From assembly GCA_951406725.2 (NCBI GenBank), contig OX597825.1:38192001-38256000 (forward strand): a DNA stretch of 64,000 bases. The letters run 5' to 3'. The position numbers and the translations under genes were made by a program. The notes beneath the pieces are model-generated. The model ran no database searches. It was not told the DNA's origin and saw only the letters and a list, made by a program, of their open reading frames with translations. This DNA comes from Octopus vulgaris. Lineage: Eukaryota. This document shows positions 1-64,000 of this stretch, piece after piece (positions within the stretch are counted from its first letter, which is position 1; each line of letters starts with the position of its first letter).

Positions 1-884
1 CTACTTAATTATTCAGTTTGTTAAATATCTAACCAACTAACTAAACGATCGTTTCTTTAAGGTGTTGGTTACGAATATCAATTGGTTGTTTGTAAAAGTC
101 CTTTCGCCGCTATTCGCGAACACATCACTGATATTTCTTTTCTCTTCAAGGTCAGCCTTGAATCTGTCTAAGAATTAGTCTTGTAACTATCTGTTTGTGT
201 GTTTGTATGTGTGTATGTAGATATGTAGTTGCTTCCAAGAGATAGGAGGGCTGGGATTAAACGAGTGTAACGTGTGTGCACGCGCGTTTTTTCGCGTGTG
301 TGCGTACGTGTATATATGTGTCTGTGCATGTAGTGTGTCAAGTTGTGCGTGGGTACACTCGCGTGCCTATATATCTTTGTGCGCTTGTGAGATGTGTGTC
401 TGAAAAATGTAACGATCCAGTCATACACTGATTCAATTGCTTTTATACGTGTTTACAGAAACATATAACTGGTGACCATCATTGATGTCTCTTCAATGTT
501 AATACATTCTTGTACTGTCGAATGATTAAATATCTTAGATATATTTACATAAACCGTCTCCTACGTTAAGATTTATAGAGAAAGCCATGTACACGCGTAC
601 AATGCATAACAGATACTTATACCTATGTTAACACTCGCACAATATCACACACCTCAGTTATTTTGTTTGCATGTGTTCGCAATTTTGTACCAACTCAAAC
701 GGACACACATGAGTTGAGGTGCAAGATTCCATAATGATTCTGCAAATGTTATGTAACAATATCAGCACACTGCTCTACTCTTAAATTCAAGCCACGTACC
801 GTACTACACCATGTACTAGAGTAGAGAACGAAAGCTATTACTGAACCCGATCTTTGGCTACGTGTCGCACTGCACAGTACCCCC

Positions 885-1075
<191 letters not shown>

Positions 1076-2517
1076 TGTACATATGGATGATTTTGGAGAG
1101 CTTCGTGCCTAAATAGGGGAATGAAAGCTATAGAAGCCTCACAACTGGACGGCACTGCTTGACTAACAAACGTTCCATTAATTCACTGAAGGGAAATGAT
1201 TCGATATCGTAGCAGCTGAATTTATAAGAGCCCACTTGTTCTGAATACCCTATGAAAACACCAAGAAATTGCGAAGTGTATGCAAAAACGTATTCTGAAT
1301 CAATTCGGCATTTGTCAACGTGAGATACGATATAAACTCACATGACTGCAAGAATTTCAACTACGGGAATGTCGGACACACTTATTCACCCCAAAACAAA
1401 GATGGCAAGTGTGTCATGGCTATGAAATGAAATAAAGTAACAATCATTTCAATTCTTGTCTAGCAATTAAGTAAAAGTCTGTCATCTACACTTTCCCATT
1501 TCTCCTTTTTCTTTCTCTCTTTCTTTCTCCATATACTTACATATGCACATACACACACACACACACACGCGCATACGCACATCTACATATACACGTAATA
1601 ATTATTGCCAAAGGAACAAGAAATCACCTACGCAAGCATAGATTAGAAAAATTAACATTTTGATCGTTGTCCAGTAACAGGACAAAATAGTGTAAATGAT
1701 TCATCAATTAATCTAATTACTATAGAATATCTGACAAAGTCTTAATTAATCTGAATATGCTTCAATAATGCAATATTTATTTAATCAGCTTAATTGACAC
1801 GTCATCTATTTAACTATGATTGATTATAACCGTCTTCCTGAAAGGGAAAGATATTAATCATGAATATTCGAACAAGTTAAAGTCACATTAAAATAGATGC
1901 AGTCATATGGCCTTACGACGTATCTTAGTTGCAATCGACAGCGTTGTGGATAGATTACGAGTGAATGAATAATGCTATAAGACCATTAAATATAAGTTCC
2001 AAAGTTTCATATCAACAGTGATTAATACATTATTTCTGTTCGATCTTATTGATATCCATATTCATAAACGATGCTTAATAGAAGACTGTCTATAGGTTAC
2101 CAATAAAGCTTTGGCAGTGTTTCTAGATGCCGCGGATTTCAGCACGTGTTCCAAGTCATCTGTTGGCTATTGCTTGGAAAATGGCGTACGTCAACACACT
2201 ACTTTGTAGATACTTCGTCAGACGTAGAAGCCAATTCGTTTTTAAAACATCTGAATGCTTTGTCTTGACTTCAGTTTGAAAGTGATTATTCCACACATAC
2301 ATGAACTATCAACTCATTGTATAGTCTGAATGAATGTGATACAGTGACAGTCGGAATTGTGAGAGAACTCGAACGCAGTATTTATGCTATATCCTGAAAC
2401 AATGAAAATCAACGTTGATTACAGGTGCGTTTAAATGTGTTTTTGTGTATGATTATGAGTATGAGTGTGTGCTAGCATGTGTGTGTATGTACAAGAGAGA
2501 GAGAGAAGAGAGAGAGA

Positions 2518-2581
<64 letters not shown>

Positions 2582-4829
2582 TACAGAGAGGATGGGGGAG
2601 AACGAGAGGTTGGGAATGAAAGGTCGAGCAGGAAAAATATTACCGCAAGGAATTCTGTCAATCTACCATTGGAAACCAATGAAACAAATTTTATGTTGTT
2701 ATGGCACTGTAATATGTTGAACATGTTTCATAGTAAGAAGTATTTCATAAAAACAAATACATTTTCATATCAAGTGTAGTAGCTGTTGTGATAAAATTTG
2801 ATTGGCAAATTTTACATCGACTATATAATGTTTCGCATAAGCAAGAGAAATGTTGATTCAGAGAAGAATTTTACAATAATGGATAGCATAAATACACTCG
2901 CTAACGTATGATGTATATAAATTTAATATAATGTTCCTGAAATTGATATGAAAGTTATGTAATATCACTTAGTATAGATTTGTAAATTATTCTACGTCTT
3001 CATTTATCTACATATTGTCACAAGTGGCGTTTACAGAATATGTTTATATCAACAAGATATATTACTGAACAAGATTAAATAATGGCATATGAACATCTTA
3101 ATCGATTAGAATTAAATAAAGAAAAATTAGATTCATTTAGATGATAAACGCTTATCTAAGATAAATATATTTTGAATAGTATTGTTTAAAAAATCACAAA
3201 CAATATTAATATTTATGGCATTTATTACAAAGGCTCTGAGTATCACATTCTGATGAAAATAAATTTATCTTCACCGCATATATATATTCTTGCTTATACT
3301 TTTCTAGTATCTGTACATAAATATGTATACATACACAGACACACATATATGTGTGAATCATTGAATGTATTTATCTATTACCTGGAGTAAAACTTATATT
3401 TCTATGAAATTAGTAGAATATAAATTTTACTTAACTTGTTTTCACGATAACATCATTTTAAAAACAACAGTTAATTTCGGACTGATTTTTTCGAAATAGT
3501 GATGTAATATATAACGATATTAAATATGATCAAATCATTCAAAGGGTAACCCTCCTGATTTTAAGGTGAGTAAGATACTTTTTCATGTATTCGTCTTTAC
3601 AGAACGGTGTTTGCTGAGATCTAAGGGGCGTTAGGTTTTCAGGTCATTGGTGACTAATCAGAGAGCATAACCACACATCATTTAGAAAAATAATTATTTT
3701 GGATAACTAGCTGAATACAAATCGAAATGGTCCCCACGTACATCGGCAGATGAACACAATGGTCTCATGTGTGTCGATTGCCATAACCGTATATATCAGC
3801 ACATTAAATAAGTACATTAGATATATGCATGCTTGTATTTATTTATGCTGTCCATTTATTCAAATGAAGTGTGGATAGAATACATACTTTCATCTTTGCA
3901 ACTTAAAAATTACTGGTTGAAAATCAATGGAAATTATGGATGAAGGTGGTCAACATACCGTCATGCTAGGCTACAATCCATGATGCAGAATTTATATCGG
4001 GAATATTTTTGAAGGCCTTCATACACAATAAGAAGTGTGGTATATTGTGATCTGGAGACCACTTCAGCCATTTTGACAATCTTCTGTTTCTTCATACAAT
4101 CTCATTGACTCTTAATAAGTGTGAAACCCATTCTCTCTTAAAATTATAATGACCTGTTCTAGCATTAGTGTACACAGTTTCAGATTACCTGATACATAAG
4201 TTCATCATCTCGCAGCCAAGTTCAAATAGTCTTCAGAAGTGATTTAGGTACTCCATACATCTCCGAAAATGAAACACTGAACCTACGTATTGTGTATTAT
4301 AGGCAGGAGAAGTTATACTTGCCCTCGTCAAATATCAGCAACTCTTATTGTACTGATGCATAGCTGCACAAGGTTATTTCTTCTTGATAGTAAATGCAGC
4401 AATTATTTTATTGTAGTAGCAGCGAGGGAATCATACTTCGGAGAATGACATGTACTTCGTTGCATGCAAACACATAGGAGCAAATTTATCGTCTGGAAAA
4501 AGTGCGATTCTTTGGCACCCTTCCTTATCCAATGGACGGTGCTGAGTTGTCAAACATTTAAACCAAATCTTCTCAAAACAACTAGTCCGACCATCGCATA
4601 AGCCTCTCCTTTGAGAAACACTGATTTAACCTAAATTTGAGACACCAGCAAAACAAGAAATAAAGATAGACTTGTTTCTATTCCAAAGAAAAACGATTTT
4701 ATTCACACAAATATGCAACAGAAGATTTTAAAGTACAAGTAATGATAAGGCTGTTGACTGGGAGAACACAAACATGGTTTAAATAGTAAGCTTGGCAGGA
4801 AAGAAACGTGCCTTTAAACAGTACAAAAC

Positions 4830-5082
4830 AACGTGCATTTTTCTCGCGTACACCTTGTATCGATCGCAACAGCTGATGTACTTGCACGTACAAATGCACG
4901 TTCCCACGGCTTTATCGATCGCATTCTAACCTGGAATCGATTTTTGTAATTTTTTCAAGACTTATACACACCCTGATACCGTCGGTATCTACATATCAAA
5001 TTTGAGCACAATCAGATGGAGGATGCCCGAGACCCTAGAAGACACGCACGCAGACAGACAGAACAGATTTTATATAATAGAT
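4830..5082 (-). mobile_element. Helitron/Helentron-like non-autonomous element end (opposite orientation)
   Basis: ACATATCAAATTTGAGCACAATCAGATG...CAGACAGACAGA...TTTTATATAATAGAT, the reverse complement of an ATCTATTATATAAAA terminus; left boundary uncertain. Confidence 0.5.
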
Positions 5083-5344
5083 AAAAGTGGGAATGTCTGT
5101 CTGTGTGAATGTGTGCATCATTAAACCTCGAGAACTACGAAACGGATTTCATAGAAATTTTACACATGCCTTACTTAGGGTGCAAGCGGTGTCATTGGCC
5201 AACAAAAATGTTCAAATTCTTGCCTAATGCGCGATGCCGGAGGTATCTCTTAACTCTTTCATATATATATATATATATATATATCTGTGTGTGTGTGTAT
5301 GTATGTATATATAAAATGTATATATGCATGTATACATGTGTGTT

Positions 5345-5399
<55 letters not shown>

Positions 5400-5465
5400 A
5401 TATATGTGTATGTATATCAATGTGTATATATATATACATATTTGTATATATGGGTATATATATGC

Positions 5466-5558
<93 letters not shown>

Positions 5559-5904
5559 TGTATTATAGCCTGACGCCTTTCAAACTCTTGTGAGAGGATT
5601 TCCTACACGAAAACTGAAAGAACAATATCGTATGTATGTGTATATGTGTGTGTGTGTGTGTCTGTGTTTGTACCCCTATCATTGCTTGACAACCGATGTT
5701 GCTGGCTTTACGTTCCCATAACTTAGCGTTTCAGCAAAGGCAGTGATTGAATAAATACTAGGCTTACAAAGAATAAATTCTCTGGTCGATTTTTGTGACC
5801 AAATGTGGTACTCCAGCATGGCCGATGTCACATGACTGAAACAAGTAAAGCAATAAAAAATCTATGACATTTTAATCCTGAGCAAGACCGGGTATCTCTG
5901 CTAC
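5071..5904 (+). mobile_element. Non-autonomous Helitron-like element carrying nested microsatellites and a SINE
   Basis: 5' TATATAATAGATAAAAGTGGGAATGTCTGTCTGT...AACTACGAAACGGATTTCATAGAAATTT typical of animal non-autonomous Helitrons; 3' degenerate hairpin CCTGAGCAAGACCGGG followed by TATCTCTGCTAC (CTAG-like end). Confidence 0.6.
5561..5858 (+). mobile_element. SINE family 1, 5'-truncated diverged copy
   Basis: Matches the body and tail of 18825-19225 (ATTGCTTGACAACCGATG...CTCCAGCATGGCC...TGACTGAAACAAGTAAA). Confidence 0.85.
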
Positions 5905-6049
5905 CATATATGTATTTACATAGGTACACTCAGAGAAATGTCAAATAAATATTCTTTTATGCCACGATTCCTGCCTGACAAATGTATTAAATGATTTAAA
6001 CAGAAGCTCATTATATGTGTGTTCCAGTGTTTTCGTATATATGTATCTG

Positions 6050-7400
6050 TAAGTGGTTTTAGGAAGAACTAGTTAATACACATAACACAACCATATTTGA
6101 AGTACAATAAAAACCATTAATGGGGTTTCAGAGTAGTAAGTGTAGTAGAAAAACTTATCAACTTCAATTTAGTGACGAAAATATAAATTATATGTGATTA
6201 CTGTGTAACCATGTTAGTGGTGCTAACTTACGAAAAGAAAGTGAAAGTACACTAAATAGCTGAGTTATAAAGATAATGTAAGAAAAGGGGATGCAGAGAC
6301 TAAGAATTTTGTCTTAGAGTGTTACTGATGTTTGTAAGTGTATAGTGTCCTTTGGGTAATTTGGAGAGATATTCCCTGATAATTGATGAAGTTGAGACGT
6401 ATATCAATTGATGAAGTTGAGACGTGTCTACAGCATATATAGAACAACAAAATAATTCTAAATGAAATATTTCCAAAGATTAACTGATTACCTTAGTGAA
6501 GCAGAATCGATTATTTTCAATTCAAAGAGAATTACTAAGATGATAAGAAAGTTCTATAATGGAATAGATTTGAACTGTTTAATAAAATATGTATTCTGTT
6601 ATGGTATGCATAATGATTAACTTTGTAAATAGTTACCTAGAATCGAAAGGTGTTGGGAAAGCTCTCTCATGTATTATAGAGGAAGATACTTGGGTAGAAA
6701 TTATTAGTGTAATTATATTTATATTAATATTTAAAGTTTTCTTGCTGCTTAGTCGTTCAATCATCAATAAATTTTGTATCGATGAACAGAGCTTTTATGG
6801 CAAAGATCATATATGTGAGAACTGGAGGAGCATATATAGTGGCGCGAAAAGTATATCGGTTATCTAATGTAACATTTCGATGTATGATGTAAAATGTAAG
6901 ATGGACAACGGTGCACTTTTCAAAAGGGAAATGTTAAAGGTTAATTACCATAGATTTCGTATACACTTTAGATGTTGTATAAAAAAGGTCAGCAAAATGG
7001 GAAAAGTAGGTATAGCTAAATTAATATTAAATATAGAAAACAGGAAGACATATGTGTAGGTGCTACAAGGAAATATTTGAAATCTAATGGAATTTTTGGA
7101 AGTACATGGCAAAACGTAAGACGTAACACTAATTTCCACTCAATAATTTAGCGAGTAGTTGCTTTAAGTTTGCCAAATAGAATAATATAATGAACTGTTA
7201 TGAATTTACTGGACTCTATGAAACATAAGGTGAATATTAGAAATGAAAGAAGAGGCTAAGTATAATGTATTTAGTCAAAAATGATTATTTAAATGTGTCT
7301 CGCTTTAATATCTCTTTGGTTATGATGTATGTGAAAAGAATAGCAAGTATAGCAAGACAACTAATGAGAGATGTTGAATGTCGAATGCCTATTAATGCAA
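6050..7400 (-). mobile_element. Highly decayed LINE ORF2 remnant
   Basis: NYQGISL (NYRGISL-like) at ~6363-6385, followed by PLMVFI near 6120; boundaries uncertain. Confidence 0.3.
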
Positions 7401-8019
7401 AATGTTTTTAAGTGTGTTATTCAAACAAATATAAAATTTGGTGCAAGACAATCAATTAAAGTTCTTACTAAAACAATTCTACAAATTTTACAATCTTGAC
7501 AGTTCACGAAATTGTTCAGTCTAATAATACCGTTTAATACGAAATTCTACAGCATAATATAGTCGTTAAATTAATTTTATATATACAAATGAAATTTCAA
7601 TATCATGAAACAACAAGGATAAATTTTACGGTATTTCTAACAGTCAAGACCGCATGTATCAGATAAAGATGCTAAACAAATTCACCGAAAAATCTGAGTG
7701 AAGTAAAAGAAACATGACTTAGCTTTTGTTCATTTCTACAATTATCAGTAAATCGCAAGTGCAAATAAAAAAAGATATTCAGTAAACACTCCATATGTCT
7801 ACCTACGTCATTGTGTATAAATGGAAAATATGAAGGATCCAATTATGAACAACATATCAAGCTGTTTGAGATTTTAGAAATAATATATGCTTGATGGAAC
7901 GTACTGTCTGGTTCTTCTGCACTTTAGTCTTGAAGGGAAAATATATATATATATACAAGCATGCATACATACATATATACACACACATATATATGTATAT
8001 ACATACATACATAACCCCC

Positions 8020-8108
<89 letters not shown>

Positions 8109-9552
8109 GATATTTCACAGAGAAACTAATGCTTGGAAATACGTTAGCGATATAATTTATGACTGCCTCAGTCAAAACAACTGAGCTGAATTCTCGAACT
8201 TGCTACTGCTCTTCAAAGACATCAATTATTAATACATCATTATTTTATTTCCAACTCATAAACGAAACGGGATTAACTTTTATATTGTAATGAATTTAGC
8301 TTGGTACATTACTGTCTAGGCATTCTAAAATCTCTAAAGACATATTCAAAGAGAGAAAACGAACAATAAACAGAAAACGAAAAAGAAAGAAAATATATGA
8401 TGGAAATGTGATTTTCACACGTCTGATAGATTTATTAAAATGATGTTTATTGAATACGGTGAAAATAACAAATAAATTAAATCATTAATTGATTATGCTG
8501 CATATTTAATTTCAAAGCAAATCATATGACAAAAGACAAAGTAAGAAAACCAATAATACATGAAAGGATAAAAATAAACAACAAGTGATGCTCTCATGTG
8601 GAAGATACAAAGAATTTATAATAATAATGCAGTTAAAGAGTTTCTAGTTTTTAAAAAATAAATGAACGTATACAGTTGTATGAATGAATACGCATAGATA
8701 TATCGCAATAAAAAGATTACTTTCTCACCCATGCATGTATATATCTGTGTGTGTGAGTGTGTTTGTGAGCGTGTGTGTCTGGTAAACCCTAGATTTATAT
8801 ATATTCAGATAATTGATAAAGTGGCGAAAGCAATCTGAAAAGATAGCGAGTCAGCTCTGTCTCCTATCGAGGTGTTTTATTATCGTTGACGTTGAACCAT
8901 ACGTTCAGAGTACACTAAATGAGCATTTTAGACTGATCTCAAATGGTAAATGTGTTGCACATATACATGAATCACACGGAAAAATATTTTCTACCACATT
9001 TACAAAATATTGTAGTGATAGTTCTAAGGCAGCATAGTAGTTTGTTATAATTTCGTATATATGGTCGGGTTGAGCGATATTACAGCGACTGCAGATCAAA
9101 GTCAAATGAAAATACTTTTGTTCACATTCGAGTACTTATTACATTTTACATCGCACACTAACATATTTGCAGATTTTCCGCCATGTTAATACTTTCCCAG
9201 ATTATCGGATTTCGCCTTTGCGGTAATTGTATGGTATGGCAATTAACTTCGGCTATTAAGTTGTATAATTTTCTTCTTGAATTTTAAGGCTTCAAAATCA
9301 ACAAATTTCTACGTGATGCTTTAGTTGAGATGAAAGTAGCGAGCCAGTTAAAAAACTGTCGTGATGATTGATTGATAGAACGATACATACATACATACTT
9401 GCATGCATATATATTTTAACACTCATTAATTTTGAAGAAGGTGCCGAAAAATTATATATTCGTTATACTTGTTCTCCTAGGGAACACCTTCAGTATAAGG
9501 GTGTTGACCAACATGGGAATATTTTCGTAAATAAAACTTACTTATATACACT

Positions 9553-9805
<253 letters not shown>

Positions 9806-9814
9806 GCAACAATA

Positions 9815-9955
9815 AAAAATACCTGAAGAATGAGAACCCAGGTTCGAAATTTCCCCAAGACTCCTGATGAAGGCTGGAGGGTATATCAAACGAAACGTTG
9901 TGTTAACAAACACGATGAGGACACATATCCGTCAAATGCAAATAATGTAAATGAT
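9815..9955 (+). mobile_element. Short hammerhead-bearing PLE-derived element, family A
   Basis: ~140 bp homologous to 37430-37570 (minus); preceded by (AAT)n. Confidence 0.75.
9859..9904 (+). ncRNA. Minimal type I hammerhead, family A (stems I and II mutated)
   Basis: GACTC-CTGATGA-A-GGCTGGAGGGTATATCAAAC-GAAACGTT-GTGTT; homologous to 37477-37522. Confidence 0.72.
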
Positions 9956-10090
9956 GTCAATAAAGACACCACTAAATATGCGTTTAACTATATATCTATA
10001 ATTAATATGGACAAATCATCAACGACTGAACAGGCAACCCCACCAAGCTTAATCGGTACGGACGAAAAATAAGACTTGTGAAAAGGCAGA

Positions 10091-10160
<70 letters not shown>

Positions 10161-10569
10161 ATGTGTGTGTGTGTGTGTGTTTGTGTGTATAACGTACTGT
10201 TCTGTGATAGAAATGTACTCCATCTGGTGAGCTTTAGATATTATATATTTAAATGACACAATACATATGCTGAGTAACCTCAAATTATTTTTCAGGCGCA
10301 AACCGCATTTCATAACGTACCAAAAAACATGAATAATAGAAGAAACGTGAAAAACTGAGAATGCAGTACTTAGAAAACGCAGTCAGTACGCAAGAGTAAA
10401 CCAAAAACAGAAAAATGAAAATGAAAACAGAAAAAAACTAAATCGTAAAAAGAAAAAAGGAAAAAGGGTAAAGGAACTATCCTCCTTAGACCTTAAAAGA
10501 CAAGGTTGGAAATATATCAAAGTCAGTCAGGAATAGGCGGAATTTTTCCAATTCTTCAAAATATACGTA

Positions 10570-11175
10570 TACATATGCAAGCAAACAATGAAAATTTCTG
10601 ACCTGGATTTCAGCAGAGTTGGGCATCTTAGATTTCAAGAAAATCTGTTCTCTTTCAGCCTAACAATGTCTACATTTATTTGATCCATTCACATAAGATA
10701 TGGATTTCACAATTACTTTCCATTTAACCACATGCGGTGTTTCGTTATCTTTTGAAGTCCATACGTAGCTAGCCAACTTAGTAGGTTTACTTTCATCTCT
10801 ATGTCGGAAGGAGGCTAAGTGATTGGCATAGCGATATTTGAATTCAATTTCACAGCATCCATTATAGGTTTTCTTATCATCTGCATTATTATTTAGGGTT
10901 GCAGTAATTCCTACCTCATATATGATAGATTTAGTCATAAATCGTTGGACAGTTGCAATTGGATTTAGGCTCTTGGCATTAACCGCGTGTAATGATAATC
11001 TTGATATTCGGGAAGCAGCTCTATGATAACTTGACAGAGCACCTTATATATTTTTCTGAATTTGTGAGTGCTTGTCTGTTAGTGTTCGTCTGTGGAAAGT
11101 GTTTGTCTAGACGAGACAGGAATATTTTACCAGTGTTAGTTTTTATATTAAGGGAAACGGGAGGGTCGAAACAAA
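10570..11175 (-). mobile_element. Penelope-like retroelement 3' fragment (thumb/linker + GIY-YIG endonuclease), decayed
   Basis: FDPPVSLNIKTNTGKIFLSRLDKHFP (WFNPPYS..VKTNIG..FL..IDKHFP-like), SCFPNIK, SIIYEV...KTYNGCCEIEFKYRYANHLASF...TKLASYVW...KWKVIVKSISYVNGSNKCRHC*AERE, typical of PLE C-termini; stops and frameshifts. Confidence 0.85.
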
Positions 11176-11733
11176 TTTTATATATATATGTATGTATAGA
11201 TGTGTGTGTGAGTGTAAATAAATGCATATATGTACATCTATGTATATATGTGAGTGTATGTGTGTGTACAAGCATTCGTGTGTATGTGTAGATCAATTGA
11301 TAAATATATACGTATGTAGATGACATATTTTAATACTCAAATGATAAGATACAATATCAAATTTTATGTGATTGAAAATATTAAAGGTTTTCAATGAATT
11401 TGCATTATGTATTATTCTGTATTTCATATGAACTTAGCAATTTAAGATCATGTTTATTTTGAATAATTTGTTCGGACATTTTAAAGCCCTGAACGAATTA
11501 TTTATATTTACGTAGACTAACTGTTAGTGAAAATTTATACGAAACAATTTATTGAATAAGCTGCAAAACTAGTTCTTGACATTCTCTGTGTCTCTTTCCA
11601 TCTTGATCTTCTTTCTTTCTCTCTCTCTCTCTATCTATCTATCATTCTATCGATATTGTGCGCATGTATCATAAATGCCTATGTCTATACACTGGCATAT
11701 GCATACATTCATATGTATGTGTGTATATATGTA

Positions 11734-11780
<47 letters not shown>

Positions 11781-13424
11781 TTATATATACATATACTTAT
11801 ATGCATATATATTTACAAACACACTCGGTCACATAGGCACACTCCTCCCGTAAGGTGTGTGTGTGTGTGTGAGACACTGAGATATATGCAAACTGATAGA
11901 GATAGACGAGAGAGATAGGAATAGTGGTAAATGATTAAATATAATAAGCATCCCAACTACCGTAATTTCTATATCTACTTTTTATTTTAACTATTGTGGA
12001 AAGCTAAAAGTAAGCTTCCGTCATGCAATCACTGAAATTGCTTTGAGAATTGTATCTAGCTTGGTTTTCGTTTTTTATTAACCTTTCTGTATCACAGAGT
12101 TTTCGAAATGGAAATCAATTATGGAAAGTTGTTTGGAAATCAAATATTTAGGAATTGCTATCTTCGCATATTGTTGAATTGGATAAAATAAAAATACCAC
12201 GTAAGAGTGTGAGATTAAAATGGTGAACAATATATTTTAGCCATTTACTAGTTTCCTGCCACATATCACACTGGTGGTGCTTTGGGATAATTGAAATATT
12301 TCGGTTAAATGTTCACGCTTCATAGGCAATGATTTTATCATGTGAAATGGAACGACGTCAGGTAGGTTGATACCATTTGTTCATCGGAACTAGACAAATC
12401 TCTAGTGTTTATTGTAAAATACTATTCGAGCATGTAGACATTCTCAATGGAAATGTATCTCACTTATATTAAATATATCAGTGTCAAAGCAGAAACGTTA
12501 TTCTGTAAATTTAGATCAGTTTGTCAAAGTGTGTAATCGGAGAATATATATCATTACTCTGAAATGTTGATGAGGTATATTTACAAACTATAATGCATAC
12601 GTACGATGGTTTAATTATATATTTATCTAAAACATTTATTGTATTTTTCCTTCTATTATGGCGACTCATATGATGAGTCATTATTCTAGCAGCTACAAGT
12701 ATATAGGTTACGGATTGACTCCTGTCATGTTAGCCACCACATTTTAAATTATATTTACTGTTTTCATATGTTGGTTATTCCTGTTGCTTGTGAGACTCAG
12801 TTATTAAGTAGTTCCATGACCAAAGTCATTCCTTTTATGAAAACCTGTACTTTTTCAAACAGATATACAACATGAGGTCTTTGATTTAAAACTGGAGCGT
12901 ATCATATGATGAATCTTTTCTATCTATTTCTAATCTCTACTCAGTAATTTCCTCAGCTGTTAAAATTATTTCTAAATACAATGAACTGCATGCTTATTTA
13001 AGTGATGTGGCATTATTAGATTTCACAACTAGCACGTTCTAAACCATTTCTTATATTCCTTATCCCGTATGGTTAACCATAGCAATCAAATAAAACATCT
13101 AGCAAATCATAATATTTATATTTTTTTTTGTTTCACCATAAATGATTGAACTGCACTCTACATTAATTCCTGTGAAAACCAACTATATTTTACATATTGT
13201 ATCTTTTAGAAGGTGTCTATTCAACTTGATATCAGTATTACAGACTAATTATCCGTAGAGAATATTTCAAGGAAGAGTACCAATGTAAACTGTACTGTTT
13301 GTCCAGTAGATAATGTAGTTCCAGTATTTTATCTTTAAATCCTTCAAATACATTTGGAGGTAGCAATAGTAAGAACACAGTATAGAATTACGAGTTTGCA
13401 TTTTTGATAAGAGTAATCTGTCAA

Positions 13425-13770
13425 GAAGGATACCCACACAGAAATATATGTAGGAATTTAAAATAGCAATTAGCGTTAACGTAAAGGTTCTCTAAATCGA
13501 ACATAGTCACATTAATTCTACATAAAAATTTGAGGAAAATTCTTATTCATACGTTTTCATTTGTAATTTTGATTGAGTCTGATATTTATCATAAGTGCAA
13601 TCCGTCAAATGCGAAGAGGGTTACCTGACCGAAATATATCTATGAATTTAAAATAGCAATCGGTGTTTACATAAAGGCTCTCCAATTTGCACATACTTAC
13701 ATTAAGTCTACACTGAAATTTGATAAAAATTCTTATTCATAACTTTTCATTCATTTGTACATTGATTGGT
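13425..13770 (+). repeat. Diverged ~190 bp tandem duplication (2 copies)
   Basis: GAAATATAT.TA.GAATTTAAAATAGCAAT...AAATTTGA..AAAATTCTTATTCATA at ~13441 and ~13631. Confidence 0.85.
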
Positions 13771-14440
13771 GTATATGTAGTAAGTTGAATTAATTGGATC
13801 GTGCTGCTAACTGAAAATAAGAAGTATAAATTAATAAATTATTTGTCCCAGAAACTGCCGCCGCAGCCAGACTGCGTTCGTGAGCAATTTCAATCAATAC
13901 CAAAGAAAATATATGTTAACGGTGCAACTATTGTTCTAAGCAACTTCCGCAGTGGCGTTCTAATCACACTTAGAAAATATTTCTTCATTACGTTGCCTCA
14001 CAAATTTATTCACCTTGCGAGTTATGACTTCTACCCACATTTTCTGTACAAATAATTTATTTTGCGGTGCTTTGCTACCCAAGTGTGAATTATATTCTAA
14101 GGCATTACTGACTTGGTATTCAATTATTGATTACTCTAATAATATATAGATTCCTTATTCAGACAAATTATTCTCTGATTGTGTAGATACTTGTGATATT
14201 GCACATGTAGTGGAATGCCTCGTTTTAACATTGCCTTCGTTGGAGTTCAATAAGCGATTGGGAAAGAAACAAGGTTGACACCTTTATGTAGTGATTATGC
14301 AGTTGTTGAAATATTTCATATATTATCGAATATATATATGTCGATAAAATTGTGCTGGACCGTGAAATAATCTCCTAAATGGAAATGAAGGTGTAATTAT
14401 AAATTTAATTGATATTAGATGGACAACAAACGAATGTCAT

Positions 14441-14492
<52 letters not shown>

Positions 14493-15049
14493 TATATGTT
14501 CGTGTGTGTGTGTATGCATGTATATATATATATATATATAGATAGATAGATATGCATGTATTTGTATATTCAAATCTATATTTCTCTTTCTCTCTCACTC
14601 TTTGTCTCTGTATATATATATAATTAAAATTCAGTTGAATTAGGTACTTAATTTGAAGCAGCAAGTCAGTCTGGTATTATCAGCACAGCTCGACATAAGG
14701 GGAGTAAAATAAATAAAAAAAACAATAGGACATCAAGTATTAATGCTCTAGGGCAGTTTCGAGCGGCCCAATTTAAATGCATTGCTATCTCCAGCTATAA
14801 AAATATAGAAGAGTTTTAACAATTAGCGCACATTAATATAATTTTCTTCAAATATTCTAACACAGTAAGAAGATAGCTATTGTTGGAAAGTGGCTAAAAT
14901 AGACTACAATTTCATAGAAACACATGGAGCATAGTGGGGCCATAGAGTTTTAGGAGTTGTAATTCATTTCTAATTTGTTTATCTCTTAGTTACAACTATC
15001 AGCTCGTTTTGCTAGATTTCTGATGTGTAAACTTGTGTTGAAACAGATA

Positions 15050-15110
15050 TTGTTGTACTTCGGGATGGTAATTTTAGTTATTATTATTTTTTTTGCCAAA
15101 TAAACACAAG

Positions 15111-15147
<37 letters not shown>

Positions 15148-15154
15148 TATATAT

Positions 15155-15232
<78 letters not shown>

Positions 15233-15297
15233 TGTGCTTATTTGGCAAACATTAATAAATAGGAAATAAATAAATAAAATGACCATCTCGAAGTACA

Positions 15298-15300
<3 letters not shown>
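15050..15300. repeat. Inverted repeat (~60 bp arms) flanking a (TA)n tract
   Basis: TTGTACTTCGGGATGGTAATTTT...TTTGCCAAATAAACAC versus GTGCTTATTTGGCAAA...AAAATGACCATCTCGAAGTACAA. Confidence 0.75.
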
Positions 15301-15359
<59 letters not shown>

Positions 15360-16868
15360 GCATACATATATACACAGATATATATATATATATATATATG
15401 TATGTGAGCTACATAGATAGATATAACACGTGAGCATTGTTGTGTGTTCGTGCGTGTGTTTTTCATCTTGCCTCCGGAGTATTTACTGCTTAATATGACA
15501 TTATAACTCCTAATTCTACAATAAAATTTTAATATGTTATCGTGATGTCATTATTTGTGAAATATATTTTCCATTTCATGTATTTCATATATTCATTTTC
15601 TAAACTCACTTCCTATTTTCCATGTACCTCTAACTCCATTATATTATTTCTTTACTTAATGATGTGCAAAAACGTGAAACATACCAGAAATATATTTCTA
15701 TAAAAACGGACTAAAATCTTCCTTTACCTACGGGATAATATCATATTTCTGTGCTCATTTTTGTAACATTTCATGTGAAATGGTTTCAGTATCTATCACT
15801 AAATCTTTATTGCACAGTTTATCAACGTGATAAACTCACTTGAGAATTATCAGACATTAACGATCAATTTACAATATTTCAGGCATTTCAACATTAGTGA
15901 AGACACGGTTGAAGAGAAGGTGTATAAGTAGAATATAGGAAAATGTGCTGTAATATATTAAAGTAAAATCAGTAAAAAATGTTCATCAGGATGTCGAAGA
16001 CATTAACGTTAATCAAACCCAATCTAAATTCAGAATATAAATTAATCTGTGTATTATTCTGTAATGAGTTAAGCATATGTCGAAAACTAAGCAGCAATAC
16101 GACATTTACATTATTCATTAAAATTCAATTATCTCTTATATAGAAAAGGAAATGGTATTGGAGGAACACCAAAGAACTTAAGTACTTTGTAAAACCCCCT
16201 TTTTTTCTTATAGATTACACTGCTATTTCTGATATTTACCTCATCGGAATATATATTAAAAAAGTTTCTTCGAATATCGACTTTAAAAGGGAACACAATG
16301 TGTAGCACACTGAGTAATCTCCATTATGATCCTGGATTATAAATCATAAAATAATAGAAGTACTGAAATGCATTACAATTTGTATAGAGGTGTTTGGAAT
16401 ATATATATTACTTGCATGACTACATCTGAGGTATTGCATGGTTTATTTCGTTGCAAAGACTATGGTTTCATATGAATGCATGGTAGTGTATGACGATTTT
16501 AAAAACAGAACAATGTGCTTCTTTAAAATCAAGTGAATAGAGTCATGTATATACACTCATGTACAAACCAAGTTTATTCAATACCGTTACCAAATATTCA
16601 AATAAGATTTTACTCACTACCTAGCGTGTAAAAGACTGGTAATAGTATGTATAAATATGCATAGTACATACATACATGCACATAGAAGCACGCACATACA
16701 CAAACACACACACACACACATATACATATATACATACATATATATATATATACATATATATATATATGATGACATTCTTTGTCTTTCGTTCATCTGTTAT
16801 TAAGTACATGTTCGCCGTATGTTTATTTTCTACATGGCTTTTTTAAAGTTTATACATACATACAAACG

Positions 16869-16900
<32 letters not shown>

Positions 16901-18735
16901 CATATTATATATATATATATATATTTTAATGATGAGCTTGCTTGTAAGCTTATACAAAATCGCGCAATGAAGAAGTAGCAATGTAAGAGTGAGAGAGAGA
17001 AGAGACAAAATGATAATAACAATGAGAGAGGAAATGGTAACAAACAGCGCATCTCGCTCTCTATCAACAAAAATCTTTTCACCTTATTGATGAACGCTGC
17101 TTCTCTCTCTTTCTCTCTCTATCTATCTACAGACGTTCACACACTCTCCCTCTCACTATCCTCCTCTCAGTCTCTCTCAACAACAACATTTTCATTTGAT
17201 AAATGATGATTTTTTTTTTCTTTGGTAAATATTAATAACAATATATAAGTAAATAACATTTTTGCGCCTCAAAATTATTTTTGCTGTATCTCTATGGATG
17301 TTTGACTGTTCTAGAAGATTTTCTGCTTAAAAAAGTTTCTAAGTTAATAGAATATAAAATAAGTAGTAATTTCTAAGTTATAGAATTAAAATATTGTCTA
17401 TTGAAAGAAAGCTTGATTATATTGTATGTTTAAAAAAAGCAAGATATAAAAGGAAGGTAATTATAAATATTTACAAATACTTGTCGATACTGTGATGTTT
17501 GTAAATATTTATGAATGAAGTACTTTGCTAAGGCGGTGAAGTTTGTCTTCAAGATCTTTTCCCGTTTCAAGCGGGAGAGAGAAAAAGAGAGAGAAAGTGA
17601 GACAGACAGAGATACAGAACGTGCAGATGTTGCTGGAAAAAATAATAAGACTTTGTGTATGCCATTAATGTAATCCTGTGTAATTTTGGTCGTTTTATGG
17701 TTACGTATAGAAATATAAATAAACTAACGTATACACACACAAATATACACATTTGTTTTGAAGTGTGATTTTTTCCTCTTATCAGGTATGTCATATTTTC
17801 CGCAGTCATTTTATTTAATCCTGAAAATGTTATTTATGTAACACACGCATTTACCCATTTGTAAAATTATTCAAAGAATATTTTTATGCCACTCTGTCTC
17901 TTTCCTTTACTTTGCTTGTCTTGTTTGCTTTCTCTCTCTCTCTCTTTCATTCTCCCTCTCTCCTTCTCTCTCTCATTCTTTGTCTTTCTTTGTTACGCTC
18001 CTCTCACTATCATGACAACCGAAAGCGCTGTCAATCCTTTTCTCGTTGCCCTCGAGCGGACTGGTCACGATTTTCTGAGCTCCTAGCTTCTATTTAATTT
18101 CATTTCCCTCTTTATCTCTCTCTCTCCTTCTCTGCTCCTCCTCCTCTCTAAATTTTCCTTCTTTGTCTCACTCACACCCTCCTTTCTTAATTTCCTTTCT
18201 TTGTCTCTTTCTCTCTCTCTAGCTTTTTGTATCTCGCTCTCTGTCATTTTCTGTTAGTTTCCTCCTACTATCACGTGAACAACGACAGCCTAAAACAGCT
18301 ACATTCTTTTTTTTGCGTTTCCTTCGACCGGACTGGATACGATTTTCGGAGCGCCCTGCTCTACCCACCCGTGTTGATAGCGCTTTAGGGTAGACTTTCA
18401 TTTTACCTTCGCGTTGCCCATTCTTGTATTGTCTTGCAGCTTGAATGCTGTTTTTACTGGACACATATTATCATTTTAATTGTTGTTTTCGTGTGTCTCT
18501 AGGCGTTTATTCTATTTATTATTTTTATTTGTTAATTTTGGTCCCATTTCCTGCAAATTTAGTATCAGTGCCTCTAGAACGGAAACAATATTATCGATAA
18601 TGGCCGAACTAGCGCTTGACAGTCTGGTCTATAACTGAAGAGATGTTGCCCTTCTCTGTTTTCCGTTCGTCTCTGTATTTAGTATGTTTGTAGGCTTATT
18701 TGCAGCATATTTTTGAATTATCCATCTATCTATTC

Positions 18736-18824
<89 letters not shown>

Positions 18825-18826
<2 letters not shown>

Positions 18827-19224
18827 CACAGGAGTGGCCGTGTGGTAAGTAGCTTGCTAACCAACCACATGGTTCCGGGTTCAGTCCCACTGCGTGGCAC
18901 CTTGGGCAAGTGTCTTCTACTATAGCCTCGGGCCGACCAAAGCCTTGTGAGTGGATTTCATAGACGGAAACTGAAAAAAGCCCGTCGTATATATGTATAT
19001 ATATATGCGTGTGTGTTTGTGTGTCTGTGTTTGTCCCTCTAGCATTGCTTGACAACCGATGCTGGTGTATTTATATCCCGTTACTTAGCGTTTCGACAAA
19101 AGAGACCGATAGAATAAGTACTGGGCTTACAAAAGAATAAGTCCCAGGGTCGAGTTGCTCGATGAAAGGCGGTGCTCCAGTATGGCCGCAGTCAAATGAC
19201 TGAAACAAGTAAAAGAGTAAAAGA

Positions 19225-19225
<1 letters not shown>
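18825..19225 (+). mobile_element. Full-length tRNA-derived CORE-type SINE (octopus OR-like; family 1)
   Basis: A-box TGGCCGTGTGG, B-box GGTTCAGTCCC, CORE-like GCACCTTGGGCAAGTGTCTT, internal (TA)/(TG) tract, tail (GTAAAAGA)2; inserted in (TA)n; homologous to 5561-5858 and 36461-36841. Confidence 0.88.
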
Positions 19226-19276
<51 letters not shown>

Positions 19277-20084
19277 GTATGTCATTTTCCGTTATTTTTT
19301 AATTTAAAGCAGAATACATATATATAAATATAAATATTTGCATTGGGAACTCCTTTCATCGAAAACCGGTGATTGTCGTACGCTGATTATGAGTCAATAC
19401 CCAGAAACTGCAGTCCGTGCGTATCACTTAGGTTGACGAGGGAAGGATGACCTCCCTTTGCAAATACCGTTAGGGCACAAAAGGTGTGCCTAAAGCCAGC
19501 TGGAGATGTTCTCCTGGGGCTACAAGCTACAGTAACACCCACCCTTAGTGGTTAGCCATATTGAGATGGCAAATATATCTCAGATTGTCGTGCAGTTACT
19601 GTTTATACCTCGTTCAGAGATTTATTATTGCTTATATATATTATTATTATTATTATGATATATATATATATATAGATATAAAGGTATACCCACACATACA
19701 TGAATATATATAGACATATTTATGTACATATATGTAGATAGATACACACACACACACGTATATAATCTAAATAATAAGACAAATAAGTTAATAAACACCT
19801 TTTTAATTATTTTTTACATTTGTTTCTGTAACAAATGTGCTTACATCTCTAGTTTACGCAATATTACATACATTTCCACTTCAGTGTTCATACAGAAACA
19901 ATCGTATCGGATCATTACTAAGATCCTAAAGGATTTTTTGTCGTATTATTTGGATTATAGTTTACACTTCGCTACACCTACACAATGGTTTTACTGAGGT
20001 GAAACCAGGGTTTTCTAAATTTAGTCTCCATTGAAACCCTACCAGGTTATAATATCTCTCTATACCCTTCTCTCTGTCTCCCTC

Positions 20085-20200
20085 TATATCTATCTAACTA
20101 TCTGTCTATCTATCTATCTACCCATCTATCTATCTACCTACCTAATACCTACCTACCGACCTACCTACCTACCTACCTACCTACCTACCTACCTACCTAC

Positions 20201-20281
<81 letters not shown>
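20085..20281. repeat. (TACC)n/(TATC)n tetranucleotide array, 5' flank of the LINE
   Basis: Direct reading. Confidence 0.95.
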
Positions 20282-20282
<1 letters not shown>

Positions 20283-22369
20283 CGATACGGTGGACCATCG
20301 ATACTTGGAGGCGGTCCTCAGAGCGGCTGGCTTCGGTCCCGTCTTCCGCGGCTGGATAGCCGCTTTGTACAGAGGCATCCGTTCGGTAATTCGCGTGAAT
20401 GGACATCTATCGGGACCCTTCGACATCGCACGTTCGGTCCGTCAGGGGTGCCCCCTCTCGTCGCCTCTATACGTATTGACTCTCGAGCCATTATTGCGGA
20501 AGCTGGCAACTTTGAGGGGCATCCCGCGAGAACTGGGATGCGGGACGAGCGTGTCTGCATACGCGGACGACGTCACCGTCATAGTGTCTAGCCACGAGCA
20601 CATCGAGCAGGTCGGCGAGACGCTGAAAAACTACGAAGCGGTGACAGGAGCGAAAATCAACCGGGAAAAGTCAGTGGGCTTGCGACTAGGCACCTGGAGA
20701 AGCAAGCCCATGCCGTCCACCAGCGCCCCCCGTCGTGGGACGCTGGATCCGACGGCCCGGTTGAGTTGCTCGGTGTCTGGTTTGGTCCGGACCTCCAAGT
20801 GGAGAAGAACTGGATCGAGATAACGAGTAGGGTGGTCACTCTCGCCCGGTAATGGGCCGAGAGGAAACTGTCCCTAAAAGGTGGGGCGGAGGTGGCGAAC
20901 ACGTATATCGCGTCCGTCATCTACTACCGCCTGACCGTCGTACCTTGTCCCGACCCTACCATCACCAAACTACAACGCATTCTCTTTCGCTTCTTGTGGA
21001 AAGGATGTGTCCCGATGGTCAGGCGATCCATTTGCTGTCAACATCCGTTAAAAGGAGGACTGGGCATGCCGTGGTTGATGATGCGCAGACACGCGCTGAG
21101 ACTGCGACATCTCAGGCTCTTCGTAGACGACGGTGAACAGGTGTGGTCGCCGTTTGTGAGGCACGCTTTCCCGCAGCTCGTCTCCATGACCGAACTGCAG
21201 TCATGGATCAAAAAGAGGCCGAGGAAGGGCGAATGGCACCGCGTGTGTCGCGTTGCTCTCAAGCAACTCTGCCGTCCTGGGTCGACCTTGAGTGACTTCA
21301 TCACAACCAAAGCATTCTATAGGGGATTAGTGGAGGGGAGGTACGACGACGAGCTCGGGGCGAACCTGGACGTCGACGAGGAGTACCTGACCTGCCTATT
21401 CCGGACGACTTTCGGGCCAGGGCCCATGGACAACTTCCAGAGATCCCTGGCCTGGCAGTGCTACCGTTCGGGATAAGCTCTACAGACACGGCTCGAGAAA
21501 CACGGGGCCGACCTGCCCGAGATGCGGTCAGAGCGATGAAACCGTTCTGCACGCACTCGTGCAGTGTCCAACAATTTCCGACCTGTGGGCTTATGTCGAA
21601 CAACTGCTGTCACGTGTGGGATTAGTCGGTTTATCAGCTGAGTCTATCGTCAATATTGTCACGCCTCCTTCCTTCAAACGGGAAGGAAGAGCTATTTTCA
21701 TCATCCTTGTGGCTATGGCGAAAGAATGTATCTGGTGGACGCGTCTGAAAGGATTGGAGACAAACACTTTCCTCTCTGGGCAATCTCTCATCAACTTCTT
21801 CAAGTACCACTTGAAAAGGAAAGTGAGAGTAGAGAGGCAAGTTTTGTCTAGCGAATGTTTTAAAAAAAGATGGGTGAATGTAGCAAGGATGGCACGTATG
21901 AATGACGAAGCCACCTTGAGCATAATCCTATGAACCTAGAAATTGAAAACAGAGGGTTACCCACTCGCAAACAAATGTGGTAACATATAACAATATTGAC
22001 CAAGGTTACCGTGGTCTTTTTCGTAGGCTTTTCTTCCCACGGATAAACCTTACTTGCTTTCCCCTTTACACCATATATCATAACACTGTGATACACGATC
22101 CTTATTGATCCTTTTTTTCCTCTTCCCTTTTTAATCCCCTTTTTCTTCTTTTTTCATTTCTCTTTTCTTTTGTTCCTTTTCCTTTTCTTTTTTTTATGTT
22201 TATTTTTGTTTTTTTTTTCTTCCCTTTTACGATCCCTCTTGATCGAAAACCTACGCCACCCCCTTTTTTTGTTTCTTTTGTTTTTTGTTTTTTTCATCCC
22301 GCCAAAGAAAAGCTCTACCATTGTAACTTGTCCCATCTGTGTGCAGCCCTGTGTGGCCAATAAAGAAAC

Positions 22370-22370
<1 letters not shown>
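20282..22370 (+). mobile_element. 5'-truncated non-LTR retrotransposon, L1/Tx1 clade (RT + C-terminal CCHC finger + 3'UTR), disrupted ORF2
   Basis: RT motifs DTVDH (FDRVDH-like), SVRQGCPLSSPLY, AYADD, GAKINREKS, LLGVWF, GGLGMP; CX2CX8HX4C finger CPRCGQSDETVLHALVQC (~21514-21567); ORF ends 21933; frameshifts near 20730, 20880, 21470 and a TAA near 20850; T-rich 3'UTR with AATAAA at 22359-22364; GC-rich relative to flanks; (TATC)n on both sides. Confidence 0.93.
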
Positions 22371-22440
<70 letters not shown>

Positions 22441-22450
22441 CCTATTTATC

Positions 22451-22500
<50 letters not shown>

Positions 22501-22528
22501 TCAACCAACCTATCTACCTACCTATCTA

Positions 22529-22561
<33 letters not shown>

Positions 22562-22690
22562 CAACGTATCTATCTACCTACCTACCTACCAAATTACCTA
22601 TCTATCTATCTATCTATCTATCTAACTATCTATCTATCTATTTATCTATCCATCTATCTATCTATCTATCTACCTACCTATCTATCTATC
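22371..22690. repeat. (TATC)n/(TA)n array, 3' flank of the LINE
   Basis: Direct reading. Confidence 0.95.
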
Positions 22691-22915
22691 ACATTGTGTC
22701 TGGAGAGAGTCATTCTCTATTAGTGCCTTATATAACATACCCTCTAGTTGGATGTCGACTCATTTAGTTATTTATTAAAAAAAATTTAAATGAGTGGAAA
22801 TTATTGACTGTGTTAAATAATATGGCACTAAAAGAGAATGACTCTGCCGAGACACAATAAAATATGCTTCATCACACGAATTCACATAAAAAATCTTGGA
22901 AACCAAAGACAAAAA

Positions 22916-22956
<41 letters not shown>

Positions 22957-23569
22957 CACACCTATTTAGACATACACCCACGCGCACACACATAGACACA
23001 TACACACAGACACACACTTATATATGGTCACTTGTTTATATTTTCACATTTGCTTCCCAATTCTAATAATTTTTATGTTATTGTCTGCTTTTGTGCCTTT
23101 GCTGCCAAATGTTCTTTTCCAGACGCATATTTTGGCTTTCTTTCGGTTGAACCCACAGAGATGCCAAAATGAACTGCTGGATTTGTCCGTTAATTTCTGT
23201 AAAAAAATGTTTATGTATTTACTTTTGTTTTAAAGTGAAAGAGAGGAGAAAGTGGAACTTGTATGTACGTGTATATGAAATGGACGTGTGTATGTGTGTG
23301 TGTGTGTGCGTGTGTGTGTGTGTGTGTATGGAATAACGTAGGTAGATATGCGCAGTATAAACACAAAAAGGAAAATTCAATCGTCACTAATTGTGATTCA
23401 TTGTGTTGGGTAGCAGCACTGTTGCTAGAAATAAGAGTATAAGCCTTTAGAATTGCAAAGACGCACATTTTCATATACTGATAGGGAGATAACCGACATG
23501 TGCGTGAAGCTAGATCACTTGAGACTGGATTAATTTCGTCTGTAAAATTGCAAATTCTCAGCAATATGG

Positions 23570-24270
23570 TTACTTTCTACGTATATTTTCTATTTAGTAT
23601 TGGGGATGTTTCATTTATGAGGACATACTCCTGTATCTTTCTGAGTGTTGTGTTCTTCGCGTGCTTGTATAAAATGCGGATGTCAAGTTAACCTAGGTTG
23701 CCTTCATGTTGGCCCTCGGCATGCTGGTAGAGTATAGAGGACTGCTTTTTGTCGCCATATAGTCTCAAATGTACATTTAGTGTTTCCGCAATGCTCCTAG
23801 ATGTCTCTTCTATGTATGTCATGTTCTTGTCTTTACAAACACCTTCTTATCGTTGGTGCACAAGGCATTCTCAAATAAATAGTTGTGATGGTTGTGATCT
23901 GATGGAGTTCCCTGGTTTTCAATGATCTTAATGTTGAGTTTGGTCTCCTTCAGAGCTTTCGTAAATCTGCGGGCTAGTTCTCCATAAACTGTGGTCTCTA
24001 CAAGCATCACTCCTTGATATTTGACGGTTTTGTACCACGTGTTCACCCTGTTTGCTTTGTCACAAGCTCTTTGAATTCTATTCCTGTCTGATTGGAATAA
24101 TAATAAACACACATTATACATTCGTTCTTCACTCACTTATTACTGTTCTTATTCTAACTCATGCCCATTGTCAGGAAATCTTTCGTCACACATCTGTGAC
24201 ACTTTTTGTCTTCGTGTGTGCTCTTTCTCTGCTTATCCCATTCTGACAGCGGAATATGTTCAACATTATC
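23570..24270 (-). mobile_element. Penelope-like retroelement 3' fragment, second family (linker + GIY-YIG), decayed
   Basis: NTWYK...GVMLVETTVYGELARRF...LNIKIIENQG, then in a shifted frame TYIEETSRSIAETLNVH (YIGETSRS-like) and LRKIQEYVLINETSPILNRK. Confidence 0.75.
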
Positions 24271-25779
24271 GATGTTCAAACTAATTTCAAACAACTGTTT
24301 AATAACTATGTGAGGATATACATTTGGTTCCCTACTTTCCACATGTTTGCAGGAATTGTTTTAAACACATTTAAACACTTGAGATTTGCCGTTAGTTTTC
24401 TTGAATATTCTGTCTTTTGGTAGACCCGAAAGTAGCGGTAATAGCCAGACATCATCCATTTCGTATAGCGTCTAGTCAAAAAACCAGTTGATAATATTTT
24501 TGTTTTTCTTTCATTTAATTAATCATTAATTTTTGCAGAGAATTTACTAGAATATAGATGTCTTAAATACTAATGTTTTTATTTTGTTTTGTTTAGCTGT
24601 CTTACCTTATAAGGAGGAGTTTGATTCAGCAATTAATCATAACGTAATAAACCTCTCAGAAGGGGGAAAGTCAACAACAACGCCTTGTCACAAATGTAAC
24701 AACATATTTAACAGAAATTATGTGTGTGTGTGAGAGTGCGCGTGTCGGTGTGTATACGTGTGTGTGTTTGAGTGCGCACGCGTGTGTGTATACGTGTGTG
24801 TATGTGTATGTGCGTATTCCTGTACGGAGTCAATTATTACAGAGACGATTATTCTCCATTAGACACTGGTACTTTATTCCTCCAATTTCAGCGACAAGAA
24901 CTAATAAGAAAATGAAAGAAAAAGGGAAATAATGAATATTAAACTGAATGTAAAAATTATCTCCGTTAGAAGTAAGCGTCTCTCTTCTATTATGAATGGT
25001 TTTTTATTGCTTTAATTTTGTAATAGGCATCAAGTGTAGAAGGGAATTCAAGTAGGTAATAAAATAATGTTCACTTCTTTTTATTTTAAACAAACAAGTT
25101 ATTTCAACGAGCAGAAATTGTTGTAACACCATTAATACAGTCTGATATTTGTACACGTCAATTTTTAGATAATGTTTTGTAGTTCATATAGTTATTCAAT
25201 TTAAGTAATCAAGATGTTATGTAAATGATGAATGTTATGCACTCTTAATTTACTTAGTTTTGTCTCCTATTCTGCATTTGAACTGCGAGTTCTCTGTTGC
25301 ATAAACGCTTAAACAGTACACTAAAACTTGTACAAAAATTTTAACTTTGCTTGAAACGGCGTATAATCTAAATTTCTAATCGTGCAACATACTTTATATT
25401 ATATGACATGTCTACATTTCCAAAGTGAGTATTGATATGCATACTACTCTGAATTATTTATCGCTAGCAAATATCCATAATCTGTTACTAGCTGCATATT
25501 TATGATAACTCAACTGTCGATTAGGTGCTGTTAGCTTTGAAGGAAGTCTAAAAACACAATTATCCGGGAGGATCTATGACAAATAACATTAAATTTTTGT
25601 GTCTACTGAAAGTAACTGTTGTGTTGTGACCACCTTGCTTATGTTTCCCGTTGGAACTAGATTTATTTACATTTACATCACTTAAGGATTCATGGTCACA
25701 GAAAGTGACCCCGTCATCAGACGAAAAGTCTTTAAAAAATGAATATTTCATAAAAGTAATTTAAAATGTTTTCTATCAG

Positions 25780-26445
25780 GGAGTACGCTGGCCGATAGCA
25801 AGGTAGGTGTATTAGTTCATTGGTAGAGCAGACAGGTATATGATCTCATTTGTACAGTAGTTTGTTAGCATTCATTAAGGCTTTTCAGAGGTAACTGTCT
25901 CTGCGCGGAGAGATAACAAATTTGTTGGTGTCAGGTTACGTGAACTTGCATAATCTGGAGGGCTGAAGGGTTACAGAATGCTGTTTAGTGATAGTTTTTG
26001 TACATAGTGTGGTATTGTGTATCGTTCAGCTAGGTTATCAGTGGTCAATGGTTTGAAGCTTATTCACAGTTGCTTATCTTCCTGGACAGTGATAGTGTAA
26101 AGGGATTTCCTTATAAATAGATATGACAAATGTCTCGTGGATACAAATTTAGCAGCTATGAACTGCATAGTCAGTAAGGAGAAACCATGTGAAGTATATC
26201 TAAATATCGTTGATGAAGTCGCTTTCATGATCTCAGTGTCTTCAGATGAAAGCTGTAAGGTTGGTGGAGTTTTCCATATCTCTGGACCAGAAAGTATGTT
26301 GCACAACTCTTAAATTTGTAATATCGATTTTGATCCCCTTGTGATGTCGCATGATGCCATTGTATTGTATGCAGCTCTATCTCACTGAAAGTGCAGTTAT
26401 ACTTTGGTAATTACAGATTGCGAGGCATAGGGGAAACTGTATGTT

Positions 26446-26496
<51 letters not shown>

Positions 26497-27400
26497 GTGT
26501 GTGTGTGTGTGTGTATGTGTGTGTGTGTGTGTCTGTGTATGTGTGTGTACAGCTAAAGAGTAGATTTCTTGATGCTATTGAAATGATGAAAGGCTTGCTA
26601 AATTTATGAGGGTCATAGAAAATGCTTAGCGTCAGAAAAGGTGTAGTGATATTAGTGTTTTAATCAGTTTATTTATGTATTTCTCCATCTATTCAAGCTT
26701 GGGGTGGAAATGTGAGATACTCCATAAAGCTGAAATTCAGTAGCAACTGGTTGCAGTGTTGTGCATTCTTTTGAATATCTACATCGTATGAAAGATTGGC
26801 GATTCTTCTGCTTATTACTGTGATCAGGTTAGGGAGTACTTGGATTCTCCTTGAACATGAAAATGTTTCCTCGACTATTTTCTGTTGAAGTAGTGTCGGC
26901 TTTCATTTACTGAGGCCAAATGTAGCTTGTAGGATATTGGATATTGTTATATCAGGTTAGCTCTTATAGTTAGGTTAAAATCTTTAAAAAAAACACATAT
27001 TCGTCATACATCCTACATATTTATAATGCGTCCATTTATATAGCACGAGATAGCTACAACTTCCTCACTGTGCAATGCAAAAATGGGCGGGTTAGTAAGG
27101 GTTTTGAAGGTGGCCAGGATAAACAACCCAACAAGTTTAGTGTTCTCAGTTCCATAAGTGCGCTCTTGGAATACATAGAAAAGCAGGTTACTCCCTGTTA
27201 CATCAATTACGAATCCTCCTGAAACAGGAGTGCATGCTTTCAATTTATAATGATTTTATATTGTGATCATTAACATTCTCAACATTTCTACTGAAGCGTA
27301 TAGGCTTGATGCGGATCTATATTTGAGCGGTATTTACAATAACAAAGTAGGTCAAATTTCTGGCCAATTTACTTTCTATGCTTTGGAACTAAGAACTAAA
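25780..27400 (-). mobile_element. Highly decayed LINE ORF2 remnant (APE to RT N-terminus)
   Basis: Weak ordered resemblances: EEVVAISCY (GGGVAIY-like), ITVQE, CYRPA (NYRPI-like). Confidence 0.3.
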
Positions 27401-28897
27401 ATGTCACTACTATCGCATTCATCCATTCAGTTATCTGAGTAGAGATCATCGGGAATAGGTTTAATTTGCTTCTCCCAATTTGAGCGGTTGATAAACATGT
27501 GTTTAGGGAGGGATACGAAGTTGAGACGAGACACACGTTCTTCTCTAGTTAGAAGTGATGATAATTCGGTCGCTTTAGTTTTTCAGTGAATTTATGTTGA
27601 AATGTTTTTCATGTGATTTTGTTGATAATGATTCTGAGCAATGTGTGTGTGTGTGTATGTGTGCGTGTGCGTGTGTCTGTGCATGTGGGTGAGTATGTAT
27701 AAAAAAACACGAAGTGAAATATCCTCAAAAAACTTTCAAGACTTATGAAGATATAAATATTATATAAGAAAGCATATTTACATATAAGTGTAGCTTTTGA
27801 TATTCGTACGTTTGAAGATGAACATGTAAAACGGATCAGATTAAAGAAAATCTATTTTCTCCAGAAATATGTAGCTACGGCTCAATGAAATTATTTCTTC
27901 ACTTGTACAGAAATAGCAAATTTTCGGTTGTGTAACACACTACATATACAATTTCAACGAAAATGTTAACCAAAGTTTAGGTTTACGAGCGATATTCTTT
28001 AAAGAGTCACCGACTCTCGATCGATATTATGAATCCTTGGGGGTAATTTAAAGAAACCAGCAGTAAAATAAACATTGTGTAAATGATGTTTCTAAGTCGA
28101 GTAACGAAAGTGTATTTTATCTAATTCAAAAATTAAAGCAAGTGGCTAATTTTTTGAAACAAAGCCAGCACAATATTTGAAGCATATTTGAAACCCTTCA
28201 CATTCTATAACAATGACCGGCTGATAAATTAGTAATTTATATTTCTCTGAAATATCTGTAAATTTCTGCAACAGACAGCAGAATTAGGAACTCAAGAGTG
28301 CATTATGTATTATCTGGAGAGAGGGAACTTTGATGTTAAATCAAGTATGAAATTATAGATTTTCTCTACTGGCATATTTGCGCTTGTAACTGGCATTGGG
28401 TTAATACAATTTTTGCAGTTGTAGTGTTCTTTTGATGTTTCTGTTTAATATTCCACATCTTGTATCAAATGTTATGAATGATATAACTAAAAATAAAACA
28501 ATTAAACAGTTTCATGAATACTAAATTTCAAATTTATGTTTGGTGCATATTTTGAGAAGGATTGATGCCAAAGCTATTCCATAATTAAGAGGTAGGAAAA
28601 TATGTCTGTACATATATTCATATGTCTATACACACAGTACATTCATAGTAACTTCATAAGAATTGTATTTAGCCTGAATAATGTTTCCAGGGGTTGTCGA
28701 TTGTATACAGTATAGAACAGGCGTTTATATATGTATGCGCTCATTCATTCATACATATATTCACATGTGTGTATGCGTATATATATGTGTACGCACATAC
28801 ACAAACACGCACACACACATATTCACACACACACACACATATATATATATATGATTACTTTGAACTAACGTTTCCAATATTTGATGTATTCATACAA

Positions 28898-28999
<102 letters not shown>

Positions 29000-29023
29000 A
29001 TCAACACGGATATCCAGAGGTAA

Positions 29024-29110
29024 TGCAGTACGATCGTTTCATGCGACTCCATTTAATTGAACAATGAAAATATTACATCAATTTAAAATGTAGAGCATTC
29101 TTCAGCTGCA
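29024..29110 (-). ncRNA. Type I hammerhead, family C (long stem II, intact core)
   Basis: Minus strand UGCAG-CUGAAGA-AUGC...~50 nt...GCAU-GAAA-CGAUCG-UA-CUGCA; stem I UGCAG/CUGCA, palindromic ACGAUCGU stem III, GUA cleavage triplet. Confidence 0.85.
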
Positions 29111-29541
29111 TAAAAATATAGAATTTAGTTAAATTCGAAGGATTCATTTGTATAGTTTTGTTATTATCCAAAATCACAAAGAGGATAAGTAGATGTATAC
29201 TCTTACTGAACCAAATGGTTTTACTTGAAAGAAATCTTGATTTATGACCCTGCCACTTAAACTGTCTTTTTACCCAATCCATAACGGATAGATTCTAGTT
29301 TCTATTAGACTTGATAAACTAGTCTATAAGTTAAAACTCACCCCACCCCCACCACTAGTAAATCTGAATAACAAATATAATCAATGCTAAGCAGTGTCTT
29401 CCTTTGAAAAAATCCCAGTTACCACTGTGTTGTTGTTGTTAAATATGTTCTTTGTCTGTATACTCATCCTCTTTGTGATTTTGGATAATAAGAAAACTAT
29501 ACAAATGAATCCTTCTAATTTAACTAAATTCTAAATTTTTA

Positions 29542-29628
29542 TGTAGCTGAAGATTGCTCTACATTTTAAATTGATATAATATTTGCATTGTTCAATTAAA
29601 TGGAGCCGCATGAAACGATCGTACTGCA
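29542..29628 (+). ncRNA. Type I hammerhead, family C
   Basis: TGTAG-CTGAAGA-TTGC...GCAT-GAAACGATCGTA-CTGCA. Confidence 0.8.
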
Positions 29629-29769
29629 TTACCTGGATATACTTGTTGCTTATTTTTATTATGACCACCCCCAATTTGAATTATATCGATAATACCATAC
29701 TAAATTCTGGTGCCTTTAACTTAAGTACCATATTCATCAGAATCACTCTCTCTCTCTCTCTCTCTCTCT

Positions 29770-29836
<67 letters not shown>

Positions 29837-30493
29837 TATAACTGCGTAAGTAGGGAACAATGCCAGAAGTTGTAACGTAAACTACGACAGGAAAAGAAAA
29901 AAAACGAAATAAAACCCTTTGCAATTTTGCCTTATATTTCTATATTTCGGAGTTATATACTCATCTCCAGGACATTTCAAAAAGCGTGAAGGGGAGAAGT
30001 TGTTCAAATGTGCCGGGCAATAAAGTAGAGGACGGCAACGTGCATAAAATATACATATTCTTTATTACATTGTAATTTCTCGATTAGTTTCAATGTAGCG
30101 CGTTGTGTGTTATTGTATTCTATAGCGTCTCTGCCAGCGAGCTCTGCAGTTGTTAAACAACCATAAGTATAGTCATTCCTCACAAGTCTCTAAGACTTGT
30201 CCCCTTGTGAGCAGCAATAATTTTCAATTAATTATCAAATGCTCGTAGATTTTTGTAAAACCCAATCAAAGTGGAAACAGTTTTATTTCGTAGATTGAGA
30301 AAAGCTCGCGCGTGTCTGGTTATATAACAATTCCCTTAATCTCTATCGGCATTCGAAGACTGCCAGAAGCTAATTATGTTTTCTGCTATGTGTGTAACGA
30401 TAAAGCTTTGATCATCTTAATCCATGCCGATCAAATCCGTTAAGAATAGACTCTATCTTACAAAATGAAATTTTACATGAATCATTATAACCC

Positions 30494-31039
30494 CTTTCTA
30501 CTAATAGCACTTTGGGGTGCGGGATATTAGTCGAATACATCGACCACAGTTTTCCACTGCTACTTAATTCATCAATCCCGAAAGGATGAAAACCAAAGTC
30601 GACCGCGGTGGAATTTGAACTCAGAAAGTAGCGGCTGACGAAATATCTATTTCTCTAGAGGGGACGAACAAGGACAGACAAACAGAATAAGCCGATTATA
30701 TCGACCCCAATGCGTAACTGCTACTTATTTAATCGACCCCGAAAAGATGAAAGCCAAAGTCGACCTCGGCGGAATTTGAACTCAGAACGTAGCGACTGAC
30801 GAAATACCTATTTCTTTACTACCCACAAGGGGCTAAACACAGAGGAGACAAACTAGGACAGATAGACGGATTAAATCGATTATATCGACCCCACTGCGTA
30901 ACTGGTACTTAATTTATCGACCCCGAAAGGATGAAAGGCAAAGTCGACCTCGGCCTAATTTGACCTCAGAACGTAACGGTAGACAAAGCACCGCTAAGCA
31001 TTTCGCCCGGCGTGCTAACGTTTCTGGCAGAACACCGCC
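30494..31039 (-). mobile_element. tRNA-derived SINE family 2 (Nin/Deu-like central domain), trimeric copy
   Basis: Head GGCGGTGTTCTGCCAGAAACGTTAGCACGCCGGGCG; three repeats of GTTCTGAG(T/G)TCAAATT..GCCGAGGTCGACTTTG.CTTTCATCCTTTCGGGGTCGAT. Confidence 0.87.
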
Positions 31040-33947
31040 TTTACATGAAGCATCATAATAGGAATGAAAAAATCAAATACTACCCAGTAGTTACAAGCAT
31101 TTTCCCGTAAAGTAAATAATTCCTTTAGCAGTAACAGTGATAATTACACGTTCCATTTTAAAGTACAGTGTTAGCCACAGACATCTCCTAATTCGGTAGC
31201 TTCATAATCCCTTGATTAATTTGTGAGAAAACTTGACTATTCTGTTCGGTCATATTTTTTTCTTCTAATCTATTTTCACATTATGGCGTGTGCAATTTAT
31301 TCATCCTTATTACCATAATTCATATTTTGCTTTCTTGATTAACAATTCTTATTATTGTATATTAACTTCAGCTTCTTCCTTCGTCATACAATTTCTGACT
31401 TCTTTTCGTACACTAATTACATTCTTTTCCTGCTGAGTTACGGTTACTCGTCTACATTATTTCACTCACTTATTCCTAATCTTTTTTGCTTCACCATACT
31501 TTTTCCCGAAACGTTCCCTGTATCTACTTTGCCTCCCTCTATTCGATTCTCGCTCCCGTGATCTACAATATTGTCCTGTTTCTGTAATGAACCAAGAAAA
31601 CTTGATAACAACTGCGTTCGAACCATACCGTCACCCATACTATACAAGTTATTTACATTTCATTAATATGTAAATAATAGAATAAATAAATGGATATTCA
31701 CCTTAGCGGCATTAACTTGTTAAATCGTCAGGTGAAAATGTAAGAAGTGAAATGTAACAATAAATACTGTCACCTGCAGGCAAACACATACACGAATTCA
31801 CACGCTTATGACGTATGCACACACTAGTTGACGCACACGGTTAATTATCGTAATTTCGTAGGCATGTATTTGTATGACAATAGCGTTCATATGAGTGCGT
31901 GGGTTTATGCATGTGTGCCAGTGTCAATATCGTTCGTTTGGATCGCACTATTTCTGTCTGTATACTCTGTCTGTCAGAACACACAACGTGACTAAGTTTC
32001 AGAATACGTCCAAGGAGGAATGTATACGTCAGAACAATCAGGAAACCGGCGTTATGCTCTATACGCAGTAATGTGGACTAACCTGGTTATATACATATGA
32101 AACCGCGATAGCTTGTGTGCCAGGTAAACAAAGATTATATTGGCGAAATATTAAGTGAAAAAAATATATATCACGAAATTTCAGATAACATATTGTGTAT
32201 TCATTATATCAGAAAATTCAACAGGAAATTGAGAATAAATAGAAAGAGATATGCAAATATACATGTTTACTTGCATAATAATACAGACACAAACAAGCAC
32301 ATACATAGACACATGTATAGGAACATATACACGCACATGGAAATCACATACATACAAACACACTTAAATTTACAGGATATATACGAATATAAACCAGAAA
32401 AGACGCGTGGCATTAAAGCACGCACACAATTTCGGACGTATATGATTCAGTATATGCATTGAACATTTCTGCTCTTATTGTAGAAAACACTTGAAAAGAT
32501 AGCGTATTAATTGCATGCGGGAGGCCAAGACTTTTTTGTATCAGCCTAACCATCTTTGATCCTTAACGCTCGTACATACATATCAGCAAACAGTAATCAA
32601 TGGTTATTGATAGGCACAATAACTGAACCTTGGTTAAGATCACTGGGTTTCACTTAGCAACATATTCCATGCTTGTATTCCTTGTATTTTTCTCCGATCA
32701 ATGTGACGTGATGCATGCAAAAGTTCTGATCTTGCATCAAGCCATGTTTGAACAAAATAGGAGAAGTGAATATTAAAATAACTCTATTACTTTGATGATT
32801 TCGTTTTGTTGATATTTGTTTTTTCCCTCTTTATTTTCTTTCCTGAAACAACATCATATGTGTTTTATTAAATGAAGCGTATTAACTTTAATCCTCACCA
32901 TATATATATTTTTTCAATGAAAGAAAATTTTGTGCCTCTTCTTTCTTAGATTACACGCAACAGCAATCTATTGTGTGTGTTTCATAGCTAAAATAGCGGT
33001 ACTAAGAGATGTGTACGGAAGTAGGTTGGCAATGTTTCGAGACTAGCAAACCCGCTCTTTCCTTTCAAAAGACATAGATTGATAAGTTCAAAAGAAACCT
33101 TTTACACTATGAACTCGTTCACACGAGGCTCTATAAATTGACTTCTAAGTCTTTGATAGTGGTACGGATATTATAAATCTTTCTCCAGTGATGTGATCAC
33201 CTATTTATTGTAGTATGAAGGCAACTAAATCAATACCAACGCTGTATCCACGACTAGTCCGCAGTTCTTTATTACTCGACAAATTAGAAACGTAATTAGA
33301 GACGATTTGCCAGGAAATGTGTACTCAAATGTTATCAAAGGTCATCAAAGACAACTCCCATTAGTGTCAGGCCATAATGCTTTACCGAAAATTACATAAC
33401 ACCAACGTGATATCTTCTTTGTTATTGTTTTCGTAAGGGTAGAAATATTCAGAACCGAGTATAAAACATCAGAAATAGTAAATCGTGCACACACACACAC
33501 ACACGCACACACACATACACACACACACACACGCGCACGCACGCACGCACGCACACACACAAACACACACACACCGACAGACACACACACATATATATAT
33601 ATCTATCTATGTATATATATATGAACTTACTTGGAAATGGATGCGTAGTGTTTAATCAAATAATAATATAAATATGCATGTATGAAAGTACGTATTTTGT
33701 AAATGCGTAAGTTAATTATATCATTAGCATAATGTTGTTGGGAGGTTTGTATGATTTTTTTTTTACTTTCCTCACATACTTTCATTTACTTTCATATTTA
33801 AATAACCTTCGGTATTCGCTTTCACTTCGCAATTCATCTCTATTAATCTCTCGCGATCTCCCGCTGCACACACCTACTCACACATATATTAATGAAAGCA
33901 TCTCTACTGTATACTGTCTCTTCCTACTCATTTATCTAACAAAGTCC

Positions 33948-34015
<68 letters not shown>

Positions 34016-34030
34016 ATTTATCTATCTATG
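33948..34030. repeat. (TATC)n microsatellite without insertion
   Basis: Direct reading. Confidence 0.95.
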
Positions 34031-34716
34031 TGTGTACACCATGTGTTTGCATCTCTGCTTACATTAATCTGTTAAATATTTATCTATGAAAACGTATTTA
34101 TATTTCAGTCTGTATGCAACCCATCTATCATCTCCCTGCATATCTATCAATATATCTACATTTCCTATGCTTAACGATCAATCGAACTGTCTAAATGTAC
34201 GCTTCATCATATATGCCAGTAACTATGTGTAAATGAAATATGCTTGCAGAAAAGCGTTAAATGAAAATTTAGTATACATCACGTTTAGGTGTATATTGTG
34301 TTTTTTTTCCCTTTATTTAGGCTTCTTCGAAAATTTGTAACTAATTGTAGAGCGGTTACGTCGGAACACTGGTTTCGAATGCTCTAGTCGCTCTCAGGAA
34401 TAATAAAATTTCCAATATATGTATTTTATTGACACTAAATGACACTTGAATCAATTGCCGTTTTGTGTCGCTGATAAGAAACTCGTATATATATTGTCAC
34501 AAGTACACAGGTACACGCAGTAAGTTTTTTTCTTCCATCTTTTCATTAGAAACATTTCAATTCACTTCTATTAATATATATCTTTAGAAAAAAATTGCAC
34601 AGATACATTGTTCCTCAAATCCCTTTACTGAAAATGTAGGTGTTTTTTAACATCCTAGTTACATTAAGTGACTATTATAATTCTCCTTTCTGGTGAAACA
34701 TTTCATACACACACGG

Positions 34717-34765
<49 letters not shown>

Positions 34766-34944
34766 TGTTGTGTGTTTGCACGGACATGAGAAAACGATAC
34801 TCCTACTTGAAACCTATAGCATCTCAAGGCAGCTTAGTTTCTTGAAATCTTGGTTGCTGCGAATCTAGTCGCTTCTTATATTTAGAGATTATTTCATGTT
34901 TAAAGAAACAATTGTATTAATATTATTTGTTATTGCAGGTATCG

Positions 34945-35160
34945 TGGCGATCTGGCAGAATCCTTAGCACGCCGGACAGAATGTTTAGCGGTATTTTGTC
35001 CGTCTGTACGTCGTGACTTCAAATCCACAGAGGTCGATTTAGCCATTCCTCCTTTTGGGGCCGATAAATTAAGCGTCAGCGTAACACTGGGGTCGATGAA
35101 ATCGACTAGTCTCAACCTCCACAATTTCATACCTTGCGCCTTTATTAGAAAATATTATTA
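34945..35160 (+). mobile_element. SINE family 2, monomer
   Basis: GGCGATCTGGCAGAATCCTTAGCACGCCGG...CACTGGGGTCGATGAAATCGACT...CCTTGCGCCTTTATTAGAAAATATTATT. Confidence 0.82.
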
Positions 35161-36460
35161 GTTATGCTATAACAATTTCTCTCTTTGCCTTATCAGTCAT
35201 GATATCGCAAGGCTGTATTTGATGCTTGTACACTTCATGTCAAAGCATCATTCTTAAAATCAGCGTCTGTATCTTGCTTGGGTATGCTGTAGACCACATG
35301 CTAGAGTATATTTTTATAATCTGTCGGTCAATCACAAAGATGTAGTATATTTTATAAGCAAGGAAAACTTAACAGAACATATGTCCATACTTTATAATAA
35401 ATTGACTCTTATCACGCAAAGATATATACACATATGTTTATTCAATCCTGAAATCAGCTCGTTTCACACACATATTCGTAATCACTTACTATGTGACATA
35501 TACGCGTGTTTACATGTGAGAGCACACAAATGTATGAAGTGCAATAAGTGGCGATCCTGCTTCCCTACCAACTAATGCATATGGATCTGTGAAATGACGG
35601 TATGTTAGTTTCTGGATGTTCAATGACTTTTCTGCTTAAAGAAGTCCCTCATAAATTAGGCACATAACCAGCATCATCCAATAAGATTACTATGGATTGT
35701 GGCTCTACATAACTGGAAGATTAAAATTCATGGCGCAGATTTTTCTTAACGGGGGTTGCATGGCTTTGCGTTCGACTCCTTAAATATACTTCTATTCATA
35801 TGTCCAGGCCTGTTGTGTTATATTTTGACACCTGATTGACCTAAAACAATTTTGACGCTAGCAGGTTTGACGCCTCATGTAGAAACTTGAGCAAAATAAT
35901 AATATGGACGGATACAATAATTTGATAAGCAAATAGATAGATAGATTGATAGATAGGTAGATAGATAGATAGACAGATATCAAATGAAACATCACCACGT
36001 GTTCTATCAATGAGACACTATTTAATGATTTAAAGTGTTGTTTCTTGATATTATTTGGCTGAAGGTTGAGATATTATGGTAGTTTAGCAACAGATATTCG
36101 CATCATCAATTATTTTCAGTTAATCCAGATGAACTAATTCTATGTACAATATTGAAATATTATGATAAAAGAATTATAATTATGCTTGTATGGTCGGAGA
36201 AATTATTATTTAGAGAATTGAATTTAATGTTTCAGCAATTATTTCTGTGCAAAATTGATGATGTGGACTTAATGACTGCAATGGAAATAATATCTTGGAA
36301 ACAAATATTTAAATATTGATTCCTTATTCCTTAATGAATCTGTTCAGAGACACATGTGCGTTGAAAATGTTTTCCCTGTTACAAACGGAGCTAAAATATG
36401 AAACAGTTTTATATTTAAGAGATGAGAAATTATGTACATTATTTACATTATTTACAATAT

Positions 36461-36548
36461 TGCGTGGCAACTTGGGCAAGTGTCTTCTACTATAGCCTCG
36501 TGCCGGGCAAATCTTTGTAAGTATATATATATATATATATATATATAG

Positions 36549-36633
<85 letters not shown>

Positions 36634-36841
36634 TATGTGTTTGTGTTTGTTCCCCCAACATCGCTTGACAACTGATGCTGGTGTGTTTACGTCCCTGTAA
36701 CATAACAGTTCGGCAAAAGAGACCGATAGAATAAGTTCTAGGCTTACAAAGAATAAGTCCTTGGATCGATTTGCTCGCCTAAAGGTGGTGCTCCAGCATG
36801 GCTACAATCAAATGACCGAAACAAGTAAAAGAATAAAAGAA
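36461..36841 (+). mobile_element. SINE family 1, headless copy with expanded internal microsatellite
   Basis: TGCGTGGCAACTTGGGCAAGTGTCTTCTACTATAGCCTCG...GCTTGACAACTGATGCTGG...GAAACAAGTAAAAGAATAAAAGA. Confidence 0.87.
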
Positions 36842-37429
36842 TGTAGATAGACAGACCGACAGACAGTCAGATAGAAAAAATACATACATACATAAACAGA
36901 CATACAGACACCCATATGCAAGTATTTATGCACAATTATATGTATGCGTGCATGTGAGTACGTGTGGGGTGCATACGTGCATACAGAACGTATATCTGTA
37001 CAGTGTACATCTAACAAATTTCATTTACAATTGAATGATGAATCCAATTGTGTAGTAGATGACAAAAAGGACCAAAACCTGACCTATATGATTGCGATGT
37101 GAACGTCCGTAACCAAACACACATCGGTTTTCCCATAGTCCGTGTTTTATGTTCCTAATCGCCATTAAATTTATAACGTTTTATTCACTGTCCTCCTTTC
37201 TTTTAAAGATAATCAAGAAATAAAAATAAACATTTCATCATGAACAAAATAGTTTCATCTCCTCAAATAATTCCTTGCATATACAGCTAAATTACATCTT
37301 AGCCTAATGCAATTCCTCACACAGTTATAAAGTATTAATGAAATTTTACGTACTTGCGGCAATTGAAAGAGAAAATGTACTTAAGATATTTATAATCCAG
37401 GCTCTGCAATATTTCAAAATGCTTCATAT

Positions 37430-37570
37430 TTTACATTAACATTTGACAGACAGTTGCCCTCACCTTGATTGTTGTTAACACAACGTTTCGGCTGATATAC
37501 CCTCCAGCCTTCATCAGGTGTCTTGCGGAAATTTTGAACCTGGATTCTCATTTCTAAGGTATTTTTCGAT
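37430..37570 (-). mobile_element. Short hammerhead-bearing PLE-derived element, family A
   Basis: Homologous to 9815-9955; preceded in its own orientation by (AAT)n(AAG)n. Confidence 0.75.
37477..37522 (-). ncRNA. Minimal type I hammerhead ribozyme, family A (intact core)
   Basis: Minus strand GACAC-CUGAUGA-A-GGCUG-gagggUAUAU-CAGCC-GAAA-C-GUU-GUGUU: stem I GACAC/GUGUU, stem II GGCUG/CAGCC, palindromic AACGUU stem III. Confidence 0.85.
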
Positions 37571-37691
37571 CTTCTTCTTCTTCTTCTTCTTCTTCTTCTT
37601 CTTCTTCTTCTTCTTCTTCTTCTTCTTCTTCTTCTTCTTCTTCTTCTTCTTCTTCTTCTTCTTCTTCTTCTTCTTCTTCTTCTTCTTCTGC

Positions 37692-37775
<84 letters not shown>
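37570..37775. repeat. Compound (CTT)n(TTA)n microsatellite
   Basis: Direct reading. Confidence 0.97.
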
Positions 37776-37778
<3 letters not shown>

Positions 37779-38169
37779 TCAGTGCCACATAGCCACTTCT
37801 TTGATGAAGAAATAAATGGGATAATTATGCCCTTATACAGCACAGCAAATTAGCGCTTATGTTGTTTAAAAAATTAGGATTTAAATAACCCCTTTAGATT
37901 AAATCTGATGAGAGAAATATAAATGAGTGTTATGGTTGGAATTAACTCGCTCATACCAATATTTATCTTCTCGAAATGGCCGTCATACTTTACTCTTGCT
38001 GAAGGTTCCTTTTAAAATTTTTTTATACTAACTTTCTCATATGTTGGATTACTTATTGCTTTACATTCATCATCTTCACATTCACCATCTCACAAGTACA
38101 TCTATGTATTTTTATATATTTATAAATTTTTATATTATATGTCGTATATATGAATGCACCTTTATATAT

Positions 38170-38342
38170 TTTCTTTCTCCGCCTTCCCTTCCTTAGACTT
38201 TTTCTTTTTTCTATATTTCTAACGAAGAGTTCCGCTCGAAACGTTAAATCCTACTTCATTCTTTCCTTTCCTGAGCGTCCAATAACGCTATACTTGTTCC
38301 ACGTCATGGCGTTGTTGGTTTTCTCTTTGTTCCTGTTTGGAT

Positions 38343-38350
<8 letters not shown>
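38170..38350 (+). mobile_element. Short hammerhead-bearing PLE-derived element, family B
   Basis: Shares TTTCCTGAGCGTCCAATAAC.CTATACTTGTT and the 3' end ATTAACTATATA with 53922-54140. Confidence 0.75.
38215..38249 (+). ncRNA. Minimal type I hammerhead, family B (G5A core mutation)
   Basis: ATTT-CTAACGA-A-GAGT-TCC-GCTC-GAAACGTT-AAAT; homologous to 54031-54065. Confidence 0.7.
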
Positions 38351-38388
<38 letters not shown>

Positions 38389-38881
38389 CACCCACACACA
38401 TACATAGATACTTATATAAATACATATATATGAGGAATAGTAGAGGCACAGGTGACAACACATTACGGCCGTCTCCAACAACTCCACTAATTGATTAAGG
38501 AAAAGGTGACATCATTATAAAGAAACTCTTTTTTCAGATGACTTCAAGGACTTCACTATGAGGGACATTCAAAATGTTTAAAGTCCACGGAGCAAAATAT
38601 TTTCAGTGATTTGGTAATATTTCATTTGATAGAAGCTAGGTCTAATTGTCAACATACACTGAATCAACAGCATTCGGCTATATAGCATACAGTGTGAAAA
38701 CCATTTGCTGGTATGCCCCGACGGTGGGATGTAACATTAAATTCGAAATATGAATATAAGCAGCGTTAATGTTGTAACCGTGATCGACCACACGTATTCA
38801 ACATAGCGCTTTTGCGTCTTCACCTGTAGGTTGTGGTTCCTCATTCACGTCTTAATTGGATTTGGTACGAGTTGTTTTGCC

Positions 38882-39068
38882 TGTCAATGACTTTCAAGTG
38901 TTTTAACCCCCGGTGCTCTGAACGAGTCATTCCCCAAGTGTTTTAACCCCCATATCTATATATATATAACGCGTTGGGAATGACTCACTCAAAGCAGTGG
39001 GGGTTAAAACACTTGGGGAATGACTCGTTCAAAGCACCGGGGGTAAAAACACTTGAAAGTCATAGACA
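38882..39068. mobile_element. Foldback/MITE-like element with ~71 bp inverted arms built of ~41 bp subrepeats
   Basis: Left arm 38882-38952 is the near-perfect reverse complement of right arm 38998-39068; the motif AAGTGTTTTAACCCCC is repeated in each arm. Confidence 0.75.
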
Positions 39069-39072
39069 CGCG

Positions 39073-39119
<47 letters not shown>

Positions 39120-39449
39120 TATTCATTTATATACCTATATATATTCCATATAGAGGCACACGCATATACACACATATGTGTATATTATATGCTTCCGTTT
39201 ATATGTTTCTAGAAAGACATATTCTGCGTGACGAAATATAAATACCGCATTTTTGTCGTATTACATGCCCTATATAATGTCTGTTTATGTGACTATTCAT
39301 TTCTCATAAGATCAACAAAGGCAACTAGCAAATGTATTGTTAGGATTTTTCAATGAAATCGTTTAAAATCAGGTAAAATGCTGCTCTAGTATGAATACAG
39401 TACAATGAGATAGTTAAAATAAAAATGAAAGAATTTAGTATTCATCATA

Positions 39450-40800
39450 TAGTAAGAAAGTATAGCAATGCCTGTAGGAAAGAATAATAACATTCTGTAC
39501 ATTCAGTCTTATAATCTTTAAATATGACGTATCAAAATATTTGTATTCAACACAATGGCAAGTGTCGTTTGAAAACTTACTTGCAGCGTTGAGTGGCTTT
39601 TTAAATTTGCTCAGTACATATACATTGAAAATGTTCGGACTTTGACAGACTGTCCAAGGCAATATTCCAACTGCCAGCAACACTGTTATATAAACATGCA
39701 CGCTATTATTTAGTATGCCTCAACACGCTACACTATACACACGATTTTTATAGATCAAACCATTTGTAACACTGGGGAACATTTATTCAATTATCTTTCC
39801 AGATTTTTGCAATTGCTGTTTGTGAACACAATGTATACATGCCAGTAATAAATATTACTGAGTAAATAATATGTTAAATAAATTTAAGGCAAAATATGTT
39901 TCAGTGCTCCTGTGAATAAATTGTTGAAAATATTCCAATATATTACGAGTATGTAGAGACTGAATTTCCATGATTTAGACTTCTAAGGAAGGAGATAATG
40001 TTTAAAATTACAAACGATTTAGGAATTACAATAATAATATGAGAAATGTAGTTTTATGAAACTTAATGTACACTAATTCCATAGCTTTCAGTATCAAAGT
40101 TAACCTCAACTGTTGACATGGATAAGCTTAATGATTATCATTCAATATAATGAAGTAAAGGCAATGTTTAAAGCAGAGTCGTGTCAATGATTTGGAGACA
40201 TTATTTACTTAAGAAAACTTTGCAAAAATGCCACACTAATACTGTTATAATACGATTTGATAACATTATGAAAATGGGGACCGAGTGAAAAGACAATTTT
40301 AGAGACTTAATATCGTTTGACATAGTGGAAGATTTTTATAAATCATATATCGAATTTTATTTGTAGAGAATTTATCATTATCGGCAGCCACGTTTATGTT
40401 GAAATTTTTAGAAGTATGTTTGAGTTAGGATATAAGCGACGCAATAGAAACAAACGATTACATATATAAATGTTTATTCCATTTAGTAAACTTCATATAT
40501 ATTTCAAATTTAGAAAGTCACATGTAAATAAACAGTGGAAAATTGCTTGGTATTGTACATTAGTCCGAGCAATAACCTACAGAGTTAAGTGAGCGTTAAT
40601 AACATGAACCAAGAAATGTTAATTAATTAAAACTATGGCCATATTGAGGAGAAATTTCATTACGTTAATGATTGTAGCTAAGAATTGTAAGGAAGAACTA
40701 CTTTGGAAATTAACTAAATTAATTTCAAATCGAATACTCTACCAAATGAGTCTAATCTTTGCTTTTATGGTGGCATTCAGTACAAGTTGTTTCGAACAGT
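39450..40800 (+). mobile_element. Highly decayed LINE ORF2 remnant (RT to C-terminal finger)
   Basis: Scattered, frameshifted resemblances in correct order; the best is IEEKFHYVNDC (IEDEFHF..DC-like) at ~40641. Confidence 0.35.
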
Positions 40801-41649
40801 TTAAGGTCTCGTCAGATGTCATGAAAAATATATGTATAGAGGGAATTTTACTGAATAGACACTCTATGTAAAATATCAATTGAACTATTCATAACTAAAA
40901 GAATGTTCATGAAAATCCTAGTTCAACTGAAACAATACTTTCCTTATTGAACGTGGGTAATTGTTTAATATTATGAAGCCTTCTTTGCAACAACTACTTC
41001 TAAAATCACAGGCTTTTGCTGATTAAACAGCAAAGAAGTCTATATACAATCCAATGACATATAGAAATAGCTTACACATATCTAGCAAATCACAATCTAA
41101 GTGAAGTTAACAAATGCTGAAAGGACTGTAACAGTAACACAAACGGCTATACTTTCACTTATTAGTTCTCTAATTTAAGTTAAAGTTAGTTACTTCAGCA
41201 AATAAGTTAGAGTCAGAAGAAAAGGAGAATTGTTTTGAAGCATTACAATGCTACTCGCATGTCGCTTGCTAACGTCTCAGATTCTAAATGAATGAGCTCT
41301 CTACTACGTGTCTTCATTAAAATCTAAAATGAAATTTTATCCTTTTAATTAGTAGAAGAATTGTTCTCTCAAAGACCCAATTATAGGTTTCTAAACATAT
41401 ATCGGAACAGAAAACTTCCCCAACAACCTGCAACAAACTGAACCCAGTAACAACATTGAATGACAAGTTGTTGGCGGTTGTCTTTGAGTCGGATTATGTC
41501 AACGAAGATAGAACACACACCACACATCCGATCAATGTATTTCCTCTCACAATTCATAAGCCCACTCAGGAATATCGTAAAACCTAAAGTAATCATTATA
41601 CCACACATCGGAATTTAACTAAGAATCACGATTTCCCAATCGACATTCT

Positions 41650-42200
41650 TTACTTACTGGCTATAATTGAATCCAAAAATACTAATCGTTTATTGCCCAA
41701 CATAACATAAGTAATATTAATTTGCCAAATATAAAGTGTCTTCCCATCAATTGAATAAAACGACTCATTCTGAACATAGATTGTGCCCACTTCATGACGA
41801 GTAGAAGTGCTTGGATGTTTTAGTAAAAAATTGTCTCACGTTCCATTGTAAATTCTGACATAGCAACTAAGCATATACAATGGGGTTTCGTCATTAGCAA
41901 GTTTCATTGTGTTATCGCAATCAAATACGTTCATAACATCCGTTCCGTCTAATCACTGATTAACATTAGCAATATGGTGTAGAATACGTATATGTTCATG
42001 TAAATGAAGCATAATCTATTAACCGATGTAACACACAAGTCAAGTTCTTTATTTGTTTTAGCAGAGTCTACTATTCTAGACGCTCTCGAGTTAGGATTTA
42101 ACTCTGATGATGATCCGCCAGTCGTTACTGCTTCCTATCTTTTTCTTATCATCTCAAAGGATATTGAAACGGTAATGGACGTTGTCTGCCCTTCTCTGAC
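41650..42200 (-). pseudogene. Possible decayed ankyrin-repeat coding sequence
   Basis: Minus-frame fragments EGQTT, ILHHIANVNQ*LD, CDNTMKLANDETPLYM...FLLKH, DGKTLYIW...GNKRLVFL; in-frame stops. Confidence 0.35.
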
Positions 42201-42409
42201 CAAAGAGTATGTAAGTAAATTCATAATACTGATAAAGACGAGCACAGATGATATCGATTCATATGATATCACTGATGAGTTTCATAATTTGTAGTCAAGA
42301 TTGATGGGCAAAATATTCATTTCGAACTTTGACTTAAAATATTCATTTATATAAATTATTGTAATACTCATGTGATAGCTGTTGGTATTTTTTAGAAATA
42401 ATTCAACGT

Positions 42410-42530
42410 CGGCAAAGTGGGAAATTAATTAGGGCATTGGACAAAATGCTTATCAGTATTACTTCCAGCTCATTACGTTCTAAGTCAAATCCTGTCGTGG
42501 TAGATGTTCCCTTTCCTTCCTTTGGTGTCA
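42410..42530 (+). mobile_element. Old diverged SINE family 2 fragment
   Basis: GGACAAAATGCTTATCAGTATT...ACGTTCTAAGTCAAATCC...TTTCCTTCCTTTGGTGTCAAT resembles the family 2 head and body. Confidence 0.5.
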
Positions 42531-43006
42531 ATGGGAGCGGCTATCTCTGGGGTTGCTGCTTTTTACCAAAGTTTGAAACCCCTAATTGCAACTAATTCAA
42601 TTGTATTGCCAGAAGGCGATATCAGAAATCTTTGGATAATAATTGTAGCATGTCTAGCGAAAGGATTACGGTTCGCTTGTTTATGTTTATATATCTCACA
42701 CTACACATGTGTGCACATTCTACTAAATTACCAGCCTCGACAAATCAAGGTGTTTTTAATGAGATAAGGCACAGGTGAAACTTTACACTGGGTTGAAAAT
42801 CTTTCATATTCGAATGAATATAATTAATAAATAAATCTGATCGTGAATTGTCAATTAATTTAGTTAACTTCATTTAGGAATGCTAATATGAGTATATATT
42901 ATATAAAGTGCTTTTCTGTTTTCCTGGGCCGAAACACACAAATACACACACAGACACACAGACACACAGACACACACACGCATACACACACATATATGCA
43001 TGTATG

Positions 43007-43057
<51 letters not shown>

Positions 43058-43058
43058 G

Positions 43059-43138
<80 letters not shown>

Positions 43139-46100
43139 CGTGTGAGTGTGCTTGTGTTAATGGCAATAGTATCTGCGCAGCGTTTCAACTGAAAGCAACT
43201 CCAAGCTAGAAATCTGAATACCAAACACACCATTAAAAACTGCATTTCAACACACACAGTATGACTATGAATTGGCATAAGTCTCAATCACGTGAGTATG
43301 ATTTGGTTCTGTAAAGTAAATACAAAGAATAAATTAATTTCGCAAATATTATTTGTCAATAATTGAACTTTATTTCTCGCTTAGAAATTGCTCTGAGCGA
43401 AAGTGCTGAGAAAATAATAGTAAAAAGAAGACGGAGGAAATTAAATGTAAAAATGGAAGACAAGAAAATAAAACAAAGTCAGTTTATTTATTTGTATGTG
43501 ACAAACATTGTTGTTTATATCCCTATAGTTGGTTCAACGAGAGATTTATTAAATAAGCACATGTAAAAATACATGTTATTCACTAATGTAAAGCAAAATA
43601 AAATATAATTGAAAGAAAAAAATAATATGAATAACATCAATACATTTCTATTTAAGGCAAACGCTTTCTTCGATTAGTTTTGAATTTCATTAAAAGATGA
43701 AAAAAACTTTTAAGAGTACAGCTTGTGTATAAAATAATGTGGATATAGTGATTGGATCTCTTATTAAGTGAGTGCCCAACAACTTACTGGGCAAAATGTT
43801 GAGAAAGTGTTTTAATGAGGATATATTATATTCACACACATAAATACACATACACACAAACACACACATATGTAGACAAATACTCATGCATAGACACATA
43901 CATGTATATCGAATCGATATAAATCCAGTGATAAGAAACTTTCAAGAGATGAACTGTATGATGTCTTCGATGGAGAAACCCCTCTCATGCAAGTTTTTGG
44001 ACCCTTGACCTCTTACACCCAAAAGTGTCCGGGTGTTCTGCTGACATTTTGAGCCAGTTGGATATGGCTGACTTCTGTATTGACACTGCTTAGAGATTTC
44101 ATCGAGTTGGAACACCTCTGCATTGACTCAACTTTTAACCTTGCACTTAAATAAGAAATAAAATCGGTTCTCATATAAAAAAACTTCGATATTTACTTTT
44201 CTTATATATATATTCTCTAGATCTTTGTTTTTTAAACTTCATGAATCTCATAAAACCATCTACATTAAGAATTATATAAATTTGAGTAATTATGAAATAC
44301 TTATTCAAAATGGTTTTTCAGAAAACTATACTTGATTGCTTATATGATTGGTTCCAAATCCTGTGAATATAAATTGTAATAACTAAACTGCTGTGTGCAG
44401 CTTTATGACTTAAGTTATGTGTATACTAAAATATTATTCAAACATGTGAGGCAAATAGATACATGCAGTGACTGTACATCATTATTCTTCTAGTATTAAA
44501 TGTCACATAGTAAAATTTCCCCATCGTGAAAATATAAAGCCCGTTCTTGTAATTAAATGTAACAAGTTGGGTTGTTTGGATACATTGGAACATACTTAGT
44601 CTAAATGATCGAGAAAACGTTGCTCTTATTGAGATATTTCTACATAACGTGTCGCCCTTGGATGCATTTATTAGAAGTAATTTTATTGCAAAAATTCATC
44701 TATTTGGCCGTAAATAGGTACCATACAGTGTAGAGGGTTGGAACATGAGATAATTTAGGCCTTTGTTATTTTAGTCACTTAAACTCCACAGCAACTGCGA
44801 TATGCACCGCTCTTCAGGTTCGAGACAGACTTCCATTTTGGCGGACTTCACATCGTATAGAGATAAGGTTTAGCACCTGAAATCGGAATGGTAATTCAAC
44901 AAAGGCCTAATAAGCAGGTAAACGTTTTAAAATCTAACCAGAATTTATCGATACATGAAAAAAAAAAAAGAAAAAGAAATACCCTCTGTTATTGATATCA
45001 TAAATATGGCATAACAATATAGATAGATCTCCTATTGTAACAGAGGGCGAAACAGATTCTGAGATCAAATTTTTCAGGAGTAGCTAGGCTGTAGTTAGAA
45101 CAGAGACGTTTAATTGAAGCCACAGATCTGAGCAATATGCCTACATCAGTAAGATCGCCACCAAAGGTACCCAACTATCAAATAATGGTGTTAGGCCAAT
45201 GAATGCATTTAGTATATCACACGGGATCTCAGATTCACAAGTATAGCCAAACAAATAGCGCAAGATGTCTCGTCCAACACCTTAATGCTTAGGAATAGTA
45301 TTTCATTTTGTGCGCCGTAATAAGATGACGGAGGAGTTAACACGAGAGTCGAACGCGAACAAGAACGTCACGGTATTCTGTGTCGTGATCTGAGAATACA
45401 GGCATGTCTAATTGTCAGTTATAACAGTCAACTTAAAAACAGCGTGTGTTTTTACTTAAGAATTAACAGATATTTCTAAGACCGATAAGTGGTTTATGTA
45501 CAAGGCCCCGGTAGTGGAAGTCCAGTAAACATTTTTAGTAATTCTAGCTCTGTATGGCAAGTACTCTTAACTGAAATCACAAGAGTATTTTCTTTGATTT
45601 TTATCAGACGGAGATCAATGAAAGAGGAAACAGTTATAAATATTACTATGTATGTTTTGCCAACTAAATGGTATTAACATTAATTATAGCTTCGCTTCTC
45701 TCACTATGACTAATACAGCAAAGTAATTAAGTTATAAAGCATGGAATAGTCTCCCATAAATCTTTGGAATTATAGTTAATATTAGTTTTTTGTAAGTTCG
45801 TAGTGTCGAAAATCATGTTTGATATTAATGTCCTTCTAACTGTTAACAGCAGATATCTTGGTGGTTAAGGTTATTAGTTGTTCATTATAAACTGTAACTT
45901 CAATAATCAAAGACTCTACAGCACATAATGTTAAGTCGTAAGTCACATTAAAGCTGCACTTTTATGCCATAATGTACATTAGGTATTGTTAACATTGATG
46001 GAATTCAATGAAAAATTACTGGAAATGTAGCTCAGACCAGGTATTTGGCCTTTTCCATACGTTCTTTACAAGTTCAACGTAACTCAAATCAATTGACTGT

Positions 46101-49100
46101 CATTCACAATGATATTTTTTTCATTGAATTGTTGAAAGAATCCTCTCTTTTCACCAATAAAATGAATGTAATTCCGTTTTACATATGCTGAATTTTAACT
46201 CCCTGGAATGAAAATGACTGAAAAAAATTCTGTTCAATATTCCACTGAATACTTCCAATATATTTTATTTCGCAATAAAGAAACAATATACTTACATATA
46301 TCACTATCTATACTTCTTTAACTTTTCAATCTGTACACACTCTCATATACATACAGACAAACACACACAGACACACACATTCATACACACACATATACAT
46401 GGACACATATATAAATACATACGTATATGCATACAAACATGTGTGTGTGCGAATGTTAGTATGCATTAACTAAAGGAAAAAAACAGAAATATTAATTTTA
46501 TCGAGAGAGAATATTCTTCGGTTGAAACATGAAAACCTATAAAAAATATAATTACAAAAATGCATTAAAGATATCGCTCTAAATGTGTAAGAAGAAGCGG
46601 TGCATAGCCGTTGAAACTTGCTATATATATTTTTTAAGCAGTAATTTTAAAAGTGAAATAAACGATGTGAGAGATTATAACAATGAAAATGTGATATATA
46701 AATATAGAATTTAAAAAAAAATATTCTCTCCAGTAAAGTTGACCTCAATAAAATTTATCGATTCCTTATTAGTACGTAGAAAGCGAATTTTCCTTTTGGG
46801 TGTGTATAATTGATTCGAACTACCTCACTATGGCCTTCTTGAATATAATGTAGAAAGAACACAATGTTTTCTTTTGTGCATTTGAAGACTTATTCATTTT
46901 AAGGCTGACAGTTATTCCATACAATATAAAATGCCTTAAATCTACAGGGAAGTAGAAGGAATTTGTTTGACATTTATGCACATAACTAAGGCAAGGTCAG
47001 TGCAATTGAAATGCGCCTGTCTACTGAAATGATGGAAACAGAATGTGATGTGTGAGGCCATATATATATATATATATATATATAGTATCACTAGACTTTA
47101 CATTAATATATTTTATTTTCAAGACACAATATGAAGTTTCCTGATCTTTTCTCCTGATGCATCATATGAAATTTTCTTGTGATTTTGGTGAACAAGTCGA
47201 ACAAGAACAAACGTTTACTGCTTGTTGTGTGGACTGAATGTTTGTTTCAATAATAATCAGGGATTTTTCCAAATCCATGATACGGAGACATTGAAATACT
47301 TGTATTATATAGGTATATGTATTTGCGATTTCCAGAAGAAAAAACACTTCACGTCTTTGAAAGTTGAAATTAATATGTTGTTTTAGTACACCTAGCATGT
47401 TGCCACTCTGAGAAATGTAAATAAAGTATTTAGAATTGTGTATTAATGTCGTAGACAGAAAAATATGGACTTTCAACCACTTTATACTAAGCCATTATGC
47501 TTATGAAAGACAACCCTGCCCATGCTCAAATTATTAGCTTATTAACTATTTAAAGAGCATATAAAAGTGCATTAATCTGAACCGGTTGCTTGAATCGGAC
47601 TCACTGACAATAATTTACGCGAATTTGTGTTCGTAGAAAAGCAATTGCAAAAATAGTATTCATATTTAAACGTTTCGCTCTTAAAGCTATACAATACTTA
47701 GTTTCATCCTATTTTGTGTTTTATTCATATGTTGATGATCAGAAGATCATCGGATCAACCGGATTTCGTGCTAGTCTTATCAGCAGGCCATCAGAGAGAG
47801 GATATATGTCTCTGTTCCCGGAAAGATTATTAGCATAATCATAGATAAAACATGCAATTTTAGCTGGATTGTGCGTGAACAAAATGTTTGCAGCGCAGGA
47901 TTTTCTCATAAAACACAGGTAAGATCAGAATGTTGTTTAATCACTTAAGACTTTATTCACTTGATCTCATGAAGAAAATAGCAGATCTTTATAGTGTAGG
48001 AAAATGAAAACCTAAATCTGGTAAGTCTAATAAGCATAAAAACACAATTAATTGTTAGCTAAAACACTTGAGTGTTTTAGTATCATGTAAAATACAGTAA
48101 AATTTTAAAAATATAAGCCTATTATCGTCATAATGATCTCAAAAGAATAACGAATTACACAACTCTTTCATTTTTCGCGGTGGTTAGGAAAAAATGGTTC
48201 ATTCTGACTAGATTCTAATATTCTCAAATTGCAAAAAATATGCACACACACACACACACACAAAACAAAAATATATATAACTTATCCTTTTATGGAATAT
48301 ACAAACTACGACATATCTGAACTTTTCAATCTGATAAAAATTTATAACATTTAAAAATGTGTAAACTTGCAAAATACCTTCTTCCTCAAGTGTATCGAAC
48401 TCAAACAATGCGATCAAAATGAGGTTCAATTATGTATTGTTTGAATTAGTCAATTGTTTTTGTGTGTGTGTTTTACGCAAGGAAAAATTGTATAAAATGT
48501 TAAAATTACGTAATAAATGTGAATCATTTTGTATTAAATTTTATGCATGTATTGATAAACTTGAACAACACAAAGGCAACTCTATTAAAAAATACTTGAC
48601 GCGTTAAAGAAAATCCGATTTGGAATTAGCGTGCAAAACGAATCAAAAATCAAGAGGTTACTTTCATCTCCAAACGAATATAAAGATTATTTTGCTGATT
48701 AACATTATGCAAATGGTCTGAGGAGCGTGTATGTGATCGCTTAAACCTGTGACAAATTTGAATCAAATCTCTCTCACAACCCACGCTATTGTCTTATTAA
48801 ATATTAGGTTGGGAAATGCTGTTCGGGAATCACTGCACATTAGTAAGACGACGGTGTTGGAATGTAAATCTCTCGAATACTTGCGATCGTAGTTTTCGCA
48901 ATCAAATTTGACGTGGGGGCTATACAGGCAAAACAAGAAAGGGAAGTACTTAATTTTAATGAATAACGTTGACACTCAGGATTCTACTGTGTCTTTGAAA
49001 TTTAGAAATGAAATATCACCGGCTGAGGTCGATACTGGAAAGTAGATTCCCGTTCAACGAAGTTCCGTGTTACTCCCTATCCAATTTATATTTACAGGTA

Positions 49101-49257
49101 AAAGAATGCTGTCGACAACATTGTAATACTATTTTTCTGGCATTTATTACAAAGCGTGTATAAAGAATGATAAATTCAAATCATAAGACAATTATCCAAT
49201 TGATAATTCTCTTTGATCAACTCATACTTGAACCTAAACCAGCTTTCTAACAAAATA

Positions 49258-49290
49258 ACGATGATGATGATAATAACAATAATAATAATG

Positions 49291-49355
<65 letters not shown>
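49258..49355. repeat. (AAT)n microsatellite
   Basis: Direct reading. Confidence 0.95.
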
Positions 49356-49357
<2 letters not shown>

Positions 49358-49528
49358 ATAAAAAATACGTATCACTCATATTTTAAATAGTATGAGTAAT
49401 CCAATTAATACAGCGAATATATAGTTAGTGGTTATTCTTGTTAATCCTTTTCTTGAGGTCTTTTTTTAATATTTTTTTGGCATGCAGCTCTGATTTTCAA
49501 CTGGAACGAAGGCAATATATTCCAGCCC

Positions 49529-50112
49529 TTAGCACGCCGGGCGAAATGCCTGGCGGTATTACGTCTGTCTTTATGTTCTGTGTTCAAATTCCGCCGAGGT
49601 CGACTTTGCCTTTCATCTTTCGGGGTCGATAGATTAAGTACCAGTTGCGCACTGGTATCGATCTAATCGGCTGACCCACTCACCAAAAATTTCGGGCCTT
49701 GTGCCTAGAGTAGAAAATAATATATTCCATCTGTTTAGCACGCCGAGCGAAATACCTAGCAGTATTTCGTCTGTCTCTATGTTCTGAGCTCAAATTCCGC
49801 CGAGGTCGTCTTTGCCATTCATCATTTCGGAGTCGATAAATTAAGTACAAGTAAGGCACTGGGGTCGATATAATCGACTTACTCCGTCTGTCTGTCCTTG
49901 TTTGTCTCCACTGTGTTTAGCCCCTTGTGGGTAGTAAAGAACTAGGTATTTCGACTGTCTTTATGTTCTGAGTTCAAATTCCGCCGCGATCGACTTAGCT
50001 TGTCATCCTTTCGGGGTCGATTAAACAATTACCAGTTACGTATTAGGTCAATGTAATCGACCTAATCCCTTTGGCTGCCCTCTATGTTTAGCCCATTCTG
50101 GGCAATAAAAAA
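49529..50112 (+). mobile_element. SINE family 2, three tandem body units
   Basis: Units at ~49529-49722, ~49735-49942, ~49945-50112, each with GTTCAAATTCCGCCG.GGTCGAC...TCATC.TTCGGGGTCGAT. Confidence 0.87.
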
Positions 50113-52117
50113 TCAATATATTTCAGCCGTGGCTTGAACGAAGTAAAAGCGTGTAATGGTATCTTCCAGATTATGCCTTTCATTTCGAAATACAAATATG
50201 TGTTTTGTATGAGATACAGCTAATTATTTTTCCGCAGGTCAGTCATACAGAATCGAACGTATTCACTGATTTGTAATTAGGATTGTTGTTATTATTATTA
50301 GGATTTAGCACATAGCCACACCTATGATCATAAGCGTTACATCACTGCATACGGTTTCATTGTAAGGTATTATTTCTTTATTTAAGATGGTGATATGCAA
50401 TTTGTAGGACACACAATTGTCAATTCTGCCATCTTGAATGACTACAGGCTCAAATTCACTCAGCGTTTTACATAGTAGTGAGAGGATTTATTCAGTTATA
50501 AGCTGAAAAACTGTTGAATTGCCTATACCTAATTATGTAGAAATATCTCACGAAATAAAATGTGAAGTGATTGCTGACGGCTATAATCTCTGGATAGTTA
50601 TTGGGTTGATGCTAAACATCCAAATTCTATACAAAACTAATTTACACATTAAACTACTGAGTTAAACAGCTTCATATACTTAAAATGTCTGTATATAGGT
50701 TTCTACAAGTAATTTGTATAAGATATAAGGGAAATAACATATCAAGGTACTTCTCGAAGATGTCAATACAGAGTGTTGACTAACAATCATATTATTATCT
50801 GCGACATTGTGCTCCAGTCTGCATATTGTAAAGTTTCAACTTAAAAACGAATTAATACTGCGTATATTGCGTAATCCACTCGACGACAAATAATCTGGAA
50901 CTTGAAACATCTTTATTTTGCGATTAAGATTTAATAGTTTATGTTCATTCCAGCAAAATTATTTTGACGCTCGTAACTTTCTCAAATATAATAGTGAATT
51001 CATATAATGTGAAATACCTAACAATCCAGATTTCAGAGAGTTTTACTCGATATTATCCTGTGTCCTATATTCAATTTCAGCTGAGTTGCAGACGAGGAAA
51101 TCTCCCAAAAAGTTTGAGACCTTCGCCCAATTTCAAATAATTTTGTTAGTCTTACTTCAGTCAAATTTCTAATTTCCTTTATCAACACACCGCCGCTCAC
51201 CGCACTGAGATTACGAACATGTTTCTAATATTGAAAGCGGGTATTTTTCTATGGTTTAAACAAGAGTTTTTGCGTTAGAAAGTAGATTGTCATAGTTAGG
51301 TTGATATACTTGGAACTAATTATCAATATCATAAGCTTTTAAACATTGATTAGTATAAATTAAATTTGTCAGCACTTTTTTAAAAATGTTAACTTTAACA
51401 GTAAACATTTGCCTCTGTTCATTTCAGGTATCACACATATTGAAACATCATGAGTATAAGACAAATTACAGCTTTATAGAGTTGCAATATAAGTATTAAA
51501 GATGATCGAAAAATAATGAAATAACGGATTATATAGATACACATCAGTATTTCATGAGTATGATTTACATAAGCATTGGGTAGACAAACGTACTTTTCAT
51601 TCAATATTTGCAAAATTCACTCATATGGAAGTGATAGTAATTCGTTATGATGCATGTTGGGTAATATAAGGAAATATTCATTTATCAAAATTTGGTCAAA
51701 TATCAGATGTGTTGTAGTGATTTAAAGAAGTATTTTGAGATCATAATGATTAAATCAAGAAATTATGTGGCACGTGTATTGACTGCTGAGTATACTTAAA
51801 TACTAATATCCTTTATGCCCCTGCTATACTTACACTGTATACAGTCTAAATCATCCATATGTACTTACTTGCACACACACACACACACACACACGCGCGC
51901 ACACACATATATAAAGATGTATTTATGCATAAACACACACACGCATACACACACATAAATTTATATATATGTATATATATGTGTGTGTATATATATAAGT
52001 GTGTCTGAGTATAAACACTACAGGAAAATAAAATTTCAAAGTTAGCAATGCAGAAGGGTTTATAAAAGCCATTATATTTCGGCCCATACTCAGAAGGATT
52101 TGTCCAAGAAATATCTA

Positions 52118-52921
52118 TGAGATCGTCCGGAAAGTTTTGAGCGTTTTCAAGCTAAATCTTTGAAAACATTTTTATAAATTGGCATTGCTTGTAGTGATAC
52201 TGCATCTCTTCTTTGTTCATGAATAAAAATAGATTTATCTTTCATTCCGGTTACCCTTTATTGACATTTGAAATAGATAACTAAAATTTCATATTCGCGT
52301 CGTAAAATTTTTCATTTTCAAGAAAGGAGAAAATGCTGCAAAGACTTGCAAAAAACATTTGTAAAGTTTATGGTGATGTTGCTTCCGGTGAATCAAATGT
52401 TCGAAGATGGCTCGCAATATTTTCAGCTGGAGATTTTAGCTTGAATGATGACAGTTGAAGTGGAAGTCCTTCAAATCTCGATGAAAATATTTTGAAGGCA
52501 AAAATCGAAGAAAGTTAAAATATCCCGACTAGAGAACTTGCAGAGGTGTTGGAAATTTCTAAAAGTACGGCTCATAAAAACCTAGTGAAGCTAAATTGTT
52601 TGGATGGGTATTCTGTTTGTGATATGCTTTTGAAACATAATTACAGCATGCCTTTTTTTGAAACAACTGGAGATGAAAAATGGATTGTGTATGAAAACGT
52701 AGTTCGAAAAAGATACCGGAATTTGCGTAAGGATCTCCAAAACAGCAACCAAACACGAATATCTCGGCCAACAAAGCTATGCTTTGTGCTTTGTGGGATC
52801 ATAAAGCATTATTTATTATGAGCTTCTCCCACAAAACCACACCATTAATTTTGATGTGTCAATTATTTATATCCATTTTTGCATATAAAAAAAAACGCTT
52901 AGAACATTCCGGACAATCTAA
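52118..52921 (+). mobile_element. Internally deleted mariner DNA transposon with both TIRs
   Basis: TIRs TGAGATCGTCCGGAAAGTTTTGAGCGTTTT / AAAACGCTTAGAACATTCCGGACAATCTAA; TA at the left end; decayed HTH FKKGENAAKT...VYGD...VRRWL.IFSAGDFSLNDD.*SG.P and catalytic TGDEKWIVYEN. Confidence 0.88.
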
Positions 52922-53921
52922 GAGTTGCGTAGATTTCGTTATTTCTTTTTAAACTGCCCGGCGTTTGCGTTAGCAGTAGCAACATACGCAACTCCCCAAC
53001 TGTAGGTCGTTGTAACTTATTGGCAGGTGAAAGCAGATGATGTTCGTAGTGAACGTTATGATGTGAGTCGTAGTTACCGTGCAAGTCTTTACATCGTATT
53101 TCCAGATATTGCTGGGAGACTTTCTCCTACATATATTGAAAACTATCAAGCAGTGTAAGTGCACTCTGAATTCATGCAAGTTATGTCTTTTGAAGAAATT
53201 ATGTTATTCCGATTAAATATCAGTTTCTCTTCTTTGAACATCTTTCTTGGTCCACCAGCGTAGTGAATCAAGAAAATTTCGTGGCGTCGAAAGATATTCA
53301 TCTTCAAAGTGCATTCGATGCCGCTGTTGGAATTGAGGTTATATATATACCACATACCTATATAAATACATACATTTATATACACATATTTGTATATATA
53401 TATGTATATTTGCATATATACGTACGAAAATATACATACGTGCGTGTGTATATACGAGTATTTAAACACATGCATACATAATATATACGCACACATACAC
53501 GCATACAAAAACTCAAACATATGGGTAAGTCGACAGACAGATGCAAGGGTACATACGCAGTTCCATACATACATGCATACATACATATGCAAAGACAGGA
53601 ATAAATGTGATATTGAAAGGTAATCATGAAGAAATACCTCCGTAAAAAATAAAACAAGATACATGTTTTACGTTAAGGCATCACAAGATCAGATATGTAT
53701 TAAAAGGGTGACGTTGATTCCAACATTTTCATAGTAAGTATTTAGAGATATATAAATACAGGTATATGAGAGAGTTATTCTCAATTATAACAAAAACATA
53801 CTCCATATTTTCTCTGCTAAGATATGTATGACATACTAAGTGAATATGCAGCACGATTTCATTTGCAATAAGATTTTGCTTTAACATTACTTTGCGTATA
53901 TGTATATATATGTGTGTGATA

Positions 53922-54140
53922 TATAGTTAATACAAAAAAAAAAACACAAAGAGAAAACACAACAACGCGAGGACGTAGAACAAGTATAGTGTTATTGGAC
54001 GCTCAGGAAAGGAAAGAAAGAAGAAAGAGGATTTAACGTTTCGAGCGGAGCTCCTCGTCAGAAACATAGGAAAAGGAAAAATCAAAGGAGGGAAACACGG
54101 AGGAAAAAATATCGCCAACGATACACACGCGGTCACATTA
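53922..54140 (-). mobile_element. Short hammerhead-bearing PLE-derived element, family B
   Basis: Homologous to 38170-38350; ends ATTAACTATAT in TA-rich repeat. Confidence 0.75.
54031..54065 (-). ncRNA. Minimal type I hammerhead, family B (intact core)
   Basis: Minus strand GUUU-CUGACGA-G-GAGC-UCC-GCUC-GAAA-C-GUU-AAAU. Confidence 0.82.
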
Positions 54141-54211
54141 GGAGGAATATGAAAATCTAAAAGGGGCAAAAATACTGGAGATTCAGTATACACCATGAGG
54201 CAAAATTATGA

Positions 54212-54426
54212 GTTGAAAATACGTTGAAAACATATGTAAAAAGTGGAAGAGAAATGCCTTCGTTTCACATAGTTTAATATCTTTTTATAAAGAAATTGTT
54301 TTTATATATATACGTATATTAAGCTAATGTAAATAGCGAAAACCGGTTGTATATCGTGCATAAAAGATATTAAACTATGTGAAACGAAAACATTTCTCTT
54401 CCACTTTTATGTTTTCCACATATTTT

Positions 54427-54430
<4 letters not shown>
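54212..54430. repeat. ~75 bp imperfect inverted repeat (54212-54288 / 54360-54430)
   Basis: AAAAGTGGAAGAGAAATGCCTTCGTTTCACATAGTTTAATATCTTTT versus AAAAGATATTAAACTATGTGAAACGAAAACATTTCTCTTCCACTTTT. Confidence 0.85.
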
Positions 54431-54494
<64 letters not shown>

Positions 54495-54564
54495 TATGTA
54501 TATATATGTATATATAGACATACATAGATACATGCATGCATATATACATATATATACATACATA

Positions 54565-54602
<38 letters not shown>

Positions 54603-54646
54603 CACACACCCACACATATATATATATATATTTATATATATATGTA

Positions 54647-54687
<41 letters not shown>

Positions 54688-55232
54688 CTGTTAGCAGTAA
54701 CGTTCCTTGTTTTTAGTCCCATAACCCTTGAATTCTACCGTTCTACTATTTTACTATCATCGGTGAATAAATTTACACAAATTTATATACAACAAATATA
54801 AACCAAAATTAAAACCAAGATTGGTTCTAAAACTAGCCCCGTGGGTACAATCATTTTCTCTTGATTTGCATTAAACACACTGCTCATTCTCATTTGTACT
54901 AAATACACTGAACTCTCCACACACAACCAGATATAGCCACGTATTTTCGAATATATCGACACATACATTTCAACGATGTATTCACGAATATACATCAAAT
55001 AACTGACATACATGTCAACATACGTAGCGCACCGACTGACTCAATGCCAACAGGTCAGGGGTCATTTCAACGACCCGTTAGCCAGCAACAAACAACACCC
55101 TCATTGATGTCGCTCTCTGACCTAATTCCACCCAACAATTCCGTGGCAAGCCAGCACTCACCATCGCAACTACAACTGCTACTACTGCTACTACACTGGA
55201 AGCATCTTGTTTGGAATCACTATCTGACCTGA

Positions 55233-55589
55233 TTCCACCAGCCCAACTGTTGCAAGTCAAGCTCCACTGCTGCTACAGTAAAACAACAACAACAACAGTC
55301 TGCTACTGCTACTACAATACGACCACTGACCAATGAGCCTGCCACTGTAAAAAAAACTGTACTATCCCTACATCAAAAACCCTGTCGTTTCTATTCTCAA
55401 GGTAATTGTAGATTTGGCCCCAGCGGCACCAACAAGAAGGGACGCTGTGCTTTTTTCCATCCTACCTTATGCCGTAGACTTGTTAAGGGCACCTGTCCAT
55501 ATGGTATAACTGGAAAAAACTGCCCTCACCTCCACCTCAAATACTCTCCTAAATGTCGAATCCATGGTCCTGATCTTAAATATGATTAA
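55233..55589 (+). pseudogene. Tandem CCCH zinc-finger coding fragment (probably decayed LINE ORF1)
   Basis: Stop-free frame without ATG: ...KPCRFYSQGNCRFGPSGTNKKGRCAFFHPTLCRRLVKGTCPYGITGKNCPHLH... (C-x7-C-x12-C-x3-H, C-x7-C-x8-C-x3-H), preceded by T/A/Q-rich low-complexity sequence. Confidence 0.7.
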
Positions 55590-57638
55590 CGGAGATATTA
55601 CTACATTAGAAAGAATTGTTTTCATCAGGTCTACCACAACATTCAAACAAATTCAAAAGCCGATAGGATGTGCATCTTCATGATTCTATGACTCTTGCTG
55701 GCCATAGACTCATCAATATAACCTGAATGTTTTCTACTTGTGCCACGGTACCCGTATATATATTTCTCTATTCTTGTTGTGTACACATTGTACTTTTGGA
55801 CGCGATCCAGTGCATTACTATTTAAGTGCCTGATTCACTTCCATCCTGGTCTATTCTGTATATATAGGAGTGTATATGCCTGTCTCTATGTATGTATGTA
55901 AGAGATAGGAAGATATATTTCCATAAGTTGAAATATCAGTTTACACATTCTATTCACCGATCACGTTTGAAAATATTATTGTTTAAAAATAGCTTGTATT
56001 GGAATTGAAAAAATGTACACTAGAGTGCATCGTTTCGTCTGTAATAAAATTTTGCTCTTGCCACGTTTTCAGAATACAAAATATGTCTAAGTCCGCATAG
56101 CATAATATGAATTGAAAGTAAATCATATTATTTATACTTCCCAACATCTATATCTTCATGATTTCTGCGTCTTGAAACACATAGACGCATCGTCACGATC
56201 ACACTAACATGAACATAGACATTTTAGGCATAAATGTTAAGGACAGATGACGAACGATTCAATACACGAACAGAATAAAATGAATTATATACGGAAGTTT
56301 TTTGTAACTTCATGTTTAGGGTTTTGGGATTTATAAAATATAGATTTTGATGATTTTATACTTTAAAGTTTTCACTTGAAGATTTAAGTTGTGTAATTTA
56401 ATCATAGGGTATGCTTTTAAATCTGTTAGGTTGATTTTGAAAACAAGAATTTGTGAATTCAGTTAAATCATTTGGATGTTTGTAGGTATTTCCACCCGGA
56501 GTAACAAACAAACATATAGCATAAATTCTAACAACAATTATATGTAAGGTAAATTTGCATTTTGAAGGAGTTATATGATTTAAAAATATGCTATACATAG
56601 TTCTAAATTGAACATTTAGGGTAAAATGAAGTTCAGTTATAAATGGATGATGAAAACTGGATATGTACTTCGGAGTTGGAAAGGAATGTTTAAAACAGAA
56701 TATAAAAGGTATTTGTTTGCACGGAAGACTTGTGCACATATGGAATTATTTGTGTGAATTTCAATAGAGGTTATACGTAAATATTACCGTAATAAATTGA
56801 TTATGCAGGTACAGTCAAAGTGAATTCTAGTAATGTATAGAAAAAAAAAACTGAAGTACATCGAAATGTAAGAACTTAGCTTATTACCTGATACCTGATG
56901 TACATATACCCTGTGACTATATTTTTATTGTTGGACTCGTCTTGAGATAATAACTTTTAATGGGGACGCAGTGTTAAAACACAATACATATAAGACAGAA
57001 ATGAAGAATCATCCCAGTGCCTGCCTGCAAGAATACCAGATGCATTTCGGCCGTTTCATGCCTTTTATCACATGTACTCACAGCCAGGCATATGCTCGTA
57101 CGAGAATTGCTCACCTCTCATGGAATAAGCAACAAATAGTTGAAAGTTGAACACATCCCGTATGTGCAATTGAACCAGCATTAAATTAAATTAACTATCT
57201 ATGTATCGACCATAATGTATATACGCCATCACTAGGCAATTTACTGCGCTGTTCATCCTGACATGAAACCACAGGAGAATGCATTCTGTGTACATAACGA
57301 ATATCGTGGAAATTGGATAAACAAGCGGCCGCTGAGTACGTTCTCAGTAGGCATATCCAATGTTATCGCCAATATTATCAGGACTCGAAGACATCAGTGA
57401 TTCAAGTTAGTTAGCTTTTTTCAACTAACTTGAAACATCTGTCATGGGGTCCTTGTAAATATCGAAACTGAAGAAATAAGGTGTTTTCAAACCTTTTTAC
57501 CATAAAACTAATACTTTATCTACGGTAACAGCAGTGAATTTGCCCTTTAGCCCTTGAAGTGTTTCACAAATATATTTTAACTAACCTCAAATTTTGCTCA
57601 TACCTAAACACTGTTCGGCGGTAATATTTTGTTTTGTG

Positions 57639-57670
<32 letters not shown>

Positions 57671-57677
57671 GATATAT

Positions 57678-57842
57678 GGTGAAGGCGCATGGCTTACGAT
57701 CTTACGATCCTGAGGTTGTGAGTTCGAATCCCTGATCTGGTGGCGTGGAGAGGAGAGGCCGGTATGCATGGGCGACTGCTGGTCTTCCATAAACTATCTT
57801 GCCCGGACTTGTGCATGGGAGGGTAATATTCTAGGTGCAATA
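57678..57842 (+). mobile_element. tRNA-derived SINE family 3, internally deleted
   Basis: GGTGAAGGCGCATGGCTTA head and B-box GAGTTCGAATCCC followed by a GC-rich body; preceded by (TA)n. Confidence 0.65.
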
Positions 57843-59339
57843 TCAATATAGGGAGGATTCAAAAGAATCTTAATGTGACCCTAATCAATATCCAACCCAA
57901 CAAAATGTGTGCAGAAGAATTAAAAAAGCAATATCAAATAGTAAACCCTATAATTTGATGGTATATTTAATTTTGGTACGAGAATAGCAGTAGCTCTAAA
58001 TACCTTCTTACTTATCAAGAGAAAGCGCTTATCACACTAATATTACTTTAGGAATCCAAGATAAACATCGCACAGCATAAATCCTAGTAACTACGAAATG
58101 TTGGGGCCCTAAGTGGGGCCACATCTAACTGAGAATCGTTCAATCGAGACGTCTTGAATGTTTTCATACACAATACATTCTCCAAATGCAGTATCCTCAA
58201 ACGAACCGACCATAGATATATTGGTTTCATGTCTAACGACTTTATGTCTCGTGATGATATACTGAAAAGTATTTCCTATCAAATTCATGTTATTAGATAT
58301 AACTAGCACATCATATATGGTGGTATTCCATTTTAAGGTATTGTTACAGTGCAAATAACAAAACATGCAATAGAATCTGATGCCCAAAAGAGAAATTTAT
58401 AATGAATTATAAACGCTTTATATGGTCATATCTAGCGCTTCTCTACATATTATCTCTTCTGTGTGTATGTTTGTGTGTTGTTTTTGCGTGTGTACGTCAC
58501 TTGTAGTCTTTGTGAATAGGTGTATTTGTGTGCCTGTAGTTTCTAAGAACGATATTCAGTATCACCGCATTCCTTCCCAGTTGAACAGTACGTGTATAGA
58601 ATCCAAACTAGTTGTACATTCTCCTTAATATAATAGATATTGAGCAATATCGGATATTTCGCAATCATTTCTAGAAAAGAAATCACTGCTTATCATTGTC
58701 TCTGCACAGGAAAAACGTATATTCTTATATAATTAGAATTTATTGTTTTACCTTTGTAATCAATGATCTAAAATTTAGTAGCTGTAATTAGATACGGTAA
58801 GTTTGTCATTGAAGGTATTGTCTATGAAAGAAAAACAAGGATAATCAGACAGAAGGAAACATATGTAAAAGCGTGAACACATGGAGAACAATGCTTGCAA
58901 TCAGCCTCGATCTACCAACCGTGAGTGATATACGCATAAATAGACAAGAGATATTAACATAGACAACCATTAATTACGAATCCCATAAACACGACAGGTA
59001 TACTAGAATTATTAGTCAAAGCTCTCCCTCAGCTTGTTCACGATTTATTTGTAGGTTTACAAGGCTACCATATATATGAGAATGATAGAGAGCTAAATAT
59101 GTAAAAAGGTAGATATCCACACACTTACCCACTAATGCAATATAGCTGTTGATCTACAATCATTTAGGTTTCTTAGAGAGCACGACTTACCTGCAAAGAA
59201 AAAGAAAACATTTTAAGTCATAGAGTGTCAATGTATGCAAAGAAAGGTGTGTTAAAAGCAGTAGAAATACAATTTTCTTAGTGATATAATATTCATATTT
59301 CTGAATGTACACATTTCTATAAAGCGCATACTTATAAGT

Positions 59340-59975
59340 AGAAAGGTGGGCTGGAAAGTTCACCGGCTGACCGAAATAATCTCATGGGCTGCCTTTTATT
59401 TCTCAGGAGAGTCCCCCTTTCGGTCCACACAATTATATCATCGGTGATGCAGTGCTTGGATCCCATTTGTGAAAAAGCTTTCATCATGTTCTTCAAAAAT
59501 GTCACAGACGGCAGGTATGACGTCAGCATCACTGCGATACGGGTTCCGAGCAAACTAGTGTTTCATGTCGAGAAAGAGTTGATAGTTATATGGGCTCAAA
59601 TCATTACAATAGGGAGGGTGATCAACCAATTCAAAGCCACAATCACATACAGCAGCCTTTGAAATCAAGGCCATGTGTGCTGGAGTGTTATCCTAATGAA
59701 ACAAGAGCTATGTGCGTCAGTATCCTTAGGCGTTTCTTCTTGAGAGTCTTTCGTTACTGTCTTGGAAAGTTGGCATAATGCACTCTATTGATGGTGTGGC
59801 TCTCTTGAAGGTATTCAATTAACACAATGCCTTTCGCATCACCCAAAACTGAGGACTTGACGTTCCCTGTAGATGAAAATACCTCGGCTTTCTTTTGAGG
59901 AGTGTTTCCACTACATGGATTATCTCGTTGTCTCTGGTTCAAAGTGATGACCACAATACTCATCCTGGATTCAAG
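59340..59975 (-). mobile_element. Mariner transposase 3' half plus one TIR, decayed
   Basis: DE..GHHFEPET, DAKGIVLIEYLQESHTINRVHYA, FH*DNTPAH, HPPYCNDLSPYNYQLF (HPPYSPDLAPSDYHLF-like); TIR-like GAAAGGTGGGCTGGAAAGTTC at 59341. Confidence 0.85.
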
Positions 59976-61927
59976 TAAACTAGCTGGGTCTACCTAAAAT
60001 ATTGTCGGTTTTTCCCGTGATGTAATCGATCTAGTGCAAGGCAATTCAAAATGGCTTTCCTTTACTTCAGTACAAGAAGGAAGTTATGCTGTATTTAATA
60101 AGTCTTGTAGAAACATAACCACAGATAGTTTTTGAAATTAAGACTATGTGGTAGAGATTCTGCAAGAGACCTTCTAAAGTCCATATATATTAAAACAAAT
60201 ATAATAGTTAAAATGAGTCAATGATGTCATTGATGGGAATAATATTCATATTTGCATTGCCCACTAACAGCAATTACGACGCTTGTCGCCCATGAAAAGT
60301 TAATATTCACGTATTTACGAGATGTGAAAGAAAAACAGCAACAGTTAAGAACAAAACAAAGAAACGTGAGCAAGCACTCTTTAAGTATTTTACATTCTTT
60401 AAAACCTTATTCTGTACGATGAAATGTAAGTCGGATAAGACATTTTTTTATCACCAAAAAAAAAAAAAAATAAATAAAGTTCCCAAATATTCTATATCCC
60501 CTGGGCGTACTTGTCTAAATAGGAAATTCATTAGGGTTTAACTGAAATATTTATTCATTCTCATTATATTGAATATAATTTATATATGACTCCGGAGAAC
60601 GCGTAAGAAATTTATTAAAAGCTTTATAGATTCATTGTTCTTTGCCTCTGTTCTATTTTCATATTTGAATAATCATGTTCATTGATATAATAAGCATTTT
60701 TGCTTTCCTTGCACGTTAATGCAAATATCATATGTTCATATCAGATAATGTTCCTCAAGGGATTGAAATAAGATAACACAACGATCGTTCTTGAAGGAAT
60801 ATATAATCAGCACTGCAGGCTTATACGCAATAGTTTTTTTCATGAATACGTAGATTATATACTGTGTATCCTACGTACGTATATAAACTTCCCCATGCAT
60901 AGACACAGATGCTGCAGGGGACGTTTAGAGTTCTCCGATTCCACACAATAAAGAAGTGAAAGGAAAAATTAAAGTATGCGTCAAATGGCAAGTAATATTC
61001 CAGGATCAGGCATTTTAACAAGAGATAAAGAATACATTTTAAGAATTTTAAGAAGCAAAATACAAAAAGAAAACCTATAATAATGGGAGAAGATATATAA
61101 AAAAAAACAACGTGAAAAAGAAATGAAATTAAAATAAGAAAATTGGAAATGGCAAAATTTGAAAGTAAAATAAGCTATAAGAAATGCCACGTGATTTCAA
61201 TAACAGCTCTACTAACAAGGCGGTACGTTTAGTACTTAGTAGAAGTTAGTATACTGAGTATTTATCATGGTTTCTTCATTGATTTGTTTTTTAGAATATA
61301 TACCGAAATAAAATGTAATGGCAATTTTATTAGAATAATGAAATTGAGAAAATTAAAATAATTCTCTCTACTAATAAGCTATATCTCTGCTTTCTTTTGC
61401 TCTCTCTCTTTGTTGTAGCTGACTTTAATATATTAATGCACCTGAAGGTTTTTTGTTTTTTTTGTTTTTGTAAAGAGTCATGTAGTTAGGAGCACAAAAT
61501 AACTATGAATGAATTATGATAATCAATACTTTGATGCGTCTGGAAAAATCGCATTAAAAACATTATTTGTTTCATTGTCTATCGTAGAAAGAATAATGCA
61601 AGCGTGAACGGTATTATAGATGGATGAAGGTGTTTTCTTTTCTTTTTTTATAGGAAGTCATTAAAGCGATGTTTCGATTGACACGACTTTTCTGTTATAA
61701 TTAAGAGTTATAATTTTGCATTCAACGAAGTTACCTGGAACAAACATACGTACATATACAGAATAGAAAAACAGTTGTTGCACACAATCAATTGTCAGTT
61801 TCATCAGCATCCTCAACTACACTGCTTCAATATAATACACATACACACATACAGGCACACATACAAACACACATGCACACAAAATCACACACATTCATGT
61901 ACAGAAACATATACGTGTGTGTATACT

Positions 61928-61928
<1 letters not shown>

Positions 61929-62014
<86 letters not shown>
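61929..62014. repeat. Self-complementary (CT)n(AT)n(AG)n compound microsatellite
   Basis: Direct reading. Confidence 0.93.
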
Positions 62015-62020
<6 letters not shown>

Positions 62021-62350
62021 GAATATGGTAAGTTGAGGCACCAGAATTAAGTACGGTATTATCCATACAATTTCAAAATATAGTGATTAAAATCAAAATA
62101 AGGAACAAGAAAATCAAGAGGTACTGCAGTACGATCGTTTCATGCGACTCTATTTAATTGAACAATGCAATCATTTCATTACAGCAATTTAAAATGTTGA
62201 GCTATCTTCAGCTGCACAAAGACATAGAATTTAATTAAATTAGGACACATTAGTATAATTATACCTAAAATTTCCAAGAGGATAAGGAGATAGACAAAGA
62301 ACATGTTTTACCAACAACATCATAGTTGTAACATAGTTGATTACTGGGAC
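62015..62350 (-). mobile_element. Family C hammerhead-bearing element
   Basis: Homologous to ~29410-29745 (GATAATACC.TACT.AATTCTGGTGCCT...CCATATTCATC); ends in (CT)n(AT)n. Confidence 0.78.
62125..62216 (-). ncRNA. Type I hammerhead, family C
   Basis: Minus strand TGCAG-CTGAAGA-TAGCTC...GAGTCGCAT-GAAACGATCGTA-CTGCA. Confidence 0.8.
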
Positions 62351-63610
62351 GCACTTTGACCACAGTCTATGTGTCGTTTTCATGTGTTCTGGTAGTGGTG
62401 GGATCCAGCACATCGAGATTGTAGGGCGTAACATGTTCAATACTCTGGGTGTTCAAAGGCCCATACACCGTCAGTATATGGAGTACATGAGGCGTTTCAC
62501 AAAGCCCATTGGCACCTGTGCCCACACCCTGAGGAATGTTGCATCCAGTTCCACAGGTGTGGGAGGGAGCATAGTACTGCTGGAAACACGTGGCTGTGGT
62601 GACTCGAGAGGAAAGGCACGATGTGAGGTCTTAGGATCTGGTCAGCGCAGCGCTGCGCTGTGATGTCATTCCCTCTGCCTCTACCATCATTTTGGAACAC
62701 ATGGGGATCAATTCTCTGATTCAGGCCTATAGCACGCCAAACTATGATAGTTTGGTCACCCCACGCGTCTCCCTCCATCAGACAGGCGTCTTTGTAGCGA
62801 TTACTACTCCTACACCACTCTCTCACTCTGCCATCCGAGGTGGAAACGCAGTACCGGCTCTCGTCAGAGAAGACTATCAACCTCCATTATTGATGCCGCT
62901 AACGTCGGTGCTGTGTATCCCACTGTAGTCGTGCCTGTGGGTGAGGACAGGCCCTCGAGCAGGAGGTCGGCAACGCAGGTTGTCGGCGGCCAGTCTACGT
63001 CGTACCGTGTCAATGATGATATGTAGCTGTCCAGTGCTAATGGTCTCCCGAGCTGTCACTATGGCCGGTCTGAAGCGATCACGGTGTTCTTGCAGGTGAA
63101 TGAAGCGCCCCTGTCTGGGCGTAGTCACCCAGGGGTTTCCTCTGGAGGCACAATCTGCAGTACTGCTGGTGTTGCATCGCTGTTGCAGACGATAGAAGGT
63201 GCTGTCACGGATATTTTAAGCTTCCACAACAATCAGGGCACGCTGCCCTGCTTGCAATCAGCCGATATCTGGATTTCTCTGCGCTGCTGAAAATCTGTTC
63301 ATACCTAATGCGTCCAAATTACGAATACCAGGAATGCAGTTCAAGTAGAATTATATACCCATAACCTCCACGAGATGCACGTGCATTTCGGTTTTCAAGA
63401 CAGCTGTTTGCGACTGCAACCCATGGTATTCAACGCAGCTGCAATTTGGCGGCTCGTTTCAAGGAAAATTGAAAATGTTACCTGCAATTTAGGTTTCAGC
63501 CATAAACCGGCATGTTTTGGAATATTTACACTTACAAACCCGAAACAAATTTTCACAATTTACCATATAAAAATGATATTTGAAAAAAACGCATTTCTTT
63601 CGAGTTTCAC
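62350..63610 (-). mobile_element. Tc1-family DNA transposon relic
   Basis: STFYRL...TADCASRGNPWVTTPRQGRFI...DTVRRRL...LRCRPPARGPVLT (Tc1/Tc3 HTH), IVFSDESRY...DGRVREW...IIVWRAI, ILRPHIVPF, WAF..NTQSIEHV; multiple frameshifts; left end abuts a hammerhead-bearing element; right end approximate. Confidence 0.88.
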
Positions 63611-63611
63611 C

Positions 63612-63687
63612 CAATCATGTGGGTGAGGGTGTGTAGGTGGTGTTCTCGGTCACAAAGAACACCTACACACCCTCACCCACATGATTG
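63612..63687. repeat. Near-perfect 76-nt hairpin
   Basis: CAATCATGTGGGTGAGGGTGTGTAG(GTG)GTGTTCT-CGGTCACAA-AGAACACCTACACACCCTCACCCACATGATTG: 32-bp stem with one 3-nt bulge. Confidence 0.9.
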
Positions 63688-64000
63688 ACCGATGCCTGAC
63701 CCGTTAAATTCTTCAGCCACCGGTTCTCAACATACACTGATAAACAGTTTCGCCATGGGCTCTTAGGAGCATAGTTCGATTTGTTTTGGCTCCGCCTCTG
63801 TTCTGTTTTTGTTTTTCCAACGGATTTCCTATTTTCTTCCTGAAGAGAAAGACACAATATGGTCCCATTATTCAATCGGATTTTGGTAATTTGTGCCTTT
63901 CGAAACACGTGTAGAATGAAATAAAACGATTTCTGTTCAATCTGCGTTCAGCTCCATTTCTTCAATTCACCAATAATGTTATATATTATATATATATATA

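Follow-up and report, generated by a model that had tools for sequence, protein, structure and literature searches.

Long-stem hammerhead motifs of Octopus vulgaris as the probable 3′ pseudo-LTR of a Hydra-type Penelope-like element

A 64,000-nt stretch of Octopus vulgaris contig OX597825.1 (hereafter the window) contains three hammerhead-like motifs (family C) with a palindromic stem III and a very long stem II, two of which form a head-to-head pair. What kind of element do they belong to, and what may their fold do for it? All the parts listed in the first-pass annotation of the window (i.e., CUGAAGA, GAAA, GUA, stem I and the self-complementary ACGAUCGU) were found at the places that it gave. 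Copy 1 (29023..29111, minus strand) has a 6-bp stem I, a stem II of 58 nt with A-U at its base, the palindrome ACGAUCGU and a predicted cut at 29029|29028. Copy 2 (29541..29629, plus strand) comprises CUGAAGA (29547-29553), a stem II of 58 nt with U.U at its base (29554-29611), GAAA (29612-29615), the palindrome (29615-29622), a predicted cut at 29623|29624 and a 6-bp stem I, while copy 3 (62125..62216, minus strand) has a 5-bp stem I, a stem II of 63 nt and a predicted cut at 62130|62129. The order is stem I, CUGAAGA, stem II (58, 58 and 63 nt, and not the ~50 nt first estimated), GAAA, CGAUC, GUA and stem I in all three, and the core of a type I hammerhead (CUGANGA, GAAA, UH, three-way junction and open stem I) is present; with ACGAUCGU in each copy, the reading as a type I hammerhead with palindromic stem III holds. 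Identity is 93% between copies 1 and 2 (~198 nt) and 78-83% between copy 3 and the main subtype (~335 nt).

The genome searched comprised 2.8 Gb in 227 contigs. The exact family-C pattern GCAGCTGANGAN{52,68}GAAACGATCGTACTGC matched 964 times and its reversed-pattern control 0 times; thus, the motif is not due to chance. A looser pattern with the same palindrome yielded 4,410 matches with a stem II of 40-70 nt versus 1,176 with 8-38 nt (control, 1 each), both of which include several unrelated families. With a covariance model of the sister subfamilies, whose training alignment contained copy 2, only the three copies scored strongly in the window (101, 96, and 74 bits), the next match having 21 bits. 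A fourth long-stem hammerhead, of another family, lies at 63833-63920 (plus strand) and has a 55-nt stem II closed by G-C, the palindrome ACACGUGU, a short, bulged stem I and 21 bits with the same model. Minimal hammerheads without loop 3 (GAAAC GUU) are found in other repeat families at 37477-37522 (minus), ~9858-9904 (plus) and 54031-54065 (minus). None of the 134 matches of an Rfam scan of the window at E<=1 was to a hammerhead family; they were to miRNA, snoRNA and one viral-UTR model, and the ten alignments inspected were all on microsatellites.

The annotation had predicted that core and stems would be conserved or covary in excess across genomic copies; excess conservation was observed for the core, and covariation for the stems. 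In copies retrieved by way of the upstream UTR, a search that does not depend on the ribozyme (13 arms in 28 loci, those not spanning the motif having been dropped), the core differed from the majority at 0 of 156 positions, compared to 142 of 2886 (4.9%) elsewhere; for the 36 arms of the first search the counts were 5/432 and 406/9714 (4.2%), all of them from related copies and hence non-independent. Within family C, stem I, stem II and the palindrome vary as much as the flanks, and stem II, which had been described as variable, departs from the majority by ~4%, no more than the flanks do. Stems I and II and the palindrome covary across the sister subfamilies: among 16 representatives, which are related, hand-picked and partly palindrome-filtered, and with a structure that leaned on RNAalifold of the same alignment, 92.6% of the cells were paired (slid controls, 27-53%), double changes occurred in 9 of 22 pairs (44 such cells; 17 of 500 shuffles reached 9 pairs), and the covariation score was 0.380 versus 0.223, with 0 of 500 shuffles reaching 0.380. 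Four helices persist between subfamilies, namely stem I, a basal stem of 3 bp (UGC/GCA), a CAU/AUG stem and an apical hairpin of 7 bp; the base pair adjoining the core is unpaired in 9 of the 16. The AAUUGA/UCAAUU pairing proposed earlier does appear in single-copy folds, but the stems kept in the sister subfamilies are others. Judged by these alignments, stem II is kept as a folded structure across the sister subfamilies.

Stem III is short and self-complementary, i.e., ACGAUCGU in the window and CGAUUG or CAAUUG in sisters. Its third pair is G-C in 9, G.U in 2 and A-U in 5 of the 16 representatives; when the palindrome filter is lifted, all 12 motifs of the family type still pair with themselves (CGAUCG, CGAUUG or CAAUUG), and one further, unrelated match does not. 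Since a monomer would have to form this third pair around a loop of only 2 nt, its covariation favours a duplex between two molecules. The palindrome duplex was calculated at -10.0 kcal/mol versus +2.4 kcal/mol for the monomer hairpin, and the dimer-active fold of the window copies lies ~11.5 kcal/mol below two monomer-active folds; it equals the minimum for copy 1 and lies 11 kcal/mol above it for copy 3. The stability of stem II is weak in window copies 1-3 (z = -1.3, -1.7, and +0.8), is within -1.1 to -1.7 in family C apart from copy 3, and is strong in three sisters (-3.1 to -5.5). The G10.1-C11.1 closing pair is absent from family C, with U.U in its place in 40 of 43 sequences of the two main clusters, while two sister subfamilies have G-C at the stem II base. 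In hammerheads this pair is conserved, not universal, and its loss should lower the cleavage rate.

The best 30 genomic matches had a common 3′ end point and scattered 5′ starts, and the long copies had in common 1.9-2 kb of AT-rich, ORF-free sequence. An antisense ORF in this UTR was considered and rejected, as no noteworthy frame exceeded ~85 residues. A search with the far end of the upstream UTR gave 30 loci, in 11 of which a GIY-YIG-type endonuclease with a CxCx5C linker and CxxC is found upstream on the same strand; endonuclease, UTR and ribozyme are collinear within 3.5 kb in 6 of the 30, and also in L070. The Pfam match of the endonuclease is weak (GIY-YIG, E 0.011), and a Pfam search of the reverse transcriptase (RT) region gave no match. 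RT sequence is linked to family C by ~90% DNA identity in L186 and L037, and YRDD is found in L189, a close relative. Nearly the whole element, though broken, is preserved in L362/L374, which comprises an inverted arm, a ribozyme (92% identity to window copy 3), the tail, an ATG at +187 from the predicted cut, RT residues 7-623 and, beyond an insertion, the endonuclease. The broken copies L362/L374, L186, L189, and L070 agree with one ORF for RT and GIY-YIG endonuclease upstream of the ribozyme, and the copy-3 subtype reaches the endonuclease in 2 of 30 loci, none of which has two same-strand ribozymes. These results substantiate the suspected link to Penelope-like elements (PLEs) and supply the linked PLE ORF that was looked for. 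Because the upstream walk reaches UTR, endonuclease and RT, the copies are best read as truncated ends of a protein-coding PLE and not as a retrozyme.

From 5′ to 3′, the element consists of a 5′ pseudo-LTR with ribozyme, a start codon ~185-210 nt past the predicted cut, RT, an Asn-rich linker, GIY-YIG endonuclease, a 3′ UTR of about 1.5-2.1 kb between endonuclease and ribozyme, ribozyme and tail. Among the family-C copies examined, no intact ORF was found, and the window copies are probably dead relics. In the young sister L106 there is an open frame of 947 residues, including a long Asn-rich linker, and its copies are 96-99% identical. Two young sister subfamilies have near-identical copies (L106:4051-6891, minus strand, with L202-L217; and L118, L131, L145, L195, and L196). 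L189:2940-4160 is an internally deleted copy whose RT region is fused to the middle of stem II.

By its motifs, family C appears to belong to the Hydra clade of PLEs, which is characterized by RWK, DKT, a CxCx5C linker, CxxC, CxH, the lack of CCHH and (TA)n targets (Craig et al., 2021; PMC8557442). L106 has RWK, DKT, YRDD, CxCx5C, CxxC, and CxH; DKT is also present in L362, whose RWK is decayed, the linker and CxxC in L063, and CxH in L041. By eye, CCHH was not seen in the endonucleases of L063 and L106, and the Hydra proteins printed in that paper have the same N-terminal and RT motifs as L106 (PMC8557442). Insertion into (TA)n, another feature of the clade, is seen for family C. The Neptune clade was rejected, as it needs DKG and an unmodified Cx2-5CxxC linker, where DKT and CxCx5C were found. 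In a tree of 31 translated rows of at least 120 residues, all being unnamed homologues and none a named Hydra, Neptune or Nematis reference, the 11 long-stem rows of the lineage stand apart from the rest (bootstrap 100) and the three family-C rows are grouped (bootstrap 99), the branch of L074 being artefactually long.

Family C resembles the Hydra clade in its C-terminal GIY-YIG endonuclease, its RWK, DKT, CxCx5C, CxxC, and CxH motifs and its (TA)n targets, in a hammerhead on the sense strand, close to the 3′ end, whose stem III is self-complementary, and in U.U followed by UGC/GCA at the stem II base, which are found in 14 and 8, respectively, of 26 rows of File S2 (PMC8557442). Hydra hammerheads of the type CUGANGA-U-UGCC-loop-GGCA-U-GAAA are described in many families (PMC8557442). 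The U.U base, which had been a candidate novelty, is therefore already in print in 14 of 26 Hydra rows (PMC8557442). Unlike family C, the published clade has units that are generally <3 kb, compared to ~4.6 kb here (long Asn-rich linker and 1.5-2.1-kb UTR), and tails of 30-40 nt, compared to 70-115 nt here (PMC8557442). Three core strings of the family-C lineage were absent from the accessible part of the supplement of Craig et al. (2021; PMC8557442).

The head-to-head pair is a single insertion. Its long arm (29201..29745, plus strand) is the 5′-truncated 3′ end of a Hydra-type PLE, i.e., the end of the 3′ UTR, the ribozyme and the tail, and is followed by (CT)n and then (AT)30 (29746..29832). 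The tail past the cut (29624..29745, plus) contains the conserved CUUGUUGCUU (29642-29651), the short-arm end point (near 29660-29665), a GGUGC...GUACC hairpin between the two 3′ end points (29709-29729, plus) and the long-arm end point. The short inverted arm (28995..29194, minus) spans roughly 165 nt before and 35 nt after the predicted cut and continues into (TA)n, where (TA)28 (28939..28994) is the likely insertion target. The two ribozymes do lie on opposite strands and point apart, as first described, but they represent one 5′-truncated insertion with an inverted arm and not dimer partners. Since copies 1 and 2 are on opposite strands, a cis dimer between them is impossible; this candidate was rejected, as a read-through RNA would form a sense-antisense duplex of -278.6 kcal/mol over 648 nt. 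The third, separate copy (62011..62332, minus) is 5′-truncated, belongs to a subtype with a 63-nt stem II and ends at a (GA)n/(TA)n microsatellite. Its 5′ end is adjoined by a broken Tc1/mariner-like transposase (62335-63350, minus; Pfam HTH_Tnp_Tc3_2, weak, E 0.0017), whose catalytic domain, without a Pfam match, presumably also resembles that of Tc1/mariner.

The same footprint recurs in the genome. An adjacent inverted arm with ribozyme is found in 11 of the 30 loci, in agreement with the inverted partial pseudo-LTRs that had been expected, and ends +35 to +44 past the cut in 10 of the 11; the long arms end at about +108 to +125, in most cases passing into (TA)n, and the young sister likewise has two end points, at +41 and +157. 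Pseudo-LTRs in tandem, 5′ truncation, an inverted 5′ arm and an optional tail are thus all present. Inverted arms and tails are standard for PLEs (PMC8557442), and opposite-strand hammerhead pairs had been noted in 2014 (PMC4209133). A GCUC...GAGCA hairpin occurs 42-57 nt past the cut in 9 of 16 homologous metagenome elements, the contigs of two being too short (L234, L237, L248, L265, L275, L289, L292, L296, and L301). This hairpin and the GGUGC...GUACC hairpin are candidates for a binding or priming signal of the element protein.

We therefore consider it very likely that the motifs are the 3′ pseudo-LTR of a Hydra-type PLE, truncated at TA microsatellites, and that they are type I hammerheads whose cleavage after GUA likely requires a dimer. 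The full-length RNA would bear a ribozyme at both ends, ~4.6 kb apart in the young sister, and the active fold could form between the 5′ and 3′ copies of one such RNA or between two RNAs. Once two copies had paired via the 8-nt palindrome, cleavage after GUA would be slow and probably protein-assisted. The long stem II may be an ordinary Hydra stem of U.U and UGC-GCA whose 4-nt loop has grown into a hairpin that is tolerated but under selection. The element protein would nick (TA)n DNA, and reverse transcription would start at two internal sites of the RNA, which would account for an insertion with a long arm and a short, inverted one.

Priming at two sites is proposed by analogy with PAc, a Poseidon element of Anolis, for which two internal priming sites bounding the tail were demonstrated in vitro (Frangieh et al., 2024; PMC11167929). 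PAc resembles family C in its two fixed 3′ end points bounding the tail, its AT-rich targets and a hammerhead near the start of the ORF (PMC11167929). In PAc, however, the ORF begins inside the ribozyme and priming occurs inside the ORF (PMC11167929), whereas in family C the ORF begins 185-210 nt past the cut, beyond both end points. Catalytic mutants of PAc left insertion in vitro unaffected, cleavage needed protein, and RNA-seq ends did not map to the cut (PMC11167929). The 5′ ends of insertions were rejected as a footprint of cleavage, as 0 of 14 same-strand pseudo-LTR starts were at the cut, the nearest being 22 nt downstream; in the young sister, 5′ pseudo-LTRs range in length from ~50 to >1,300 nt, with scattered starts. 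Because the insertions extend 108-157 nt past the cut and none start there, the template would have been uncut, rejoined or circular, or would have been jumped, and re-use of the template by jumping was proposed in 2014 (PMC4209133). Contigs from sequencing runs that we took to be RNA cover family C, and some bridge the cut; they contain no notable joints and no clear ends.

Cleavage could also be secondary, if the fold were a protein-binding or RNA-pairing signal and the palindrome joined two templates in the manner of a retroviral dimer signal, each priming one nicked strand and so producing an insertion with two arms. We regard this as unlikely, though it accounts for several observations: both arms overlap one region of the RNA; the arms of L008, L016, and L027 differ like unrelated loci (9/24, 7/15, and 5/13 shared polymorphic columns), the difference in L008 including a linked indel; and PAc extends both strands and is a predicted dimer (PMC11167929). 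In 11 of 15 arm pairs, however, the difference does not exceed the 14th percentile of those seen between loci, as a single source would predict, and the discordant arms could result from later gene conversion or recurrent mutation. Moreover, Naiad elements form such inverted structures without canonical hammerheads (PMC8557442). Conservation is also higher in the catalytic core than in the palindrome, a sign of selection on the chemistry.

An AUUAAA hexamer inside stem II of copy 2 (29595..29600, plus), 23 nt before the predicted cut, is a possible poly(A) signal. The extension of stem II could accordingly be a poly(A)-signal hairpin, containing AAUAAA or AUUAAA 23-26 nt before the cut and followed by a GU-rich element, with cleavage competing with 3′-end processing at one site and the fold masking the signal in the 5′ copy, which we consider improbable. 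Of 100 distinct sequences of the clade, as defined by a regular expression that set aside 49 other sequences, many of them also clade members, 93 have AAUAAA or AUUAAA 20-28 nt ahead of the cut, whereas ~3-7% would be expected by chance in such a window against the UTR background. The hexamer alternates between the two canonical forms across subfamilies, and the GU-rich CUUGUUGCUU is at +18 to +23 in nearly all clade sequences. These hexamers could nevertheless go back to one ancestral event, and the run of A also pairs in the middle stem. Furthermore, the hexamer is missing at that place in 12 of 12 other loci of the same genome and, within 30 nt upstream, from all 16 metagenome homologues; no loose poly(A) end lies near the cut among the contig ends listed from the presumed RNA runs; and the insertions continue well past the hexamer. 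Our literature search returned no paper linking a PLE hammerhead with an embedded poly(A) signal. In run X6, also guessed to be RNA, four contig ends have a run of A just past the 3′ end of the element (equivalent to ~29745-29760; agreement 0.65), a weak hint of polyadenylation at the end of the tail.

Dimer-dependent cleavage, as in the reading that we prefer, has to be weighed against a ribozyme that is active as a monomer, with the long stem II or the bound element protein stabilizing a 2-bp stem III with a GAUC loop. Selection on stem II as a structure, its high stability in some sisters (z = -5.5 and -3.2) and the protein-assisted cleavage of PAc (PMC11167929) would agree with this proposal, which we hold to be quite unlikely: a monomer hairpin leaves the covariation at the third palindrome position unexplained, in 8 of 8 sequences the minimum lies 1-8 kcal/mol below the monomer-active fold, and hammerheads with a short helix III were inactive as monomers in a published test (PMC4209133). 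Very doubtful, in our judgment, is a multi-purpose switch, in which the palindrome would join two templates for priming of the two arms while stem II carries the poly(A) signal, which would bring self-cleavage and 3′-end processing by the host together at one spot; a protein dimer would then prime both nicked strands, with arms from two molecules and sometimes from different source elements (cf. L008). A non-autonomous, retrozyme-like family, i.e., a short non-coding unit mobilized in trans by a PLE, was the first-pass interpretation and fits the short, ORF-free state of the majority of copies, but it is most improbable, as the variable 5′ ends are continuous with a 1.7-2.1-kb UTR, endonuclease and RT, the copy-3 subtype is likewise continuous with the endonuclease (2/30 loci; L362), no short head-to-tail array is seen in the window or the loci examined, and the sole tandem seen is a 2.8-kb duplication that includes the flanks (L033).

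As a PLE hammerhead, family C is set apart mainly by its stem II, for which the early impression of unusual length is confirmed by 57-63 nt, compared to 12-26 nt (hand count) in the 26 Hydra rows (PMC8557442). A pattern scan of 78 metagenome loci with homologous proteins detected hammerheads in 21 of them, 26 in total and every one on the coding strand; the opposite strand and the reversed control gave none. In 25 of the 26, stem II is 10-25 nt; a 64-nt candidate in L251 was not recovered by the covariance model, which gave 43 matches in these loci, 41 on the coding strand and each 43-60 nt long, compared to 91 nt here. The published animal hammerheads that were compared have a short helix II (PMC4209133; PMC8557442), and a 2026 paper on viral hammerheads refers to 6-8 bp as a "long helix II" (PMC13725137). 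A long stem II is not without precedent, as two rows of the Selaginella PLE-X1 have ~54 and 48 nt; unlike family C, these PLEs are from a plant, endonuclease-free, rDNA-targeted, marked as deviating and without an 8-nt palindrome (PMC8557442). Many other hammerhead families in the O. vulgaris genome have long stems too. One separate lineage (L120, L126, L141-L144, L148, L153, L155, L156, and L165) forms a graded series with stem II of ~19, 21, 30, 36-38, 44, and 68-70 nt, seemingly lengthened by insertion at the tip and independently of family C.

The hammerheads of metazoan PLEs resemble those of family C in being type I, in the palindromic helix III, the place in the pseudo-LTR, the dimer model and opposite-strand pairs 100-700 bp apart, and differ in a bulged base followed by G10.1-C11.1, a helix II of at most 7-8 bp and a short loop (Cervera and de la Pena, 2014; PMC4209133). 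Family C has instead a symmetric U.U (G-C, G.U, or A-U in sisters) and a three-segment hairpin. Animal non-LTR retrozymes have in common with family C a type I hammerhead and Penelope ancestry (bioRxiv 10.64898/2026.07.22.740005; PMC7229834), but they are ORF-free tandem repeats, whereas family C is unarrayed and continuous with an RT-endonuclease ORF (bioRxiv 10.64898/2026.07.22.740005). The architecture, the dimer model and the U.U variant are therefore already known for the clade or class. What is new, as measured on sequence against the rows of PMC8557442 and the metagenome homologues, is a structurally conserved stem II of 57-63 nt, two to five times the listed Hydra length.

The role of hammerheads in PLEs is described as open by Craig et al. 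(2021; PMC8557442) and Frangieh et al. (2024; PMC11167929). The subfamilies of the family-C lineage, one of them young, with an open frame and copies that are 97-99% identical, amount to a set of natural mutants: their core, palindrome and long stem II have changed together, and the path of the palindrome from G-C to G.U to A-U favours the dimer fold. The young sister subfamilies, which have near-identical copies and in one case an open frame, are the best material for bench work. Because Rfam is blind to the window motifs while pattern matching finds 4,410 long-stem and 1,176 short ones genome-wide, the numbers of ribozymes reported for genomes of this kind are probably too low. If true, arms of mixed source or an embedded poly(A) signal would bear on how PLEs insert and how their transcripts end.

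What the first reader, a model, noticed from the sequence alone, without database searches (positions are those of the whole stretch)
30811..30851. SINE linker/tail matches the 3' end of the Tx1 LINE: candidate SINE-Tx1 partnership
Seen: LINE terminus 22328-22368 (TTGTCCCATCTGTGTGCAGCCCTGTGTGGCCAATAAAGAAA) aligns without gaps to the SINE family 2 linker 30811-30851 minus (TTGTCTCCTCTGTGTTTAGCCCCTTGTGGGTAGTAAAGAAA), 32/41 identical by hand. The same tail occurs at 49902-49942 and a variant at ~50071-50110. All keep a small GC hairpin just before the A(A/G)TAAA (GCC/GGC, GCCC/GGGT, GCCCA/TGGGC). Established: SINEs borrow the 3' stem-loop of stringent partner LINEs, and Tx1-tailed SINEs are uncommon. 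Inference: a SINE subfamily was mobilised by a Tx1-clade relative of this LINE.
Basis: partly seen in the sequence, partly recalled or inferred. Interest (0 to 1): 0.8.

Follow-up and report, generated by a model that had tools for sequence, protein, structure and literature searches.

The report
Octopus SINE carrying a Tx1-like tail
An abundant short jumping element in what is likely an octopus genome contains a 41-base piece matching the very end of a nearby L1/Tx1-type jumping gene, which likely marks a borrowed tail of a kind listed so far only for plants and algae, but three of its four copies here sit inside fused elements and it is untested whether the long element ever moved the short one.

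Summary
The match is real. The last 41 nt of a 5'-truncated L1/Tx1-type LINE (20283-22369, inside a (CTAT)n tract) match a segment of a tRNA-type SINE at 32 of 41; 0 of 1000 shuffles reach this, and of 2045 LINE 41-mers the terminal one scores best. Majority letters in two sequencing runs move a second copy from 30 to 33 of 41. Three of four SINE copies of the segment are internal linkers between fused SINE units. Against the partnership: the hairpin is no better than shuffles and shows no compensatory change; the SINE does not use the LINE's microsatellite target; three of four SINE insertions end in a different tail; only one LINE end was seen; Tx1 rather than L1 is inferred. Best reading: the SINE took a Tx1-relative's 3' end, likely travelled on it for a time, and the tail is now mostly a relic linker. 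New variant of a known kind.

The parts
20283..22369 (+). 5'-truncated L1/Tx1-type LINE: back half of ORF2 (RT from about residue 357 of relative P0002, then zf-RVT; two frameshifts and one stop), stop at 21933, then a 435-nt T-rich 3' UTR
   Evidence: relatives 62-73% identical incl. Argonauta hians
22328..22368 (+). terminal 41 nt of the LINE copy, with an AATAAA and a short A run; the segment shared with the SINE
20087..20282 (+). (CTAT)n-type microsatellite on the 5' side of the LINE (likely target)
22371..22690 (+). (CTAT)n-type microsatellite on the 3' side of the LINE (likely target)
30491..31039 (-). trimeric SINE insertion: full head unit + LINE-like segment, shortened-head unit + deleted segment, shortened-head unit + a different tail (tail A); flanked by a 19-nt duplication (31058-31040 and 30490-30472, 17 of 19)
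30811..30851 (-). LINE-like segment (tail B), internal linker, 32 of 41 to the LINE end
30650..30668 (-). second internal copy of tail B with a deletion of about 23 nt
49528..49717 (+). SINE monomer lacking the first part of the head, ending in tail A
49733..50113 (+). SINE dimer: unit + internal tail B, then shortened-head unit + terminal tail B variant
49902..49942 (+). tail B, internal linker, 30 of 41 to the LINE end (33 of 41 with the majority letters listed for runs X1 and X2)
50073..50113 (+). tail B variant at the 3' end of an insertion, 27 of 41 to the LINE end, keeps the LINE's AATAAA
49513..49527 (+). target-site copy 1 (15 nt)
49718..49732 (+). target-site copy 2, between the monomer and the dimer (11 consecutive matches to copy 1)
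50114..50128 (+). target-site copy 3, directly after the terminal tail B variant (14 of 15 to copy 1)
   Evidence: a single-copy flank contig of run X1 ends exactly at 50114
34934..35150 (+). SINE monomer of the same family ending in tail A, 15-nt duplication (34919-34933 and 35151-35165, 14 of 15); control without tail B

Best explanation
A tRNA-type SINE carries a 41-nt segment that matches the end of an L1/Tx1-type LINE copy and was likely taken from a relative of that LINE; SINEs ending in it were likely copied by that LINE's enzyme for a time, and the segment now survives mostly as a linker inside fused SINE units. Inferred steps: (1) a template switch or recombination joined the SINE head and body to the LINE 3' end, giving tail B beside the family's other tail A; (2) tail-B RNAs were reverse-transcribed from their AATAAA/A-rich end, leaving insertions such as 49733-50113 with a 15-nt duplication; (3) a tail-B unit became fused, at one fixed point, to the shortened head of a downstream unit, and such dimers and trimers spread on whichever tail was last (tail A for 30491-31039). 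Shown: the sequence match, its position at the LINE copy's end, the array anatomy, the duplications. Not shown: which LINE did the copying.
For: Match beyond chance and peaked at the LINE's last base: 0 of 1000 shuffles, best of 2045 LINE 41-mers, next-best outside the end region 27 of 41; top non-self blastn hit of the UTR. All 3 majority differences that one search lists inside 49902-49942 change the SINE letter to the LINE's letter (273 weaker rows were not shown), as expected if copies decay away from a LINE-like master. In all SINE copies the similarity stops where the LINE copy stops. One copy is terminal with a 14 of 15 duplication; 0 of 150 random segment pairs scored as high. In contigs of runs X1 and X2 summed depth drops 44% and 42% in the four bases after 49942 (17.6M to 9.9M; 17.3M to 10.0M), a branch point at the tail end. 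Tail swapping among SINEs is documented for MetaSINEs (PMC4824008, passages). The LINE is L1-clade by similarity to human L1 ORF2p (E 1e-50 versus 1e-24 for R2, for relative P0002).
Against: 3 of 4 window copies are internal and 3 of 4 SINE insertions end in tail A. The terminal copy shares its target with a tail-A monomer, and tail-A insertions have duplications of the same size (15 and 19 nt), so one other enzyme could have made all four. None of the SINE insertions lies in (CTAT)n, the LINE's apparent target. No folding or covariation signal. The terminal copy is the weakest match (27 of 41). Only one LINE end was available; scans of viral, metagenome and genome collections gave no further copy of the tail (0 hits). 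35-49% of contig depth at 49942 still runs on at 49954, and no loose-end pile at the tail end is among the rows shown (1788 rows not shown).
Confidence: 0.5

Rival explanations
1. Passive cargo: a short LINE 3' fragment entered the SINE once (template switch, or a Tx1-type insertion aimed at the SINE head) and all later spread, the terminal copy included, was driven by the tail-A partner. The segment is LINE-derived but never served as a recognition tail.
For: Internal position in 3 of 4 copies at one fixed junction; shared target of the tail-A monomer and the tail-B dimer, and similar duplication sizes; no structure signal; LINE parts are known to become SINE middles (PMC5786205, title, abstract start and passages).
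Against: The terminal copy stops at the same place as the LINE and keeps its AATAAA; the depth break at the tail end suggests many contigs leave the array there.
Confidence: 0.28
2. Reverse direction: the 41 nt are SINE-born, and this LINE copy or family picked them up from the far more abundant SINE.
For: Tail B is very abundant (summed depth 39.5M against 57 for single-copy flank in X1; not a copy number) and only one LINE end was seen.
Against: The segment follows a T-rich UTR without a break, holds the only AATAAA near the end and abuts the target tract, the same layout as the distant relative L001, which ends in an AATAAA and A run before a (TC)n tract; no SINE body lies upstream of it in the LINE.
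Confidence: 0.1
3. Chance or convergence of a TG-rich stretch followed by a polyadenylation-like signal.
Against: 0 of 1000 shuffles for the full 41-mer, peak exactly at the terminus, 21 of 41 against the window's other SINE family; majority letters move toward the LINE.
Confidence: 0.12

Closest known systems
SINE/LINE pairs with a common tail in the L1 clade: maize ZmSINE2 and ZmSINE3 with LINE1-1_ZM; Chlamydomonas SINEX-3_CR with L1-1_CR (PMC3472496 passages; PMC3747384 passages and Table 1)
   Same: tRNA-type SINE sharing about 45-80 nt with the 3' end of an L1-clade LINE
   Different: Those are plant and algal, with a stem-loop supported by compensatory changes; here the host is an animal, the match is 41 nt to one copy, the hairpin has no support and the segment is mostly internal.
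SINEU of crocodilians, mobilised by Tx1-Mar (PMC4494074 passages)
   Same: a short retroposon thought to use Tx1 machinery
   Different: SINEU has snRNA heads and the link rests on shared targets; no LINE matched the SINEU-1 3' half. Here the link is sequence and the targets differ.
Microsatellite-targeting Tx1 families: Kibi (TC)n, Koshi (TTC)n, crocodilian (TTCC)n and (TTTC)n families (PMC4494074 passages)
   Same: L1-clade ORF2 inserted in a simple repeat
   Different: (CTAT)n target in a mollusc, one copy only; no tree against named families was possible.
Octopus tRNA SINEs OK, OR1, OR2 (Ohshima and Okada 1994; only the citation seen; paper not held)
   Same: I recall this SINE as the OK type; the label is recalled and comes from no call
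   Different: Consensus could not be compared; whether the published or Repbase/Dfam entry notes the LINE-like segment is unknown.
Complex (dimeric, trimeric) SINEs and tail swapping in SINE superfamilies (PMC3531059 passages; PMC4824008 passages)
   Same: fused units and alternative tails on one head and body
   Different: SINEBase lists LINE-derived regions of Bov-B, CR1 and L2 only; Tx1 occurs 0 times in its main text.

Membership tests
SINE/LINE pair with a common tail (stringent type) | SINE segment similar to the LINE 3' terminus beyond chance | tested here: met
   32 of 41; 0 of 1000 shuffles; best of 2045 LINE 41-mers
SINE/LINE pair with a common tail (stringent type) | the segment forms the 3' end of independent SINE insertions | tested here: inconclusive
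   1 of 4 window copies terminal with a 15-nt duplication, 3 internal; contigs cannot separate ends from other junctions
SINE/LINE pair with a common tail (stringent type) | the segment is the conserved end of the LINE family | not testable with these tools
   no genome held; no second LINE end found
SINE/LINE pair with a common tail (stringent type) | conserved stem-loop with compensatory changes | tested here: inconclusive
   0 compensatory pairs in 4 sequences, folding z from -0.80 to 0.33; too few sequences to exclude
SINE/LINE pair with a common tail (stringent type) | shared insertion target or signature | tested here: not met
   LINE in (CTAT)n; the one terminal SINE copy in an AT-rich single-copy site shared with a tail-A copy; another L1/Tx1 family could have a different target
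SINE/LINE pair with a common tail (stringent type) | trans-mobilisation depending on the tail | not testable with these tools
   needs a cell assay
L1 clade (wide sense) | APE endonuclease + RT ORF2 closest to L1 ORF2p | tested here: met
   window RVT_1 and zf-RVT; full-length relatives Exo_endo_phos + RVT_1 + zf-RVT; P0002 hits human L1 ORF2p at E 1e-50, R2 at 1e-24
Tx1 clade | RT groups with named Tx1 families in a tree | not testable with these tools
   relatives carry no family names
Tx1 clade | target preference for a repeat | tested here: inconclusive
   same microsatellite on both sides of one copy; distant relative L001 ends at a (TC)n tract
tRNA-derived SINE | A and B box-like head, short length, dispersed copies with target-site duplications | tested here: met
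   B-box-like motif in 7 units, duplications at 3 loci, very high depth; ARAGORN calls no tRNA, so the parent tRNA is not named
MetaSINE | Meta domain after the head | tested here: not met
   three body motifs occur 0 times in the MetaSINE supplement; Meta sequences seen look unlike the body (by eye)

The most novel reading that the evidence does not exclude
One of the most abundant octopus SINEs was mobilised by a Tx1-clade LINE through a shared 3' tail, an animal case of sequence-specific template choice in the L1/Tx1 branch, and its fused arrays record a switch between two partner LINEs.
Probability: 0.4. Interest if true: 0.65.

Novelty: new variant of a known kind. Interest (0 to 1): 0.45.

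Why it matters
A survey found only 3 SINEs with L1-clade tails among 58 pairs, and its table lists none in animals and none for Tx1 (PMC3472496, PMC3747384). That survey argues that the ancestral L1 recognised its RNA end by sequence. An animal SINE with a Tx1 tail would give a test case for that idea and would name a partner for part of the SINE mass in octopus genomes (SINEs 11.6% of O. vulgaris, mostly unclassified among the young families; PMC13282606). If the segment is only cargo, it is an ordinary example of SINE module shuffling.

Tried and rejected
Whole-genome test: no genome held. Tail pattern scans: 0 hits in viral contigs, metagenome contigs, genome contigs. The window count for that pattern (4 matches) is circular, since the pattern was built from those copies, and is not used as evidence. 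ORF2 scans: 5 distant loci at 22-34% identity in metagenomes, none in genomes or viral contigs. Rfam gave only low-complexity matches below gathering scores. Naming the clade through named relatives failed. A search with a translated stretch of the SINE was not run because the frame held a stop. Raw reads were too thin and skewed to use: 8 and 234 reads laid, and X23 shows a letter at 49946 in 58 of 81 reads that is in about 1% of contig depth. Reading the bases after 50113 as a decayed start of another SINE unit was rejected: it needs gaps, whereas the duplication is ungapped, in register with both heads, and single-copy in depth. MetaSINE label rejected. No LINE matching tail A was found in the window. 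Earlier scan notes held nothing for this genome or these sequences.

Full report
Setting. No genome is held for this window. The LINE protein has a relative named from Argonauta hians at 63% identity, and the repeat content fits an octopod; the host is inferred, not shown.

The LINE. A fragment at 20283-22369 encodes the back half of an ORF2 in three frames, with RVT_1 and zf-RVT. Full-length relatives of about 1150 aa have Exo_endo_phos, RVT_1 and zf-RVT, and relative P0002 is closer to human L1 ORF2p (E about 1e-50) than to R2 (1e-24 and weaker). The copy is 5'-truncated and has the same four-base microsatellite on both sides (20087-20282, 22371-22690). Microsatellite targeting is described for Tx1 families (PMC4494074, passages), and a distant relative, L001, ends in an AATAAA and A run before a (TC)n tract. 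Tx1 is therefore likely, but no named reference was available for a tree.

The match. 32 of 41 at the stated coordinates, 30 of 41 at 49902-49942, 27 of 41 at 50073-50113. The unguided search of the 435-nt UTR returned the 30811-30851 segment as best non-self hit, E 0.002, ending on the last base. 0 of 1000 shuffles reached 32; without the A-rich end 1 of 1000 reached 23 of 31; among 2045 LINE 41-mers the terminal one matched the SINE arrays best, and the best starting before 22290 had 27; the window's other SINE family gave 21. One search lists three majority differences inside 49902-49942 in contigs of runs X1 and X2, and all three give the LINE's letter, raising 30 to 33 of 41; 273 weaker rows were not shown.

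The SINE. Three loci hold seven units. 34934-35150 is a monomer with tail A and a 15-nt duplication. 30491-31039 is a trimer with tail B twice inside (once with a deletion), tail A last, and a 19-nt duplication. 49528-50113 is a tail-A monomer followed by a dimer with tail B inside and a tail-B variant last; a 15-nt target occurs before, between and after them (49513, 49718, 50114). The duplications score 14 of 15, 17 of 19 and 14 of 15, each above 150 of 150 random segment pairs; the middle copy matches copy 1 over 11 bases (0 of 150) and copy 3 at 10 of 11 (2 of 150). I set the search zones after seeing the ends by eye. So tail B ends 1 of 4 insertions and is internal in 3 of its 4 copies, always joined to the same point of the next head.

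Other copies. Reads and contigs of 4 of the 24 listed runs were laid on 49400-50260. Summed contig depth over tail B is 39.5M in X1 against 57 on the single-copy flank, so the segment is part of a very abundant repeat; the variant at 50067-50095 has 1.56M. Depth falls from 17.6M at 49942 to 9.9M at 49946 and 6.2M at 49954 in X1 (17.3M, 10.0M, 8.4M in X2): there is a branch at the tail end, and a third to a half runs on into the next unit. Contigs cannot tell true ends from other junctions, and no loose-end pile at the tail end is among the rows shown. A 1779-nt flank contig of X1 ends exactly at 50114, the first base of the duplication, which would fit an allele without the insertion or a plain variant at 50113; in X2 the flank contig reaches 50080. 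The raw reads were few and skewed and are not used.

Hairpin. It can be drawn in all four intact sequences but has no compensatory change and no folding advantage over shuffles. It neither supports nor excludes stem-loop recognition.

Mechanism. The best reading (0.5) is capture of a Tx1-relative's 3' end as a second tail, a period of copying by that LINE, then fusion into dimers and trimers that travel on the last tail. The main rival (0.28) is that the piece is LINE-derived cargo and another LINE moved everything: the terminal copy shares a target with a tail-A monomer, duplication sizes are alike, and none sits in (CTAT)n. Reverse capture (0.10) and chance (0.12) remain.

Literature. Ohshima's survey found three SINEs with L1 tails among 58 pairs; its Table 1 has no Tx1 partner and no animal L1-clade partner (PMC3472496 passages; PMC3747384 passages and the first part of the tables section). 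SINEU is tied to Tx1-Mar by target, not tail (PMC4494074 passages). SINEBase names Bov-B, CR1 and L2 regions (PMC3531059 passages; supplement not readable). Octopus repeat papers list L1-Tx1 families and abundant SINEs, with no tail pairing in what I read (PMC13282606, two of three parts of the text and a term search of its supplement; PMC8967140 passages). Term look-ups for Tx1 found nothing relevant in PMC4758252, PMC5786205 and PMC7245038 (passages). PMC6007223 was seen as abstract only. Nine library searches showed no report of a SINE with a Tx1 tail. Ohshima and Okada 1994 and the 2015 octopus genome paper are not held, and Repbase, Dfam, SINEBase sequences and the Zenodo library could not be seen; any of these may already note the match.

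Verdict. Real homology, partly right interpretation, partnership unproven. New variant of a known kind; interest 0.45.

Noticed in passing
window 37485-37517 (-) and 9864-9896 (+), in the repeat pair 37430-37552 / 9829-9951: Two copies of a repeat beside (TCT)n/(TTA)n tracts hold a hammerhead-ribozyme-like core (CUGAUGA, stem, GAAA); I recall such ribozymes from Penelope-like elements. The 37485 copy folds better than 196 of 200 shuffles; Rfam did not report it.
   Followed up: partly
window 49513-50128: Three copies of one 15-nt target frame two SINE insertions that both lack the first part of the head at almost the same base; repeated use of one site or a local duplication, unexplained.
   Followed up: partly
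run X23 laid on 49879-49958: Loose ends show short head-to-tail repeats of tail B plus linker without the SINE body, possibly a satellite derived from the SINE.
   Followed up: no
L003:1970-2123: A distant L1-clade relative ends next to histone H3 coding sequence, possibly a histone-gene target.
   Followed up: partly
L001:5420-5678: Distant relative (34% identity) ends in an AATAAA and A run directly before a (TC)n tract, as described for Kibi.
   Followed up: partly
window 18826-19225, with pieces at 5564-5858 and 36461-36840: A second tRNA-type SINE family with a microsatellite-like middle; recalled as the OR1 type, label not tested.
   Followed up: no
window 28995-29744 and 62012-62332: Inverted-repeat element (28995-29191 against 29461-29655, 93%) with a second copy; MITE-like.
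   Followed up: no
window 31059-31088: The tail-A trimer's duplication starts with T a few bases downstream of a T run, resembling the RTE insertion signature in the abstract of PMC6007223; the other two loci do not show it clearly.
   Followed up: partly
P0005, P0010: A 64%-identical relative of the LINE protein is deposited under a bacterial name on a 1775-nt contig, likely animal DNA in a metagenome bin.
   Followed up: no
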